Part shown: one piece after another, positions 1 to 64,000 of the stretch
Position numbering within the stretch: the stretch's first letter is position 1
Layout: each line of letters begins with the position of its first letter
Assembly (NCBI GenBank): GCA_944393235.1
Contig: CALXZJ010000005.1
Coordinates: 214 to 64,213 of the forward strand
Origin: an uncultured Alphaproteobacteria bacterium
Lineage (GTDB): Bacteria; Pseudomonadota; Alphaproteobacteria; RF32; CAG-239
Reading direction: 5' to 3'
Length of the DNA stretch: 64,000 nt
The notes under the pieces: generated by a model
What the model was told of the DNA's origin: nothing
Database searches by the model: none
What the model saw: the letters and a program-made list of their open reading frames with translations, nothing else
Made by a program: the position numbers and the translations under genes

Positions 1-591
1 AGGATGGTGGAAATGCTTGTCGGGCTGGCTATTATCGGCGTTTTATCGGTTGGCGCGATTGCCGGCTACTCTAAGGCGATGCTTAAATATAAACTCAACA
101 AACAGGCTCAATCATTAAATCTGCTGTTGAACAATCTTATTCAAATTAAACCAAGTCTTGAATATGCTTATACAGGCACTGCTTTTAATATAGATTTATT
201 TCAGAAGCTTAATCTTATTCCAGATGGTTTTACAGACACTATGCAGGATGTTTTTGGTTATATATACCATGCTTCATATTCTTCGGCTCATTATTATGTG
301 CAAATTTTATTGGAACAATCCGGAAATAAATTAAGCAATGAATCTCAAGAAATTTGCCGCAATATTTTAACGACATTGAAGGAAAATGCTAATCAAATTA
401 AAGCTGTTGAAGTTCGTTCGGATGATGAAAATGCAACAAATGGCCATTATACTTCCTATACTTTTTACGGTGAGTTATCGCGAAATCAAAAGAAACTAAG
501 GTATCTCAGCCAGGCAACCCTGGAACAAATTAATGCGGCTTGTGATAGTTGTTATTCGGAAACAAGGTGTAGCATAGTGGTTTATTTATGA
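1..591 (+). CDS. Type IV pilin-like protein (paralog 1), 5'-partial because the leader lies upstream of the window
   Basis: N-terminus RMVEMLVGLAIIGVLSVGAIAGYSKAM matches a class III (prepilin) signal/hydrophobic helix with Glu at +5. C-terminal Cys cluster (CDSCYSETRC) is typical of a pilin D-region. Paralogous to 24156-24767 and 53784-54455. Confidence 0.6.
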   Translation, partial: RMVEMLVGLAIIGVLSVGAIAGYSKAMLKYKLNKQAQSLNLLLNNLIQIKPSLEYAYTGTAFNIDLFQKLNLIPDGFTDTMQDVFGYIYHASYSSAHYYVQILLEQSGNKLSNESQEICRNILTTLKENANQIKAVEVRSDDENATNGHYTSYTFYGELSRNQKKLRYLSQATLEQINAACDSCYSETRCSIVVYL

Positions 592-604
592 TCAGGTTTA
601 GTAC

Positions 605-645
605 AAAAAATGACTGACAGTTTTTTCTGTCAGTCATTTTTCTTT
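605..645. terminator. Bidirectional rho-independent terminator between pilin paralog 1 and the convergent 245-aa gene
   Basis: Hairpin tgactgacag/ctgtcagtca (611-636), flanked by an A-run upstream and a T-run downstream. Confidence 0.6.
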
Positions 646-1382
646 TAAGCTGTTTGGATTAGTTTTTTGGTGAAATGGCGTCGCTGCCATTTCTTGAAAA
701 AGTTACCTTTATCAGCCTGTGTGTCGGCAAAGAACTTTTTCCATTCCCATTTTTGTTGATTTTTTTGAAACCAGCGCAAATGCTTTTGCCATTGTCCCGG
801 CGTTGCATAATGCTTGTATATTTCATCAAAATCAGCGTACTTTTCCACCAGTTTTTCAGCTCTTTGGTACAGCTCTTGCGCTTTGTCTTTTAACTCGTCT
901 ACGGCGTAGAGAATTTCTTTGTCTTTAGAGGAAAAACTTTCTTCTATGGCAAAAAGCACGGCTAATGCCCAGGCACGTGTTTGCGTATTATTCAAACTTT
1001 CTTCCATGGCGGCACCCATAATAAAATTATAGCAGCCTTTTGTCAGAATATGAGCTTCGTCCCAATAAGACGAATAATTGTGATATTCTTTAGGAAGAGC
1101 GTCCAGCCAATGTGCCGGAAATTTTACATTAGCCACAGCGCCGCAAGCTATCCGCTGCAAGCCGATGATAAACATTGCGGTTGCGGTGTAGTGATCTTCT
1201 GCCGCAATTTCTTTGGCATATTTATCAACGAAGTTCATAAACATATCATTGATACACCAACGTGTTTCTCGCGGTCCTGCCATTTTTGGCAAGATGACTT
1301 TATCCACAATTTCTTTCCAGTCTTTTTTGCTTAAATCTGTACTTGTTTTTTCTTCAATGTAAGAAAGTGTGTTTGTGTTCAT
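645..1382 (-). CDS. Hypothetical protein with a Trp/Lys-rich C-terminus
   Basis: 245-aa ORF, convergent with pilin paralog 1. No recognisable motif. Confidence 0.4.
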   Translation of the reverse strand: MNTNTLSYIEEKTSTDLSKKDWKEIVDKVILPKMAGPRETRWCINDMFMNFVDKYAKEIAAEDHYTATAMFIIGLQRIACGAVANVKFPAHWLDALPKEYHNYSSYWDEAHILTKGCYNFIMGAAMEESLNNTQTRAWALAVLFAIEESFSSKDKEILYAVDELKDKAQELYQRAEKLVEKYADFDEIYKHYATPGQWQKHLRWFQKNQQKWEWKKFFADTQADKGNFFKKWQRRHFTKKLIQTA

Positions 1383-1617
1383 AGACTTTTTATTTTAATA
1401 ATTAGACATAATTTTTTTTGTTATGCTTAACATAACACAAATAAATTCCATACGCAATAGTTTTTTGTCAAAAAAAAATAGCAATGCCTAGAAATCGTAA
1501 TTATTTGATTTTTTTAAGATTGTTTATTAAAAAATTTACTTATATTTTATTATAAAATGAACTTAAGAGAACTTTTTTACGTTATTTTAATTGTGATATA
1601 AATGATAAAAGCAGAGA

Positions 1618-2817
1618 ATGATTATGGAAAAAATCGTTAAATATATTAAAAACCGGCAACGTTTTGTAATTTATGCCATCCTTGTTTTGCTGGCGGGATT
1701 TTTTATCTGGCGGCATTATCACAAAGGTGATGAAATTTCGTATATCACCGATACGGTGCGGCGGCAAGATGTGGAAAAAGTGGTCAATGCCGCGGGCGAG
1801 GTGCGGGCGATGGAATTGGTAACCGTCGGTGCTCAAGTGTCGGGAAAAATTGAGAAACTCTATGTATCCGTGGGACAAGAAGTTAAAGAAGGGGATTTGA
1901 TTGCCGAAATTGATTCAACCACGCAGCAAAACGAAGTTGATATTAACAACGCCAAGCTCAAAAGTTATCAGGCGCAGTTAGAGGCGGCCGAAACTTCTCT
2001 TAAAATCGCTAAAAAGCAGTATGAACGCGCACAGTCTTTGAAAAAACAAAAGGCCATCTCGGAAGAGGATTTGGAAAATGCCGAAGATGTTTATAAAACG
2101 GCAAAATCAACCGTTACGCAGCTGGAATCCAGCATTAAGGAAACGGAAATTTCTTTAAGCACGGCAAAGACAAACTTGGGTTATACCAAAATCACGGCGC
2201 CGCTTGATGGCACGGTGGTGTCGGTGCCGGTTAAAGTGGGGCAGACCATTAACGCCAACATGAATACGCCGACCATCGTGCAAGTGGCGGATTTGAGCCA
2301 TATGGAGATTTTGATTGAAATTTCGGAAGGTGATATTGTCAATATCAAACCCGGTGTGAAAGTAACGTATTCCATTTTGGCCGATCCGAGCAAAGTTTAT
2401 GAAACGACCTTAAAATCCATTGACCCCGGGTTGACGCTTTTGACTAACGGCGAATATACGGAGGTTGTCGGCGCCGACCAGGCCATATATTATTACGGGC
2501 GCTTGGTGGTGCCGAATGATGACGGGCATTTGCGAATCGGTATGACAACACAGAATGTTATTTATGTGGAAGATGTGAAAGATGCGTTGGTGGTGCCGTC
2601 TTTGGCGGTTAAAGGCGATACGGAAGGTCAATATGTGGAAATCCTGACCAACAAAGGCGTGCGGCGTCGCGCCATTGAAACGGGGATTTCCGACGGGTTG
2701 ATTGTTGAAGTCAAAACCGGCGTTAATGAAGACGATGAGGTGATTATTGCCAAAATGTCATCGTCGGAAATTTCGGATATGGCGTTAAATTCCAGACGCG
2801 GTCGGCGGAGATTTTAG
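1618..2817 (+). CDS. macA: Macrolide efflux periplasmic adaptor (HlyD/MFP family), MacA-like
   Basis: N-terminal TM anchor, coiled-coil and beta-barrel MFP architecture. Its stop overlaps the start of an ABC+FtsX MacB gene. Confidence 0.75.
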   Translation: MIMEKIVKYIKNRQRFVIYAILVLLAGFFIWRHYHKGDEISYITDTVRRQDVEKVVNAAGEVRAMELVTVGAQVSGKIEKLYVSVGQEVKEGDLIAEIDSTTQQNEVDINNAKLKSYQAQLEAAETSLKIAKKQYERAQSLKKQKAISEEDLENAEDVYKTAKSTVTQLESSIKETEISLSTAKTNLGYTKITAPLDGTVVSVPVKVGQTINANMNTPTIVQVADLSHMEILIEISEGDIVNIKPGVKVTYSILADPSKVYETTLKSIDPGLTLLTNGEYTEVVGADQAIYYYGRLVVPNDDGHLRIGMTTQNVIYVEDVKDALVVPSLAVKGDTEGQYVEILTNKGVRRRAIETGISDGLIVEVKTGVNEDDEVIIAKMSSSEISDMALNSRRGRRRF

Positions 2818-2819
2818 CC

Positions 2820-4760
2820 ATGAACATCATTGAGTTCAAGAAAATCAATAAATTTTTCGGGCGTGGGAGCAATAAGGTTCATGTCTTGAAAGATATTGAT
2901 TTGACGATTGAAAAAGGCGATTTTGTGGCGATTATCGGTCAGTCCGGTTCGGGCAAATCCACAATGATGAATATTTTGGGATGTCTTGACGTACCAACCT
3001 CCGGTTCGTATAAAATCAACGGCGTGGAAGTCGGCAAAATGGGAAAGGACGAATTGGCGGATTTGCGCTGCAAGACGTTCGGTTTTATTTTTCAGCGTTA
3101 TAATTTGCTTTCTAATCTGCAAGCGCGGGAAAACGCCGCGTTGCCGGCAGTGTATTTGGGGCTTGATGCCGAGAGCCGCAACGTTCGCGCCGACCAACTG
3201 CTTAAAAATCTGGAGTTGGGTAACAAACTTAAAAACAAACCGCATGAGCTTTCAGGCGGTCAGCAACAGCGCGTGAGTATTGCCAGAGCTTTGATGAACG
3301 GCGGTGAGGTGATTTTGGCCGACGAACCGACCGGTGCTTTGGATTCCAAAAGCGGCGAACGGGTGATGGAAATTATTAAGGATTTGCACCATAAAGGACA
3401 CACGGTTATTTTGGTGACGCATGACAGCCATATTGCCTCGCAAGCCAGTCGGATTATTGAAATTAAAGACGGCGAAATTGTGGCGGATACACGCAAATCA
3501 GATAAAATTTATCCGGAAAGCGAAAAACCGGAAACGGTCAAGAAAAATCGTTTTGACATATTGCGTTATCGTTTTATGGAATCGCTTAATATGTCTATTC
3601 ATGCCATATTATCCAACAAAATGCGTTCGCTTTTGACCATGCTCGGCATTATTATCGGTATTGCCTCGGTGGTGTCGGTGGTGGCTTTGGGCAATGCTTC
3701 GCAAGCCAAAATTATGGAACAAATCAACGCCATGGGTACCAATACGATTGATATTTGGCCCGGCACGGGTTTTGGCGACCGTCGGGCAGGGCGGGTGAAA
3801 ACTTTGAAAGTGAGCGATGCCGAACATTTATCAAAATTGCGTTTTATTGACAAGGCAACGCCGAATGTTTCCGTTAACGGAAGCTTGGTTTATGCCAATT
3901 ATTCTCTGACAGCCAGAATGACCGGCGTCGGTTCGCAATATTTTGACGTAAAGGGGCGTAAAATTGCTCAAGGGCGGATTTTCAGCGATGAAGAAGTGGA
4001 TAAAATTGCTTCGGTGGTGGTGATTGACGACAATACCCGCAAGGAAATTTTTGCCAACAACCCCAATCCAATCGGTGAGATTATCATTTTTAACAAAAAG
4101 CCGTTAAAGGTTATCGGCATTACCGAAAAGGACAATAACCCCGGACCGATGTCGGAAACGATGAATTTGTGGACGCCGTACACGACGGCAATGTATAAAA
4201 TCAACGGCACAAACGATATTAACTCCATTACGGTTAAAGTGTCGGACAACATCAATTCGCAAGTGGCGGAAACAACGATTGAAAAGATTTTGACGGCGTT
4301 GCACGGGAAAAAAGACTTTTTTATGATAAATACCGACAGTATCAAACAAACGGTTGAGAGCGCCACCAACACCATGAAATTTTTGATTGCCAGCATTGCG
4401 GTGATTTCTTTGATTGTCGGCGGTATCGGAGTGATGAATATTATGTTGGTGTCGGTAACCGAGAGAACCCGCGAAATCGGCATCCGCATGGCAATCGGCG
4501 CCAAACAGGCGGATATTTTGCAACAATTTTTGATTGAGGCTGTGTTGATTTGCTTGGTCGGCGGCTTTTTGGGCGTTTCTTTGTCGCTGCTGGTCGGGTG
4601 GGCGTTTAACACGTTTTCGGAAGAATTCGGTATGATTTTTTCAACCGCCTCTATTATTTTGGCACTGGTTTGTTCAACCGCTATTGGGATTATCTTTGGG
4701 TATATGCCGGCGCGCAACGCTTCCAACCTTAATCCGATTGATGCATTAGCAAGTGAGTAA
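2820..4760 (+). CDS. macB: MacB-type ABC transporter (N-terminal ATPase fused to a C-terminal FtsX-like permease)
   Basis: Walker A GQSGSGKST and ABC signature LSGGQQQRVSIARAL. 646 aa with a large periplasmic domain between TM1 and the C-terminal 3 TMs. Confidence 0.85.
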   Translation: MNIIEFKKINKFFGRGSNKVHVLKDIDLTIEKGDFVAIIGQSGSGKSTMMNILGCLDVPTSGSYKINGVEVGKMGKDELADLRCKTFGFIFQRYNLLSNLQARENAALPAVYLGLDAESRNVRADQLLKNLELGNKLKNKPHELSGGQQQRVSIARALMNGGEVILADEPTGALDSKSGERVMEIIKDLHHKGHTVILVTHDSHIASQASRIIEIKDGEIVADTRKSDKIYPESEKPETVKKNRFDILRYRFMESLNMSIHAILSNKMRSLLTMLGIIIGIASVVSVVALGNASQAKIMEQINAMGTNTIDIWPGTGFGDRRAGRVKTLKVSDAEHLSKLRFIDKATPNVSVNGSLVYANYSLTARMTGVGSQYFDVKGRKIAQGRIFSDEEVDKIASVVVIDDNTRKEIFANNPNPIGEIIIFNKKPLKVIGITEKDNNPGPMSETMNLWTPYTTAMYKINGTNDINSITVKVSDNINSQVAETTIEKILTALHGKKDFFMINTDSIKQTVESATNTMKFLIASIAVISLIVGGIGVMNIMLVSVTERTREIGIRMAIGAKQADILQQFLIEAVLICLVGGFLGVSLSLLVGWAFNTFSEEFGMIFSTASIILALVCSTAIGIIFGYMPARNASNLNPIDALASE

Positions 4761-6123
4761 GACGATGAAAATGAACCATATATCAAAATTGTTTGTTTTA
4801 GGTTTGTCGGTTGTCGCTGCCGGCTGCACGGCTTCAAAATACACCGTGCCGAATTTGCCTGACGAGTTGGGATATACCCAAGCCATGCGGCAAGTTTACC
4901 GCGCGGATCAAAATTGGTGGAAGCAATATGACAATCCGCAATTAAATACGTTGGTGGAAACGGCCTTAAAAAACAATCCGGATTATGTTAAGGCGGCCTT
5001 AAACATCAATAAAGAATTATATAATCTTAATTTGCAGACGCTTGACTTGTTCCCGACATTATATGCTCGCGGCGGTGCCAATGCGCAGCGACGAATTGAC
5101 ACCGGCGACCATTTTTCAAGCAATTTTTCGGGCGAACTCGGGTTGAATTATGAGCTTGATTTATACGGAAAAATCAGAAATTTGCGTTCGGCGCAGGTTT
5201 TTGAATATCAAGCGACGGTTATGGATAAAGAAGCTGCGCGTTTGAGCTTGGTCAACAGCGTGGTGGATTTGTATTTTAATCTGGAATATCTTAACAATTC
5301 CATTGAAGTGAGCAAAAGCAACGTCAAAGCTTATGAGGAAATTGAGCAAATCAGCAAGGAAAAATTCAACAGCGGCAAGGTTGACCATTTGGAATATTTG
5401 CAGTCCAAACAAAGTCTGCTTTCAGAAAAGAACAATCTCTTAAATCTGGAAACGCAGTTTAAGGAAATGGAAACCAGCCTTAAGAACATTTTGAACACGC
5501 ATGAGGATATTAAAATCTCTTACGGTGATATCTTAAAACAGAAAAGTTTGCCGGTAAATGTTGATGTGCCGGTGGCGGTGTTGGCCAACAGACCCGATTT
5601 GCTGGCCAGTCAAATGCGGTTAGAAGGGGCTTTTAAAACCTTGAAAGCCGAAGATAAAAACTGGTATCCGTCCATTTCTTTGAACGGTGCGTTTAATTCC
5701 AGTTCGGACAAAGCGCGAACGACTTTTGATTTTCCGTATATTTTCGGCAGTGTTTCGCTTGATTTGCCGTTTTTAGATTGGAATCGGGTCAAGAACAATA
5801 TTAAGATTTCGGAAACCGATTATCAAATTGCGCTGGTGGATTTTAAGGATACGCTCAACCAGGCGGTCAATGAGGTGGCGTATTATTATCTGGCGTATGA
5901 AAAAGCCGCGGCGATTTTTGCCAACACCGGCGAAAACTATAAAAATTCGGCTAAAATAACACAGTATTATCAGCAGCGTTATCAGGTCGGCAAGTCGGAA
6001 TTTAAAGATTATCTGGAGGCGATTTATACGCAAAATGCCTTAAAGCAAAACCTGATTTCACAAAAGTATCAGATTATCAAGTATGAAAACTATGTTTACA
6101 AGGCGATGGCCGGAAAATATTAA
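4753..6123 (+). CDS. Outer membrane efflux lipoprotein (TolC/NodT family), third gene of the macAB operon
   Basis: Signal peptide plus lipobox VAAGC. 456 aa with OMF repeat architecture. Overlaps the macB stop. Confidence 0.75.
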   Translation: MSKTMKMNHISKLFVLGLSVVAAGCTASKYTVPNLPDELGYTQAMRQVYRADQNWWKQYDNPQLNTLVETALKNNPDYVKAALNINKELYNLNLQTLDLFPTLYARGGANAQRRIDTGDHFSSNFSGELGLNYELDLYGKIRNLRSAQVFEYQATVMDKEAARLSLVNSVVDLYFNLEYLNNSIEVSKSNVKAYEEIEQISKEKFNSGKVDHLEYLQSKQSLLSEKNNLLNLETQFKEMETSLKNILNTHEDIKISYGDILKQKSLPVNVDVPVAVLANRPDLLASQMRLEGAFKTLKAEDKNWYPSISLNGAFNSSSDKARTTFDFPYIFGSVSLDLPFLDWNRVKNNIKISETDYQIALVDFKDTLNQAVNEVAYYYLAYEKAAAIFANTGENYKNSAKITQYYQQRYQVGKSEFKDYLEAIYTQNALKQNLISQKYQIIKYENYVYKAMAGKY

Positions 6124-6863
6124 TACATGATTTTGCTTAAATAAAGTCCGCAGGCGGGAGCGGTCACGCCGGCTTCGGCGCGGCGGCGACTTTCCAAAAT
6201 AGTTTTGACGTCTTCAGGGGTTAAATGGTTATCGCCGACCATTTTTAGGGTGCCGACCATGTTGCGCACCTGATGATATAAAAACGAACGTGCCTCAACA
6301 ATAAAATCAATCTCATCACCATGGACTTCAATATCCAGTTTATCAAGCGTTTTTACAGGCGAAAGCGCCTGACAGCCGGCACCGCGGAAAGCGCTGAAAT
6401 CATGATGGCCGAGCAGATATTTTGCCCCTTGGCGCATTTTGTTGACATCAAGCGGAAAGCCCACATGCCAGACGCGGTTTTCCAAGAGTACGGTGCGGGC
6501 GCGGCGGTTTAATATGCGGTAAATGTAGCCGCGGCCTTTGGCGGAAAAACGGGCGTGAAAATCATCTGAAACAGGTTCTATATCAAGTACCGCAACCGGC
6601 GCCTGCATATCCCGCAGATGAGCGTTGAAAGCCTCGCGCATACGGAAAAGTTCCATGTTTGTGTCCAAGTCAAAATGAGCTACTTGCGCCAAAGCATGGA
6701 CGCCGGCGTCGGTGCGTCCGGCGGCAAAAATATCAATGTTTTGACGGGTGAAGTTGTAAAGTGCGGTTTCAAGCAAGCTTTGCACACTGTCGCCTTCCTG
6801 TTGCTTTTGCCAGCCGACAAGATTGGTGCCGTCATACTCTATGGTCATTTTGTATCGGGTCAT
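6120..6863 (-). CDS. truA: tRNA pseudouridine(38-40) synthase TruA
   Basis: GRTDAGVHA catalytic motif. Start taken at MTRYKMTIEYDG; the six-frame ORF extends to 6950 but that extension is probably not translated. Confidence 0.8.
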   Translation of the reverse strand: MTRYKMTIEYDGTNLVGWQKQQEGDSVQSLLETALYNFTRQNIDIFAAGRTDAGVHALAQVAHFDLDTNMELFRMREAFNAHLRDMQAPVAVLDIEPVSDDFHARFSAKGRGYIYRILNRRARTVLLENRVWHVGFPLDVNKMRQGAKYLLGHHDFSAFRGAGCQALSPVKTLDKLDIEVHGDEIDFIVEARSFLYHQVRNMVGTLKMVGDNHLTPEDVKTILESRRRAEAGVTAPACGLYLSKIMY

Positions 6864-7111
6864 GGCATAAGCAATAACTTTTCTTTGAAAAATTTGCAAC
6901 AGAAAAAACAAAACCCCGTCCGGAAGACATGCGGCAGGGATATGCTGCATCCTTTTTTATAGCGGCGGGTGCCGGCCGGATTACTTGTACTTGGGTTCTT
7001 AGGCCCGCGGCGCCTGTAAACATTTTACAAACATTTACATTTGCCATATCCGTAGAGGCTATCCCTTTTTATAAAAAAAAGCAATACTTCCAACCGCGCT
7101 TTGTGAACAAC

Positions 7112-7140
7112 GAAAAAAAACCGCCATAACAAAGGTGGCG
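7112..7140 (-). terminator. Candidate rho-independent terminator for a minus-strand transcript
   Basis: Hairpin cgcca-cctttgtta-tggcg followed by a T8 run on the minus strand. Confidence 0.35.
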
Positions 7141-7379
7141 ATTGGAAGCTAGCGACACTGTACACAGTCAGCAGTGTGACATATTAATCCATGATTGGAA
7201 GTATTTTGTCACCTTCCAATCACCGTGTGATTTTCAGGCGACAAAGTAACGTTCTGTCAAACGCTGTGTAAAAGTTGAGAAGTCGCTAGACCTCGCAGGC
7301 AGAACCCCTGCCTGCAAGAGTAATGTTAGCAGAAAAATCTAAAATGTAAAGAGTAATTTTTGAGAAAAATACAAAAATA

Positions 7380-7521
7380 TCAATTTATAGTTGCAACTCT
7401 TTCTGCGGCAAGAGAAGTAGCGGCAATCCAGGAAAAAGCACAATAACAACCAAAGCCGAAATACATTTTGCCCGGAATGAACTTGAAATAGTCGTAATCA
7501 TCTGTATTTTGGTGTTTGACA
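7380..7521 (-). pseudogene. Frameshifted, truncated remnant of a third copy of the small membrane-protein paralog
   Basis: Encodes MSNTK...YFKFIPGKMYFG with a frameshift and a premature stop. The DNA is nearly identical to the 5' ends of the two intact copies, including the RBS. Confidence 0.5.
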
Positions 7522-7551
7522 TTTATTTCTCCATTTTATAAGCAGGAATAA

Positions 7552-8007
7552 TTATAACAAAGTAATTAAATAAAAGAGCAGACAAAGCGAAAAAACGAGG
7601 ATAAAACCAAGCTTGGCAAAAAATAGGCGCTTTTTCCGGCTTTTTTCGGTTTTCGCCGAATAGGTGAAAGCGTTTAAGCGATATTTCCAGATAAAATACA
7701 TATCGCGCAGATAAAGCGTCATATTTATCAGGTAAAAAGGAATTTGAACGACGTAGCTGGTTTGCTCTAAATTAAGATTGACGAAAAAATTGGTTGAAAA
7801 AGCAATAACCCCAGCCAAAGATAAAAGCATAATTATCCGGTTGCCGGTATAAATAAGGTAAATTAATGGGATTAAAAAGCACCAAAGGCTTTCATAATGA
7901 GTTTTTGCACCTATCCAGCTAGTAATGCAAACTGCGCCGCCGAAATACATTTGTCCCGGGATGAATTTGAAATAACTGTATTTGTCTGTATCTTTGGTGT
8001 TTGGCAT
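7552..8007 (-). CDS. Small multi-TM membrane protein, tandem paralog A
   Basis: Motif YFKFIPGQMYFGGA followed by 4-5 TM helices. GGAGA RBS upstream of MPNTK. Confidence 0.6.
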   Translation of the reverse strand: MPNTKDTDKYSYFKFIPGQMYFGGAVCITSWIGAKTHYESLWCFLIPLIYLIYTGNRIIMLLSLAGVIAFSTNFFVNLNLEQTSYVVQIPFYLINMTLYLRDMYFIWKYRLNAFTYSAKTEKSRKKRLFFAKLGFILVFSLCLLFYLITLL

Positions 8008-8036
8008 TTGTTTCTCCATTTTATAAGCGGGAATAA

Positions 8037-8480
8037 TTATAAGAATTTAAGCAAATAAAGGAACAAGCATAATGTGAAAATGAAAATAAAACCGAGCTTG
8101 GCAAGGAACAGACTCATTTTCCGGTTTTCTTCGGTTTTGGCCGAATAGATGAAAGCATTTAGGCGGTATTTCCAGATAAAATATATATCACGTATGTAAA
8201 ATATTAACTTTAACAGAAAATAAAAGCCCTGAGTGACATAGCTAGTTTGCTCTAAATTGAGATTGGCAAAAAATTTGATTGAAAAAGCAATAATGCCGAC
8301 CGATGCTGCCACTATGATTATCCGATTGCCGGTATATATCAGGTAGATTAACGGCATTAAAAAGCACCAAAGGTTATCATAATGTGTTTCCATACCTATC
8401 CAGTAAGCGAAGAAAAAAGCGCCGCCGAAATACATTTGTCCCGGAATGAATTTGAAATAGTCGGTAATTGTTTTGAACAT
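8037..8480 (-). CDS. Small multi-TM membrane protein, tandem paralog B
   Basis: 147 aa with the same YFKFIPGQMYFGGA motif and TM layout as paralog A. AAGGAAAA RBS. Confidence 0.6.
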   Translation of the reverse strand: MFKTITDYFKFIPGQMYFGGAFFFAYWIGMETHYDNLWCFLMPLIYLIYTGNRIIIVAASVGIIAFSIKFFANLNLEQTSYVTQGFYFLLKLIFYIRDIYFIWKYRLNAFIYSAKTEENRKMSLFLAKLGFIFIFTLCLFLYLLKFL

Positions 8481-8597
8481 TAAGGTTTTCCTTTTATCAT
8501 ATTGTTGTTATATTAACTAAATTTGCCGTAAAAATGTTTTATCGTCAAGGCAAAACCTCATTTTTTTGCAAAAAGAGGCTTTGCCTTTTGCCGGTGC

Positions 8598-9317
8598 TTA
8601 TTTCCAATATTTATTTAAATATTTTCTGCCGAGTTTTTGTAGAGCCGGATTATTTTTAAAGAGCTGTTCTTTTACGGTTTTAAACTTGTTTAGGGTTTTG
8701 ATATTTCGTGTCAGATCACCTAAATTTTCCAGTCCGGTTTGCAGAAGATCGTTTGCTTTGCCAAGGCCGGCTAAGTCGGCTTCCTGCTGCAGACGGTCTC
8801 TTCGTTTTTGCATACTTCCATCAAAAAGCCGATTGTTAATTCGGCTATAATTACCGGAAGTTAAATGGTCAAGAAAACTTTCCGTGCCGGAAACAATGCC
8901 GTCTAAAGTCGCTTTACCGACATCAGCCCATTGATCGCCGGTCAGGTAAAAGCCACGGTTGTTGTATGCGTCCAAACGTTTTTGATTTTCAGCCTGCGCC
9001 TGCAGCCGTTTTTGCAGACGATTCATTTCAAAGTTTGTTTGGTTTGCCATATTCATTGTAGAATTGAGGCTATTGCCGGAATTTTCCTGAAACCATTGCG
9101 GGCGGATTTGCTGAACATATTCATCCAAATACGGTTCGGCTTCTTCCAAAGTGTTGCCGTTTTGATATATCAGGTTTATCAGGTGTTCAATTTCCGTATC
9201 TGATAATTCATCGGCATGGGGATATTTGTATTTTAAATATCCGTAATTGTAGCCATAGCGATTACGTAAGGCTTGATCGCGATGATTGTTAAGAGTTGTG
9301 TTGTCAAAAAAATTCAT
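8598..9317 (-). CDS. Hypothetical soluble protein (239 aa) upstream of the membrane-paralog array
   Basis: AAGGAA RBS. Gln/Asn-rich with no signal peptide. No recognisable catalytic motif. Confidence 0.5.
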   Translation of the reverse strand: MNFFDNTTLNNHRDQALRNRYGYNYGYLKYKYPHADELSDTEIEHLINLIYQNGNTLEEAEPYLDEYVQQIRPQWFQENSGNSLNSTMNMANQTNFEMNRLQKRLQAQAENQKRLDAYNNRGFYLTGDQWADVGKATLDGIVSGTESFLDHLTSGNYSRINNRLFDGSMQKRRDRLQQEADLAGLGKANDLLQTGLENLGDLTRNIKTLNKFKTVKEQLFKNNPALQKLGRKYLNKYWK

Positions 9318-9629
9318 TGAATTTTCCTTTCATAAAAAAATGCCGCAGATGTTTTTTCTACGGCAAAAGTTAGAGTTAAAAAAACCGAAAGCCCTTAAGA
9401 GGCTTTCGGCAAAGGAAAAAAAGTACATTTAGTACTTTTAACAAAAAATGATTAGTCTATTTCAATCGTTACGCTTGGTGTTTCAAACCGAAACCCTTCG
9501 CAACGATACAAAAATTTATAGCAAATTTTTAAAAAAATGTAACCCTCTATTTTGTATCATGTTGCACAGTTTTGTATCGCTTTGTATCACCATGCGCGGT
9601 TAGTGCTTTTGAAAATTCAGAAAATTTAT

Positions 9630-10742
9630 TTATACATTAAACAAAAAGTTCATGATGTCGCCGTCCTGAACAATGTAATCTTTGCCTTCGGAGCGGATTT
9701 TGCCGGCTTCTTTGCAGGCTTGTTCGCCGCCCAAACGGACATAATCATCATACGAAATCGTTTCGGCACGGATAAAGCCTTTTTCAAAATCCGAGTGAAT
9801 AATGCCGGCGCATTGCGGCGCTTTGGAGCCTTTTAAAAATGTCCAGGCGCGCACTTCTTTGGGGCCGGCGGTAAAATAGGTTTGTAAGCCCAAAAGCTCG
9901 TATCCGGCGCGGATGATTTTGGCCAGACCGGTTTCTTCCAAGCCTAAACTTTGCAAAAATTCCTGTTTTTCTTCTGCCGAATCCAGTTGGGCGACTTCCG
10001 CTTCAATTTCGGCGGAGATAATGACCGCTTTGGCGTTTTCAGCCTCGGCTTTTTTGAATATGGCATCGGAAAATTTGTTGCCGCCGGCTGCCGAGCTTTC
10101 ATCAACGTTACAAACATACAATACCGGTTTGGAAGTTAAAAGCTGGAGCATTTTATATTGTTTGAAAGCGTCTTTTTCGGATGGGTCTGGTGCTGCGGTG
10201 CGTGCGGGCTTTCCGGCGCGCAGGGCGTTGATAACCGGTTCCATGACGGAAGCGCAGACTTTGGCTTCTTTATCACCGCCGGTTTGGGCTTTTTTCTTAA
10301 CCTGTTCAAAGCGCTTTTCCAAAGATTCCAAGTCGGCAATCATGAGTTCCGTTTCAACAATTTCAGCGTCGCGAATCGGGTCAACCGAGCCTTCAACATG
10401 GGTGATGTTGTCATCTTCAAAACAACGCAAAACATGAATGACGGCATCGGTTTCGCGGATGTTGGCTAAAAACTGGTTGCCCAGACCTTCGCCTTTGGAG
10501 GCGCCTTTAACTAAACCGGCAATATCCACAAATTCAAGCTGTGTCGGAACAATGTTTTTGGGTTTGACGATTTCGGCAAGCTTGTCAAGGCGCGAATCCG
10601 GCACGGCCACGCGACCGGTGTTCGGCTCAATGGTGCAGAAAGGAAAGTTTGCCGCCTGTGCGGCGATGGTTTGTGTTAAGGCGTTAAACAAGGTTGATTT
10701 GCCAACGTTCGGAAGGCCGACAATTCCACAATTAAAACCCAT
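9630..10742 (-). CDS. ychF: Ribosome-binding ATPase YchF
   Basis: [19 protein letters not shown]1 motif, TGS domain, 370 aa. Confidence 0.9.
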
Positions 10743-10758
10743 AATTAAAAACTCCTGT

Positions 10759-11331
10759 TTATTTTTTGGCAGCCATGCCCAAAAAGTTTGAACATGAAGC
10801 TACCCCGTTTTTGATTAAAACTTCCACGGCTTCCGGCATCAGAGAAATTTCTTGCTTGATGATGTCTTGCTCGGCTTTGGAAAAATGCCCCAAAACATAA
10901 TCAGCCACTTCAGGTCCTTTGCCGGCCGGATGTCCGACGCCGATGCGAATCCGGTTATAATCCGGTGTGATGTGCGAATCAATGCTTTTTAAACCGTTGT
11001 GTCCGCCGGCACCGCCGCCGCGTTTGGCTTTGAGCTGACCGACGCTTAAATCAATATCATCATGTATGACAATGATGTTTTCCGGTAAAATCTTATAAAA
11101 AAATGCTGCTTTGACGACGGCGTTGCCGGAAAGATTCATAAAAGTTTGCGGCTTAAGGAGCAAAACTTTTTCCCCGCCGATTTGCCCTTCGGCAACAAGC
11201 GCGTCGAATTTGTTTTTGAAACTTGAAAAATTATAGCGGCTGCATATCTCATCAGCCGCCATAAAACCAATGTTGTGGCGGGTATTGGCGTATTCTGCGC
11301 CGGGGTTTCCCAAACCTACCACTAAAAACAT
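10759..11331 (-). CDS. pth: Peptidyl-tRNA hydrolase
   Basis: [23 protein letters not shown] signature N-terminus, 190 aa. Confidence 0.9.
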
Positions 11332-11358
11332 TTTATTTTTGCCTTTTGATTATTTTTG

Positions 11359-11649
11359 TTATTTACGCAAAAAGTCAACGTGAATCGGCATATCGGAAAC
11401 CGGGTGGAATTGGACGTCTTGGCAGACAACTTTGGTGGTTTTGCCGTCAACGTCAACCAAAATTTCCGAATCATAAAAATCCGACAGGTTTAAAGCTTTT
11501 TCCAGCTCAACCGGATCAAGGCTGACCAAAACCGGATCTTTTTTGCCGCCGTAAATGACAGCCGGAACGCGTCCCTCACGACGACATGCACGAGCTGCCC
11601 CCTTACCTGCTTTCTCACGCTTTAATGCTTTAAAAGTAATTTCTGACAT
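11359..11649 (-). CDS. rplY: 50S ribosomal protein L25 (short form)
   Basis: 96 aa. GKGAARACRREGRVPAVIYGG aligns with E. coli L25. Conserved rplY-pth-ychF order. Confidence 0.8.
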   Translation of the reverse strand: MSEITFKALKREKAGKGAARACRREGRVPAVIYGGKKDPVLVSLDPVELEKALNLSDFYDSEILVDVDGKTTKVVCQDVQFHPVSDMPIHVDFLRK

Positions 11650-11797
11650 TTTATTATTCCTTATTATATTTTTTGAACAAATACCCTAACAGCCTCCAGG
11701 GGTGCCGTTAAAGTAAGGGATTCATACAACTTTATTTTTGGTTTTTCAAGTGATTTTTAACTATTGCCGCGTAAAATGCTGTTAAAAACAGGAGAAG

Positions 11798-12499
11798 ATG
11801 ATGATTTATGCCTTTTATGGACTGATTTTTGGTTTTTTAATTCCTTATATGGCGCGGCGATTTTCCAAATTTATGCCGGCAACACCGGGTTATGCTTTGT
11901 ATCATCTGGTATGGCCGGTCAAACGGGTGAAAAAAGAAAAGCGCGCGCAGTCGGCTGAATATCAGCGTTTGGTACGGCAATATCTGATGCGTTCAGTGGG
12001 TTGGGCAATTATTTCGGCCGCTTTGAGTTATGCCGCGTACAGCTGTTTTGACGGGATAAATGTTTGGTGGCTTTTGGTGCTTATTTGGATTTTGCTTTTG
12101 CTTTATGAAATTGATGAGCGGATGTTGCTGTTGCCGGATATTTTGACCGTGCCGTTGTTGATTTTGGGTTTTATGTTTGCCGCTATTGCCATGCCGGATG
12201 TTGATTATTACAGTATTTCGGCAGCGCATTTGAGTGCGCTGGGTGCGGCAGCAGGCTATGTTTTGCCGGTGTTGGCTTCGCTTTTGATTATCCGTAAATA
12301 TCCGGAAGCTTTTGGCGGCGGCGACATTAAATTGTTGGCGGCCAGCGGCGCATGGCTCGGACTTGGGGCGGTGCCGTATTTGATTTTGATTTCCTGCGTG
12401 GTGTTCGGCGCTTTTATGCTTATCCGACGCCAACGGGCAGGGGCTTTCGGTCCGGCAATTGTGATTGCCACTTTAATACTTGTATTTTTTAATGCTTAG
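11798..12499 (+). CDS. Prepilin peptidase (A24 family), short form without the N-terminal Zn-binding/methyltransferase-associated domain
   Basis: Both catalytic Asp motifs are present (LLLPD and GGGDIKLLAASGAWLG). Multi-TM, 233 aa, AGGAGAA RBS. Confidence 0.7.
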   Translation: MMIYAFYGLIFGFLIPYMARRFSKFMPATPGYALYHLVWPVKRVKKEKRAQSAEYQRLVRQYLMRSVGWAIISAALSYAAYSCFDGINVWWLLVLIWILLLLYEIDERMLLLPDILTVPLLILGFMFAAIAMPDVDYYSISAAHLSALGAAAGYVLPVLASLLIIRKYPEAFGGGDIKLLAASGAWLGLGAVPYLILISCVVFGAFMLIRRQRAGAFGPAIVIATLILVFFNA

Positions 12500-12539
12500 G
12501 TTATGATGAAAGCTATAATTTTTTACAAAGGGTGAAAAG

Positions 12540-13343
12540 ATGAAGAAAAATATTACAGAAAGCCGCGAAAGGGTTAAAAACTTTGTGGAAAGCCGCAATT
12601 TTGATATGTTTATCATGTCGCTTATTTGCTTGGATGCGGTGGTTTTTGGGTTGTTAACCTCAGATTATTTTAATGAGTTTTTCGGTAGTGTCCTGTTTAT
12701 TTTGGACAGGTTGTGTATGGCTATTTTTATTGTGGAAATGGTGATGAAACTTTATGTTTACGGGCATAAGTTTTTCAAATCGCGCTGGAATACGTTTGAT
12801 TTTACGGTGATTGCCGTTTCGTCGTTTTCATTTGCCAGCTATTTTATCGTGTTGCGGACGTTTAGGCTTTTCCGCTTGTTGAAATATATTGACCGTTTTT
12901 CAAAATTAAAACGTATCTTGACCGTGCTGGGCGCGCTGATGCCGAATTTTGTGGCGGCGCTGATGGTGTTTGCGGTTTTGATTTATGTGTTTGCTATTAT
13001 GGGTGTCAGTTTGTTTGGCGGCGTGTTTGTGGAATTTTCAACCTTGGGGGCATCGCTTTTTGCTTTGCTGCAAGTGTTTACGCTTGATGGTTGGGCAGAA
13101 GATATCGCGCGGCCGGTTATGGCGGTTTTTCCGCATGCGTGGTTGTTTTTTGCGGCGTATTTGTTGTTTTCGTTCTTATTGATGATAAGCTTTATTATGA
13201 GTGTGATTGATGAAGTTGTACATCGCGAACTTTTAAAGGAATCGGGAACAGAAGCTTTGAAAGCGCCAAAATCGGAAATGTTGCACATCAAAGCGCCGGC
13301 TAAAAAGAAAGCACCGGTCGCGCACCGGAAACCGATTAGGTAA
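12540..13343 (+). CDS. Single-domain voltage-gated cation channel (BacNaV/NaChBac-like, 6TM)
   Basis: S4 segment with Arg at every third position (RTFRLFRLLKYIDR). Pore motif FTLDGWAE. Confidence 0.7.
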   Translation: MKKNITESRERVKNFVESRNFDMFIMSLICLDAVVFGLLTSDYFNEFFGSVLFILDRLCMAIFIVEMVMKLYVYGHKFFKSRWNTFDFTVIAVSSFSFASYFIVLRTFRLFRLLKYIDRFSKLKRILTVLGALMPNFVAALMVFAVLIYVFAIMGVSLFGGVFVEFSTLGASLFALLQVFTLDGWAEDIARPVMAVFPHAWLFFAAYLLFSFLLMISFIMSVIDEVVHRELLKESGTEALKAPKSEMLHIKAPAKKKAPVAHRKPIR

Positions 13344-13357
13344 AGAAGCGCCAGGCA

Positions 13358-13395
13358 AAAGAAAACTCCCGACAGCACGGGAGTTTTCTTTTGGT
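13358..13395. terminator. Bidirectional terminator between the channel gene and the convergent 170-aa gene
   Basis: Hairpin aaaactcccg-acagca-cgggagtttt followed by a T-run. Confidence 0.6.
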
Positions 13396-13398
13396 TCA

Positions 13399-13911
13399 TT
13401 AGCGAACGATGTCGCACAGAAGTTTGAAAGCTTCTTTGGTTTGAGCATCATAGAGATAGTGTTTATCTCCATAGAGTACCGAAACTGTTAAAAACCAGCG
13501 TAAATCCGCTTTGTCCGGACAACTTTCCGGTGAGGCACACAGCCGGATGATTTCCGTTTCCAACTGATTGACTCGATGTTCCAGTTTCCCGCGTTCGGTA
13601 ATAACGGATCCGTCATGCAAGACAAGTTGGATTTTTGCATAAGTGCTGATTTTTTTGTTTTTTACAAGAGGAAGAATTTCCTGTACTTGTAATTTGCTCA
13701 ACAGACGAAAACTTTGTCTCCGGCGTTTGGAAATATCATTTTCCAAACTTGTCACATAGTGACATGTCCGCCCTCTTTTTTGGATGTTTGCAACCCAGTC
13801 TTCCTTGGTTTTGTAATCGCTGGTTTGTAGAAACAATGTAACGGTTGTTTCAGAAAAGATTTTTTCGCCACCTAAAGCTGTACAAGCTTGTTTTTTTGCT
13901 GTGTAGTTCAT
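13399..13911 (-). CDS. Hypothetical protein (170 aa)
   Basis: Intact ORF between the terminator and the groES upstream region. No recognisable motif. Confidence 0.4.
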   Translation of the reverse strand: MNYTAKKQACTALGGEKIFSETTVTLFLQTSDYKTKEDWVANIQKRGRTCHYVTSLENDISKRRRQSFRLLSKLQVQEILPLVKNKKISTYAKIQLVLHDGSVITERGKLEHRVNQLETEIIRLCASPESCPDKADLRWFLTVSVLYGDKHYLYDAQTKEAFKLLCDIVR

Positions 13912-14063
13912 AATTTAATAAAAATAAGTTAGATGAAAGTATTGTAGCTTTTAATGATTTTTTGTCAATAAAAATGTTTGCAGAAAATATGTTAGACTTC
14001 TTGACAATAGCGTTTGTAAACACTAACTAAGGTATTAGTTAAAAATCAAGAAAGGAAAAAACA

Positions 14064-14351
14064 ATGAAAATTAAACCTTTACATGACAGAGTTTTGGTTC
14101 GCCGCTTGGATGAAGTTACCAAGACAAACGGCGGAATTATCATTCCGGATACGGCTAAAGAAAAGCCTTCAGAGGGTGTTGTGGAAGCCGTTGGGACGGG
14201 TCGAGTCGCACCGGACGGCAAAGTTGTTGCGATGACAGTTAAAGTCGGCGATAAAGTTTTGTTCGGCAAATATGCCGGAACGGAAGTCAAAATTGATGGT
14301 GAAAGCCGTTTGATGATTAGAGAAGACGATATTTTGGCAATTGTAGAATAA
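14064..14351 (+). CDS. groES: Co-chaperonin GroES
   Basis: 95 aa starting [14 protein letters not shown]. Immediately upstream of groEL. Confidence 0.95.
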
Positions 14352-14362
14352 GGAAAGGATAA

Positions 14363-16015
<1,653 letters not shown>

Positions 16016-16166
16016 AACCAGGTTATTATTTATAAAAAATGCCTCTGTTTTTTGCAGAGGTGTTTTTTTTATAAAATTTTAATAAAAATATGTTGACAAA
16101 AAATTGTTTTTGTATAAATATCGGAGGTGATATTGATTTTTATGTTTAATTATTTTAATTTTTTAT

Positions 16167-16376
16167 ATGGAAGAAAGAGAATATTATGTCGCGCAAGCGC
16201 ACTCAATTAGAGAGTTAGAAAAACAAGTCAACGAGAAGTTAAAAGAAAAATGGGATTGCTACGGTAATCTTGTTGTTGTTGGCGGCGGCTATCAAATTCT
16301 TTACTGTCAGGCTATGATCATAAGACGAAGTGTGGCTGCAAGACAGGGAGAAAAGCGAAATATAAGGCAAATTTGA
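16167..16376 (+). CDS. Small hypothetical protein (69 aa)
   Basis: ORF between groEL and a terminator. No clear RBS. Weak call. Confidence 0.3.
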   Translation: MEEREYYVAQAHSIRELEKQVNEKLKEKWDCYGNLVVVGGGYQILYCQAMIIRRSVAARQGEKRNIRQI

Positions 16377-16387
16377 CCTTATCTGTT

Positions 16388-16430
16388 AACAAAAAGAATC
16401 CTGCCAATAAGGCAGGATTCTTTTTGTTTG
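16388..16430. terminator. Bidirectional terminator (serves as hppA 3' end)
   Basis: Hairpin gaatcctgcc-aataa-ggcaggattc with flanking A- and T-runs. Confidence 0.6.
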
Positions 16431-16440
16431 TTGTATGAGT

Positions 16441-18876
16441 TTAATCTTTGGCTGCCGGTTCAATCCGCATAGCGTAGAACGAACGCCATACGAACACCAG
16501 ACCCAGCAGGAAGAAGAAAATTCCCAGCCCGGCTGAAACGCAAGCCGGTGCTTTGGCTGCCATTTCAACAGCCAGCAATCCGAATAACGTTGTGAATTTG
16601 ATGATCGGATTTAAGGCAACTGAGGAGGTGTCTTTATATGGATCACCGACCGTGTCACCGACAACGGCGGCATCGTGTAAAGGCGTGCCTTTTTCTTCCA
16701 AATCAACCTCAACTACTTTTTTGGCATTATCCCATGCGCCGCCGGCGTTAGCCATATATAACGCTTGGAAAAGCCCGAAGATGGCAATTGAAATCAGATA
16801 GCTGGCGAACAGGTTGGCATCAAAGCAGGCAAATGCTATCGTGAACGAGAAGATAACGATAAAGATGTTGAACATGCCTTTTTGCGCATAAATCGTGCAA
16901 ATACGGACAACATTTTTCGAATCTTCAACCGAAGCGGCTTTTTTGCCATCTAAGTGAATATGCTTTTTGATATAATTGACTGCGCGATAAGCACCGGCCG
17001 AGACCGCTTGCATGGAAGCGCCCGAGAACCAGTAAATAACGGCGCCGCCCAAAATCAACCCGAACAAAACATATGGATCAAGCAGATTTAAGGACAGATT
17101 TAACAACAAGATGATTGAGAAAATCATTGTTGTTGCACCGATAACCGCTGTGCCGATTAAAACCGGTTTGGCTGTTGCCTTAAAGGTGTTGCCAGCCGAA
17201 TCGTTTTCTTCCAACAGGTGTTTACCGACTTCAAAATTCGGTTCAAAGCCATAGTCGTCTTTGATTTCTTTTTTGATACCTTTGATTTGTTCAATTTGTG
17301 AAAGCTCAAAAACGGATTGGGCGTTGTCAGTTACCGGGCCATACGAATCGACAGCGATGGTGACCGGCCCCATGCCGAGCATACCGAAAGCTACCAGACC
17401 AAAGGCGAAGACGGTCGGATAAACCATGTAAGAATCCAAGCCTTCACAAGCTGTGAAAAAGGCAATGACCATTAAACCCACCATCACAATTCCTTGCCAG
17501 AAGGCTGAGAAATTACCGGCGACAATACCGGAGATGATGTTTAATGATGCACCGGCTTCACGGCTGGCATTGACAACTTCTTCAACATGTTTTGATTTTG
17601 AAGAGGTGAAAATCTTGGTAAATTCCGGGATAAGCGCAGCGGCTAATGTTCCGCAGCTGATGATGGTTGAAAGTTTCCACCACAAATCCGGTCCGAATAC
17701 TTCACGGTCAATCATAACATAAGAAACGCCGAAAGTAACCAAAATGGAAATAATGGATGTAAGCCATACCAAGCTGGTTAAAGGTGTTTCAAAGTTGAAT
17801 TTTTCTTTGTTGCCGAAGCGGACTTTGGAAATCCAGTTGTTTAAAGCATAAGAACAAATGGAAGTTAAAATCATCAGCACGCGCATGGTGAAAATCCAGG
17901 TAATCAGGCGGGCTTGAATGTCAATGCCGTTTTGCATTGCAACCAAACTGCCGTCAGAAGTATACATCATGCCGGCACCCAAAACGATGAAACTGATTAA
18001 AGCCACACCGGTAACGCCGTAGGTTTCAAAACCGTCAGCGGTCGGGCCAACAGAATCGCCGGCATTGTCGCCGGTGCAATCAGCAATCACGCCGGGGTTG
18101 CGGGCATCGTCTTCATCAATTTTGAAAATAATTTTCATCAAGTCGGCGCCGATATCGGCAATTTTGGTGAAAATGCCGCCGCAAATGCGCAAAGCTGAGG
18201 CGCCTAAAGATTCACCAATGGCGAATCCGATAAAGCAGGCACCGGCGTTGTCGCGCGGAACAAACAAAAGAATGAAAATCATCATAATCAGTTCAACGCA
18301 AATCAGAAGTACGCCGATGGACATGCCCGAATGCAACGGCAAGTTCATGACCGGAAAAGCCTTGCCTTTAAGTGAGGCAAAAGAAGTGCGGGCGTTGGCA
18401 TAAGTGTTGATGCGCATGCCAAACCAGGCAACCGTAAAGGAGCCCAAAATACCCAAAATCGACCATAATAAGATATTTAAAACTTTGGGTAGAGGAACTT
18501 CGTTTAAATAAAAGAAGTAGTAGAAAATGCAAACGGCAATGAAACATTCTAAAATCAGCAGAAGAACAGCTTGTTGTTTCATATAAGTTTTGCAGGTGGT
18601 GTATATGGTTTCTGCAACGTTAACCATGGCTTTGTGCGCCGGAAGATTTTTAATCTTTATAAATTCATAAAGACCAAAAAGCATGCCGAGTACGCATATA
18701 AACATACCGGTAAGCAAAATGTGCGAGCCGGTAATGCTAAAGCCAAAAATGTCAAAGGCAACATCAAGCGAGGGAATGTGCAAATCAATTTCCGAGGCTT
18801 GTGCGTCTTTGAACAGAAAAAGCATAGAAAATAAAGCAGCGATGGCGGCTTTACTTAATTTATTTATTTTCAGCAT
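16441..18876 (-). CDS. hppA: Membrane-bound proton-translocating pyrophosphatase
   Basis: About 16 TM helices. Pyrophosphatase motif GVIADCTGDNAGDSVGPTADGFETY. 811 aa; start codon uncertain. Confidence 0.85.
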   Translation of the reverse strand: MLKINKLSKAAIAALFSMLFLFKDAQASEIDLHIPSLDVAFDIFGFSITGSHILLTGMFICVLGMLFGLYEFIKIKNLPAHKAMVNVAETIYTTCKTYMKQQAVLLLILECFIAVCIFYYFFYLNEVPLPKVLNILLWSILGILGSFTVAWFGMRINTYANARTSFASLKGKAFPVMNLPLHSGMSIGVLLICVELIMMIFILLFVPRDNAGACFIGFAIGESLGASALRICGGIFTKIADIGADLMKIIFKIDEDDARNPGVIADCTGDNAGDSVGPTADGFETYGVTGVALISFIVLGAGMMYTSDGSLVAMQNGIDIQARLITWIFTMRVLMILTSICSYALNNWISKVRFGNKEKFNFETPLTSLVWLTSIISILVTFGVSYVMIDREVFGPDLWWKLSTIISCGTLAAALIPEFTKIFTSSKSKHVEEVVNASREAGASLNIISGIVAGNFSAFWQGIVMVGLMVIAFFTACEGLDSYMVYPTVFAFGLVAFGMLGMGPVTIAVDSYGPVTDNAQSVFELSQIEQIKGIKKEIKDDYGFEPNFEVGKHLLEENDSAGNTFKATAKPVLIGTAVIGATTMIFSIILLLNLSLNLLDPYVLFGLILGGAVIYWFSGASMQAVSAGAYRAVNYIKKHIHLDGKKAASVEDSKNVVRICTIYAQKGMFNIFIVIFSFTIAFACFDANLFASYLISIAIFGLFQALYMANAGGAWDNAKKVVEVDLEEKGTPLHDAAVVGDTVGDPYKDTSSVALNPIIKFTTLFGLLAVEMAAKAPACVSAGLGIFFFLLGLVFVWRSFYAMRIEPAAKD

Positions 18877-19059
18877 AATACATCCTTTGTAAAAGTGGGT
18901 TATACCCGCATCAAAAGTTTTGTCTGACGATACGGGTTTATGGGTATATCTTAAAGGGCTTATTCTAAAGAATCTATTAAATTTTTCAGGATATTAACCA
19001 TCTGTTTTTATTCGAAAATAAAAAAAACGGCAAAGAGCCGTTTGTGGTTGATATGATTG

Positions 19060-19872
19060 TTATAAAACATTACCGACGTTTACTTGCTCGACATCAAAAT
19101 AGAGCCGGCCTTCGTTATCTTTAATATCGGGATCAGCGCCTGATTTTATGAGAAGAGAAACAATATCGTCATTGCCGCTTGAGGCTGCATAAAAAAGAGC
19201 TGTTTTACCATCTTTGTCGGTTTTGTTTAAATCTGCGCCGGCGTTAATAAGAAGCTGAACAATCTCTAAATTCCACGCATTGGTTGATGCGTTCATTAAA
19301 GGAGTGCCAAGCGTGCTATCGAGGTTAACATCTGCCCCGGCGTCAATAAGCATTTGAGCCAGAGCTTTCATGCGGCTCATTTCAAGAAAAAGATTTTCTT
19401 TTAATTTGTCTTGGATTTCAGGGTTGCTGACATCCAGTCCCATTGTTTTCATCATCATAATTTGTAGTTGCAATTCGTTGGCTTTGGAAGTGGCTACATT
19501 TAACGGAATCATACCGTTTTTTGCCGGCATGTTGACATCAGCGCCGTATTCTATGGCTTTTTTAGCAACATTTAAGTCCGGATTGCGGGTTAAAAGATAA
19601 TATAAGACTGGATTGCCGGCAGAATCTTTGGTATTAAAATCAAAATTTTGTTTTTTTAACATTTCAATGCTGTCAAGGTTGGCTTCTGACATTTGCTTTT
19701 CCAAATCGGAATTTTGGTCTGCCTTCGGCATTGAAACGGTAGCACTTCCTTCTTTGGGAGACGGAGCAGCTGCGGTTTCAACAGCAGCAGGGGCATTGCT
19801 ATTGTTTTCCTGTGCGGAAACGGAAATTGCAAAAGTTAAACAAAAAATACTTAAGACGAATTTATACAACAT
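19060..19872 (-). CDS. Secreted ankyrin-repeat protein
   Basis: N-terminal signal peptide followed by several ANK repeats (e.g. NAGADLNKTDKDGKTALFYAASSGNDDIVSLLIKSGADPD). Confidence 0.8.
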   Translation of the reverse strand: MLYKFVLSIFCLTFAISVSAQENNSNAPAAVETAAAPSPKEGSATVSMPKADQNSDLEKQMSEANLDSIEMLKKQNFDFNTKDSAGNPVLYYLLTRNPDLNVAKKAIEYGADVNMPAKNGMIPLNVATSKANELQLQIMMMKTMGLDVSNPEIQDKLKENLFLEMSRMKALAQMLIDAGADVNLDSTLGTPLMNASTNAWNLEIVQLLINAGADLNKTDKDGKTALFYAASSGNDDIVSLLIKSGADPDIKDNEGRLYFDVEQVNVGNVL

Positions 19873-19876
19873 AATT

Positions 19877-20230
19877 TTATTCTCCCGTTGAAGTTTGGCG
19901 CGTGTAATTAAGAACGGTATTGCCGAAATGCAGTTTCAGGTTATGCTCATCAAGCTGCTGTATTTCAAATTCTTCCTTGATGGTGATGGTTCTGCCGTTG
20001 CCGATGCTTTGCCCGGTCAGGGTAAGAATATTTCCCTCCCGCTGCCAGCCGGTGTACAGCAATGTATGCATATTAACCGATTGGGCGCTGCCGTCTTTAT
20101 TTAACGTTATGCCCTGAAGCTTGTCTTCCATTCCGGGAATCGGTTGAACCCAGGTGCCGATGATTTTATCTTTTGTGCAGCCATTTAAAATGAAGAATGC
20201 TGTTATTAGCATAAAAATAAGTTTTTTCAT
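19877..20230 (-). CDS. Small lipoprotein
   Basis: Lipobox LNGC after a signal peptide. 117 aa. Confidence 0.6.
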   Translation of the reverse strand: MKKLIFMLITAFFILNGCTKDKIIGTWVQPIPGMEDKLQGITLNKDGSAQSVNMHTLLYTGWQREGNILTLTGQSIGNGRTITIKEEFEIQQLDEHNLKLHFGNTVLNYTRQTSTGE

Positions 20231-20486
20231 AGTGTGTGCCTTGCTTAATATTTATGCATTAAGCATAATCATTTTTGTTGATTTTGCAAGTTAAAATAAT
20301 CAATCAGCATATATTATACCAAAATGTCCGGCACTGGTACGGTGTTTTTTATTTATGGTGTTAAGTAATTGTGTTGGGAAAAAATTAAAGAGAAAATCTG
20401 TTGTATAAGATGAAAATTTTGTCGTATTATTTTATATTTGTGGTATTTTAGACGAATAATTAAACATAAAATAGCGAAGTAGTGTT

Positions 20487-21011
20487 ATGAAAAAGGAATT
20501 GAAAGCTTTTTTGATTGCCGCGTTGTTAATTGCCGGCGGAATTGGTTTATATTTATCAAGGAATTTGGAATTTTTTCATCATCGGGAGAGCCTGTCTAAT
20601 GAAAAAGTTTCTTCAAAGTATGTGACAATGGCGGACTTTTCTTTGTTTGCCGGAGAATGGGTTGATTTGGCCGGTGTTTTTGACGGCGTGGTGAGGTTTG
20701 TGGAGATTAAGACCAAGCCGGGTTCTTTTCATAACCATGCTTTGGCGGTTTATGATGATAATCGGCATGGTTTTGTCTGTTTCCCGGAAAAAGAACCAAC
20801 ATTTTATTGTCTGCCTGTTATTTTTAACAAATCAGAATTGTCGCCGAATGACCGGTTTGATGAGGTTATCAGCGGCGGTTTTTCCGAACAGCTTTTGGCA
20901 GGGGTTTTTAACTTGAGTCCGGAGGAAGAATTAACGTTTGTCGGAAAACTGCTTATGGTAGAAAATTCTGCAGAAACGGTGTTGGCAAGATTGAGAAAGC
21001 AGCACAAATAA
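20487..21011 (+). CDS. Hypothetical membrane-anchored protein
   Basis: N-terminal TM/signal anchor. 174 aa. Confidence 0.45.
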   Translation: MKKELKAFLIAALLIAGGIGLYLSRNLEFFHHRESLSNEKVSSKYVTMADFSLFAGEWVDLAGVFDGVVRFVEIKTKPGSFHNHALAVYDDNRHGFVCFPEKEPTFYCLPVIFNKSELSPNDRFDEVISGGFSEQLLAGVFNLSPEEELTFVGKLLMVENSAETVLARLRKQHK

Positions 21012-21366
21012 AAGGTTGGGTGCTTTGGCGGGGATCTTTGCTTGTTTTCTAGTTTCGCTTCGTGGCGCTGCCGCTTCTCGCTCAACAAGAAAACTGCACT
21101 GCTCACAACGAAAAGTGACATTTAGTCACTTTTCTATCGGTTTGCGCGTCTTAAGGTTCGCTCCCCAAAATCAAATATGCCATCAAAAAACCTCCCGTTA
21201 AGGGAGGTTTTGGCGTCTAGCTTCGTAAGGCTCGCGTTAGAACGCTTGCCAACTGCGCTTCGGTCATAGACATTCAGCCATTCGCCGCGGTTGCTGCCGC
21301 CGCCCTTACTCATGGTGAATGTCTATCTACGCCATTAAAAAAAGCACCGTTAGGTGCTTTTTTTAA

Positions 21367-21443
21367 TGGCGTACCCGGCGGGGATCGAACCCACAACCTT
21401 CGGCGTCGGAGGCCGACACTCTATCCAATTGAGCTACGGGTAC
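21367..21443 (-). tRNA. tRNA-Arg (anticodon CCG)
   Basis: Cloverleaf folded by hand. Acceptor GTACCCG, anticodon stem TCGGC/GCCGA, loop CTCCGAC, T-loop GGTTCGATCC, 3' CCA encoded. Confidence 0.85.
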
Positions 21444-21521
21444 ATTCTTAATTGCTACACCCTTTTATACTATTTTATTTTATATTGCTAGTATTTTTTT
21501 AAGTTTTTTTAATAATTTTGC

Positions 21522-21550
21522 TTGACTTGTCAACTAAATGTATGTATTAA
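21522..21550 (+). promoter_or_regulatory. Candidate sigma70 promoter of rpmB
   Basis: TTGACT, 17-bp spacer, TATTAA, about 45 bp upstream of the rpmB ATG. Confidence 0.35.
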
Positions 21551-21594
21551 CAAGCAACAAGATTGTTGTTTGTTTGAATAAAAGGATAATTAAA

Positions 21595-21882
21595 ATGGCT
21601 AGAAAATGTGATATCTCCGGCGTTGGCGTCATGAGCGGTAATAATGTCAGCCATGCTAACAACCATACACGCCGTCGCTTTTTGCCGAATCTGCATGTCG
21701 TTTCTTTGTTGAGCGAAACTTTAGGTAAGGTTTTTAAGTTGAAAGTTTGCAGCAAAACTTTACGCTCTATTGAACACAATGGCGGTTTGGATGCTTATTT
21801 GGAAACAACTTCCAATTCTAAACTGACGGAAGAGGCAAAAAAAATTAAAAAATCTATTGCTAAGAAAAAAGCAGCAAAATAG
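21595..21882 (+). CDS. rpmB: 50S ribosomal protein L28
   Basis: MARKCDISGVGVMSGNNVSHANNHTRRRFLPNL aligns with L28. AAAGGA RBS. No rpmG follows. Confidence 0.85.
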   Translation: MARKCDISGVGVMSGNNVSHANNHTRRRFLPNLHVVSLLSETLGKVFKLKVCSKTLRSIEHNGGLDAYLETTSNSKLTEEAKKIKKSIAKKKAAK

Positions 21883-21906
21883 TTGTTTCTAATGAAAAAA
21901 TCTTAA

Positions 21907-21938
21907 GAAACCTCTACCTTTTGGGTGGAGGTTTTTTG
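21907..21938 (+). terminator. rpmB rho-independent terminator
   Basis: Hairpin aaacctctacc-ttttgg-gtggaggttt followed by T6. Confidence 0.6.
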
Positions 21939-21975
21939 TGCTTGAAATGCTTTATTTTATGAATCTAAAAAATAT

Positions 21976-22004
21976 TTGACATATTTGTCAAAATACGGTA
22001 TAGT
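21976..22004 (+). promoter_or_regulatory. Near-consensus sigma70 promoter
   Basis: TTGACA (21976-81), 17-bp spacer, TATAGT (21999-22004). Drives the small membrane-protein gene starting at 22030. Confidence 0.5.
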
Positions 22005-22029
22005 GGCTTTTAGAATAAAATTATTTAGT

Positions 22030-22254
22030 ATGGAAAAATTTGCAAAAAACGTTATTGCCATTGTAGGCAGTATTATTTTAGTGGGCATTTTTACGTTTGT
22101 TTGGGTTAATCTCCCAGCGGAAATGTCTTTTGCTGATAAATTGTTTATGACCGTTATTCATACGGTGATGATAATTGTCGGAGGGATATTCTTCATAAAG
22201 CTTATAAGCGATATGGGGAAAATGTATAAAGAAATAAAATCCATGGAAGATTAA
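22030..22254 (+). CDS. Small two-TM membrane protein (74 aa)
   Basis: Start MEKFAKNV lies downstream of the consensus promoter. The six-frame ORF begins earlier, inside the promoter. Confidence 0.45.
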   Translation: MEKFAKNVIAIVGSIILVGIFTFVWVNLPAEMSFADKLFMTVIHTVMIIVGGIFFIKLISDMGKMYKEIKSMED

Positions 22255-22325
22255 AACCCATGGAAAAAATAAAAAATGAGCGCCCTTATCGGCGCTCATT
22301 TTTTATTTTGTAAACTTTAAGCTGA

Positions 22326-23405
22326 TTATAACTCACCAACATAAATGCCTAAATCATGTGCAGCCAAGACATAATCGCTGTTTGCGTCCAGATGAGATGT
22401 GCCGCAGGCAACCACCTGCTCCAGCGGATAGGATTCAAATTTGCCGTTGGAGAACCCTACCATCACGCCGGTATGACCATTTGCCAGTAATTCGACTGCT
22501 TTGGCAGCAAAAACTGAGGCTAAAATGCGGTCAAAGGCTGTCGGGTTGCCGGAACGTTGGACGTGTCCTAAACGGGTGACACGAGTTTGAAAACCTTGAT
22601 ATTTGGCGTTTAAAGCATGGCTTAAATATTCGCCAATACCGCCGTTGATTTTTTCGCCAATTAAATTTTTGGCACCGCTGACCTGTTCGCCGGTTTCGGT
22701 TTTTACACCTTCAGAAACAACAATAACCGCATGACGGCGACCACTCTTTTTAACATTTTCCAGTTTAGTAATAATACCGTCTATTGTATAAGGAATTTCA
22801 GGCACCAGACAAATGTCAGCAAAACCAGCCAGGGCAGATTGAATCGCCAAATGGCCGGCATCACGTCCCATAACTTCTAAAATTAAGGCGCGGTGATGTG
22901 AGCGAGCGGTTGTTTCCATACTGTCCAAAGCATCGGTGCAAACTTGACAAGCCGTGTTAAAACCTACTGAAAACTGAGTTAAAGGTGTGTCGTTGTCAAT
23001 GGTTTTGGGAATACCGATCATTTTAACACCGGCATTTTTGCAATAATTGCTGACAATGTTCATGCTGCCGTCGCCGCCAACGACAACAACGGCATCAAGC
23101 CCAAGTTCTTTGACACCTTCGCCAAAACGACGAGACATCTCGGCTTGAGAATCCATCTTGACGCCTTTGTTTAAAGAACCGAGATAAGAGCCGGAAATGC
23201 GCGGCCAAGGTGTGTCGGAGAAATTTTTAGGAGTGAGAATTTCATAAGAAAGCGGACGCTCGGTTAAACCGTCGGTGCCGTCATGAATGCCATAAACTTC
23301 CCAACCGCGACGGTTGGCAGCTTTTACAACAGACGAGATAACGGCATTGAGACCGGCACAGTCGCCGCCACTGGTTAAAATGCCAATTTTTTTAATTTCA
23401 TTCAT
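22326..23405 (-). CDS. 6-phosphofructokinase (ATP- or PPi-dependent; the two cannot be told apart by eye)
   Basis: GILTSGGDCAGLNA and GGDGS motifs. Start taken at MNEIKK, which has a GGAG RBS. Confidence 0.8.
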   Translation of the reverse strand: MNEIKKIGILTSGGDCAGLNAVISSVVKAANRRGWEVYGIHDGTDGLTERPLSYEILTPKNFSDTPWPRISGSYLGSLNKGVKMDSQAEMSRRFGEGVKELGLDAVVVVGGDGSMNIVSNYCKNAGVKMIGIPKTIDNDTPLTQFSVGFNTACQVCTDALDSMETTARSHHRALILEVMGRDAGHLAIQSALAGFADICLVPEIPYTIDGIITKLENVKKSGRRHAVIVVSEGVKTETGEQVSGAKNLIGEKINGGIGEYLSHALNAKYQGFQTRVTRLGHVQRSGNPTAFDRILASVFAAKAVELLANGHTGVMVGFSNGKFESYPLEQVVACGTSHLDANSDYVLAAHDLGIYVGEL

Positions 23406-23562
23406 CTTAAAATTCTCCATTCTTACTATAAAATGTTGGTATTTATTTTGTAGTTGATTTTTGTTCAATATTGTAGTATCATTTCTTACAAATTTTAGAA
23501 AAATATTTCCAGTAAAAAATACAATATGTGCTAAACTTTTTTATAAAAGGACGATAAAACGT

Positions 23563-23775
23563 ATGTTACGTAATGATAATTTTGGCAAATTGCAGCAACA
23601 ACTTTGTGAATTGAAGCTTGAAGAACGCCGCGTTAGTTCGGATATTCGACAGTTGGTGCGAGCTAACCGGACGATTGATTTTTATCAGGCTCAGCAGCTT
23701 AATAAAATGCGTACCGGGTTGAAAAATAAAATTCAAAAGGTGGAAGCCAGCATTATGCCGAATATTATTGCTTAA
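23563..23775 (+). CDS. Small hypothetical coiled-coil protein (70 aa)
   Basis: AAAGGA RBS before MLRNDNFG. Confidence 0.3.
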   Translation: MLRNDNFGKLQQQLCELKLEERRVSSDIRQLVRANRTIDFYQAQQLNKMRTGLKNKIQKVEASIMPNIIA

Positions 23776-23892
23776 ACTTATGTAAAATGTTTAGGCAGAT
23801 GAGTTTTTTGCTTGCTTTTTACGAATCGTTATGTTAGATAAGCAATCAAATTGTTTTAACTTATCAGATAAAATAGAAGAGAGGTGATTTAA

Positions 23893-24099
23893 GTGGTTCA
23901 GGTTACTGTTATCGGTAACGATGTTGCTCAGTCTTTGAAAGTCTTGAAAAAGAAAATGCAGCGCGAAGGCATTTTCCGTGAGATGAAATTGCGCCGTTGC
24001 CATGAAAAAAATTCTGAAAAGAAAGCACGTCGCCAGGCTGAGGCTATCCGCCGTGCCAGAAAGCAACTGCGTAAACGCTTAGATACCGAAGGTTTCTAA
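23893..24099 (+). CDS. rpsU: 30S ribosomal protein S21
   Basis: 68 aa. Basic C-terminus [18 protein letters not shown] and [17 protein letters not shown] align with S21. GTG start after a GAGGTGA RBS. Confidence 0.75.
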
Positions 24100-24111
24100 A
24101 TTTGTTCAAAT

Positions 24112-24145
24112 TAAAATGCCCCGGAAAAAACGGGGCATTTTTGTA
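24112..24145. terminator. Bidirectional terminator between rpsU and pilin paralog 2
   Basis: Hairpin atgccccg-gaaaaaa-cggggcat followed by a T-run. Confidence 0.6.
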
Positions 24146-24155
24146 ACTTTCCGAA

Positions 24156-24767
24156 TTAACCTGTGGTAAAATTAACTGTTTGTACAAATTCGGTAGAGGA
24201 ACCGCTGCGGTATAATTCATAAGCTTCTTCACATATGGTATAAAAATCTTTGGTTGAATACTTTGACAGGCATTTGCTGTTTTTAGAACATCGTTTATCG
24301 GAAACAAGCGTTATGTGATAGCCACCAAAAATGGTAGTGTCTGAAAAAACCGACAAGGCAGCATAATTTTTCATAATTTCAAATATGTTAACACAACTGG
24401 TTATTGAGGCAATATCTATGTGTTCGCCGGCTTTTTGAGAGGTGTAATGAATATAATATTGCAGTTTGCTAAAACGCTCAATCCAATTTCCCATGGCATC
24501 GTTCCATTTGTTCTCTATCAACCCGGCCGGAACCAAATTCATTTTTTCCAAAACTTTAGAAATATGCATGCCGTCAGAAGAAGAAAAATTATTTTCAGAT
24601 AAAACAGAAACAGTTGCTGCAAATAATTGAGAATATTGCTCAGCCTGTTTATTGAGTTTATACTTCGTCATTGCTTTGGAATATCCCGAAATCGCGCCAA
24701 CGGAAAGCACACCAATAATTGCTAAAACGCCCAACATCTCAACCATAGATCGACCATTTTCACGCAT
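24156..24767 (-). CDS. Type IV pilin-like protein (paralog 2)
   Basis: 5-aa leader MRENG, then G|RSMVEMLGVLAIIGVLSVGAISGYSKAM with Glu+5. C-terminal Cys pair. GGAGAA RBS before MRENG. Confidence 0.65.
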   Translation of the reverse strand: MRENGRSMVEMLGVLAIIGVLSVGAISGYSKAMTKYKLNKQAEQYSQLFAATVSVLSENNFSSSDGMHISKVLEKMNLVPAGLIENKWNDAMGNWIERFSKLQYYIHYTSQKAGEHIDIASITSCVNIFEIMKNYAALSVFSDTTIFGGYHITLVSDKRCSKNSKCLSKYSTKDFYTICEEAYELYRSGSSTEFVQTVNFTTG

Positions 24768-24826
24768 AATATTTTCTCCAAATTGCAAAAAACACCTGTT
24801 TACGCGGTATTCTAAACCGTTTTTTT

Positions 24827-25060
24827 TTTTTGCAATTTTAAAGAGTCCGGTGGGGATAACTTACAACCGGCATTTTATCGTCATGCCACTGCCGAGCATT
24901 GCGCGGCAGTTTAGGCATCTCTTCTCATACGTGCGATAGACGCCTAACCTCGAGTGCTAAAGCACTCTCAGGGCGTGACAGAGAGGGGGATTGCGCGGTG
25001 GTGGCGTGGTGGAAAAGAGAAACCGTGCGGTGGTGGTGAAGCGGTATGAAGACGAATCGG
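24827..25060. repeat. Intergenic repeat element, copy 1 (about 230-250 bp)
   Basis: Shares with 44033-44300 the segments ttttgcRattttaaagagtccggtggggataac, ggcatctcttcYcatacRtgc, agacgcctaacctcgagtgctaaagcactctcagggcgtgac (nested hairpin) and GGTGGTG-rich tracts. Confidence 0.55.
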
Positions 25061-25350
25061 ATTCCTTAAAACAATATAGCCAAATGTTTTATTTAAAACA
25101 GATATGCTTATTTTAAGTTGTTATATTTTTGAAATATTTATGTCGAATCAATGTTTTGAGCTTAACCGGTTGATATATATTGAATCTTTTTTTGTTAATG
25201 AATTTATCCACTTTTAAAGAATTTTTTTTGTGCCTATTTTTAAAGGGATAGACTGTTTGAAAGATTTATTAACTATTTTATTCTTGTGACTCTAAAGTTA
25301 TTTTTGCAAGATGCTTTTTAGAAAATGATACTCCAATAAAAATTATGTGC

Positions 25351-25397
25351 ATACTATATATAGTTTCTTTACAAAATTTTAATACTATATATAGTAT
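25351..25397 (+). promoter_or_regulatory. Tandem NrdR boxes upstream of nrdD
   Basis: Two identical palindromes ACTATATATAGT (25353-64 and 25384-95), centres 31 bp apart. Matches the NrdR-box consensus and spacing. Confidence 0.6.
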
Positions 25398-25463
25398 ACA
25401 ACTAAGCAACTTAATGCGGTAAATAAAAAATATGGTCTAAAACAAACTTTTAAGGAAAAACTT

Positions 25464-27527
25464 ATGTCCGAACAAAAATACGAAATGCCGACAATGAATA
25501 ACGATAATACGGTCGTTACGCAAGTCACTAAAAGAGACGGAACATTAGCCCCGTTTGACAGCAGCAAGATTTATAACGCGATTTTGAAAGCCGGTACATC
25601 TACCAAAGAATTCGGTGAACAAGAATCGTGGTTACTGACGGCTAAGGTTTTAAAAGTTATTGAACACAAGTTTAGCGAATCGCTGCCGTCGATTGAACAG
25701 ATTCAAGATATTGTTGAGCAGGTGCTGATTTCAGATAACTATTTTCAGACAGCTAAGGCTTATATTTTATATCGCGACCAACGTAACCGTATGCGTTCGG
25801 ATAAAAAAGTTATGGTTGATGTGGAAAGCTCTATCAACGAATATCTGGAAAAACTGGACTGGCGTGTTAATGCCAATGCAAACCAAGGATATTCCAACGG
25901 CGGTTTGATCTTAAACGTTTCCGGTAAAGTGACGGCAAACTATTGGTTGAGCCATGTTTATCCGGCAGAAGTCGGTGAGGCACACCGCAATGGCGATATT
26001 CATATTCATGATTTGGATATGTTGGCGGCATATTGTGCCGGATGGTCGCTGAAAAACTTGTTGCATGAAGGTTTCAACGGCGTACCCGGAAAAGCTGAGG
26101 CCGGTCCGGCCAAGCACTTGTCGGCGGCGGTCGGGCAGATGGTCAACTTTATGGGCACGCTGCAAAACGAATGGGCCGGTGCGCAGGCTTTTTCATCAGT
26201 TGATACTTATTTGGCGCCGTATATCCGCAAAGACAATCTTTCCTATCGTCAGGTGGAACAGAGCATTCAGGAGCTGGTTTATAACTTGAATGTTCCATCG
26301 CGCTGGGGTTCGCAAACGCCGTTTACCAACTTTACTTTTGACTGGGTTTGTCCGGAAGATTTGCGCAACACGCATCCGATTATTGCCGGCGAGGAGCAGC
26401 CTTTCACTTATGGTGATTTGAAAGAAGAAATGGCCATGATTAACAAGGCATACATCACGGTGATGATGAAAGGCGATATTAAAGGACGTCCGTTTACGTT
26501 CCCGATTCCGACTTATAATATGACGCCTGATTTTCCGTGGGAAGAAGAAAACACCGAACTGTTGTTTGAAATGACAGCAAAATACGGTATGCCTTATTTT
26601 CAAAACTTTATCAATTCGGTTTTGAAACCGGGACAGATTCGTTCCATGTGCTGCCGTCTGCAGCTTGATTTGCGCCAACTTCTGGCCAAAGGCAACGGCT
26701 TGTTCGGTTCAGCCGAGCAAACAGGTTCGGTCGGCGTTGTTACGTTTAACTGCGCCCGTTTGGGATATGTTTATAAAGGCGATGAAGCCGGTTTGTTCGG
26801 ACGGGTTGACGAGTTGTTGAACATTGCGCGCACTTCGCTTGAAATCAAACGCAAGGTTATTCAACGTTTGATTGACAACGGCTTGTTCCCGTACACCAAG
26901 CGTTATCTCGGCACATTGCGCAATCACTTTTCTACCATTGGCGTTAACGGTATCAATGAGATGATTCGCAACTACACCAATGATGAACACGATATTTCCG
27001 ACGAGTGGGGACAGGCGTTTGCCGAAAAATTCTTGGATTATATCCGCGACAAGATGGTTAAAATTCAAGAAGAAACCGGGCATATGTATAATCTGGAAGC
27101 CACACCGGCAGAAAGTGCGACATATCGTTTTGCGCGTGAAGATAAAAAGAGATTTAAAGATATTATTCAAGCCGGAACCAAAGAAGATCCGTATTACACC
27201 AATTCTTCCCAACTTCCGGTCGGGTTCACCGATGACCCGTTTGAAGCGCTGGATTTGCAGTCTACTCTGCAAACCAAATATACAGGCGGCACGGTTTTGC
27301 ACTTGTATATGAATCAGCGGATTTCATCGGCTAAGGTCTGCCGTGATTTGGTTAAAAGAGTTTTGACCAATTATCGGTTGCCTTATATCACGATTACCCC
27401 AACATTTTCCATTTGCCCGAAGCACGGTTATTTGTCAGGGGAACACAAATTCTGCCCAATCTGCGATGAAGAGAAGAAAGCAGAAAAATTAAAAGCCTTG
27501 CAACAGGCGAACCAGAACGTAGCGTAA
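25464..27527 (+). CDS. nrdD: Anaerobic ribonucleoside-triphosphate reductase (class III) large subunit, lacking the C-terminal glycyl-radical motif
   Basis: 687 aa with an ATP-cone N-terminus and NrdD core. C-terminus has a partial Zn-ribbon (CPKHG...CPIC) but no RVxGY. AAGGAAAAA RBS. Confidence 0.85.
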   Translation: MSEQKYEMPTMNNDNTVVTQVTKRDGTLAPFDSSKIYNAILKAGTSTKEFGEQESWLLTAKVLKVIEHKFSESLPSIEQIQDIVEQVLISDNYFQTAKAYILYRDQRNRMRSDKKVMVDVESSINEYLEKLDWRVNANANQGYSNGGLILNVSGKVTANYWLSHVYPAEVGEAHRNGDIHIHDLDMLAAYCAGWSLKNLLHEGFNGVPGKAEAGPAKHLSAAVGQMVNFMGTLQNEWAGAQAFSSVDTYLAPYIRKDNLSYRQVEQSIQELVYNLNVPSRWGSQTPFTNFTFDWVCPEDLRNTHPIIAGEEQPFTYGDLKEEMAMINKAYITVMMKGDIKGRPFTFPIPTYNMTPDFPWEEENTELLFEMTAKYGMPYFQNFINSVLKPGQIRSMCCRLQLDLRQLLAKGNGLFGSAEQTGSVGVVTFNCARLGYVYKGDEAGLFGRVDELLNIARTSLEIKRKVIQRLIDNGLFPYTKRYLGTLRNHFSTIGVNGINEMIRNYTNDEHDISDEWGQAFAEKFLDYIRDKMVKIQEETGHMYNLEATPAESATYRFAREDKKRFKDIIQAGTKEDPYYTNSSQLPVGFTDDPFEALDLQSTLQTKYTGGTVLHLYMNQRISSAKVCRDLVKRVLTNYRLPYITITPTFSICPKHGYLSGEHKFCPICDEEKKAEKLKALQQANQNVA

Positions 27528-27557
27528 AAAAATTATTCATAGATAAGGAGATACAAA

Positions 27558-27764
27558 ATGACCAACGTAATCAATATTGAAGATGTTAAATTAGCCGACA
27601 GCGAAAGACAACCTTGCGAAATCTGGACACGGGTTATGGGTTATCATCGTCCGGTTTCTGAATTCAACAAGGGCAAAAAATCGGAATATTATTCACGTGT
27701 TTGCTTTTGTGAAGAAAAAGCTGTTCGTCATTTGAACGAAGAATTGGCTTTGGCTGCCGAATAA
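27558..27764 (+). CDS. Small glycyl-radical-motif protein (68 aa), probably the detached NrdD C-terminal domain
   Basis: Own AAGGAG RBS. Contains TRVMGYHRP (RVxGY glycyl-radical motif) and further Cys residues. Lies between nrdD and nrdG. Confidence 0.6.
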   Translation: MTNVINIEDVKLADSERQPCEIWTRVMGYHRPVSEFNKGKKSEYYSRVCFCEEKAVRHLNEELALAAE

Positions 27765-27848
27765 AGATTGTTTTATGAGGCTTAAAGCCGCCGCAAAGTC
27801 CCGAAAATGTGGAAAGCGGCGGCTTTTTTTAAACGAAAGATTTAAGAA

Positions 27849-28565
27849 GTGAATACAGAAGAAATTGTTATCGGCGATGTTGAGAAATTCAGTATCGTAG
27901 ATTATCCGGAACATATGGCGGCAGTGGTTTTTATGCAGGGTTGCCCATGGCGCTGTCCGTTTTGTTACAACACGTCGCTGCAAAAAATAGGGGCTGAACC
28001 GGAGAGTGATTGGACGTTTTCCAAACTGATGAATTTGCTGGAGAGGCGCAAAGGCGTGTTGGATGCGGTGGTGTTTTCCGGCGGTGAGCCGTTGGTTCAG
28101 GGCGAGGCGTTGGAAAGCGCCATAGATGTGGTTAAGGCTTTGGGTTATAAAGTCGGGTTGCATACCGGCGGTTATCGGCCGGAAATTTTAGAACGAATCG
28201 TTGAGAAAATCGACTGGGTCGGTTTGGATATTAAAGCACCGTTTGAGGTCGAAAAATATAAAATGGCGACCGGTGGTTATACTTTGGTAGAAAATGTTAA
28301 AAAGAGCCTTGAAATTTTGGCGGCAAGCGGTAAGCATTTTGAGTGTCGGACAACCTGCGATCCGCGGATTTTGACGATTGAAGATATTTATAAAATCGCC
28401 GAATCTTTGAAAGAGGCGGGCGTGCAAGAATATTATCTGCAAAAGTACCGTCCGATACCGACCGATAAAACCACAACCGATGAGCAATGTTTGGCGTTGG
28501 TGGAAAATCAGGCGTTAGTGATGTATTTACAGAAGACTTTTCCGAAATTTGAGGTTAGAAAGTAA
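27849..28565 (+). CDS. nrdG: Anaerobic RNR activating protein (radical SAM)
   Basis: CPWRCPFCYN radical-SAM cluster motif. 238 aa with a GTG start. Confidence 0.85.
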   Translation: MNTEEIVIGDVEKFSIVDYPEHMAAVVFMQGCPWRCPFCYNTSLQKIGAEPESDWTFSKLMNLLERRKGVLDAVVFSGGEPLVQGEALESAIDVVKALGYKVGLHTGGYRPEILERIVEKIDWVGLDIKAPFEVEKYKMATGGYTLVENVKKSLEILAASGKHFECRTTCDPRILTIEDIYKIAESLKEAGVQEYYLQKYRPIPTDKTTTDEQCLALVENQALVMYLQKTFPKFEVRK

Positions 28566-28587
28566 AAACAAAATATATTTTTAATAT

Positions 28588-28622
28588 AAAAACCCTGAAA
28601 TTAAAGATTTCAGGGTTTTTAC
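28588..28622. terminator. Bidirectional terminator between nrdG and pnp
   Basis: Hairpin aaaaccctgaaat-taaag-atttcagggtttt followed by T. Confidence 0.6.
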
Positions 28623-28638
28623 AGATTATAACATCAGA

Positions 28639-30756
28639 TTATTCGCGGTCTTCGCCGGTTTCCTGGTTGACACGTTTGGCGGAAAGTTTCCACTTGCCGC
28701 GGTTGTCAACGCCCAAGCATTTGACCCACATGGTGTCGCCTTCTTTATAAAAATCAGAAACGGAGGCAATGCGCTCATCTTTGATTTCAGAAATATGCAC
28801 CAAACCTTCGGTGGCGCCGACAAAGCGGACAAAGGCACCAAAATCAGTGATTTTGGTGATAACGCCTTTATAAATCACACCTGGTTCAGGTTCGGCGACA
28901 ATGCCTTGAATAATGCTCATGGCAGCTTCGCCGTCAGCGGTGTTGACGGAAGCAATTTGCACCACGCCGTCATCCGAGATATCAATTTTAGTGTTGGTTT
29001 TTTCAATGATTTCCCGAATAACTTTACCGCCCGTGCCGATGACTTCGCGAATCTTGTCCACCGGAATTTTCATAGAGATAATCCGCGGTGCTAACGGCGA
29101 AACATTCGGACGCGGCTCGGCAATGGCTTTTGCCATTTCGCCCAAGATGTGGATACGGCCTTCGTGCGCTTGAGCTAAAGCGGTTTGCATAATCTCTTTG
29201 GTGATGGAGGTGATTTTGATATCCATCTGCAAAGCGGTAACACCGTCTTTGGTGCCGGCAACTTTGAAGTCCATGTCGCCCAAGTGGTCTTCGTCGCCTA
29301 AAATATCGGTCAAAACCGCCACTCTGCCGTCGGCTTCTTTGATTAAGCCCATAGCAATGCCGGCAACCGGTTTTTTGAGAGGAACACCAGCGGCTTCCAA
29401 CGATAAGGTTGTGCCACAAACGGTGGCCATGGAAGACGAACCGTTGGATTCCATAATATCGGAAACCACGCGCACCGAATAAGGGAATTTTTCTTTGTCT
29501 TTGGGCATCATCGGGTGAATAGCTCTCCACGCCAGTTTGCCGTGGCCGATTTCACGACGTCCGGGAGAACCCAGACGACCGCATTCGCCAACCGAAAACG
29601 GCGGGAAGTTATAATAAAGCATAAAATCTTGCTTATATTCAGCCATCAATCCGTCCACAATCTGGGCGTCGTCCTCGGTACCTAAGGTGGTAACAACCAA
29701 AGCCTGTGTTTCACCGCGGGTGAACAAAGCCGAACCGTGCGTGGTGGGCAGGACATCAACTTCGCAGCTAATCGGGCGGACGGTCTTGGTGTCGCGTCCG
29801 TCAATACGGCGGCCGGTTGATAAAACTTTTTCACGCATAGTTTTGTGCATGATGTGTTCAATAACATCACCAATGTAACGAACTTCAATTTCGTTTTCCG
29901 GATCAATCGTGGCTTTGACTTCTTCAGCCAACTGACCCAAAATCGTGCCGCGGGTTAATTTATCAACCTCATTGAAAGCTTCTCCGTATTTTTTGCCGAA
30001 GTCTTTTTCAATTCGGGCGCACAATTCGTCAAATTCGGGTGGGAATTTCGGTTCTTCCCAAGCCGGTTTGCCGGCTTGTTTCTTTAACTCGTTAATCATG
30101 TTAATGACCGGTTGGAAGTTTTCAAAGCCAAACATTACTGCACCGAGCATTGTTTCTTCGGAAAGCTCGTTGGCTTCGGATTCAACCATTAAAACGCCTT
30201 CTGATGTTCCGGCGACGGTCAATTCCAAATCAGATGTCTTTTGTTCTTCCAAGGTCGGGTTTAAGATGTAGGCACCGTTTTTGTAACCGATTTTAGCAGC
30301 GCCGATAGGGCCTAAAAACGGAATGCCGGAAACAGCCAATGCGGCAGATGCGGCAACCATAGCGACTATATCGGAATCGTTTTTCTGGTCGTGTGACAAG
30401 GTGGTGCAAACAATTTGTACTTCGTTTTTGAAGGCGTCCGGAAACAGCGGGCGAATCGGCCGGTCAATCAGACGGGATATTAAGACCTCGCGTTCGGAAG
30501 GTTTGCCTTCACGTTTCATAAAACCGCCGGGGATTTTGCCGGTGGCATAATATTTTTCCTGATAGTTAACGGTTAAAGGGAAGAAATCCTGATCGTCTTT
30601 GACTTCTTTGGCGGCAACAACGGTGGCAACAACAACAGTATCTCCATAAGTTGCCATAACGGCGCCGGTTGCCTGACGGGCAATTTTGCCTGTTTCTAAT
30701 GTTAATTTACGGCCACCCCAGTCTATTTCTTGGCGGCATGTTTTAAAATCGATCAT
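28639..30756 (-). CDS. pnp: Polyribonucleotide nucleotidyltransferase (PNPase)
   Basis: 705 aa with two RNase PH domains plus KH and S1 domains. Classic rpsO-pnp arrangement. Confidence 0.95.
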
Positions 30757-30859
30757 ATTTTCTACCTTTCTCTTTTCCTATAAACCTCACCTGACAAAAT
30801 GTCAGGATTTTATAAAACTGCGGAGCCCCATGCCCCGCAGTTTTTTAATCTGTCTGTTA

Positions 30860-31129
30860 TTACTTACGCAGATCCAGTTTTTTAATGATTGCCTGATAAC
30901 GGTCTTCGCTCTTGGATTTCAAGTGATCCAAAAGGTGACGCCGGCGGCTGACCATTTTCATCAACCCCAAGCGGGAATGCAAATCTTTTTTATGAACATT
31001 GAAGTGTTCAATCAAAGAATTGATGCGGTATGTCCAAATGGCAATCTGGACTTCCGGTGAACCGGTATCATTCGGTTTTGTGCCGTATTTGGCAACAATT
31101 TCTTGCTTTTGTTCGTTTGTAATCGACAT
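30860..31129 (-). CDS. rpsO: 30S ribosomal protein S15
   Basis: [16 protein letters not shown]...[11 protein letters not shown]. Stem-loops between rpsO and pnp are consistent with the known terminator and RNase III-processed leader. Confidence 0.9.
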
Positions 31130-31145
31130 CTTAAAATTTCCTTTT

Positions 31146-32054
31146 TTAAAAATTAAACACACGAATCGGAGAAATTTTCCCCGTTTCAATCTTCACGACG
31201 GCTGTCAAACAATCATCGCACATGGCGGCCGCAACTTTTCCGATAAGGTTTTTAACATCATAGGATTTTGGCGAAACGCTCTGGCCATGCCTTAATTTGA
31301 CAGCATCTTCCGCCGAAACGGCAATCACCGCGATGTCGCGCAGTGATGTCTCAACCGGCAAAAGTAATGATAGTCGTTCTTCTTCATACACCATATTTTT
31401 TAAATTTTCCAGCAAAATCGTATCTGAAAGCGTAAAAATCGCGCATTTTGTGCGCCGCAGGGTTTCCAGATGACCGCAAGAGCCGAGTTTTAAGGCAATA
31501 TCGCGCCCTAAAGAGCGAATGTAAGTGCCTTTGGAGCATTGTACGCGAAAATAAAACGAATCGGCACTTATTTGTTTAAGCAAATCCAAATTGTAAATTT
31601 TTACTTCGCGGGGCGGCATATTGACATCTTCGCCTTTGCGGGCAAGTTTGTAGGCGCGCTCACCGTTGATTTTGACTGCTGAATAAGCCGGTGGAACTTG
31701 TGTGATTGTGCCGGTAAATTGCGGTAGAACGGATAAAATTTGTTCCCTTGAAGGGATAACATCTGAGCGGGCGATGATTTCGCCTTCGGTGTCATCGGTA
31801 TTGGTGGCAGTGCCGAATTTTAAGGTAAATTCATATTCTTTGGCGCCGTCGGTTACATACGGAATGAGCTTGGTCGCCTCACCGAATGCAATCGGCAAAA
31901 CGCCGGTGGCAAAAGGGTCCAGCGTGCCGGCATGTCCGTTTTTGTTAGCGTCAAGCAGCCGACGGGTTTGATTAACCACATCGGTGGAGCCGATACCGGC
32001 CGGTTTGTCAACAATCAGCCAGCCGTTAATGTTTTTGTGTTTGGTACGTTTCAT
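31146..32054 (-). CDS. truB: tRNA pseudouridine(55) synthase TruB
   Basis: [14 protein letters not shown] catalytic Asp motif. 302 aa with a PUA C-terminus. Confidence 0.9.
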
Positions 32055-32171
32055 GTTTTGCTCTTTGCTGTTTTTAGCAAGTATAAAAAGAATTAAGCTT
32101 TGCGCAATAGAAAAATGTTTCAGGTTGGATAATCAATCAAAATAAAAGGCGATCGTTTGAACACAATTTGC

Positions 32172-32207
32172 TATAAAAAAAATCTCCCTTTTCAGGGAGA
32201 TTTGACA
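32172..32207 (-). terminator. ftsH terminator
   Basis: Hairpin atctccct/agggagat with a T-run on the minus strand. Confidence 0.55.
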
Positions 32208-32228
32208 GGAAAAATTATTGCTTTTTTA

Positions 32229-34097
32229 TTATACTTCAGGAACTGAAGCTTTGGTGCGTTTTTCCTCACTGACCGGAGTTTCATTGTTGCGGTCGATTTT
32301 TTCGCCCGCCAACACGGCTTTAATTTCATCACCGGTTAGGGTTTCATATTCAATCAAAGCTTCAGCCAAAGTTTCCCAATCTTTGCGTTTTTCTTTCAAA
32401 ATTTGGGTGGCATTGTGATAGCCATCAAGCACCAGGCGTTTGATTTCGGCATCCACCAGACGCGCTGTTTCATCGCTCATGTTTTTGTTTTGTGTTACGG
32501 AACGACCCAAAAACACTTCGCCGGAATTTTCCGAATATAAAACAGGCCCTAAGGTGTCGCTCATACCCCATTCGGTCACCATGGAACGCGCCAGATTGGT
32601 GGCGGCGTTGATGTCTGCCGAGGCGCCTGAGGTGACTTGATCATAGCCAAATTTTAATTCTTCAGCCACACGACCGCCCATCAAAATGGTCAGTCTGGAA
32701 AGCATTTTTGCGCGGGTGTAAGAATATTGATCTTTTTCCGGCAATTGCTGCACCATACCTAAAGCGCGCCCTCTGGGAATAATCGTTGCTTTATGAATCG
32801 GGTCGGTTTCCTTAACATTAAGCGAGCAAATAGCGTGTCCGGCTTCATGATATGCCGTCAGCATTTTTTCTTTTTCATCCATAGCCATGGATTTACGCTC
32901 GTTGCCCATCAGCACTTTATCTTTAGCCTCATCAAAATCCTGCGCGGTTACTTTGCGCTTGTTTTTGCGTGCTGCCAACAAAGCCGCTTCATTAACCAAA
33001 TTGGCCAAATCAGCGCCGGAAAAACCCGGTGTGCCGCGGGCGACTACCGCTAAATCAACATCTTTTGCCAACGGAACCTTACGGACATGAACTTTCAAGA
33101 TGGCCTCACGACCTTTAATGTCCGGATTGCTGACCGTTACCTGCCTGTCAAAACGACCGGGGCGTAAAAGTGCCGGGTCAAGCACGTCCGGACGGTTGGT
33201 GGCGGCAATCAAAATAACATTTTCATTTTCATCAAAGCCGTCCATTTCTACCAACAGTTGGTTTAAGGTTTGTTCACGTTCATCATTACCACCGCCTAAG
33301 CCGGCACCGCGATGCCGCCCGACGGCGTCAATCTCGTCAATAAACAGCAAGCATGGCGCGTTTTTCTTGGCTTGGGCAAACATATCGCGTACCCGCGATG
33401 CGCCGACACCGACAAACATTTCCACAAAATCCGAACCGGAAATGGAAAAAAACGGCACGTCCGCTTCACCGGCAACGGCTTTTGCCAACAAGGTTTTGCC
33501 GGTGCCCGGAGGGCCGACTAACAAAACACCTTTCGGGATTCTGCCGCCTAAGCGGGAAAATTTTTGTGGATCTTTTAAGAAATCTACAACTTCTTCTAAC
33601 TCTTGTTTGGATTCATCGGCGCCGGCGACATCGGCAAAAGTGACTTTTTTGCTGTTTTCTACCAATCTGGCACGTGATTTGCCAAAGCTCAAAGCTTTGT
33701 TGTTGCCGGAATTAGCCTGCCGCATAAAGAAAATCCAAACGCCGACCAACAACAACATCGGGAACCACGAAATCACGATGCCCCAAAATGTGCTGCCGGA
33801 AGTGTCAATCGGTTTGGCTGTTACCCGAACGTCATTTTGGCGTAAAGTTTCAATCATACTTGGGTCATTAGGGGCATAGGTATAAAATTCCCGCCCATCG
33901 GTTGTTGTGCCGTAAACATCAGGCCCTGAAACCGTTACTTCAACGATTTTTTTGTTTTCAGCCTCATTCATAAAATCAGAAAACGCCAGTGTTTCTACGT
34001 TGGCATTTTGGTGTTTTGAGCCGATTGTGCTTAAAAATGAGGTCAGGACAAAAAAGATTAATATCCAAATAAGAAAATTTCTGCTAAATTTCATCAA
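32229..34097 (-). CDS. ftsH: ATP-dependent zinc metalloprotease FtsH
   Basis: Walker [17 protein letters not shown] zinc motif, two N-terminal TM helices. 622 aa. Confidence 0.95.
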
Positions 34098-34190
34098 ATA
34101 AATCCTTTAAGTTTATTTTTCTTTTTTCATATATAAGGTGTTTTGTAAGAAAACTCAAGAGCGTTTGTCGGTTTGCACACTTCAAGATTT

Positions 34191-35108
34191 TTAGCTGTTG
34201 CGCAGCTTGAAAACTCCGTTTTCATAACCTTGAATTGATTTGTTAAAATCTGCTTTTTCCAGCCGGCAAGCAGCGTAGGCTATATATTCTTTTTCGCGTT
34301 CAATTCCGAGATATCGTCGTCCTAATTTTTTAGCGACGACTGCTGTGGTGCCAGATCCTAAAAACGGATCAAAAACCAAATCTCCGGGATTGCTGGAAGC
34401 TAGTATAAGTTTGGCAATAAGTTTTTCCGGTTTTTGTGTCGGGTGCGGCGTGTTTTCCGGCATTGACCAGAATGGAATGGATATGTCTGTCCAGATGTTG
34501 GAAGGTGATGTCAGACGAATCCGTTTGCCTTCTTTGGTTTCCCAGTCTTTAGGCAGACCTTTTGCGTCATGGTATGGTGCTATAACCGGACGCATGATTT
34601 TTACATCGTTAAGATTGAAAGTGTATACATCTGATTTGGTGAAAAACCAAATGTCTTCAAGGCAATTTTTCCAATTGTTCAGGGCTCCGCGGCCTTTTTC
34701 ACGTTCCCAAGATATCCGATTTTGCAAAATAAAATATTTTCCGGCAATTTCAGGAATAGCTAAAGATGTTTTCCAATCAGAACAAATATAAATGCTGGCA
34801 TTGTTTTTTAATAATCGAACGGTCTTTTTCAGCCATTTATCAAGCCATTTTTGATATTGTTTGAAATCCATAGCCTTGAATTGTTTTGCGCCAAAATTTT
34901 TGGTCAGGTTATATGGCGGATCAACAATCATTAAATCAATGCAACTGTCCGGCAAATAGTTTAATGCGCGGAAAGTATCTTGCCATACAAGCTTATTTGC
35001 AATATCTTGCTCTTTTAACGGTGCAGAAAGTTTTGATGCTTGTGCTGCATAATGATTTATTTGTCGGGAAGTTAGTTCCAGAGTTTGATTGCGCGGAGCT
35101 TTGGCCAC
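34191..35108 (-). CDS. Orphan DNA methyltransferase (beta-class N6A/N4C MTase, YhdJ-like)
   Basis: Motif IV DPPY (LMIVDPPYNL) precedes motif I FDPFLGSGTT. The HPTQKPEKL block is very close to E. coli YhdJ as I recall it. No adjacent restriction enzyme. Confidence 0.8.
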   Translation of the reverse strand: MAKAPRNQTLELTSRQINHYAAQASKLSAPLKEQDIANKLVWQDTFRALNYLPDSCIDLMIVDPPYNLTKNFGAKQFKAMDFKQYQKWLDKWLKKTVRLLKNNASIYICSDWKTSLAIPEIAGKYFILQNRISWEREKGRGALNNWKNCLEDIWFFTKSDVYTFNLNDVKIMRPVIAPYHDAKGLPKDWETKEGKRIRLTSPSNIWTDISIPFWSMPENTPHPTQKPEKLIAKLILASSNPGDLVFDPFLGSGTTAVVAKKLGRRYLGIEREKEYIAYAACRLEKADFNKSIQGYENGVFKLRNS

Positions 35109-35113
35109 GGCGA

Positions 35114-35428
35114 CTAATCCTCTCCAAACTTACAGTTAACTAAATTGGCAATGGCCTTTAGAGCATCTTCCGCTTGAGGCCCGCTGGCATTGACGCGAAT
35201 GGTGGTGCCTTTTGCGGCAGCCAGCATCATTAACCCCATAATGGAACAGCCGCTAACTGATTGCCCAATGCGCTCTACTTGCACGTCAGCATTGAATTGT
35301 TCAACGCATTTAACGAACGCTGCTGCTGCACGTGCATGCAAACCTTTTTGATTTTGAATTTGTAAATCAGCTGAAAAAGTTTTTTTAGTATTTTCTGATG
35401 ACGCTGCTTTTGTTTTTTTTTCGTTCAT
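35114..35428 (-). CDS. Phosphocarrier protein HPr/NPr-like (with an N-terminal extension)
   Basis: Active-site GLHARAAA (the His15 equivalent). 104-aa ORF; start codon uncertain. Confidence 0.7.
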   Translation of the reverse strand: MNEKKTKAASSENTKKTFSADLQIQNQKGLHARAAAAFVKCVEQFNADVQVERIGQSVSGCSIMGLMMLAAAKGTTIRVNASGPQAEDALKAIANLVNCKFGED

Positions 35429-35429
35429 T

Positions 35430-35828
35430 TTATTGTCCTAACAGCTGAGAAGCGATGTTAATATATTTTTTTCCGGCTTCTTGTGCGCCTAAAACACTTT
35501 CTTTTAGAGAACATTCCTTTCTTAAAGCTGCCAGCTTGATTAACATCGGCAGATTGGCGCCGGCTAAAATTTCAACGTTTGCTTTATCCATAATGGAAAT
35601 TGCTAAATTAGACGGGGTTCCCCCAAACATGTCAGTTAAAACAATAACACCCGTGCCGCCATCTACTTGTTGTACTTTATCTAAAATTTCGCTTCGGCGT
35701 TTTTCCATATCATCTTCCGGGCCAATGCACACAGCGGCTATTTGTTGCTGCGGGCCGACAACGTGTTGCATTGCCGATAAAAATTCTTCAGCTAAGCGAC
35801 CATGTGTTACTAATACTAACCCTATCAT
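35430..35828 (-). CDS. PTS EIIA component, mannose/fructose family
   Basis: GLVLVTHG phospho-His motif at the N-terminus. About 132 aa. Confidence 0.7.
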   Translation of the reverse strand: MIGLVLVTHGRLAEEFLSAMQHVVGPQQQIAAVCIGPEDDMEKRRSEILDKVQQVDGGTGVIVLTDMFGGTPSNLAISIMDKANVEILAGANLPMLIKLAALRKECSLKESVLGAQEAGKKYINIASQLLGQ

Positions 35829-36271
35829 GCTTTTTTCCCGCCTGTCCAAGATTTTACGGCGCCAAAGGCTTTTATGACTTCATCACGGCTTTTAGCCTTA
35901 ACAAGTTCGTTAGCGCGGGTTTGACGGCCGTTAAAGACGATTTCTTCAACGTTGTCGACGGGAACGCCATAGACACGTTCAACAATGTCGCCGCTTAGTT
36001 CAACAATCATCACAAATTCAGATTCCGCTAAAACATTTTTGGTTTCCGAATCGATGTTATCCAAGCGAACGGCTAACCATTTGTCGCGTTTTAGCAAGGC
36101 TGTTTTTTTGCCGTCAAACTCTAATACGGGTTCAGCCGGCGTGCCGGCACGAGCATCAATGAAAATGGCTAATTCGCCGTATTTGTTTTCAATGATTTCA
36201 TAAAAATCTTGTTTTTCAATGAGGGTGTAATATTGGTTTTCCATAATTTTCCTCTGTTGGGTTGGTGTCAA
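35825..36271 (-). CDS. Hypothetical protein (148 aa) upstream of the PTS genes
   Basis: Intact ORF with the same orientation as the operon. No recognisable motif. Confidence 0.4.
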   Translation of the reverse strand: MTPTQQRKIMENQYYTLIEKQDFYEIIENKYGELAIFIDARAGTPAEPVLEFDGKKTALLKRDKWLAVRLDNIDSETKNVLAESEFVMIVELSGDIVERVYGVPVDNVEEIVFNGRQTRANELVKAKSRDEVIKAFGAVKSWTGGKKA

Positions 36272-36322
36272 TTTGTTTTATAATAGTACATGTGTTTTAA
36301 GCTGTCAATTTAGACTTGCAAA

Positions 36323-37219
36323 TTATCGGCTTAAATCCGTGCCGTTGCGGTTTAAACCATTTTTACGATTTGCAGAAGACGCTTTCTTTTCTTTGTCGTT
36401 TTGCGGCTTGAAATGTTTGAGCTCCATATTTTCTTTACCTTCTTGCAGCCGTTTTTTGCGTTTTTTTATGTCTTGACCGGATTTTTCTAAAATTAATTCA
36501 GCCAATTTAATTTCATCCAGTTTTTCTTCTCCTGCTTTGACAATATCGCGCATGTCCAGATTTTTGGCGGCTTCTTTCCCGCCCAGTTGTTCTACTTTTT
36601 TAATGCCGCGCGCTGCTTCAAGGATTTTTCCTTTTTCTATATCGCCTTTAATTCCAAGTTTTCCGGAAATTTCTTTACGGATTATTTTTTCCTGCATTTG
36701 TTCAGGGCGGAAGGTTGCTTCTTGCATGCCGGTTTGCAGAGCTTTGCGGCTGATGTTTTGTAAGCCAGCTTCGCGCGCAAGGTTGTTTGCTATGTGTAAA
36801 GCTTCCATTTTCCCGGCAGTTTGCTGCATTTGGGTGTTCTCTATGGTGGTCTTTTGCCAGTAGAGTTTTTTTTCTTCTTCAGTTAGGGCGTTTAAAAGAG
36901 GGTTTTCATCTTCTTGTATGAATGGTAAAGGCGCAAAAATTGTGTCATTTTCGTCTTCGTCTTCATCTTCGTCATAAACTTCGCGTATTTTTTTGCGCAG
37001 TTTTTTTAGACCTAAAGAGAGATTTTCCGGTCGCGGCGCTTTGGTCAAATTTTTGTTTTTGCGGGTGCGATATTTTTCGGTTTCTTTGATGTCAATGTTT
37101 GAAGACACGCGTTCCAAATTATCGACACCGGATTTTTTCCAATCGAAAACCGTTTCTTGATTATCGTCAAAATCATCGTCTTTGTTATTCACAGGCGCCT
37201 CTTTGTTTTTTTTTACCAT
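36323..37219 (-). CDS. Highly charged (Lys/Glu/Asp-rich) hypothetical protein
   Basis: 298 aa with acidic and basic low-complexity tracts. Confidence 0.4.
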   Translation of the reverse strand: MVKKNKEAPVNNKDDDFDDNQETVFDWKKSGVDNLERVSSNIDIKETEKYRTRKNKNLTKAPRPENLSLGLKKLRKKIREVYDEDEDEDENDTIFAPLPFIQEDENPLLNALTEEEKKLYWQKTTIENTQMQQTAGKMEALHIANNLAREAGLQNISRKALQTGMQEATFRPEQMQEKIIRKEISGKLGIKGDIEKGKILEAARGIKKVEQLGGKEAAKNLDMRDIVKAGEEKLDEIKLAELILEKSGQDIKKRKKRLQEGKENMELKHFKPQNDKEKKASSANRKNGLNRNGTDLSR

Positions 37220-37255
37220 AATTAACTATGCCACAACAACTTTAGATTGTCAAAG

Positions 37256-38905
37256 TTAAATTATGGTATATGTAATCATAAGAGATCCGTCCGACAAGAT
37301 GACCGGAATGGCTTCAATTCGTAATTTATCGTCTCTTTCCAACTGGAACCGGGAGCAAATGTTTAAGATATGTCCAAGCATGTTTTGTTTTAGAGTGTTC
37401 CAATCGTTTGATTTGTTGAAAAACGGTTTTTGCATTTCTAAAATTTCAGAAATGTTAGGTAGGTTTTGTAGTTCAATATCGGCAGCTTTCCATAATTTTT
37501 TATAACTCCGATTAAAGTATTTTAAGCGCTGATCTGCGCCAAAGACAACAACGGCATCGCGAATATTGTCTAAAAGGTTTTGTTGTACGGTGTATAATTC
37601 GTTAATCATGCGGGTTGCCGCCAAACGGTCAGAAACATCTTCAAAGGCAAAAATCAGCCCATTAGGGTAGGGGGCTACAATTCTGCGAAATGTTCGTCCG
37701 TCGGGGATATGCATTAAATTTTCCCGCGATTCAATCAGGCTGCCGAAAAGGCGTTCTTCTTCAGTTTTATAAGACCTGAAGTCGCTGACCTCAGGAAGAA
37801 GCCGGCTATCACGGATTTTATCTAAAAATTCAGCATAGGAAGGGCTGTTGTCTAAAAATTCGGCATTCAGGTTCCATAAGTTTTGAAAAGATTTGTTATA
37901 AAAAACAAGTTTTTGCCGTAAGTCAAAGATGGCAAAGGCCGTGCCTAGTGCGGCTAATACGTCGAGATGTGCGTTTTGATGGATTTTGAAAATTCGTTTG
38001 ACAGAATCGAGTTCTGTTGTATCAGCCAGTGTTCCTAAGGTATAAATTTTATTGAGGTTTCCATCGGCGTGGAAAGGTATTTCGGAAATTTCAAAGTGTT
38101 TTGCTTCACCGTTGAGAGCTAAGTTGATGTTGCTTTTTTGAGGTTTGTTTGTTTGTCTGGCGGTTTCAGCCAATTCGCGGGAAATGTTTTCTAAAGATGC
38201 GGCGTTGGTTTCGTTTGGGTTGTTTTTTTGAGAATCGTTGACAGGAGCGGTTAGATCTGAATATTTTTTATTGGCAAGAATAATGGTTAAATTTTCATCA
38301 CGCAACCAAACGGGGGCGGTAAAATTGTTTAACAAATCTTCCAACCGGTGTATTTTTTGCAAGTATTGTGATTTTTCGCTTTCAAGTTCTTTTATCTTTA
38401 GCATTTCGGCACTTAAATCACGAAACCACAACATGTCACAATATAAATTTCCGTCAGCTCCGTTTATGCGTCCGCCAAAAACACGCACGCTTCTTTCTGA
38501 GTTTTTTAAGGCAAAAATATCTTCAAACGGAAGGTTTTCTTCTTGCATCAATGTTAGGTATTTACGGATTTTTTTGGCATCGTCTTTATAAAAGCAATCT
38601 AAAACATCGTCAAAATTTGATTGGACTCCGTTTAATAAATTAAGCATAACCGCCAGTCGGCGCGAACAACGTTCCCGAACGGTGCGGCGGGGGTCATGAA
38701 TGCGTTCGTCAGGATAGATGAAAGCAAAATAGCCGTCTTTTGAAGCATAAAGAGTTTCGGCATAGCGTTCGCGATCGCGGTTTAAAAAATAATTTTTTTG
38801 CTTTAGCCGGGCTATCGTTATTTGAAAAGATATTAATAAAGCAACTAATATTATGCTGCCGGCTAAGCAGAAATAAAGCAAATCTCTTAATAAATCATTG
38901 TCCAT
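37256..38905 (-). CDS. Membrane-anchored multi-PAS sensor protein without a recognisable output domain
   Basis: N-terminal TM helix followed by repeated PAS-like segments. No H-box or ATPase motifs before the stop. Confidence 0.5.
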   Translation of the reverse strand: MDNDLLRDLLYFCLAGSIILVALLISFQITIARLKQKNYFLNRDRERYAETLYASKDGYFAFIYPDERIHDPRRTVRERCSRRLAVMLNLLNGVQSNFDDVLDCFYKDDAKKIRKYLTLMQEENLPFEDIFALKNSERSVRVFGGRINGADGNLYCDMLWFRDLSAEMLKIKELESEKSQYLQKIHRLEDLLNNFTAPVWLRDENLTIILANKKYSDLTAPVNDSQKNNPNETNAASLENISRELAETARQTNKPQKSNINLALNGEAKHFEISEIPFHADGNLNKIYTLGTLADTTELDSVKRIFKIHQNAHLDVLAALGTAFAIFDLRQKLVFYNKSFQNLWNLNAEFLDNSPSYAEFLDKIRDSRLLPEVSDFRSYKTEEERLFGSLIESRENLMHIPDGRTFRRIVAPYPNGLIFAFEDVSDRLAATRMINELYTVQQNLLDNIRDAVVVFGADQRLKYFNRSYKKLWKAADIELQNLPNISEILEMQKPFFNKSNDWNTLKQNMLGHILNICSRFQLERDDKLRIEAIPVILSDGSLMITYTII

Positions 38906-39003
38906 GTCAGTGTCTCAGATTAATTGAAATAATGGTTGTTTGTTTATAGATTCTATATTATAAAAGAGAATACGCAATTTAATTTTTTTTAGTGGTTGAT
39001 AAA

Positions 39004-39660
39004 ATGTATACATTGGCTTTTGATACGACGGTTGGTTTTTGCTCAATAGCTTTGTTTGCAGGTCAAAATAAAGTTTGCTCTTTTGAAAAGGAAATGACAT
39101 TCGGGCAAGCAGAAACTTTAATGCCAGAGATTGATCGGATGTTGAAAGAACAACATTTGACGTTTGAAAATTTAGAAGAGATTGTTGTTTGTACAGGTCC
39201 CGGTTCTTTTACCGGCGTACGTTCGTCTGTCGCTGCAGCGAGGGCTTTTGCTTTGGCTTGCCCGCAAGTGGCAGTTTGCGGTGTTTCGGCTTTTGATGCT
39301 TATGCTGCTGATTTGGCGCCGGAAGATTTGGCAGAAGTTAATGTTGTTTTGATTGAAACTAAACGTGAAGATTATTATGTACAATATTATGATCGGCATC
39401 TTAACAAACAAGAACCGCCGACCACGGCGTTTTATGAAGATATTGTGCACAAATTACAAGGTAAGCATGTCACGCTTTCAGGCGATGGTGTTGAACGTTT
39501 TTTGAGCCGTCCGAGCGGTTTGAGCTTGCATTGTGTGAAAATGCCTTTAAATCCGCCTATTGACAAATTGGCGCTTATAGGCATAAATAAACATCAAAAC
39601 AAAAGCATGGATTTTCCTAAGCCATTGTATTTAAAAGCTCCAGATGTCTGTGTAAAATAA
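39004..39660 (+). CDS. tsaB: tRNA threonylcarbamoyladenosine biosynthesis protein TsaB (YeaZ)
   Basis: [17 protein letters not shown]...[20 protein letters not shown]. Confidence 0.8.
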
Positions 39661-39745
39661 AAATAATGGTGGAAATGTCTATAAAATAAAGGTATTCCTT
39701 TCAAGGAAGAAATGGTTTAACAATAAATTTAGATACGAGGGAAAA

Positions 39746-40027
39746 GTGACTAAGTCAGAATTGATTGAAAAAATTGCAGAGAAAAATCCAAATCTTATGT
39801 TGAGAGACGTGGAACGAATCGTCAATGTCGTTTTGGAAAAAATAATTGCATCTTTAGCCAGTGGTGATCGGGTTGAATTTCGCGGCTTTGGTGCTTTTTC
39901 AGTACGCAAACGTGCGCCGCGGGTTGCTAAAAATCCACGTACCGGTGATAAGGTTGAAGTCGAGGAACGCAATATTGCCCATTTTAAAACCGGCAAAGAG
40001 CTGCATGAAATGCTGAACGGAAAATAG
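39746..40027 (+). CDS. ihfB: Integration host factor subunit beta
   Basis: 93 aa. [11 protein letters not shown]...[28 protein letters not shown]. Confidence 0.9.
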
Positions 40028-40092
40028 TATCGGCACTTGTCAGAAGGTTTTGTGTCAATAGAAACCGTGTTGAAAAATAAGGAGGGCTGAAA

Positions 40093-40488
40093 ATGAATTT
40101 TATCAGACGATTAATAGGAATTCCGCTTATTATTGTTGTGGTTATTTTTGCGGTAATCAACAATGATTTTGCAACGTTTACCTTAAAACCTTTTAATTTA
40201 GACATTACGGTTTCTTTAAGCGTTTTGATTTTGGTGCTGTTTTTTGCAGGTTATTTATTGGGACGTTTGGATGCTTTTGTTTCAAACGCACCGCTTAGAG
40301 CTCAATTGAGATATCAAAAAAAGACCAACAAAGCCTTGAATAAAGAACATGAAAAACTGCATGAGAAAGTTTCTAATCTGCAAGAGAACCTTGAAACACT
40401 AAAGCAAAAAGAGAATCAAACAACTGCAGAGCCTTTTAGGCAAAAGGTGGAAAATTTTTTCTCGTTTAAAAAACATAATGAAGAATAG
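40093..40488 (+). CDS. LapA (YciS)-like inner membrane protein
   Basis: Two N-terminal TMs and a coiled-coil C-terminus. Sits directly after ihfB, as in enterobacteria. Confidence 0.55.
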   Translation: MNFIRRLIGIPLIIVVVIFAVINNDFATFTLKPFNLDITVSLSVLILVLFFAGYLLGRLDAFVSNAPLRAQLRYQKKTNKALNKEHEKLHEKVSNLQENLETLKQKENQTTAEPFRQKVENFFSFKKHNEE

Positions 40489-40500
40489 GTGATATTTAAT

Positions 40501-41364
40501 ATGAATTGGTTTACAGATATTGTTCGCCCGAAAATTCAGAAAACGACTCCAAAAGAAATTGCAGATAATTTGTGGGTGAAGTGTCCGGTCTGCAATCAGA
40601 TGCTGTTTTCTAAAGAACTGAAAAAATCAATGTATGTCTGCACGTCTTGCGGGCATCACCTGCGTTTGTATGTTGATAAACGCTTAAAGATGTTGTTTGA
40701 TAATGAAAAATATACCGAGATTGTGTTGCCCGAAACAATTGATGATCCATTAAAGTTTAAAGACACGCAAAAATATACTGATCGGTTAAAAACTTATCGC
40801 AGAACGACAGGTAATGAAGATGCTATTAAAGTGGCTATCGGTAAAATCGGCGGTGTTGATGCTGTTTTGGCGGTTATGGATTTTTCTTTTATGGGTGGTT
40901 CAATGGGGACGGCTGTCGGTGAAGGAATTGTTGCAGCTGCCGAATTAGCTTTAAAGAAAAAAATTCCTTTGATTACGGTATCTTCTTCCGGCGGTGCTCG
41001 TATGCAGGAGGGCATTTTGTCTTTGATGCAGATGGCTCGTACAACGGCGGCAGTTAATCAGTTGAAAGAACGCGGGATTCCTTTTGTTTCTATTTTGGCA
41101 GATCCTACGACGGGAGGTGTTTCTGCCTCTTTTGCCATGCTGGGTGATGTTAATATGGCAGAAAAAGGTTGTTTGATTGGTTTTGCCGGACGCCGTGTTA
41201 TTGAACAAACTATCCGTGAAAAATTGCCGGATGATTTTCAACGTGCTGAATATTTGCAAAAGCATGGTATGGTTGATTTGGTCGTTGATCGTGTTCATAT
41301 GAAAGAAGAACTGGTTAAGGTTTTGACTATTCTGACCAACAAAAACCGCCAACCTGTTGCTTAA
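40501..41364 (+). CDS. accD: Acetyl-CoA carboxylase carboxyltransferase beta subunit
   Basis: Zn-finger CPVCNQ...CTSCGHH and a carboxyltransferase domain. Confidence 0.9.
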   Translation: MNWFTDIVRPKIQKTTPKEIADNLWVKCPVCNQMLFSKELKKSMYVCTSCGHHLRLYVDKRLKMLFDNEKYTEIVLPETIDDPLKFKDTQKYTDRLKTYRRTTGNEDAIKVAIGKIGGVDAVLAVMDFSFMGGSMGTAVGEGIVAAAELALKKKIPLITVSSSGGARMQEGILSLMQMARTTAAVNQLKERGIPFVSILADPTTGGVSASFAMLGDVNMAEKGCLIGFAGRRVIEQTIREKLPDDFQRAEYLQKHGMVDLVVDRVHMKEELVKVLTILTNKNRQPVA

Positions 41365-41478
41365 AATAGGGAAATGTTTTGTTCTCTGCTTTTTTGTGCA
41401 AAATTTATCTATATCAATGAAATTTTATGGTTGCGAGATTGTTAAATCCGTTGATATCTTTTATTTTGCGCTTGGTAA

Positions 41479-43977
<2,499 letters not shown>

Positions 43978-43987
43978 GTTTTTGTCA

Positions 43988-44020
43988 TCTGGAATCCCCG
44001 CGTTCAACGCGGGGATTATG
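43988..44020 (+). terminator. gyrB terminator
   Basis: Hairpin aatccccgcg-ttcaa-cgcggggatt followed by T. Confidence 0.55.
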
Positions 44021-44032
44021 CTATCTATAAGT

Positions 44033-44300
44033 TTTTGCGATTTTAAAGAGTCCGGTGGGGATAACTTTCTACTTATTATTTACTGTCATGCCTCCGAGGT
44101 GTTGGAACAACACTGAGGATAAGGCATCTCTTCCCATACATGCAACAGACGCCTAACCTCGAGTGCTAAAGCACTCTCAGGGCGTGACGGAGAGGAATGA
44201 ACTGGCAGACGCCTCAACCGCCGCACTAATGTGCGGCGGTGGCGGGCGGAAAGAAGAGAATTGCACGGTGGTGTGATGGGAAGCTTGCATCACGGAGTGA
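44033..44300. repeat. Intergenic repeat element, copy 2
   Basis: Same conserved blocks as copy 1, including the identical 41-nt nested hairpin agacgcctaacctcgagtgctaaagcactctcagggcgtgac. Confidence 0.55.
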
Positions 44301-44461
44301 TAGAGAGAGGAATAACGCAACGGAAGCGTGAGAAGAGGGTAAAAAGGCATGTTTAAGTGATGTGGATGAGGTTGGAGAATGTGCAGAATGCCAAAATCCA
44401 ACATTTCATTTTAGGTATTTTTAACCTTTCTCTGTCATTGTTCTTTTTTGGGAGATAAAAC

Positions 44462-45307
44462 ATGAAATATCCATTGTATGAAAAAGCGAAAGAATTATTA
44501 TATTCCGAATATCATAAAAATTTTGAAATTGTCAAAGACAGTCCGTATCACAAACGGTATGTTGATGAAAAAATCAGACATTCTTTGCAGGTTTCCGGCG
44601 CCGGAAACGGTATCTTAAAACATGAAGCATATTTCCAAAATCGTTCGTCGGAATTTATTGATATTGCTAAAACAGCTATCTTATTGCATGATATTTTCAG
44701 ATTTAGCGAAGTGCGCATTTTGTATGAAAGCGGTGAAAGAATTGACCACGGTGTCAGGGGGTCGGAATTTCTGCAACAATTTCCGGAATTTAACAATATT
44801 CTGATTACTTTGCCGATTAAACATCATGGTCACATGATTGAAGCGCTTTATGAAGATGAACAATATCAGAACATTAAAGATGAACAACTTAAAGAAGATG
44901 TCAAACATATTGCCTTTGCCGTGCGCGATGCTGATAAAATTGCCAACTGGCAAATTGTTACTCAAGAATTTGATTTTGTGAAAAAAGTATGGTTGCCTTT
45001 TCCGGAAGATGATTCGAAAGAACAAGGCATTATACCGCCGGAAGCTTGGGCGTATTTTGCAAAACATGAAATTGTTCCGCATGGTGTGGTAAAAGTTAAG
45101 ACAAATGCCAGTGAAGCGTTGTCGATGTTATGCTGGTTGTTTGATATAAATTATCAATATTCGGTTTATTATTGTTGTCGTCTAGATTTGTTTAGCGGAT
45201 TTTTGCGGCTGTTTAAACAAATTAAAGTTGATGAAGAAAATATTTCTGCCATTAAAGAAATTGTGCAAGATTATTGCAAGCAAAAATTTAATATGGATAT
45301 TTTGTGA
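44462..45307 (+). CDS. HD-domain phosphohydrolase (YfbR / 5'-deoxynucleotidase-like), AT-rich gene
   Basis: H..HD..H..HH..D motif set (RHSLQV, LLHDIF, DHGVRG, KHHGH, RDADKI). 281 aa. Confidence 0.6.
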   Translation: MKYPLYEKAKELLYSEYHKNFEIVKDSPYHKRYVDEKIRHSLQVSGAGNGILKHEAYFQNRSSEFIDIAKTAILLHDIFRFSEVRILYESGERIDHGVRGSEFLQQFPEFNNILITLPIKHHGHMIEALYEDEQYQNIKDEQLKEDVKHIAFAVRDADKIANWQIVTQEFDFVKKVWLPFPEDDSKEQGIIPPEAWAYFAKHEIVPHGVVKVKTNASEALSMLCWLFDINYQYSVYYCCRLDLFSGFLRLFKQIKVDEENISAIKEIVQDYCKQKFNMDIL

Positions 45308-45311
45308 TATG

Positions 45312-45345
45312 AAAAAGCCCCGTTTTAACGGGGCTTGAATTTTTA
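45312..45345. terminator. Bidirectional terminator between the HD gene and nusG
   Basis: Hairpin aaagccccg-ttttaa-cggggcttt. Confidence 0.6.
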
Positions 45346-45879
45346 TGCTTTGACTTTTTCCACTTGGGAAAATTCCAGCTCAACCGGCGTGTAACGGCCG
45401 AAAATAGAAACCGAAACTTTCAAACGTGATTTTTCGCTGTCAACTTCTTCAACCACGCCGACAAAAGAGGCAAACGGACCATCGGTGACGCGGATTTGCT
45501 CGCCGATTTCAAAATCAACCACGGTTTGCGGACGTTCAATACCTTCTTCCATTTGTTTGATAATGCGTTCAGCCTCGGCATCGCTGATTGGCTGCGGTTT
45601 GTTGCGGCTGCCTAAAAACCCGCTGACGCGTGGCGTGTTTTTAACCACATGCCAACATTCGTCCGACATTTCCATTTTAACCAAAATATAGCCGGGGAAA
45701 AACTTGTGTTCAGCATTGACTTTGGCGCCTTTTTTGATTTCCACCACTTTTTCGGTCGGAACCAAAACGTCCAAAATCTTATCTTCCATTTTTTTCAAAA
45801 CGGCTTGTTCTTTCAAAGATTCCGCAACCTTTTTTTCTGATCCGGAATAAACGTTAACGACATACCAGCGTGCGGCCAT
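45343..45879 (-). CDS. nusG: Transcription termination/antitermination factor NusG
   Basis: 178 aa with NGN and KOW domains. MAARWYVVNVYSGSEKKV. Confidence 0.9.
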   Translation of the reverse strand: MAARWYVVNVYSGSEKKVAESLKEQAVLKKMEDKILDVLVPTEKVVEIKKGAKVNAEHKFFPGYILVKMEMSDECWHVVKNTPRVSGFLGSRNKPQPISDAEAERIIKQMEEGIERPQTVVDFEIGEQIRVTDGPFASFVGVVEEVDSEKSRLKVSVSIFGRYTPVELEFSQVEKVKA

Positions 45880-45882
45880 AAC

Positions 45883-46077
45883 TTATGCTCCCAAACCCAA
45901 GATTAAGCGGACAGCCCAACCTAAAATGACGTCAACAAAAAAGAAAAATATGGCAGCAATTGCCACAATGATGATAACCATCGCGCTGACGTGCGAAACT
46001 TCTTTTTTGGTCGGCCAGGTAATCTTTTTGACTTCTTGACGAACCTGTCTGAAAAACTGTATCGGACTGACTTTCAC
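45883..46077 (-). CDS. secE: Preprotein translocase subunit SecE (single-TM form)
   Basis: VKKITWPTKKEVSHVSAMVII aligns with the E. coli SecE C-terminal segment. A TTGACA-17-TATTGT candidate promoter lies about 120 bp upstream. Confidence 0.75.
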   Translation of the reverse strand: MKVSPIQFFRQVRQEVKKITWPTKKEVSHVSAMVIIIVAIAAIFFFFVDVILGWAVRLILGLGA

Positions 46078-46263
46078 CTTGGTATCCTATCTTAAAAAAT
46101 TGTTTTTTCTTTATTCCAACATTTAACACCGCATGTATAAACAAGCGGCGCAAAATATTGCGCTTGTTGCCGCCACAATATTAAATTATTTTCGCTCTGT
46201 CAATAGCTAACTTGTGTTTTTGTTAGTGCTTATAGCAATCGAATTTGCCGGGTTCTTTACATT

Positions 46264-47433
46264 TTAACTTCCGGTTTGCTTTTGTTGATGAAAATCTCTT
46301 GCTACAAGAAAAATTTCTTCTCTGAATTTTTTGCCGTTTTGTTTCATTTTGGCAAAAGCAATGGTTTCTTTTTGCCGCATTATCGGGTCATCACTTAATA
46401 TTAAAGTTTCAATCGGGGGTAAAGGAGTGAAGCCGGTATCTTGCAACAATGAATTTTTTATGCCGTTTTTCAGAATGGTTTTGGAAAAATGTGCCAATAG
46501 TTTTCCATTTGGCGTTTGTTCGTGGCCATTAAACGAAACATTGTTATGTTCATTTCCATTAATCAAGACCGGACCACAATCTGTCCATTTATATTTTTGC
46601 TTAACTAGAAATAGGTTTCCTTGTTTGCCCGGGAAATAACATGGTTTTAAGTCAAACCAACGGTTGTTTTTTATTTTGTCGGCATCTTTATCTTCTTCGG
46701 CATAAAAACGACGTATTTCTTCCCTTTTTCGCATATTAATGTAATGGTCAAAAAAATTGCCTTTTTGCGGTATACCGTAATCATAAGCTGATTGGAAACT
46801 GACGAACTGGGATTTGGATATTCCCAAAGGACATGCCGGCGCAAGTGCGACAATAAGCAATTGCGATTGTATCTTTTTTCTATCTTGTTCGCTATATCCC
46901 AACTCTTTCATGGCGGCTTGCATTTTTTCTTCTAATTTTAAAGCTGTATAAGCACCATGGCAATGTGCAACGATGTTTAATTTTCTTATTCTTTTGCAAG
47001 CCTCCTCGGTGGCTAATTTCCCTTTTTTGTTGTGCAAGGTTATGCGCGGCAATATGGCCTTTTCAAACAGTTCATCTACATATTTAGGATTATGTTCCTC
47101 ATCGGTTGCTTCTGATAAAGTGTTATCAATTTTGGTATTTTCTACCAAAACTTCCGTATGATGTTTGATGTTAGCAACTTTTCTGGCAACTGACTTTTTG
47201 TGTCCTTGGAAATCATATTTAATGCTGTAGACCGGAATATCGGGATTTATTTCGCTTAGTATCTCATTTTTAATAATCTTGGCGTATCCGTTGGCAGCTT
47301 CATCTGAAGTGGCGCCGTCACCGCCTAGATAAAGCACGCAAACCTCATCTTTAGGAATAGAATCAACTTTCACATAGCCATAAGGATTATCTTCTGTTTT
47401 ATCGGTTCTCTTTCCAATTTCTATTGATGACAT
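46264..47433 (-). CDS. Hypothetical protein, possible alpha/beta-hydrolase fold with a Cys nucleophile
   Basis: VLYLGGDGAT (oxyanion-hole-like) and a nucleophile-elbow-like NIVAHCHGAYTAL (Sm-x-Cys-x-Sm). AT-rich. Sits between secE and the island attL. Confidence 0.4.
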   Translation of the reverse strand: MSSIEIGKRTDKTEDNPYGYVKVDSIPKDEVCVLYLGGDGATSDEAANGYAKIIKNEILSEINPDIPVYSIKYDFQGHKKSVARKVANIKHHTEVLVENTKIDNTLSEATDEEHNPKYVDELFEKAILPRITLHNKKGKLATEEACKRIRKLNIVAHCHGAYTALKLEEKMQAAMKELGYSEQDRKKIQSQLLIVALAPACPLGISKSQFVSFQSAYDYGIPQKGNFFDHYINMRKREEIRRFYAEEDKDADKIKNNRWFDLKPCYFPGKQGNLFLVKQKYKWTDCGPVLINGNEHNNVSFNGHEQTPNGKLLAHFSKTILKNGIKNSLLQDTGFTPLPPIETLILSDDPIMRQKETIAFAKMKQNGKKFREEIFLVARDFHQQKQTGS

Positions 47434-47587
47434 CGCTTAGTTCCTTAAATACAGCCACAACTCTATTAGATATATCATAAATATGCACCAAAATCAATAT
47501 ATTTAGATCTTTGAACACGTCTTACGTCTGCCTGATTAAGCGCTTGTTTTAAAAAGAAAAAGACGCTTTCAGCGTCTTCATCTTGAG

Positions 47588-47604
47588 TGGCAGGGGCAGT
47601 AAGA
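47588..47604. repeat. attL: 17-bp direct repeat identical to the tRNA-Trp 3' end
   Basis: tggcaggggcagtaaga, exact match to 53627-53643. Confidence 0.65.
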
Positions 47605-48005
47605 CCCCCTGCTATATTTTCTATAACTCATTGTTATAAAATTTTATTTTTTTCAAAATAAAGCCATTTTTACACATCTTGTGTAACACCATAATGAACA
47701 CCTTATACCCCTTCATTTCCAAAGCGTCAAGAGCAAATTTTCAATATAAAATTTCACAATTACAAAATTTAATTGATAAAGAATAAATAAAATTGAGTAT
47801 TTTATTTTTGTATTTTGGCCAGAATATGAAGTAAAATATCTCTGTGCTGATGATTTTATGGAATGTCAATCATCAGCAGACATTCCAAATAAAAGATTTA
47901 TTGCGATGGTGTTGTTTATTCGCCCATACAAGATAAATCTTCAAAAAAACTACAAACAAGCGATAAACCATCGCTATTATAAACTATTACCCAAAGGAAA
48001 TTATT

Positions 48006-48416
48006 ATGAAAATATTTATGACATTTAACCCACATATAGAAAATTTATCACAAAGAAATTTAATGATAAATTTTAGAAAATCACTTCAAAAATATTATAG
48101 AAAAACACTTGGCTCACGCTATTATAAACACAAAGACAAACAATATCAAATAGGTGTGTTTCAAGAAGTAGGGTCTAGGGACTTCAAACAACCACATTTA
48201 CATATCATCATTGATTTACCACTAAACAAGGTCAAAGAACTACACCACTTTTTAAGTAACGACCTTAAAAACATTTATCCATCACTAACCACAGATTGCC
48301 AAATTATCAAATCTGGCAAATATGACGAGCAAAATGTTTATGCTTATTGCCTAAAAGAGGGGCAATCTATCACGACAAATTCAGACCTATATTTGCCAAT
48401 TACAGATTTTAATTGA
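48006..48416 (+). CDS. Small HUH-endonuclease (Rep-like) protein
   Basis: Motif I-like FMTFNP, motif II HLHIIID (HUH), motif III YAYCLKEG (YxxK). AAGGAAA RBS. 136 aa. Confidence 0.45.
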   Translation: MKIFMTFNPHIENLSQRNLMINFRKSLQKYYRKTLGSRYYKHKDKQYQIGVFQEVGSRDFKQPHLHIIIDLPLNKVKELHHFLSNDLKNIYPSLTTDCQIIKSGKYDEQNVYAYCLKEGQSITTNSDLYLPITDFN

Positions 48417-48439
48417 TAAATACATAAAAAGGAGAATAT

Positions 48440-48913
48440 ATGAATTTAGAGAAAAACGCCATAAATGACCGCATAGAAGCAATAATGAAAGATAATAAGG
48501 TAATCAACGACAAATTAAAATATACCTCACCAGAGAGCTTAAAAAAGGCGTTAAAAGATAAAAAAGCCAAAAACATCGACGAATTACGCAAAGAAAGAAC
48601 TAAACGCTATAATTTAGAGCAAGAAGAAGATGCCGAATTTATTAGAGAATGCTGTCAATATCTTCAAAAATTAGGGATAGTAAAAAGTCAAAGGCAATTC
48701 AGCCAGCAATTTTTAGAAAAAAGCCAAGATTATTTGGGTATGTTGATTTGTGAAAGAAGACAACCACCAATTAACATTTTACACCGACTTATTCAAAATT
48801 TGATTCAAATTCAGCCAATTTATGAAGAAAAATATACCATCAGCAATTATTTAGATATGTTAATTAACCGAGGTAATCAAATAATCACAAAAAAATTACT
48901 AAAATATCTATAA
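48440..48913 (+). CDS. Putative HTH DNA-binding regulator
   Basis: C-terminal HTH-like segment SQRQFSQQFLEKSQDYLGMLICERRQPP. Coiled-coil N-terminus. AAGGAG RBS. Confidence 0.45.
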   Translation: MNLEKNAINDRIEAIMKDNKVINDKLKYTSPESLKKALKDKKAKNIDELRKERTKRYNLEQEEDAEFIRECCQYLQKLGIVKSQRQFSQQFLEKSQDYLGMLICERRQPPINILHRLIQNLIQIQPIYEEKYTISNYLDMLINRGNQIITKKLLKYL

Positions 48914-48982
48914 TTAACACCTACTTTTGATTTTTGTTAATTGATGAATTTTGATTTTTATAAAAAAAATTAAGGATTGAAA

Positions 48983-49168
48983 ATGGAAATAATCAGAGCA
49001 TATCAGCAACTAATGACACATAATAAAAAATATTCATATCTACAAAGCGATGGTAAAATAGTGTTTAATCAAAATTGGGCTTGGATTGTAGTATTCCAAG
49101 CACTAAACAAACACAATTTCGCCATTGTTAAATTTTTTAATGGTTGTTATTCCATAGTTGAAATTTAG
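48983..49168 (+). CDS. Small hypothetical protein (61 aa)
   Basis: AAGGA RBS before ATG (MEIIRAYQQ). Confidence 0.3.
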   Translation: MEIIRAYQQLMTHNKKYSYLQSDGKIVFNQNWAWIVVFQALNKHNFAIVKFFNGCYSIVEI

Positions 49169-49242
49169 AAATTTAATCTCTTTTATTTTTTGTAAAACGA
49201 TGATACAATAAATTCATAATTAGTTCATTAAGGAGAATAATT

Positions 49243-49803
49243 ATGTCAAATGACAGAGATAATCAATTACGACAGTTAAGAGGATTAGAGACAACAAGCG
49301 AGCATAGAGCATGTTTTGATGAATTTGGCAGGATTATCAGAGAAAACAAACCTAAAAAGAACAAAATAACATATCAGGTTGAAAATGATGCTAAAATAGA
49401 GTTAGTTCTTGATGAACACACAAAGACCTGTATGGTAAAATGTCAAAATAAAATGTATCCATTATTTGATGAACAAAACGGCAAGGCAGAGTTTGTTGAT
49501 AATACAGGAAAAACTATTGATTATGATTCACGAATTCCTGTCAAAGAAGGGGAAGAACCTATTAGAGAAGAAATAAATGGAAAATCCATAATTAAATTTG
49601 GAAAGAATCACGAATATACAATCCCTTTTGAAAGCCAAAATGGTGAATATTATACTCAAATGAAATATGAAAAAGGAGGAACAATAAATATTGATTTCCC
49701 AGGACAAACAGGGTTTAAAAATGAACTAAATAAACATAAAAACACGGCATTAGATGCTATGTTCGCAGCAAAAATTAGAGAAGCAATGAAACGCCAATCT
49801 TAA
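49243..49803 (+). CDS. Hypothetical island cargo protein (186 aa)
   Basis: AAGGAG RBS. No recognisable motif. Confidence 0.4.
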   Translation: MSNDRDNQLRQLRGLETTSEHRACFDEFGRIIRENKPKKNKITYQVENDAKIELVLDEHTKTCMVKCQNKMYPLFDEQNGKAEFVDNTGKTIDYDSRIPVKEGEEPIREEINGKSIIKFGKNHEYTIPFESQNGEYYTQMKYEKGGTINIDFPGQTGFKNELNKHKNTALDAMFAAKIREAMKRQS

Positions 49804-49847
49804 ATCTAACTTTTACTAAAAAAATATATCATCAAAAGGAAAAAATC

Positions 49848-50372
49848 ATGAAACTCTATCACTATATCGCAAAACCCAATACAGCATTAAAAGAAGGGAT
49901 TTTATCATTTGCTAAAAACAAATATGCTGATTTGAATTATTATTATAAACGTAGCGGAGAAACAACTCACGATGGTATTGTAAAATGGATGGAAAGCTGT
50001 TTTGAAGGACGTAGTCGCGGGATACGAGGATTTTCCGAACCAGTTAAATGGACAGACAAAAGCTTATCACTAAAAGATTTTATTGATAATGCAGATATGT
50101 TTTCAATTGATTTAGATGCACTACATAAAGATGGTTTAATAGAAGCTGTATATTTTAGCCCCTCTGTTATGAATGTCCCCACAATGAAAGAAGCAAGGGA
50201 CTGTGATGAACTTCTGATAAAATTATATGATTATACAGAAATAAGTAGCAAACCTATTGATTGGAATGTGTGTAATGATGAATTAGGTCGTCGCTTTGCA
50301 TATGTTCCTTATTATATCATTATCATAAAAGGGGGTGTTATACCGCCTAAATATATAACAAAAGAAAATTAG
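49848..50372 (+). CDS. Hypothetical island cargo protein (174 aa)
   Basis: AAAGGAAAA RBS. No recognisable motif. Confidence 0.4.
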   Translation: MKLYHYIAKPNTALKEGILSFAKNKYADLNYYYKRSGETTHDGIVKWMESCFEGRSRGIRGFSEPVKWTDKSLSLKDFIDNADMFSIDLDALHKDGLIEAVYFSPSVMNVPTMKEARDCDELLIKLYDYTEISSKPIDWNVCNDELGRRFAYVPYYIIIIKGGVIPPKYITKEN

Positions 50373-50418
50373 TATAGAAACATCTAATTCTTAAAACAAA
50401 AGGCGGTTTAAATCCGCC

Positions 50419-50967
50419 TTATTTTTCGATATAACTATATACAGTTGGTCTTGTTATTTCAAATTTTCTCGCAATTTCAGCAACGGCAACACCATTTTTA
50501 TATAAATTGTTTAATTCTATTACTTGTTCATCAGATAATTTATTTTTACCACCTTTATATTTTCCTTTCGCTTTTGCCAAAGCGACACCTTCTCTAACTC
50601 TATCATTGATTAAAGAACGCTCCAAAGAACTAACAGCAGCTAACATCGTCATCATCATTTCTTGATATGGGTCTTTTTTATCTGGCGAGAAAGTTAAATT
50701 TTCTTTATGGAACTTAATTGTTGCTCCAATATTGTTTATTTCTTCAACAATATTTAACAAATCACGAGTATTTCTCGCCAATCTATCCATAGAATGAACA
50801 TTAACAACATCACCGGCACGCAAATTTGACAACATTGCTTCTAATTGAGGACGCTCTCTATTTTTACCAGATAATTTATCTTCATATTCTCTATCACAAG
50901 GAACATCAATTAACTGTCTTTCGGTAGATTGGATTAAAGTTGAAACTCTTTTATAATTAAAAATCAT
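50419..50967 (-). CDS. Serine recombinase (resolvase/DNA invertase family)
   Basis: N-terminal YKRVSTLIQ catalytic Ser motif and a C-terminal HTH (VAEIARKFEITRPTVYSYIEK). 182 aa. Confidence 0.85.
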   Translation of the reverse strand: MIFNYKRVSTLIQSTERQLIDVPCDREYEDKLSGKNRERPQLEAMLSNLRAGDVVNVHSMDRLARNTRDLLNIVEEINNIGATIKFHKENLTFSPDKKDPYQEMMMTMLAAVSSLERSLINDRVREGVALAKAKGKYKGGKNKLSDEQVIELNNLYKNGVAVAEIARKFEITRPTVYSYIEK

Positions 50968-51020
50968 TTTTAAAATTCCTTAAATGTAAAATCAATATCT
51001 TTAATATGACTTTACAATAT

Positions 51021-51073
51021 ATAAAAAGTGTAAAATTGTCAAGTATTTTATGTTAGATTTTACACTTTTTTAT
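51021..51073. promoter_or_regulatory. Inverted-repeat site immediately upstream of the serine recombinase gene
   Basis: 16-bp arms ataaaaagtgtaaaat / attttacactttttat (one extra T), separated by 20 bp. Confidence 0.35.
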
Positions 51074-51271
51074 AATTAAATTTGATTATAGTTTAATTTT
51101 ACAAGCACTTGAGCAACTTTTGAATAATCAGATTTAACAAAAAAGCATAATAAAACTATAATATAACTATTCTTTAACCATATATGTGTATAAAACTAAT
51201 ACAATAATTGACATTAAAAATATAATATATCCATAATTTAACATCATTAACATATATACGGAGAATAAAAA

Positions 51272-51724
51272 ATGGCTGAAAATTCTAATTCAAACAATAA
51301 AAAAACAACATTAAACTTCACAGGTCTTGATATGAATGTAGAAAAAGCAAATGTTTTTAACGCAAAAGTTAATTCAATCAAGGCAAAAATCGCCGATAGT
51401 ATTCAAAAAAATCTCAATTATGAAAACAGTATCGAAAATAAATCTGCTCCAGCATCTCAATTATCGCCATCTATGCGTATTTTGAAGGATAGCGGAGATT
51501 ACACTGTAATTACCTTGCGTTGCGGTGCTTATCCAATTTTTAAGAACACAACTAAAAAAAGCGAATACACACACACTAAAATTTTGTCTTCATTAAAATC
51601 AATGCTTGATGAAGGACAATTTGATGAAGAAATAAAGGCATACGCCAAGAAAAAACGCACCAGAAAATCAAACGAAGATGAAACAGAAGAAAATTCATCT
51701 AAAAACAAAACAAAGAAAAAATAA
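51272..51724 (+). CDS. Lys/Asn-rich hypothetical protein (150 aa)
   Basis: GGAG RBS. Basic C-terminal tail KKKRTRK...KNKTKKK suggests nucleic-acid binding. Confidence 0.4.
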   Translation: MAENSNSNNKKTTLNFTGLDMNVEKANVFNAKVNSIKAKIADSIQKNLNYENSIENKSAPASQLSPSMRILKDSGDYTVITLRCGAYPIFKNTTKKSEYTHTKILSSLKSMLDEGQFDEEIKAYAKKKRTRKSNEDETEENSSKNKTKKK

Positions 51725-51756
51725 TATATAATATTAAAGGGGGACAAATTCCCCCT

Positions 51757-53520
51757 TTATTTAATTTTATTTTTCGCTGCGATTTTATCAATATTCTTAT
51801 TTAAAAAAGGATATTTCAATTTAGATAATTCGCTATATAATTTTTTGATTGAAACATTACCGCCATAAGTCCGTTCTCCCTCATCATCACCAATCCATCC
51901 ACATAATAAATTTTGATATTCTTTTGAAATTCCGGCATCTCTCAAATAAGGTTTAACCGTATGACGGAACGAATGAAACACCTTTGAGCGACTATCTATC
52001 CCGATTTTTTTCAAATACCTACCAAACCATTGACTAATAGCCTGAATATAGTGATTTTTTACACTATAATTGAGTTGATAAAACAACCTGTCTTGATGTT
52101 TATTATTTACTTTAACCTCTCGAACTTTGTTAGCATATTCAATAATACCTAATTCAAGTAATTTCGAATGAATAGGCACCAATCTTTTTGATTGAGAATT
52201 TTTAATATGCTGGTCTTTTCGTTCATCTGATATATCAAAATACCATACACCTTTACTAACCTTTATATCATCAAGATATAATTGACAGATTTCGTTCAAC
52301 CTCATTCCAGAATACAAAGCCATCAATGGTATCCAATAACGATACGAATATTTTATATCCATAACACGAGGATATGTTAAAGGGTCAAAAATTTTCTTCA
52401 ATTCATCTTTTGTAAATGGCTCAATAGAAATAACCTCTTTTCTTTTGGTTATTTTGATATCGCCCTGAAAACTATCAGGAATATATCTATTGTCTTTACA
52501 GAATATCATAAATTCCTTGAAAATACGCAAATATTTTTTGACAGAACTCAAAGAAATAGCATCATCATTCTTTTTTGACAATAAATCTGATAATTTTTGC
52601 CCCTTATAGCGTTCTTTCCATTTTTTAGGTATATTATACACGCTACGCACCACCTTCTGACAATCCTTATATGTTATGCTCTCAACATACTTTTTACCAA
52701 TAATTTCAAAAATTGTTTCAAGGCACTGCTGATTTTGTCTGATGGTATTTTCACCTGTGCGATTATTAAATTTTTCCAAAGCAAACTCATCAAAAACTTT
52801 ACTCCAAAGAGTAGATACAGTCGGTCGCCTTGCTTTTTCATTCTGTTCAGCTTGTATAATATCCAAACATCTTTTGACTCTTGGGTTTATACTTCGGTCA
52901 AGTTCTATATTTTGCTCGATACAATGTATCTTATCTAAAATGTATTTCTCAACACCGGTAAGAGCCGTTTTTATTTTTCGAATATCTTCACTTGGATTTT
53001 GTTTATCCTCAATAACAGGAATTTTCTCTTTCTGAATTTTTTCTATTTGTTTCTTTAATGACTTGTGCGTTCTTTCATCATTTAAAGTGTCGTTGAAATA
53101 TTCATTTACAGCCAACTCTACACATTTTAATTCGTGTTGCTCTATATTTGCTTCGTCTGTGTCTCTGTTGAAAATAAGCATATCTTGATAATCAAATTTG
53201 CGATTCTCAATTTCATCAAAATAATTTTCAAATGTTTCTTCAACCAGCTTCAATTTATTGATAACTATTTTATCAATATCTTCGGAAGCAAATATTATCT
53301 GCTTATTTTTTATCTTCATATCCAGAGACCTCAATAGGTTAATCGCTATATCAACCTTATAACTCTCTTTTCTCACTTTTTCCAGTGCTTCATAGTAGTT
53401 ATTCGTCTTTAACGAATACCAGAACTGTGTTTTATGAGTTAAATACACCAAGCTATTAGGGATTCGTGCCCGTAAGTAGTATGTATGATTTCTGCGAACT
53501 AACCTATTATGCCCATTCAT
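51757..53520 (-). CDS. Tyrosine recombinase (phage-type integrase), 587 aa
   Basis: C-terminal catalytic region with HSFRHTV (HxxR) and a downstream Tyr. Adjacent to the tRNA-Trp 3' end. Confidence 0.85.
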   Translation of the reverse strand: MNGHNRLVRRNHTYYLRARIPNSLVYLTHKTQFWYSLKTNNYYEALEKVRKESYKVDIAINLLRSLDMKIKNKQIIFASEDIDKIVINKLKLVEETFENYFDEIENRKFDYQDMLIFNRDTDEANIEQHELKCVELAVNEYFNDTLNDERTHKSLKKQIEKIQKEKIPVIEDKQNPSEDIRKIKTALTGVEKYILDKIHCIEQNIELDRSINPRVKRCLDIIQAEQNEKARRPTVSTLWSKVFDEFALEKFNNRTGENTIRQNQQCLETIFEIIGKKYVESITYKDCQKVVRSVYNIPKKWKERYKGQKLSDLLSKKNDDAISLSSVKKYLRIFKEFMIFCKDNRYIPDSFQGDIKITKRKEVISIEPFTKDELKKIFDPLTYPRVMDIKYSYRYWIPLMALYSGMRLNEICQLYLDDIKVSKGVWYFDISDERKDQHIKNSQSKRLVPIHSKLLELGIIEYANKVREVKVNNKHQDRLFYQLNYSVKNHYIQAISQWFGRYLKKIGIDSRSKVFHSFRHTVKPYLRDAGISKEYQNLLCGWIGDDEGERTYGGNVSIKKLYSELSKLKYPFLNKNIDKIAAKNKIK

Positions 53521-53626
53521 CTAACTTTGCTCCTGTGATACACCTTGGTGATACACAGGCAAAAATGGCATTTTTTGTAAATATTAAAAAAAATTATAGC
53601 CCAACTTCAATGAGTTAGGCTAAATA

Positions 53627-53702
53627 TGGCAGGGGCAGTAAGATTCGAACTCACGACACTCGGTTTTGGAGACCGATGCTCTACCAACTGAGCTATACCC
53701 CT
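53627..53702 (-). tRNA. tRNA-Trp (anticodon CCA)
   Basis: Folded by hand. Acceptor AGGGGTA/TGCCCCT, D-stem GCTC/GAGC, anticodon stem TCGGT/ACCGA, loop CTCCAAA, T-loop TTCGAAT, CCA encoded. Closely resembles E. coli tRNA-Trp. Confidence 0.9.
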
Positions 53703-53783
53703 ATATTAATGGGTCGGATTTATTGATACACACATATCGCAAATAAATCAAGCGTTTTTTTATAAAAAACAAACAAAATTTAA

Positions 53784-54455
53784 TTATAGAAATTTCCAAG
53801 CGATGCTGCACAGATTTGTACTGCCGCACTTGCATAAGCCATAAACTTGGTTCAAGGTTGTCGATGATAAATCTTGTGGCAACAGGGTTTTATCGCCGCC
53901 CTGAAGTGTGGCACTTGTTAAATTGCTAGTCTCAATAGTTAAATCACCATCATTTTTGATTGTCATGCCTAAAAATCCGCTTGCTATATCTGAGCCCCAA
54001 TAAGAAATGGCAAGTTCGCGGCAAGTGTATGCATCAAGCCCGTTAAATATTAAAATAAAGGCGCCAAGCTTGCTATCGCCGACAGGTGCAGATTCAATAA
54101 AAACAGAACCCTTGGCTTTGTTAAAGATGCTTGTTTTATCTTCGCCTACCATCCAATCCGGAACTAAGCCGGCGTTTATTAAAACAACTTCATTGAGAGT
54201 GCCATAATCCGGAGCACTAAAATACATACTGCGTATGTTGGCTACCAATATGGAGATTTCGTCTTTTAAATTGCTAATGCGTAAATTTCTGCTTGCCGTA
54301 ACATATCCGGCAATGCCGCCAACACTTAAGACGCCAACAATTGATAATACGCCAATTATTTCAACCATAGAACGCCCGAAAGTGTTGGTGTGGCTGAGCT
54401 TGTTTATGGTTGCCTTAAATGAAGATATTGCTGATTTTGAGGGCGCATTATTCAT
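53784..54455 (-). CDS. Type IV pilin-like protein (paralog 3) with a long (about 26-aa) leader
   Basis: ...TNTFG|RSMVEIIGVLSIVGVLSVGGIAGY, C-terminal C-x-C...C. AAGGA RBS at 54455. Confidence 0.6.
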   Translation of the reverse strand: MNNAPSKSAISSFKATINKLSHTNTFGRSMVEIIGVLSIVGVLSVGGIAGYVTASRNLRISNLKDEISILVANIRSMYFSAPDYGTLNEVVLINAGLVPDWMVGEDKTSIFNKAKGSVFIESAPVGDSKLGAFILIFNGLDAYTCRELAISYWGSDIASGFLGMTIKNDGDLTIETSNLTSATLQGGDKTLLPQDLSSTTLNQVYGLCKCGSTNLCSIAWKFL

Positions 54456-54543
54456 TTATTTTGTCCTTGTCTTATCGTGATGAAGTTTACCATAGCATAG
54501 TTTTTTGTGTTTGTCTAATCTATCTTTTGCTATAACCCGTTTT

Positions 54544-55473
54544 TTATAGGTCGCATTTGCCGTCAATGGTATAATCCAAACGATTTTCATGTAATCCGTA
54601 AGGGTCTTGGTGAATAATAACTTGCGCATTAGGAAAAGCTGTTTTGATTTTTTCTTCCACCTTATCGGTTAATTCATGTGTTTTATTAAGCGTCAGATTG
54701 CCGTCCAACTCCAGATGGATTTCAAAAAAATATGCGCCACCCAAATCGCGTGAACGGAAGTCATGATAGCCTTCCACCCCTTCGCTGTTTATAACTAAAT
54801 CAATCACCTGTTTGCGTACATCGTCGCTTAGTTCTTTGTCAGTTAAGGCGGCAACTGCCTCCGCAGCGATTTTGTAGGCATTATAAATCAAATAAACGGA
54901 AATCGCGAATGCTGTTAAAATATCAAACCAGCTGATATTAAAAAATTTAACAACAATTAAAGAAAGAATGATGGAAAGGTTGGTCAAAACATCTACCGTA
55001 TAATGGGCGCTGTCGGCGGCAATGGCCGGTGATGATGTTTTGCGGGCAACGTGTTTTTGAAAAGCAATCAACAAAACGGTTGCTACTAAACTGATAGCCA
55101 TGATGATAATGCCCAGTTCCGGTTTTTCTAACGGTTCGGGATTAAACAATCGGGTAATGCCGTCATACATGACAAACAGACCGGAGCCGGCAATAAAAGC
55201 CGATTGTACCAAAGCGCTGATAGATTCCGCACGACCATAACCGTAGCGGTGTTCTTGACTAGCCGGGCGTGTGGAAAAACGAATGGCAATAAATGAAATT
55301 GAAGAAGCAAAAACATCAGCCAAACTATCAATCAACGAAGATAAAATGGCCAGCGAGCCGGTGTAAAAAGCACCGAATATTTTAAGCAGGCATAATCCTC
55401 CCGAAAGCATAACGCTGGCGCTGGCAGCAATTTTTTTAAGACGGTTATGTTGTTCAGTTAAAGTTTGCGGCAT
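54544..55473 (-). CDS. Cation diffusion facilitator family transporter
   Basis: Six TMs with the CDF signature region SLIDSLADVFASS and a cytoplasmic C-terminal domain. Confidence 0.85.
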   Translation of the reverse strand: MPQTLTEQHNRLKKIAASASVMLSGGLCLLKIFGAFYTGSLAILSSLIDSLADVFASSISFIAIRFSTRPASQEHRYGYGRAESISALVQSAFIAGSGLFVMYDGITRLFNPEPLEKPELGIIIMAISLVATVLLIAFQKHVARKTSSPAIAADSAHYTVDVLTNLSIILSLIVVKFFNISWFDILTAFAISVYLIYNAYKIAAEAVAALTDKELSDDVRKQVIDLVINSEGVEGYHDFRSRDLGGAYFFEIHLELDGNLTLNKTHELTDKVEEKIKTAFPNAQVIIHQDPYGLHENRLDYTIDGKCDL

Positions 55474-58400
55474 TTTTTATTAACTCCCAATTTTTGGCAG
55501 AAATTTCTAAAAAATGGTCTTTAACATACGGTGCGTAAAACTGCAAATGTTTTCCTCTGATTTTATTGTCAAAATCATACTGAACCCAAAATCTTTCATT
55601 ATCTTTGTAGAAATTGAGCTTAAACTTGTTACCCTGTTCGGCTTTGATATCCAGGCTAAGAAGTTTGTTTGGTTTGTCAAGTTGCAGAGTGGATGAAATA
55701 AAATCAGTATTTAAAAGATATTTCATGACATCTGCTAATTTGTCGGGGTTGTTTTCGCCGTTTATGCTTTCTAATCTGCCGAAGCGTAAATCCCAGATGT
55801 GGCTATAAGTCCATTGTTGCCAGTCCGGTGAAAGGTCTATAAAATCGACTTCTGCCAACCAAACTTGAAATTTGCCATCAAACTTGATGTATGCGGCGTT
55901 GGAACCACGCCCAAGGTCAAGATTATATTGTCCGACCTCAAAATTTAAAATCGGTTTGTTATCAGCATCTAAAAGCTCAATTCTGGTGTTGGGTGAATTT
56001 TCGCTTTCTATTGGTTGCAAGCCAAACAGTGCCAAATTTTCGGCTTTGTCGGATTTTTTTTCATAAAAGCGGGCTTCCATTAAAGCGCTTAAAAAGCTAC
56101 GAATCCTTTCTTGGAATACAGGAAAGTCAGGTTGCTCAGAAAGTTTCCAAATGCCGTCTTTGTTAACGAAGTGAAGAATGTTATCATGTGTTTTGATGAC
56201 AATTGATTGAACTTGGTTAATCTGTTTTGGCAGCTCAGGAAACAGCGGTTTGTCTTCATATTTTTGAATGTCCGAACGGTTGGCGTAATAAACCGAGATA
56301 ATACCGGCCAGTAAAATAACGGCAGCCGTTAGCGATATTTTTAATAGCGCGCGGTTGAATTTAAATGGAACGCGATAATTTTGCCGACCTTTTTTCAACC
56401 AAAGGAAAACAAGCAAAGCAAAACTTAATATCAACGGAAGCATAAAAATATTAATAAATTTGACCGTCATGGCGATATTTGCAATATCGCGGTTAGCTTG
56501 AACCCGAACGGCGCTTAATTCTTGCCGCAGCTTATCCAGCTGTTTTCTGATGCCGCTGATAAGCGCGAGTTCATCGGCAGTGAAAATTTCCCGCTCTTCA
56601 AAATCGCGCTTGTTCCAAATTTCTTGAAGCTGGTTTTTGACCTGATTAATACGGTCAAAAATTTCCTCTTCTTTAATTTTATATTGAAAGACATTTTGTT
56701 TGCGGCGTTTTTCAATATCCGTAAATTCGCGGTTGCGGGCGCTTTTGCCGCGCAAATCAAGCAGGTTGGAATTGTTTGTCAGATAATCTAAGCTGTTTAA
56801 GATAAAATCGGCATTGTTAAATAACGGAATAAAAAAGTTACGTTCCAAGATGGTTTGCGAAGTTGTCCAGAAATTGTCATAAATAAAATCCGTATCACCG
56901 ACAACAATCATATTAAATTGATTGTCCGGATTTTTGCCATGCACAGCGGCGGCTAAAATTTTGGGGTTGTCATCGGCTTTGAAATAAGTAAGTACTTGGC
57001 GGGGGTTTAAGCCATCATAAACCACTTTAATGGGCATTAAAGAAGAATTTTGGCTAGCCTGCAGTAATGGAACAAAGTCAATATTATTGCTTGCCGGTAA
57101 TATCACCGAAACTGATGACATCAGAATGCTGTTCAAACCTTTGGTAACAGGATGCGAAGGATTGAAATTTTCTTTTTTGAGTTTGAATTGAATAATATCC
57201 TGGGTAAATGCCGGATTGTTTTTATAGTTGCTGGTGGCGTCTACCGTAATGGAGTTATCTAAATCAGCCACCACATATTCGTTATAAAATTTAATGCCCC
57301 AAAACTCATCCAAGCCATTTAAATTTGAAGGCGTAAACGGGTGGTTAACGGAGGAATAAATCCGCCGGGCTTCAGCGGCGCCATCTAAAAGTAACAATAT
57401 ATTGCCGTAATTTTGTGAATATTTTTTAACGGCATCGGTCATTTCTGCAGATATGTTTTGCGGATGAATCATAATCAATACATCGGGGCGTTCATCCAAA
57501 TCTTCCGGTTTGGTAATATAACGAATGTTATAAAATTCGCTTATTTTACGGGTGATTTCCCAAGGTTGTAAAATCATGTTGTCGCTGCCGCCACCGTTTA
57601 TCGGTAGTGTTGACAATACGGCTGCGGTTTTTTTCTTGCGCCCGAGCTGATAAATTAAAGAAGTTAGATTTTGTTCTAAAAACGGCATTTGCGCCGGTGT
57701 GAAATAAGGAATGGCAAGTTTGTTTTGCAGTGTGTCGGTAACGGTTAAACCAAACAGGGCGTTTTGATTAATATCAATTAAAGGTATTGGTTGAATCCCG
57801 TCGGCAATGGCGCGGTCTTCAATATTGTCCAGGCTTTGCGGATGATAAATCCGATAGTCAAATTTGCCGTTGGAGCGGTTTTTATATTGTGCCAAAAGTT
57901 GGCGGATTTTATCAAACATTTGCCGCATGGCCGGGTTGCGTTGCTCCAAGATAGTGGAGTAATAAAGCTTTGCGGTAACGGGTTCGGTTAAGTTTTGCAA
58001 AACCGAAACCGTATTTTTGTTTAGGGTATATAGGTTATCTTCGCTGAAGTCAATTTGCGTGCCGCGGGTCAGGTTGTTTGCCAACAAATTGAAACCCATA
58101 AAACCCAAAACCAACATTAACCATGCCCAGATGTAATAGGTTCGGTTGGTGGATTTTAACCATGACGAAGTGCCGGCAGTGCGAAAACCAACAATTAAAA
58201 TTGTGGTAAAATTAAATAAGATGATGATGGATGCAAAAAACAACACATCACGCAGCTCAATTAATCCGCCGGTAATGTTGGCAAAATGCGTTAAAAAACT
58301 AAACGAGGCGATGGTATCAATCATATAATCGGGCAAAAACAGGCGAAAGAAAGACAAAATAAATTCTACGCCGCTCCAGAAAAACATTAAATTAGCCGCT

Positions 58401-58903
58401 ACCGCTAACACCAAAGCAATTACCTGATTTTTAGTTAGGGCTGACATGGTTTGCGAAATGGCAAGCATGCAGCCGGCTAGAATGAAACTTCCGATATAGC
58501 TTAAAACAATAACGGCATTGTCAGGTGTTCCCAATATATTAACCGTAATCCAAAAGGGAAAAGTAAGAACCAATGCTAAAGCACAAAACAGCCATGAAGC
58601 TAAAAATTTTCCCCATACCAATGTTTCGGTTGAAACCGGCATGGTCATGATTTGAACAATGGTTTTAGTGCGAAATTCTTCTGCCCACAAGCGCATGGAA
58701 ATACCGGGAATGAATAATAAATACAACCATGGCTGAAAAGCAAACATAACCTGTAAAGATGCTTGCCCGCGTTCAAAAAAGTTTCCGAAATAAAAAGCCA
58801 TGGCGGCATTTAAAATTAAAAAAGACATCAGATAAATATATGCGAGTGGCGAAATAAAATATCGAAACAGCTCGTTTTTTGTAACAATCCATAAATTTTT
58901 CAT
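55454..58903 (-). CDS. Fused ABC-2 permease / GldG-like auxiliary component (1149 aa)
   Basis: N-terminal 6-TM ABC-2 permease, large extracytoplasmic GldG-like domain, C-terminal TM plus DUF4340-like region. Overlaps the upstream ATPase gene. Confidence 0.65.
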   Translation of the reverse strand: MKNLWIVTKNELFRYFISPLAYIYLMSFLILNAAMAFYFGNFFERGQASLQVMFAFQPWLYLLFIPGISMRLWAEEFRTKTIVQIMTMPVSTETLVWGKFLASWLFCALALVLTFPFWITVNILGTPDNAVIVLSYIGSFILAGCMLAISQTMSALTKNQVIALVLAVAANLMFFWSGVEFILSFFRLFLPDYMIDTIASFSFLTHFANITGGLIELRDVLFFASIIILFNFTTILIVGFRTAGTSSWLKSTNRTYYIWAWLMLVLGFMGFNLLANNLTRGTQIDFSEDNLYTLNKNTVSVLQNLTEPVTAKLYYSTILEQRNPAMRQMFDKIRQLLAQYKNRSNGKFDYRIYHPQSLDNIEDRAIADGIQPIPLIDINQNALFGLTVTDTLQNKLAIPYFTPAQMPFLEQNLTSLIYQLGRKKKTAAVLSTLPINGGGSDNMILQPWEITRKISEFYNIRYITKPEDLDERPDVLIMIHPQNISAEMTDAVKKYSQNYGNILLLLDGAAEARRIYSSVNHPFTPSNLNGLDEFWGIKFYNEYVVADLDNSITVDATSNYKNNPAFTQDIIQFKLKKENFNPSHPVTKGLNSILMSSVSVILPASNNIDFVPLLQASQNSSLMPIKVVYDGLNPRQVLTYFKADDNPKILAAAVHGKNPDNQFNMIVVGDTDFIYDNFWTTSQTILERNFFIPLFNNADFILNSLDYLTNNSNLLDLRGKSARNREFTDIEKRRKQNVFQYKIKEEEIFDRINQVKNQLQEIWNKRDFEEREIFTADELALISGIRKQLDKLRQELSAVRVQANRDIANIAMTVKFINIFMLPLILSFALLVFLWLKKGRQNYRVPFKFNRALLKISLTAAVILLAGIISVYYANRSDIQKYEDKPLFPELPKQINQVQSIVIKTHDNILHFVNKDGIWKLSEQPDFPVFQERIRSFLSALMEARFYEKKSDKAENLALFGLQPIESENSPNTRIELLDADNKPILNFEVGQYNLDLGRGSNAAYIKFDGKFQVWLAEVDFIDLSPDWQQWTYSHIWDLRFGRLESINGENNPDKLADVMKYLLNTDFISSTLQLDKPNKLLSLDIKAEQGNKFKLNFYKDNERFWVQYDFDNKIRGKHLQFYAPYVKDHFLEISAKNWELIKNAANFN

Positions 58904-58922
58904 GTTATTGCCTTTGCTTAAA

Positions 58923-59642
58923 TTATTCTTCCGTGCTTTGTGTCAGTTTTTTAAAAGCTGCTGCTAAAGTTTTGGTTTTGGCTTTGCTTAAAATTTCCTG
59001 ACAACTGCCATCTGCCATCATTTTACCTTTATTAATCAAAATAATACGCGTGCAAATGGTTTCCGCCTCTTCCAGAAGATGGGTGGAAATCAAAATCGTT
59101 TTATTTTTGCCCATTTGCCCGATAAGACGCCGCATATGTTCTTTTTGGTTTGGGTCCAACCCGTCGGTTGGCTCGTCCAAAAGCAAAATGTCCGGATTGC
59201 TCAAGATGCTTTGCGCAAATCCCACGCGGCGTAAATATCCTTTGGAAAGAGTTTCTATTTTTTGGTTTAAGACGTTTTCAATGTTTGCCAGATGTATGGC
59301 GTGTTCAATTTCTTTGATACCGACATGGCGTAAATCCGCCATATATTGCAAAAACATTTTAACACTCATATCCGGATACAAAGGCGAACCTTCCGGCAAA
59401 AAGCCGATTTTGCTTTTGGCTTTGAGCGGCTGTTCGGCAATATTTAAACCTTCCACAAAAATTTTACCGGATGTTGGCGCCAAAAAGCCGGTAATCATAT
59501 TCATCAAGGTTGATTTTCCGGCGCCGTTTGGCCCCAAAAGGGCAATAACTTCGCCTTTTTGCGCGGTAAAATCAAAATCATCCACGGCTTTGATATCGCC
59601 GTAAATTTTGCTTAAATGTTGTGTCCGAATAGCATCTGTCAT
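58923..59642 (-). CDS. ABC transporter ATP-binding protein (GldA-like)
   Basis: Walker A GPNGAGKST, signature LSKGYLRRVGFAQ, Walker B LLLDEPT. Confidence 0.85.
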   Translation of the reverse strand: MTDAIRTQHLSKIYGDIKAVDDFDFTAQKGEVIALLGPNGAGKSTLMNMITGFLAPTSGKIFVEGLNIAEQPLKAKSKIGFLPEGSPLYPDMSVKMFLQYMADLRHVGIKEIEHAIHLANIENVLNQKIETLSKGYLRRVGFAQSILSNPDILLLDEPTDGLDPNQKEHMRRLIGQMGKNKTILISTHLLEEAETICTRIILINKGKMMADGSCQEILSKAKTKTLAAAFKKLTQSTEE

Positions 59643-60757
59643 TTTGTTTTATCTTCCTTTTCATAAATTTCACCGCCGGTCATGGGTTGGGGTACACCGG
59701 TTGTGGTCGGAAAAGTTATCGGCAGCCCGTAAATCCGCCGTGCTGCCAAAAAAGCTATTGCCGGCGCATCGCCGATTTTAAAATCAAAAACATCTTCTTG
59801 CGCGGTTTCTATTTTCATTTCTTTTAAGTGTTGACGAATAAAGCGCACCAATGTCGGGTTTTGTGCACCGCCACCGCAGATGACGGCGCATACCGGAACT
59901 TCCGGCAGATAAAGCGCCAAGGAATAAGCGATAGCCTCGCTGACAAAAGCGGTGGCCGTTGCTGCGCCGTCTTCTAATGATAATCCTTCCAGATGTTCGG
60001 TTTTATCGTTAAAAGAATTGCGGTCTAATGATTTGGGCGGATATTTTCCGAAAAAATCGTGTTTCATCATCTGATTAATGATTTTTTCATGAACAATGCC
60101 GGTGGCGGCTAATTTGCCGTTAAAATCCATCTGCATGCCGCCATGTTTGAAAACCCAGTCGTCAATTAAGGCGTTCCCCGGTCCGCAGTCAAATGCGACA
60201 ATTTCACCCAAAGTGCCGGTCCAAATGAGGTTGGTGATGCCGCCGATGTTAATAAAGACATTAGGTTTGTTAAGAGTTTGCGCCAAAGCGCTGTAATAAG
60301 TGGCGGTAATCGGCGAGCCTTGTCCGCCATTTAGGATATCGGCATTGCGAAAATGCGTTACGACTTTAATGCCGGTTTTTTCAGCCAATATGCGGCCTTT
60401 GCCGAGTTGATAAGTATAACCGTTTTGCGGTTCGTGACAAATGGTTGTTCCTTCCAGTCCGATGACATCCATCGGTTCATCGCTCTCACGATTGATTTCT
60501 TCAACAATTTCATTTATAAAGTCGGTAACTTCGGTTTCCGTTGTTTCAATTAAGGCGCGTTCTTCCGGATTGTCATAATGCATTCCCAAAACGGAACGGA
60601 CTTTTTGTGCCAACGGTTCCGGATAAAGAAACTTGCGGGCTGATTTGACCTCATAAATATCCACGCCGTCGGTTGACACCAAAGCGGCTTTAATGCCGTC
60701 TAAGGATGTTCCGCCCATTAATCCCAGAATATTTAACGGTTTTATCATCATTGTCAA
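59639..60757 (-). CDS. anmK: Anhydro-N-acetylmuramic acid kinase
   Basis: GLMGGTSLDG N-terminal motif. 372 aa. Confidence 0.85.
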   Translation of the reverse strand: MTMMIKPLNILGLMGGTSLDGIKAALVSTDGVDIYEVKSARKFLYPEPLAQKVRSVLGMHYDNPEERALIETTETEVTDFINEIVEEINRESDEPMDVIGLEGTTICHEPQNGYTYQLGKGRILAEKTGIKVVTHFRNADILNGGQGSPITATYYSALAQTLNKPNVFINIGGITNLIWTGTLGEIVAFDCGPGNALIDDWVFKHGGMQMDFNGKLAATGIVHEKIINQMMKHDFFGKYPPKSLDRNSFNDKTEHLEGLSLEDGAATATAFVSEAIAYSLALYLPEVPVCAVICGGGAQNPTLVRFIRQHLKEMKIETAQEDVFDFKIGDAPAIAFLAARRIYGLPITFPTTTGVPQPMTGGEIYEKEDKTK

Positions 60758-60832
60758 AAACTTTACCTCGCTTCTTGCATTGTTATAAATATATGCTAAT
60801 ATGCGTTAAAATTTAGTATAAGGGAAAGAAAA

Positions 60833-62086
60833 ATGAGCGCATGGAAATCCGAATTTTTTAATATTATGGTTGAACGCGGCTTTTACAATCAATGTACCAA
60901 TGACACGGGTTTTGATGGATATTTGGCTGATTGTGAAAAGAAAGGTACCCCGGCCGTTGGTTATCTGGGTTCGGATCCGACCGGCGACAGTCTGCATGTC
61001 GGGCATATTGTGCCGGTGATGATGCTGCGCTGGTTTCAAAAATGCGGCCATAAACCGTTAACGTTGGTCGGCGGCGCGACGGCGCGTATCGGCGACCCTT
61101 CCGGTAAAGACAAGCTGCGCCCTTTTTTAAGTGAAGAAACTTTAGTGCATAATACCGAAGGTTTGAAAAAATCTTTTCGCAAGTTTTTAAATTTTGAAAC
61201 AGGGGCCAATGCCGCTGAAATGGTTGATAATTGGGACTGGTTCAAAGACATTAATTATCTGGCGTTTTTGCGTGATATCGGTACCTGTTATTCGGTTAAC
61301 CGGATGTTGACGATGGAAAGCGTGAAAAGCCGCTTGGAACGCGAACAGCCGATGTCGTTTTTAGAGTTTAATTATCAGCTTTTGCAAGGTTATGATTTTT
61401 GCGTTTTATATCAAAAATATGGTTGCCGCGCCCAAATTGCCGGCGCCGATCAATGGGGCAACATTGTTTCCGGTACTGAACTCGGTCGTCGTCGTTATGA
61501 TGTGGAATTGTTTGGTTTTACCAGCCCGATTTTGACTGATTCTTCCGGCAAAAAGATGGGCAAATCCGAAGGTAACGCTGTGTGGATTAATGATGAAAAA
61601 CTTTCCTCATATGATTATTATCAATATTTCCGCAACATTGGTGATGCCGAAGTCGGCAAATGTTTGAGAGTGTTTACGGATTTACCGATGGATGAAGTTT
61701 GTCGCTTGGAAAGCCTGAAAGACAAAGAAATCAATGAGGCTAAAAAGATTTTGGCTTATGAGGCTACCAAGATGTGCCGCGGTGAGGCGGAGGCTAAAGC
61801 CGCACAGGATACGGCGGTCAAAACTTTTGAACAAGGCATGGCTGGCGGCGAGTTGCCGGAAATTAAAGCGGATTTAAATGCCGGTATTGGTGTGCTGGAC
61901 GCCTTTTTGCAAATCGGTTTTGTTGAAAGCAAAGGCGAAGCGCGCCGTCTGATAAAACAAGCCGGCTTAAAAATCAATGACAAACCGGTTACGGATGAAA
62001 ATTATAAAATAACGACTGCTGATTTGCTTAATGGTCAGGTTAAGCTTTCCCAAGGCAAGAAGAAGCACGGTTTAATAAAAGCTTAA
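60833..62086 (+). CDS. tyrS: Tyrosyl-tRNA synthetase
   Basis: HVGH (HIGH) and KMGKS (KMSKS) motifs. S4-like C-terminal domain. Confidence 0.9.
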   Translation: MSAWKSEFFNIMVERGFYNQCTNDTGFDGYLADCEKKGTPAVGYLGSDPTGDSLHVGHIVPVMMLRWFQKCGHKPLTLVGGATARIGDPSGKDKLRPFLSEETLVHNTEGLKKSFRKFLNFETGANAAEMVDNWDWFKDINYLAFLRDIGTCYSVNRMLTMESVKSRLEREQPMSFLEFNYQLLQGYDFCVLYQKYGCRAQIAGADQWGNIVSGTELGRRRYDVELFGFTSPILTDSSGKKMGKSEGNAVWINDEKLSSYDYYQYFRNIGDAEVGKCLRVFTDLPMDEVCRLESLKDKEINEAKKILAYEATKMCRGEAEAKAAQDTAVKTFEQGMAGGELPEIKADLNAGIGVLDAFLQIGFVESKGEARRLIKQAGLKINDKPVTDENYKITTADLLNGQVKLSQGKKKHGLIKA

Positions 62087-62135
62087 ACTTAAAACCCCTG
62101 CCGGTTAGCGTCAGGGGTTTGTGTTATGAAAAGTT

Positions 62136-63953
62136 TTAAGCTATAATTTCCGGTTTGGCGCGTTTGCGTTGCAGCGGGTCTAAAATCTTCTTTCTCAAAC
62201 GCAACGATTTCGGCGTCACTTCCAACAATTCATCAGCTTGAATATACGATAAAGCCTGTTCCAGACTCATTTTCCGCGGTGGAATCAAATCAATGGCTTC
62301 ATCTTTTCCGGCAGCGCGGATGTTGGTGAGCTGTTTGGCTTTGGTCGGATTGACGTCCAAATCATTCGGCTTGGTGTGTTCGCCGATAATCATACCGATA
62401 TAAACCGGACTGTTATGCTCAATAAACATCGGACCGCGGTCTTGCAGCTTCCATAGAGCATAAGCCACGGCTGTGCCGTTTTCACTGGAAATCAGCACAC
62501 CGGTGTGGCGACCTTCAATTTCGCCTTTATAAGGTTCATAGGCATAAAAACTACGGTTCATAACACCGGTACCGCGGGTGTCGGTCAAAAACTCGGAATG
62601 ATATCCGATTAAACCGCGCGACGGCGCATGGAAGATAAGACGCACTTTATTGCCAAGCTGGGAAGGTATCATCTCGGTCATTTCGGCCCGGCGCTGACCG
62701 AGTTTTTCAACCACGGCACCGGAAAATTCTTCATCAACGTCAATGACCACTTCTTCCACAGGTTCTAACAAATTGCCGTTTTCGTCTTTTTTCATCAAAA
62801 CCCGCGGGCGGGAAATGGAAAGTTCAAAACCTTCGCGGCGCATGGTTTCTATCAAGACGCCCAGTTGCAATTCGCCGCGTCCGGCAACTTCAAACGAATC
62901 GGTGCTGTCGGTTCTGGAAATTTTTAAGGCAATGTTGCCTTCAGCCTCTTTGCAAAGTCTGTCCCAAATCATGCGCGATGTGACCTTGTCGCCCTCACGT
63001 CCGGCTAACGGGGAATCGTTAACCGAAAAAGTCATAGCCAAAGTTGGCGGATCAATCGGTTGGGCATGGATGGCATCATTGATGCTGTAATCGCAAATTG
63101 TATCGGCAACTGTGCCTTTGACAACACCGGCTACGGCAACAATATCGCCGGCAAATGCCTCGTCTAGAGCCACGCGCTCTAATCCGCGATAAGCTAAAAT
63201 CTTGGTAATGCGGGTTCTTTCAACTTCGCCTTTATCATTGATAACCTTGACCGAATCGTTTAATTTTAAGCTGCCGGATTGGATTTTTCCGCTTAACAGG
63301 CGGCCTAAAAATTTGTCGGATTCAAGTGTGGTAACCAGCATGGAAAAAGGCTTGTCTTTATCGCATTTTGGTTCGCTGACGTAAGATAAAATCAGTTCAA
63401 ACAGCGGCGTTAAGTCTTTATGCTCGTCATTTAGGTCTTTTACAGCCCAACCATTGCGGCCGGAAGCATACAAAACCGGAAAATCAAGCTGTTCATCATT
63501 GGCGTTTAAGCTGACGAATAAATCAAAAATTTCATTTAGAACTTCATCGGGACGGGCATCCGGTTTGTCCGCCTTATTAATAACGACAATCGGTTTTAAG
63601 CCGATTTTCAAAGCTTTGCCTAATACAAATTTGGTTTGTGGCATCGGCCCTTCGGAAGCGTCCACCAACAAAACCACGCCATCCACCATAGAAAGTATGC
63701 GTTCAACCTCGCCGCCGAAATCCGCGTGTCCCGGTGTGTCCACAATGTTAATATGCGTGCCGTGCCAGTTAACCGATGTACATTTGGAAAGAATCGTAAT
63801 CCCTCTCTCCCTCTCCAAATCATTGCTATCCATAGCACATTCCGCCACTTTCTGATTATCCCTGAAAGTTCCGCTTTGTTTTAACAATCCATCGACCAAT
63901 GTCGTCTTTCCGTGGTCGACATGGGCTATGATGGCGATATTTCTCATACTCAT
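62136..63953 (-). CDS. typA: Translational GTPase TypA/BipA
   Basis: [24 protein letters not shown] and NKADK G-motifs. 605 aa. Confidence 0.95.
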
Positions 63954-64000
63954 TTCTTTTTCTCCTAAAAACCTGTCATGTCGTGATTTTGCAAGCTTGT

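What the first reader, a model, noticed from the sequence alone, without database searches (positions are those of the whole stretch)
47588..53643. About 6 kb AT-rich integrative element at the 3' end of tRNA-Trp, bounded by exact 17-bp direct repeats, displacing tRNA-Trp from secE-nusG
The 3'-terminal 17 nt of tRNA-Trp (tggcaggggcagtaaga on the + strand, 53627-43) recur exactly at 47588-604. Between the two copies lie a tyrosine integrase abutting the tRNA, a serine invertase/resolvase, a small HUH Rep-like protein, an HTH protein and five unknown ORFs. Each gene has a canonical RBS, and the DNA is visibly far more AT-rich than the flanking core genes. In related proteobacteria tRNA-Trp sits directly upstream of secE-nusG, but here secE has its own promoter and the tRNA lies about 7.5 kb away. 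There are no capsid, terminase, conjugation or lysis genes, so this is neither a prophage nor an ICE. It looks like a minimal integrative mobilizable or satellite-like element whose cargo is uncharacterised.
Basis: partly seen in the sequence, partly recalled or inferred. Interest (0 to 1): 0.75.

Follow-up and report, generated by a model that had tools for sequence, protein, structure and literature searches.

The report
Compact tRNA-integrating mobile element with Rep
This is a real 6-kb mobile DNA element inserted at the end of a tRNA-Trp gene in an uncultured gut alphaproteobacterium. It belongs to a family I could not find described anywhere, whose members move between distantly related bacteria and carry exchangeable passenger genes, although how they travel from cell to cell is unknown.

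Summary
tRNA-Trp lies at 53627-53702 (-). Its last 17 nt recur exactly once more, at 47588-47604. The 6,022 bp between the copies has 29% GC against 42% for the rest of the window.

Conspecific metagenome strains with 99.5% identical flanks lack the 6-kb segment, so it is a variable insertion. It is one member of a family of 5.7-7.6 kb elements in uncultured (largely human-gut) Alphaproteobacteria.

- The gene order is fixed: 136-aa HUH Rep, DUF6626 protein, 61-aa protein, variable cargo slot, small serine recombinase, 150-aa protein, then a large DUF6538 tyrosine integrase next to a tRNA.
- Members sit at tRNA-Trp, tRNA-Ser or tRNA-Met. Each complete copy is bounded by a 17-21 bp repeat of the tRNA 3' end.
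- Element DNA is about 97% identical between genomes whose flanks are about 70% identical, which indicates recent horizontal spread.

The Rep model has an HUH-nuclease fold. The cargo here is a two-gene module; its 174-aa protein has an ADP-ribosyltransferase-like fold (Tpt1/DarT-like).

No capsid, packaging, lysis or conjugation genes are present. No excised circle was found, and the transfer route is unknown. I rate it a new variant of a known kind (small integrative, probably mobilizable or replicative, island) of moderate interest.

The parts
47559..47579 (-). Intrinsic-terminator-like hairpin just outside the element. It is the original tRNA-Trp terminator, now separated from the tRNA (flank, not part of the element).
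   Evidence: In element-free strains the equivalent sequence directly follows tRNA-Trp.
47588..47604 (.). Distal direct repeat (att site): the displaced copy of the last 17 nt of tRNA-Trp.
   Evidence: Exact, with only 2 copies in the window and 0 expected.
47606..47671 (.). Left terminal inverted-repeat region, a candidate integrase-binding site. Includes CCCCTGC and CAATGAGTTA (reverse strand).
   Evidence: It pairs with 53561-53635 (I1 28 nt 82%, I2 30 nt 73%). The CAAT(G/A)nGTTA motif is inverted at both ends of every family member, whatever the tRNA target.
47757..47779 (+). 23-nt palindromic motif CAATTAcaaaattTAATTGATAA, copy 1, upstream of rep. Candidate Rep or HTH recognition site.
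   Evidence: 2 copies in the window at up to 3 mismatches, 0 expected. The same pair flanks rep in L024.
48006..48416 (+). rep: a 136-aa stand-alone HUH nuclease (motifs FMTFNP, HLHII, YAYCLKE).
48397..48419 (+). 23-nt palindromic motif, copy 2. It overlaps the rep stop codon and lies just upstream of the DUF6626 gene.
48440..48913 (+). 157-aa DUF6626 protein, a backbone gene always found next to rep. Function unknown.
   Evidence: PF20331 E=2.4e-8, above its cut-off. Conserved at 89-93% nt in other members.
48983..49168 (+). 61-aa backbone protein of unknown function. Its last ~10 codons differ from other members because the cargo breakpoint lies at about 49133.
49243..49803 (+). Cargo gene 1: 186-aa protein with no family match.
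   Evidence: Only 13 clusters of relatives. Paired with cargo gene 2 here and in the unrelated islands L039-L042.
49848..50372 (+). Cargo gene 2: 174-aa protein with an ADP-ribosyltransferase-superfamily fold (Tpt1/DarT-like).
50386..50420 (.). Right edge of the cargo slot: the ~34-nt remnant of the 3' end of a second resolvase gene, plus a bidirectional terminator hairpin.
   Evidence: Alignment of slot borders; terminator scan.
50419..50967 (-). Small serine recombinase (resolvase/invertase type), 182 aa, with a C-terminal HTH_7.
   Evidence: PF00239 E=6e-33, PF02796 E=7.6e-6, phrog_125 E=5e-56. N-terminal YKRVST motif read from the sequence.
50984..51104 (.). Cluster of four (G/A/T)TGTAAAAT motifs (+,+,-,-), including GTGTAAAAT-N20-ATTTTACAC. 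Candidate res/operator for the serine recombinase; it overlaps a promoter-like site.
   Evidence: 4 of the window's 33 matches fall within 121 nt. Promoter-like TTGACA-17-TATTGT at 51042-51014.
51272..51724 (+). 150-aa backbone protein with a lysine-rich tail. It is the most conserved gene of the family; function unknown.
   Evidence: The identical protein is seen on 55 contigs. It is 100% identical in 2 GTDB species-representative genomes and 98-99% identical at 3 further loci.
51735..51759 (.). Bidirectional terminator hairpin between the 150-aa gene and the integrase gene.
51757..53520 (-). Tyrosine integrase, 587 aa: N-terminal DUF6538, a SAM-like domain and the catalytic domain.
   Evidence: PF00589 E=5e-12, PF20172 E=5.8e-12, phrog_1 E=1.6e-26. 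Catalytic-motif residues (GMRLNE, HSFRHT, GW, RTY) read from the sequence.
53561..53626 (.). Right terminal inverted-repeat region. It contains CAATGAGTTA and a terminator-like hairpin (53622-53597, minus strand) that now follows tRNA-Trp.
53627..53702 (-). tRNA-Trp(cca). Its 3'-terminal 17 nt (53627-53643) form the proximal direct repeat.

Best explanation
The segment 47588-53643 is an intact, recently acquired integrative element that cannot transfer by itself.

Integration (the anatomy is shown; the activity is inferred). The 587-aa tyrosine integrase recombined a circular form of the element with the 3' end of tRNA-Trp. The element carries its own copy of the last 17 nt of the tRNA and its own terminator, so the tRNA stays intact and the old 3' end is left as the distal repeat. 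Imperfect inverted repeats just inside both ends are the likely integrase-binding sites.

After excision (inferred). I propose that the circle is copied by the 136-aa HUH Rep, probably as a dimer, by nick-and-prime rolling-circle replication. The likely start is in the non-coding left arm, where a 23-nt palindromic motif flanks rep. The small serine recombinase, with its upstream cluster of TGTAAAAT sites, would then resolve multimers and regulate itself.

Cargo. Between the 61-aa gene and the recombinase gene lies a slot where passenger genes are exchanged by ordinary recombination. Here the slot holds a two-gene module whose 174-aa product has an ADP-ribosyltransferase-like fold and probably acts in host or phage conflict.

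Transfer. The element has no transfer or packaging genes and must be moved between cells by something else.
For: Insertion and mobility
- Exact 17-bp repeat at the tRNA 3' end.
- Integrase lies next to the tRNA.
- Presence/absence polymorphism between strains with 99.5% identical flanks.
- Composition is foreign: GC 0.294 against 0.420.

Family-level evidence
- The same gene order is found at tRNA-Trp, tRNA-Ser(tga), tRNA-Met and tRNA-Ser(gga), always with the integrase adjacent to the tRNA.
- Every complete copy is bounded by a 17-21 bp repeat of the tRNA end and measures 5.7-7.6 kb.
- One MAG holds two copies, at different tRNAs.
- Element blocks are 96-97.5% identical between genomes whose flanks are 69-73% identical or not alignable.
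- Inverted CAAT(G/A)nGTTA motifs occur at both ends of all members.

Rep
- Invariant HUH and Tyr residues, with HUH N-terminal to the Tyr.
- Confident model whose best structural match is SIRV1 ORF119, followed by other HUH nucleases.
- Viral Rep matches in BFVD.
- 8 of 23 relatives hit PF23343 and none hits the IS200 transposase family.
- The 23-nt motif occurs twice, flanking rep, with 0 expected.

Accessory recombinase
- In distant members its place is taken by a small 190-aa tyrosine recombinase. That fits a generic housekeeping role such as multimer resolution.
- No orientation variants appeared among about 15 copies.

Cargo slot
- Sharp conservation borders with at least four different contents.

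No transfer or virion genes.
Against: - No excised circle or attP junction was seen. Contigs of about 6 kb turned out to be integrated copies, and the attP 29-mer is absent from the two collections that could be scanned.
- No excisionase was recognised.
- The window's Rep scores below Pfam's cut-off for PF23343 (20.5 against 27.8 bits), and no nick site has been identified.
- Members at tRNA-Ser(tga) lack rep altogether and are still about 97% identical across species. Rep is therefore dispensable for maintenance and perhaps for spread.
- The 23-nt palindrome could equally be an operator for an HTH protein.
- The recombinase's best PHROG match is 'DNA invertase', so an inversion switch is not excluded.
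Confidence: 0.6

Rival explanations
1. It is a classical integrative mobilizable element. The HUH protein acts not as a replication initiator but as a relaxase that nicks an oriT in the left arm, and the element is transferred as single-stranded DNA through the type IV secretion system of a co-resident conjugative element.
For: The element has an integrase but no transfer genes. It spreads horizontally between divergent hosts. Rep-like proteins are documented as relaxases of IMEs in streptococci (PMC7563843, abstract seen). A hairpin-like 23-nt motif lies next to rep.
Against: The HUH motif precedes the catalytic Tyr, as in Rep proteins and unlike classical HUH relaxases (plus general knowledge). 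There is no MOB-family, coupling-protein or T4SS hit in the element. Rep-less members also spread. No conjugative helper was identified.
Confidence: 0.2
2. It is a satellite of a phage, most plausibly of a filamentous or other ssDNA phage. Rep produces single-stranded circles that a helper virion packages, as with the Vibrio satellites RS1 and TLC.
For: The family's only sequence-family signal is to PF23343, the plectrovirus ORF2 / inovirus gpII replication-protein family. Structural matches include microvirus and CRESS Reps. The element is small and has no virion genes.
Against: There are no relatives in 50,697 phage records or in IMG/VR. No coat, Zot-like ATPase, packaging-redirection or helper-sensing gene was recognised. 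The element uses its own integrase and a tRNA site rather than dif. No helper phage is known for these hosts.
Confidence: 0.1
3. It is an inert remnant: a decayed prophage or island that is no longer mobile, with repeats and composition left over from an old insertion.
For: No excised form was observed. The same tRNA-Trp site carries several short remnants in other strains.
Against: All eight genes are intact, and the repeats are exact. Presence/absence differs among 99.5% identical strains. The compact architecture is conserved in many genomes and at four tRNA targets. Element identity of 97% against about 70% for flanks shows recent movement.
Confidence: 0.05

Closest known systems
Integrative mobilizable elements (IMEs) and small tRNA-targeting genomic islands, e.g. 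Bacteroides NBU1 and streptococcal IMEs
   Same: A tyrosine integrase next to a tRNA 3' end, short direct repeats, a size of a few kb, no conjugation machinery, accessory cargo, and dependence on something else for transfer.
   Different: No recognisable relaxase or oriT. A Rep-type 136-aa HUH nuclease, DUF6626, a DUF6538 integrase and an extra small recombinase form a backbone for which I found no description (searches returned no papers) and no match in the phage or plasmid collections.
Actinomycete integrative elements of the pSAM2 type (AICEs)
   Same: They integrate at a tRNA gene with a tyrosine integrase and, after excision, replicate by rolling circle with an HUH Rep (own knowledge; AICE survey PMC3218068 listed).
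   Different: AICEs carry an FtsK-like TraB and spread genes and are self-transmissible. This family has none, is half the size, occurs in Alphaproteobacteria, and its Rep is only a bare nuclease domain.
SIRV1 ORF119 Rep (PDB 2x3g) and other minimal HUH nucleases
   Different: The SIRV1 protein serves a linear archaeal virus genome (own knowledge). Here the protein sits in a bacterial integrative element, and there is no detectable sequence homology to any PDB chain.
Filamentous-phage satellites RS1 and TLC of Vibrio cholerae
   Same: Few-kb integrated elements that encode a gpII-like HUH Rep and small proteins but no virion genes (own knowledge). The weak PF23343 signal points to the same Rep class.
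   Different: Those elements integrate at dif using host XerCD. This family has its own integrase, targets tRNAs, has an added serine recombinase and a cargo slot, and no helper is known.
Tycheposons of Prochlorococcus
   Same: tRNA-targeting tyrosine-recombinase elements with exchangeable cargo. Several tRNA hot spots exist per genome, and some have replication genes (own knowledge; not tested here).
   Different: No shared protein families were tested or found. The backbone here is much smaller and includes an HUH Rep and a serine recombinase.

Membership tests
tRNA-targeting tyrosine-integrase integrative element (genomic island) | Tyrosine recombinase with a catalytic domain, encoded at the edge next to the tRNA | tested here: met
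   PF00589 E=5e-12, phrog_1 E=1.6e-26. The gene ends 106 nt from the tRNA. R, HxxR, W and Y motifs read from the sequence.
tRNA-targeting tyrosine-integrase integrative element (genomic island) | Direct repeats that duplicate the tRNA 3' end and leave the tRNA intact | tested here: met
   Exact 17-mer twice. tRNA scores 68.3 bits in Rfam. The same holds for 7 other family members, with 17-21 bp repeats.
tRNA-targeting tyrosine-integrase integrative element (genomic island) | Presence/absence polymorphism at the same site in close relatives | tested here: met
   L001, L002, L003, L007, L012 and L015 lack it with 99.1-99.6% identical flanks. L004, L011 and L026 carry it.
tRNA-targeting tyrosine-integrase integrative element (genomic island) | Excision to a circle with attP and a restored attB | tested here: inconclusive
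   The attP 29-mer is not in JGI metagenome contigs or IMG/VR. Contigs of about 6 kb are integrated copies. The source reads could not be searched.
Integrative mobilizable element (IME) | Own relaxase and/or oriT recognised by a helper conjugation system | tested here: inconclusive
   No MOB or relaxase family hit. The only candidate is the Rep-type HUH protein, and no oriT was identified.
Integrative mobilizable element (IME) | No mating-pair-formation or coupling-protein genes | tested here: met
   None among the 8 genes.
ICE / AICE | Type IV secretion system or FtsK-like TraB translocase | tested here: not met
   No such domain in any product.
Prophage | Capsid, terminase, portal, tail or lysis genes | tested here: not met
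   PHROGs gives only integrase and invertase categories, plus weak hits to families of unknown function.
Phage satellites (P4-like, PICI, PLE, RS1/TLC) | Helper-dependent packaging functions or a known satellite replication/regulation module; occurrence in viral fractions | tested here: not met
   No matching PHROG or Pfam family. Absent from phage records and IMG/VR. Helper dependence itself could not be tested.
HUH endonuclease superfamily, Rep class | HUH metal-binding motif and a catalytic Tyr C-terminal to it | tested here: met
   H64, H66 and Y114 are invariant in 23 relatives, as are T6 and P9 of motif I.
HUH endonuclease superfamily, Rep class | HUH-nuclease fold | tested here: met
HUH endonuclease superfamily, Rep class | Membership of a curated Rep family (PF23343 REP_ORF2-G2P) at its gathering score | tested here: not met
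   20.5 bits against a cut-off of 27.8 for the window protein. 8 of 23 relatives match at E<0.01, best 6.7e-7.
HUH endonuclease superfamily, Rep class | Cognate origin with a nick site; nicking-joining activity | not testable with these tools
   Only a candidate exists: the 23-nt palindromic motif found twice, flanking rep.
IS200/IS605 Y1 transposase | Y1_Tnp family match and multiple dispersed copies flanked by subterminal hairpins | tested here: not met
   No Y1_Tnp hit in 23 relatives. The gene always sits at the same place in the element, next to DUF6626. There is a single copy in the window.
Small serine recombinases (resolvase/invertase) | Resolvase catalytic domain with an N-terminal Ser, plus a C-terminal HTH | tested here: met
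   PF00239 E=6e-33, PF02796 E=7.6e-6. YKRVST at residues 5-10.
DNA invertase switch (Hin/Gin type) | Two inverted crossover sites that flank a segment found in both orientations | tested here: not met
   Only weak AT-rich inverted repeats. All of about 15 family copies have the same orientation. A cluster of four sites upstream looks res-like or operator-like.
ADP-ribosyltransferase superfamily (Tpt1/KptA, DarT), for the 174-aa cargo protein | ART fold | tested here: met
ADP-ribosyltransferase superfamily (Tpt1/KptA, DarT), for the 174-aa cargo protein | Sequence-family membership and the catalytic motif (R-H-R-R of Tpt1, or the NAD-binding and catalytic Glu of DarT) | tested here: inconclusive
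   No Pfam, NCBIfam or PADLOC hit and no PDB sequence hit. H5, R35, R55, R60 and E64 are invariant, but they were not mapped onto catalytic positions.
DarTG-type toxin-antitoxin | Adjacent macrodomain antitoxin | tested here: not met
   The upstream 186-aa protein has no macrodomain or other hit. Most of the >432 clusters of 174-aa relatives have no such partner, since the partner family has only 13 clusters. A paralog stands alone in L001.

The most novel reading that the evidence does not exclude
These elements may be a so-far undescribed class of minimal integrative rolling-circle episomes of gut Alphaproteobacteria.

- They pair a bare 136-aa dimeric HUH nuclease (most like the archaeal-virus SIRV1 Rep) with swappable tRNA-specific integrases and a housekeeping recombinase.
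- They move between genera without any transfer genes of their own, for instance by hijacking a gene-transfer agent, a filamentous phage or a conjugative system.
- They ferry conflict and surface genes: an ART-fold enzyme, outer-membrane beta-barrels, ankyrin proteins and restriction-modification systems.
- Rep-less members with a conserved 500-nt non-coding replacement would then be parasites of the Rep-encoding ones.
Probability: 0.3. Interest if true: 0.6.

Novelty: new variant of a known kind. Interest (0 to 1): 0.45.

Why it matters
Uncultured gut Alphaproteobacteria have no genetic tools, and their mobile elements are almost unknown.

- **Possible tools.** A compact 6-kb element with a defined attachment site, a self-contained integrase and a natural cargo slot could become an integration vector, once excision and integration are shown.
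- **Horizontal gene flow.** Element identity of about 97% in genomes that are about 70% identical elsewhere shows active gene flow between these lineages through a vehicle that standard prophage, plasmid, ICE and defence-island searches do not flag.
- **Cargo.** The passenger genes point to functions in phage or host conflict that can be tested: an ADP-ribosyltransferase-like enzyme whose domain also occurs in large multidomain proteins, outer-membrane proteins and ankyrin proteins.

The basic principle, a tyrosine-integrase island at a tRNA gene, is long established. The gain is a new family and not a new mechanism.

Tried and rejected
- **Excised circle.** I looked up contigs of about element size that carry the integrase or Rep (L043 6,044 nt, L051 6,860 nt, L053 5,930 nt). 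All are integrated copies in other host contexts, with no terminal overlap. An exact attP junction 29-mer was absent from JGI metagenome contigs and IMG/VR.
- **Clean empty site.** Not found. Every element-free strain has another occupant at the site.
- **Known phage or plasmid relatives.** tblastn of Rep and the DUF6626 protein against 50,697 phage and 72,556 plasmid records gave nothing except one marginal Azospirillum hit. The Rep profile has no relative in IMG/VR.
- **Defence system.** PADLOC gave only HTH noise.
- **Non-coding RNA.** Rfam found only the tRNA in the element and nothing in the 500-nt non-coding block of Rep-less members. That block folds no better than shuffles (z = 0.73).
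- **Site-specific cargo cassettes (integron-like).** Rejected. Slot breakpoints differ between members, and the window keeps a 34-nt stub of a displaced resolvase gene.
- **Invertible segment.** No convincing inverted crossover sites and no orientation variants.
- **IS200-like reading of rep plus its flanking hairpins.** Rejected (fixed position).
- **PDB sequence searches.** Searches for Rep, the 174-aa, DUF6626 and 150-aa proteins gave nothing.
- **Other.** The afdb50 fold library was unavailable. A tmRNA-like reading of the repeated unit in L008, L013 and L019 was not supported by ARAGORN.

Full report
**1. The observation**

ARAGORN places tRNA-Trp(cca) at 53627-53702 on the minus strand. 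The 17-mer TGGCAGGGGCAGTAAGA, which is the reverse complement of the last 17 nt of that tRNA including CCA, occurs at 53627-53643 and at 47588-47604. It occurs nowhere else in the 64 kb even with two mismatches allowed, and none is expected in shuffled sequence.

The 6,022 bp between the copies has 29.4% GC. The rest of the window has 42.0%, and the lowest other 6-kb stretch has 38.6%. Third-position GC is 24.8% for the eight internal genes against 42.2% for eight flanking genes.

**2. Gene content**

Reading left to right:
- 48006-48416 (+): 136-aa protein with motifs FMTFNP, HLHII and YAYCLKE.
- 48440-48913 (+): 157-aa DUF6626 protein.
- 48983-49168 (+): 61-aa protein.
- 49243-49803 (+): 186-aa protein.
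- 49848-50372 (+): 174-aa protein.
- 50419-50967 (-): 182-aa serine recombinase (PF00239 6e-33, HTH_7, phrog_125 'DNA invertase').
- 51272-51724 (+): 150-aa lysine-rich protein.
- 51757-53520 (-): 587-aa tyrosine integrase (DUF6538 plus PF00589), ending 106 nt from the tRNA.

No product matches a capsid, terminase, tail, lysis, conjugation or known defence family. Terminator-like hairpins separate the convergent gene pairs at 50400-50420 and 51735-51759. One hairpin (53622-53597) follows the tRNA inside the element. Another (47579-47559) lies just outside the distal repeat, where the tRNA's own terminator would have been before insertion.

**3. Is it an insertion?**

Exact-sequence look-ups of the two flanking proteins recovered metagenome contigs of the same species.
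- L004, L011 and L026 carry the element at 99.7-100% identity.
- L001, L002, L003, L007, L012 and L015 have flanks 99.1-99.6% identical to the window but lack the 6 kb.

In the element-free strains the tRNA is followed directly by a terminator-like sequence equivalent to window 47508-47587, that is, an unoccupied attachment site for this element. Beyond it lies a different 790-bp cassette, carrying a 66%-identical paralog of the 174-aa gene. The cassette is bounded by a 55-bp repeat made of 9 nt of the tRNA end plus 46 nt of the terminator region.

Other strains carry yet other inserts at the same place: L008, L013, L016 and L019. The 3' end of tRNA-Trp is therefore a hot spot with at least five states in one species, and the 6-kb element is one variable occupant. 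I did not see a completely empty site.

**4. A family**

The identical 150-aa protein is encoded on dozens of contigs. Its neighbourhoods and a scan of GTDB species-representative genomes show the same gene order in other chromosomal contexts: Rep, DUF6626, 61 aa, a variable stretch, serine recombinase, 150 aa, integrase.
- The integrase always lies next to a tRNA: tRNA-Trp, tRNA-Ser(tga), tRNA-Met or tRNA-Ser(gga).
- Every complete copy is bounded by a 17-21 bp repeat of that tRNA's 3' end and measures 5.7-7.6 kb.
- One MAG (BRZ_SN bin90) holds two copies, at different tRNAs.
- Hosts are labelled 'uncultured Alphaproteobacteria bacterium', and several related contigs are labelled human gut metagenome.
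- Members whose Rep is only 46% identical keep the plan, but a 190-aa tyrosine recombinase replaces the serine recombinase/150-aa pair. One larger island combines the Rep with ankyrin proteins, a type I restriction-modification system and a P4-type integrase.

**5. Evidence of recent movement**

L033 and L034 come from different species whose syntenic flanks are 69-73% identical. Their element right blocks are 97.5% identical. L031 and L033 share 96-97% identical element DNA in unrelated flanks. The family has therefore crossed between well-diverged hosts recently.

**6. Modular structure**

Against the window, other members are 89-96% identical over 48398-49133 (DUF6626, 61 aa) and over 50386/50419-51733 (recombinase, 150 aa). 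Rep and the integrase are more divergent or replaced.

The stretch 49134-50385 is a cargo slot. It holds one of the following:
- the 186+174-aa pair (window, L023);
- a 225-aa gene (L024);
- a 357-aa gene (L027);
- an outer-membrane beta-barrel gene plus a second resolvase (L022, L033, L034, L037).

The slot borders are not a single precise site. The window retains the last ~34 nt of the displaced second-resolvase gene, and its 61-aa gene has a different tail. Cargo is therefore exchanged by general or illegitimate recombination between conserved flanks and not by a cassette mechanism.

**7. The ends**

Just inside the repeats lie imperfect inverted repeats: 47606-47633 with 53608-53635, and 47642-47671 with 53561-53590. 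In a circularised element they would give this dyad:

CAATGAGTTA...GCAGGGG-CAGTAAGA-CCCCTGC...TAACTCATTG

The motif CAAT(G/A)nGTTA is present, inverted, at both ends of all members regardless of tRNA target. That is what one expects of binding sites for the conserved part of the integrases. I inferred this role; I did not test it.

**8. The Rep**

Forty-nine clusters of relatives exist, nearly all about 136 aa. T6, P9, H64, H66 and Y114 are invariant.
- The AlphaFold model is confident (pLDDT 88).
- Foldseek against viral models returns a rudivirus protein plus microvirus and CRESS-virus Reps.
- Eight of 23 relatives hit Pfam PF23343 (plectrovirus ORF2 / inovirus gpII replication proteins). 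None hits the IS200 transposase family. The window protein itself is below the curated cut-off.

HUH precedes the Tyr, as in Rep proteins. From my own knowledge, the SIRV1 protein is a dimeric nick-joining enzyme with one Tyr per subunit, and the same is the most economical reading here.

A 23-nt palindromic motif (CAATTA-N7-TAATTG-ATAA) occurs twice, flanking rep, with none expected by chance. The same pair flanks rep in L024. It may be the Rep recognition site or an operator.

**9. Rep-less members**

The tRNA-Ser(tga) elements lack rep. In its place is about 500 nt of conserved non-coding DNA with no ORF. The same DNA is found upstream of a truncated DUF6626 gene in unrelated islands. It has no Rfam match and no unusual fold stability. 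These members are nevertheless about 97% identical across species. Rep is therefore not needed for maintenance in the chromosome, and possibly not for spread if it is supplied in trans.

**10. The serine recombinase**

Four (G/A/T)TGTAAAAT motifs (+,+,-,-) cluster at 50984-51104, directly upstream of the gene. They include a perfect 9-bp inverted pair 20 bp apart that overlaps a promoter-like site. The whole 64 kb has only 33 such matches.

No orientation variants of any segment were seen among about 15 copies. A small tyrosine recombinase occupies the equivalent place in distant members. I therefore favour multimer resolution and autoregulation over an inversion switch, without proof.

**11. 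The cargo**

The 174-aa protein has more than 432 clusters of close relatives, all about 174 aa and, where named, from Alphaproteobacteria MAGs.
- Its model is very confident (pLDDT 94).
- No sequence family matches it.
- A profile search finds the domain inside 500-1300-aa proteins that also carry GNAT, HD, type IB topoisomerase or S41 peptidase domains. From my own knowledge, that pattern resembles the large multidomain proteins of phages and conjugative elements.
- The 186-aa partner has only 13 clusters of relatives and no annotation. The pair recurs in other islands next to a Cap4-type nuclease, RloB and a kinase-containing operon.

A role in phage or host conflict is plausible, but the substrate is unknown. 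It is not a DarTG system, because there is no macrodomain partner.

**12. What it is not**

It is not a prophage or an ICE, because there are no virion or transfer genes. It is not demonstrably a satellite: there are no relatives in phage records or IMG/VR and no known satellite modules. It is not an IS200-type element. It is not a defence island by PADLOC.

**13. Synteny claim**

secE (45883-46077) and nusG (45343-45879) lie 1.5 kb from the distal repeat. A 389-aa gene with no family match and low GC (0.369) sits between them in all strains. A related species (nusG 81% identical) has secE-nusG, two small genes, a family member and then tRNA-Trp. The tRNA-Trp / secE neighbourhood is thus ancestral in this group, but it is interrupted by more than the element.

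**14. Verdict**

The element is an intact member of a family that I could not find described. I found no paper mentioning DUF6626 or DUF6538 and no match in the curated phage or plasmid collections.

In principle it is a familiar kind of thing: a tyrosine-integrase island at a tRNA gene that depends on outside help for transfer. Its closest working analogues are IMEs and the pSAM2-type integrative rolling-circle replicons. Its particular backbone is new: a bare HUH Rep, DUF6626, an accessory recombinase, exchangeable integrases and a cargo slot.

Three things remain open and are directly testable: excision, the role of Rep, and above all the route of transfer. Interest is moderate.

Noticed in passing
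L001 9042-9835 (also L002, L003, L007, L012, L015); the site corresponds to window 47588/53627: Strains that lack the 6-kb element carry a 790-bp cassette at the same tRNA-Trp site. It holds a stand-alone paralog (66% aa identity) of the 174-aa ART-fold cargo gene and is bounded by a 55-bp direct repeat made of 9 nt of the tRNA end plus 46 nt of the terminator region. In the contigs seen, the element and the cassette never occur together.
   Followed up: partly
L008 1-800; L013 6829-7020; L019 1814-1995: Further occupants of the tRNA-Trp site contain a ~95-170-nt unit that again ends in CCTGCCA (the tRNA terminus) and includes a GTGAGTTCGA fragment of the T-arm. The unit is present twice in L008. 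These look like nested remnants of earlier insertions. ARAGORN calls no tRNA or tmRNA there.
   Followed up: partly
L022 6292-6788 (also L025, L031, L033, L034; 81% identical in L039 9976-10469): In Rep-less family members the rep gene is replaced by about 500 nt of conserved, relatively GC-rich non-coding DNA, always upstream of a DUF6626 gene. It has no ORF above 56 aa, no Rfam match, and a fold z-score of 0.73. A ~35-nt piece of it (GGGAAACAGnCnnTTTGACA...) also occurs in the L001-type cassette.
   Followed up: partly
window 46264-47433 (-): A 389-aa gene lies between the attachment site and secE. It has no Pfam or NCBIfam match and low GC (0.369, GC3 0.328), and it is present in all conspecific strains. 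It may be an older acquisition at the same hot spot.
   Followed up: no
window 44462-45879: nusG is not followed by the usual rplK-rplA genes. Instead a low-GC HD-domain gene (44462-45307, +) converges on it, sharing a bidirectional terminator at 45315-45336.
   Followed up: no
L039-L042 (e.g. L039 3425-8230): The 186/187-aa plus 174-aa gene pair also occurs in larger islands. There it is preceded by a resolvase, a Cap4-type nuclease and RloB, and followed by 424-aa, 165-aa and APH/choline-kinase-like genes. An ankyrin protein and a truncated DUF6626 gene lie nearby.
   Followed up: no
P0304, P0337, P0339, P0343, P0351, P0378: The 174-aa ART-fold domain is embedded in 800-1300-aa proteins together with GNAT acetyltransferase, HD, type IB topoisomerase and DUF5662 domains.
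   Followed up: partly
L032 and L034 (CALXTE01, BRZ_SN bin90): One MAG carries two family members, one at tRNA-Trp and one at tRNA-Ser(tga). Their integrases differ but their recombinase/150-aa blocks are nearly identical.
   Followed up: partly
L022 7641-9140; L037 4218-5719: In several members the cargo is an outer-membrane beta-barrel gene (Opacity/Surface_Ag_2-like) next to a second serine recombinase gene. That second gene converges on the backbone recombinase and shares its terminator.
   Followed up: no
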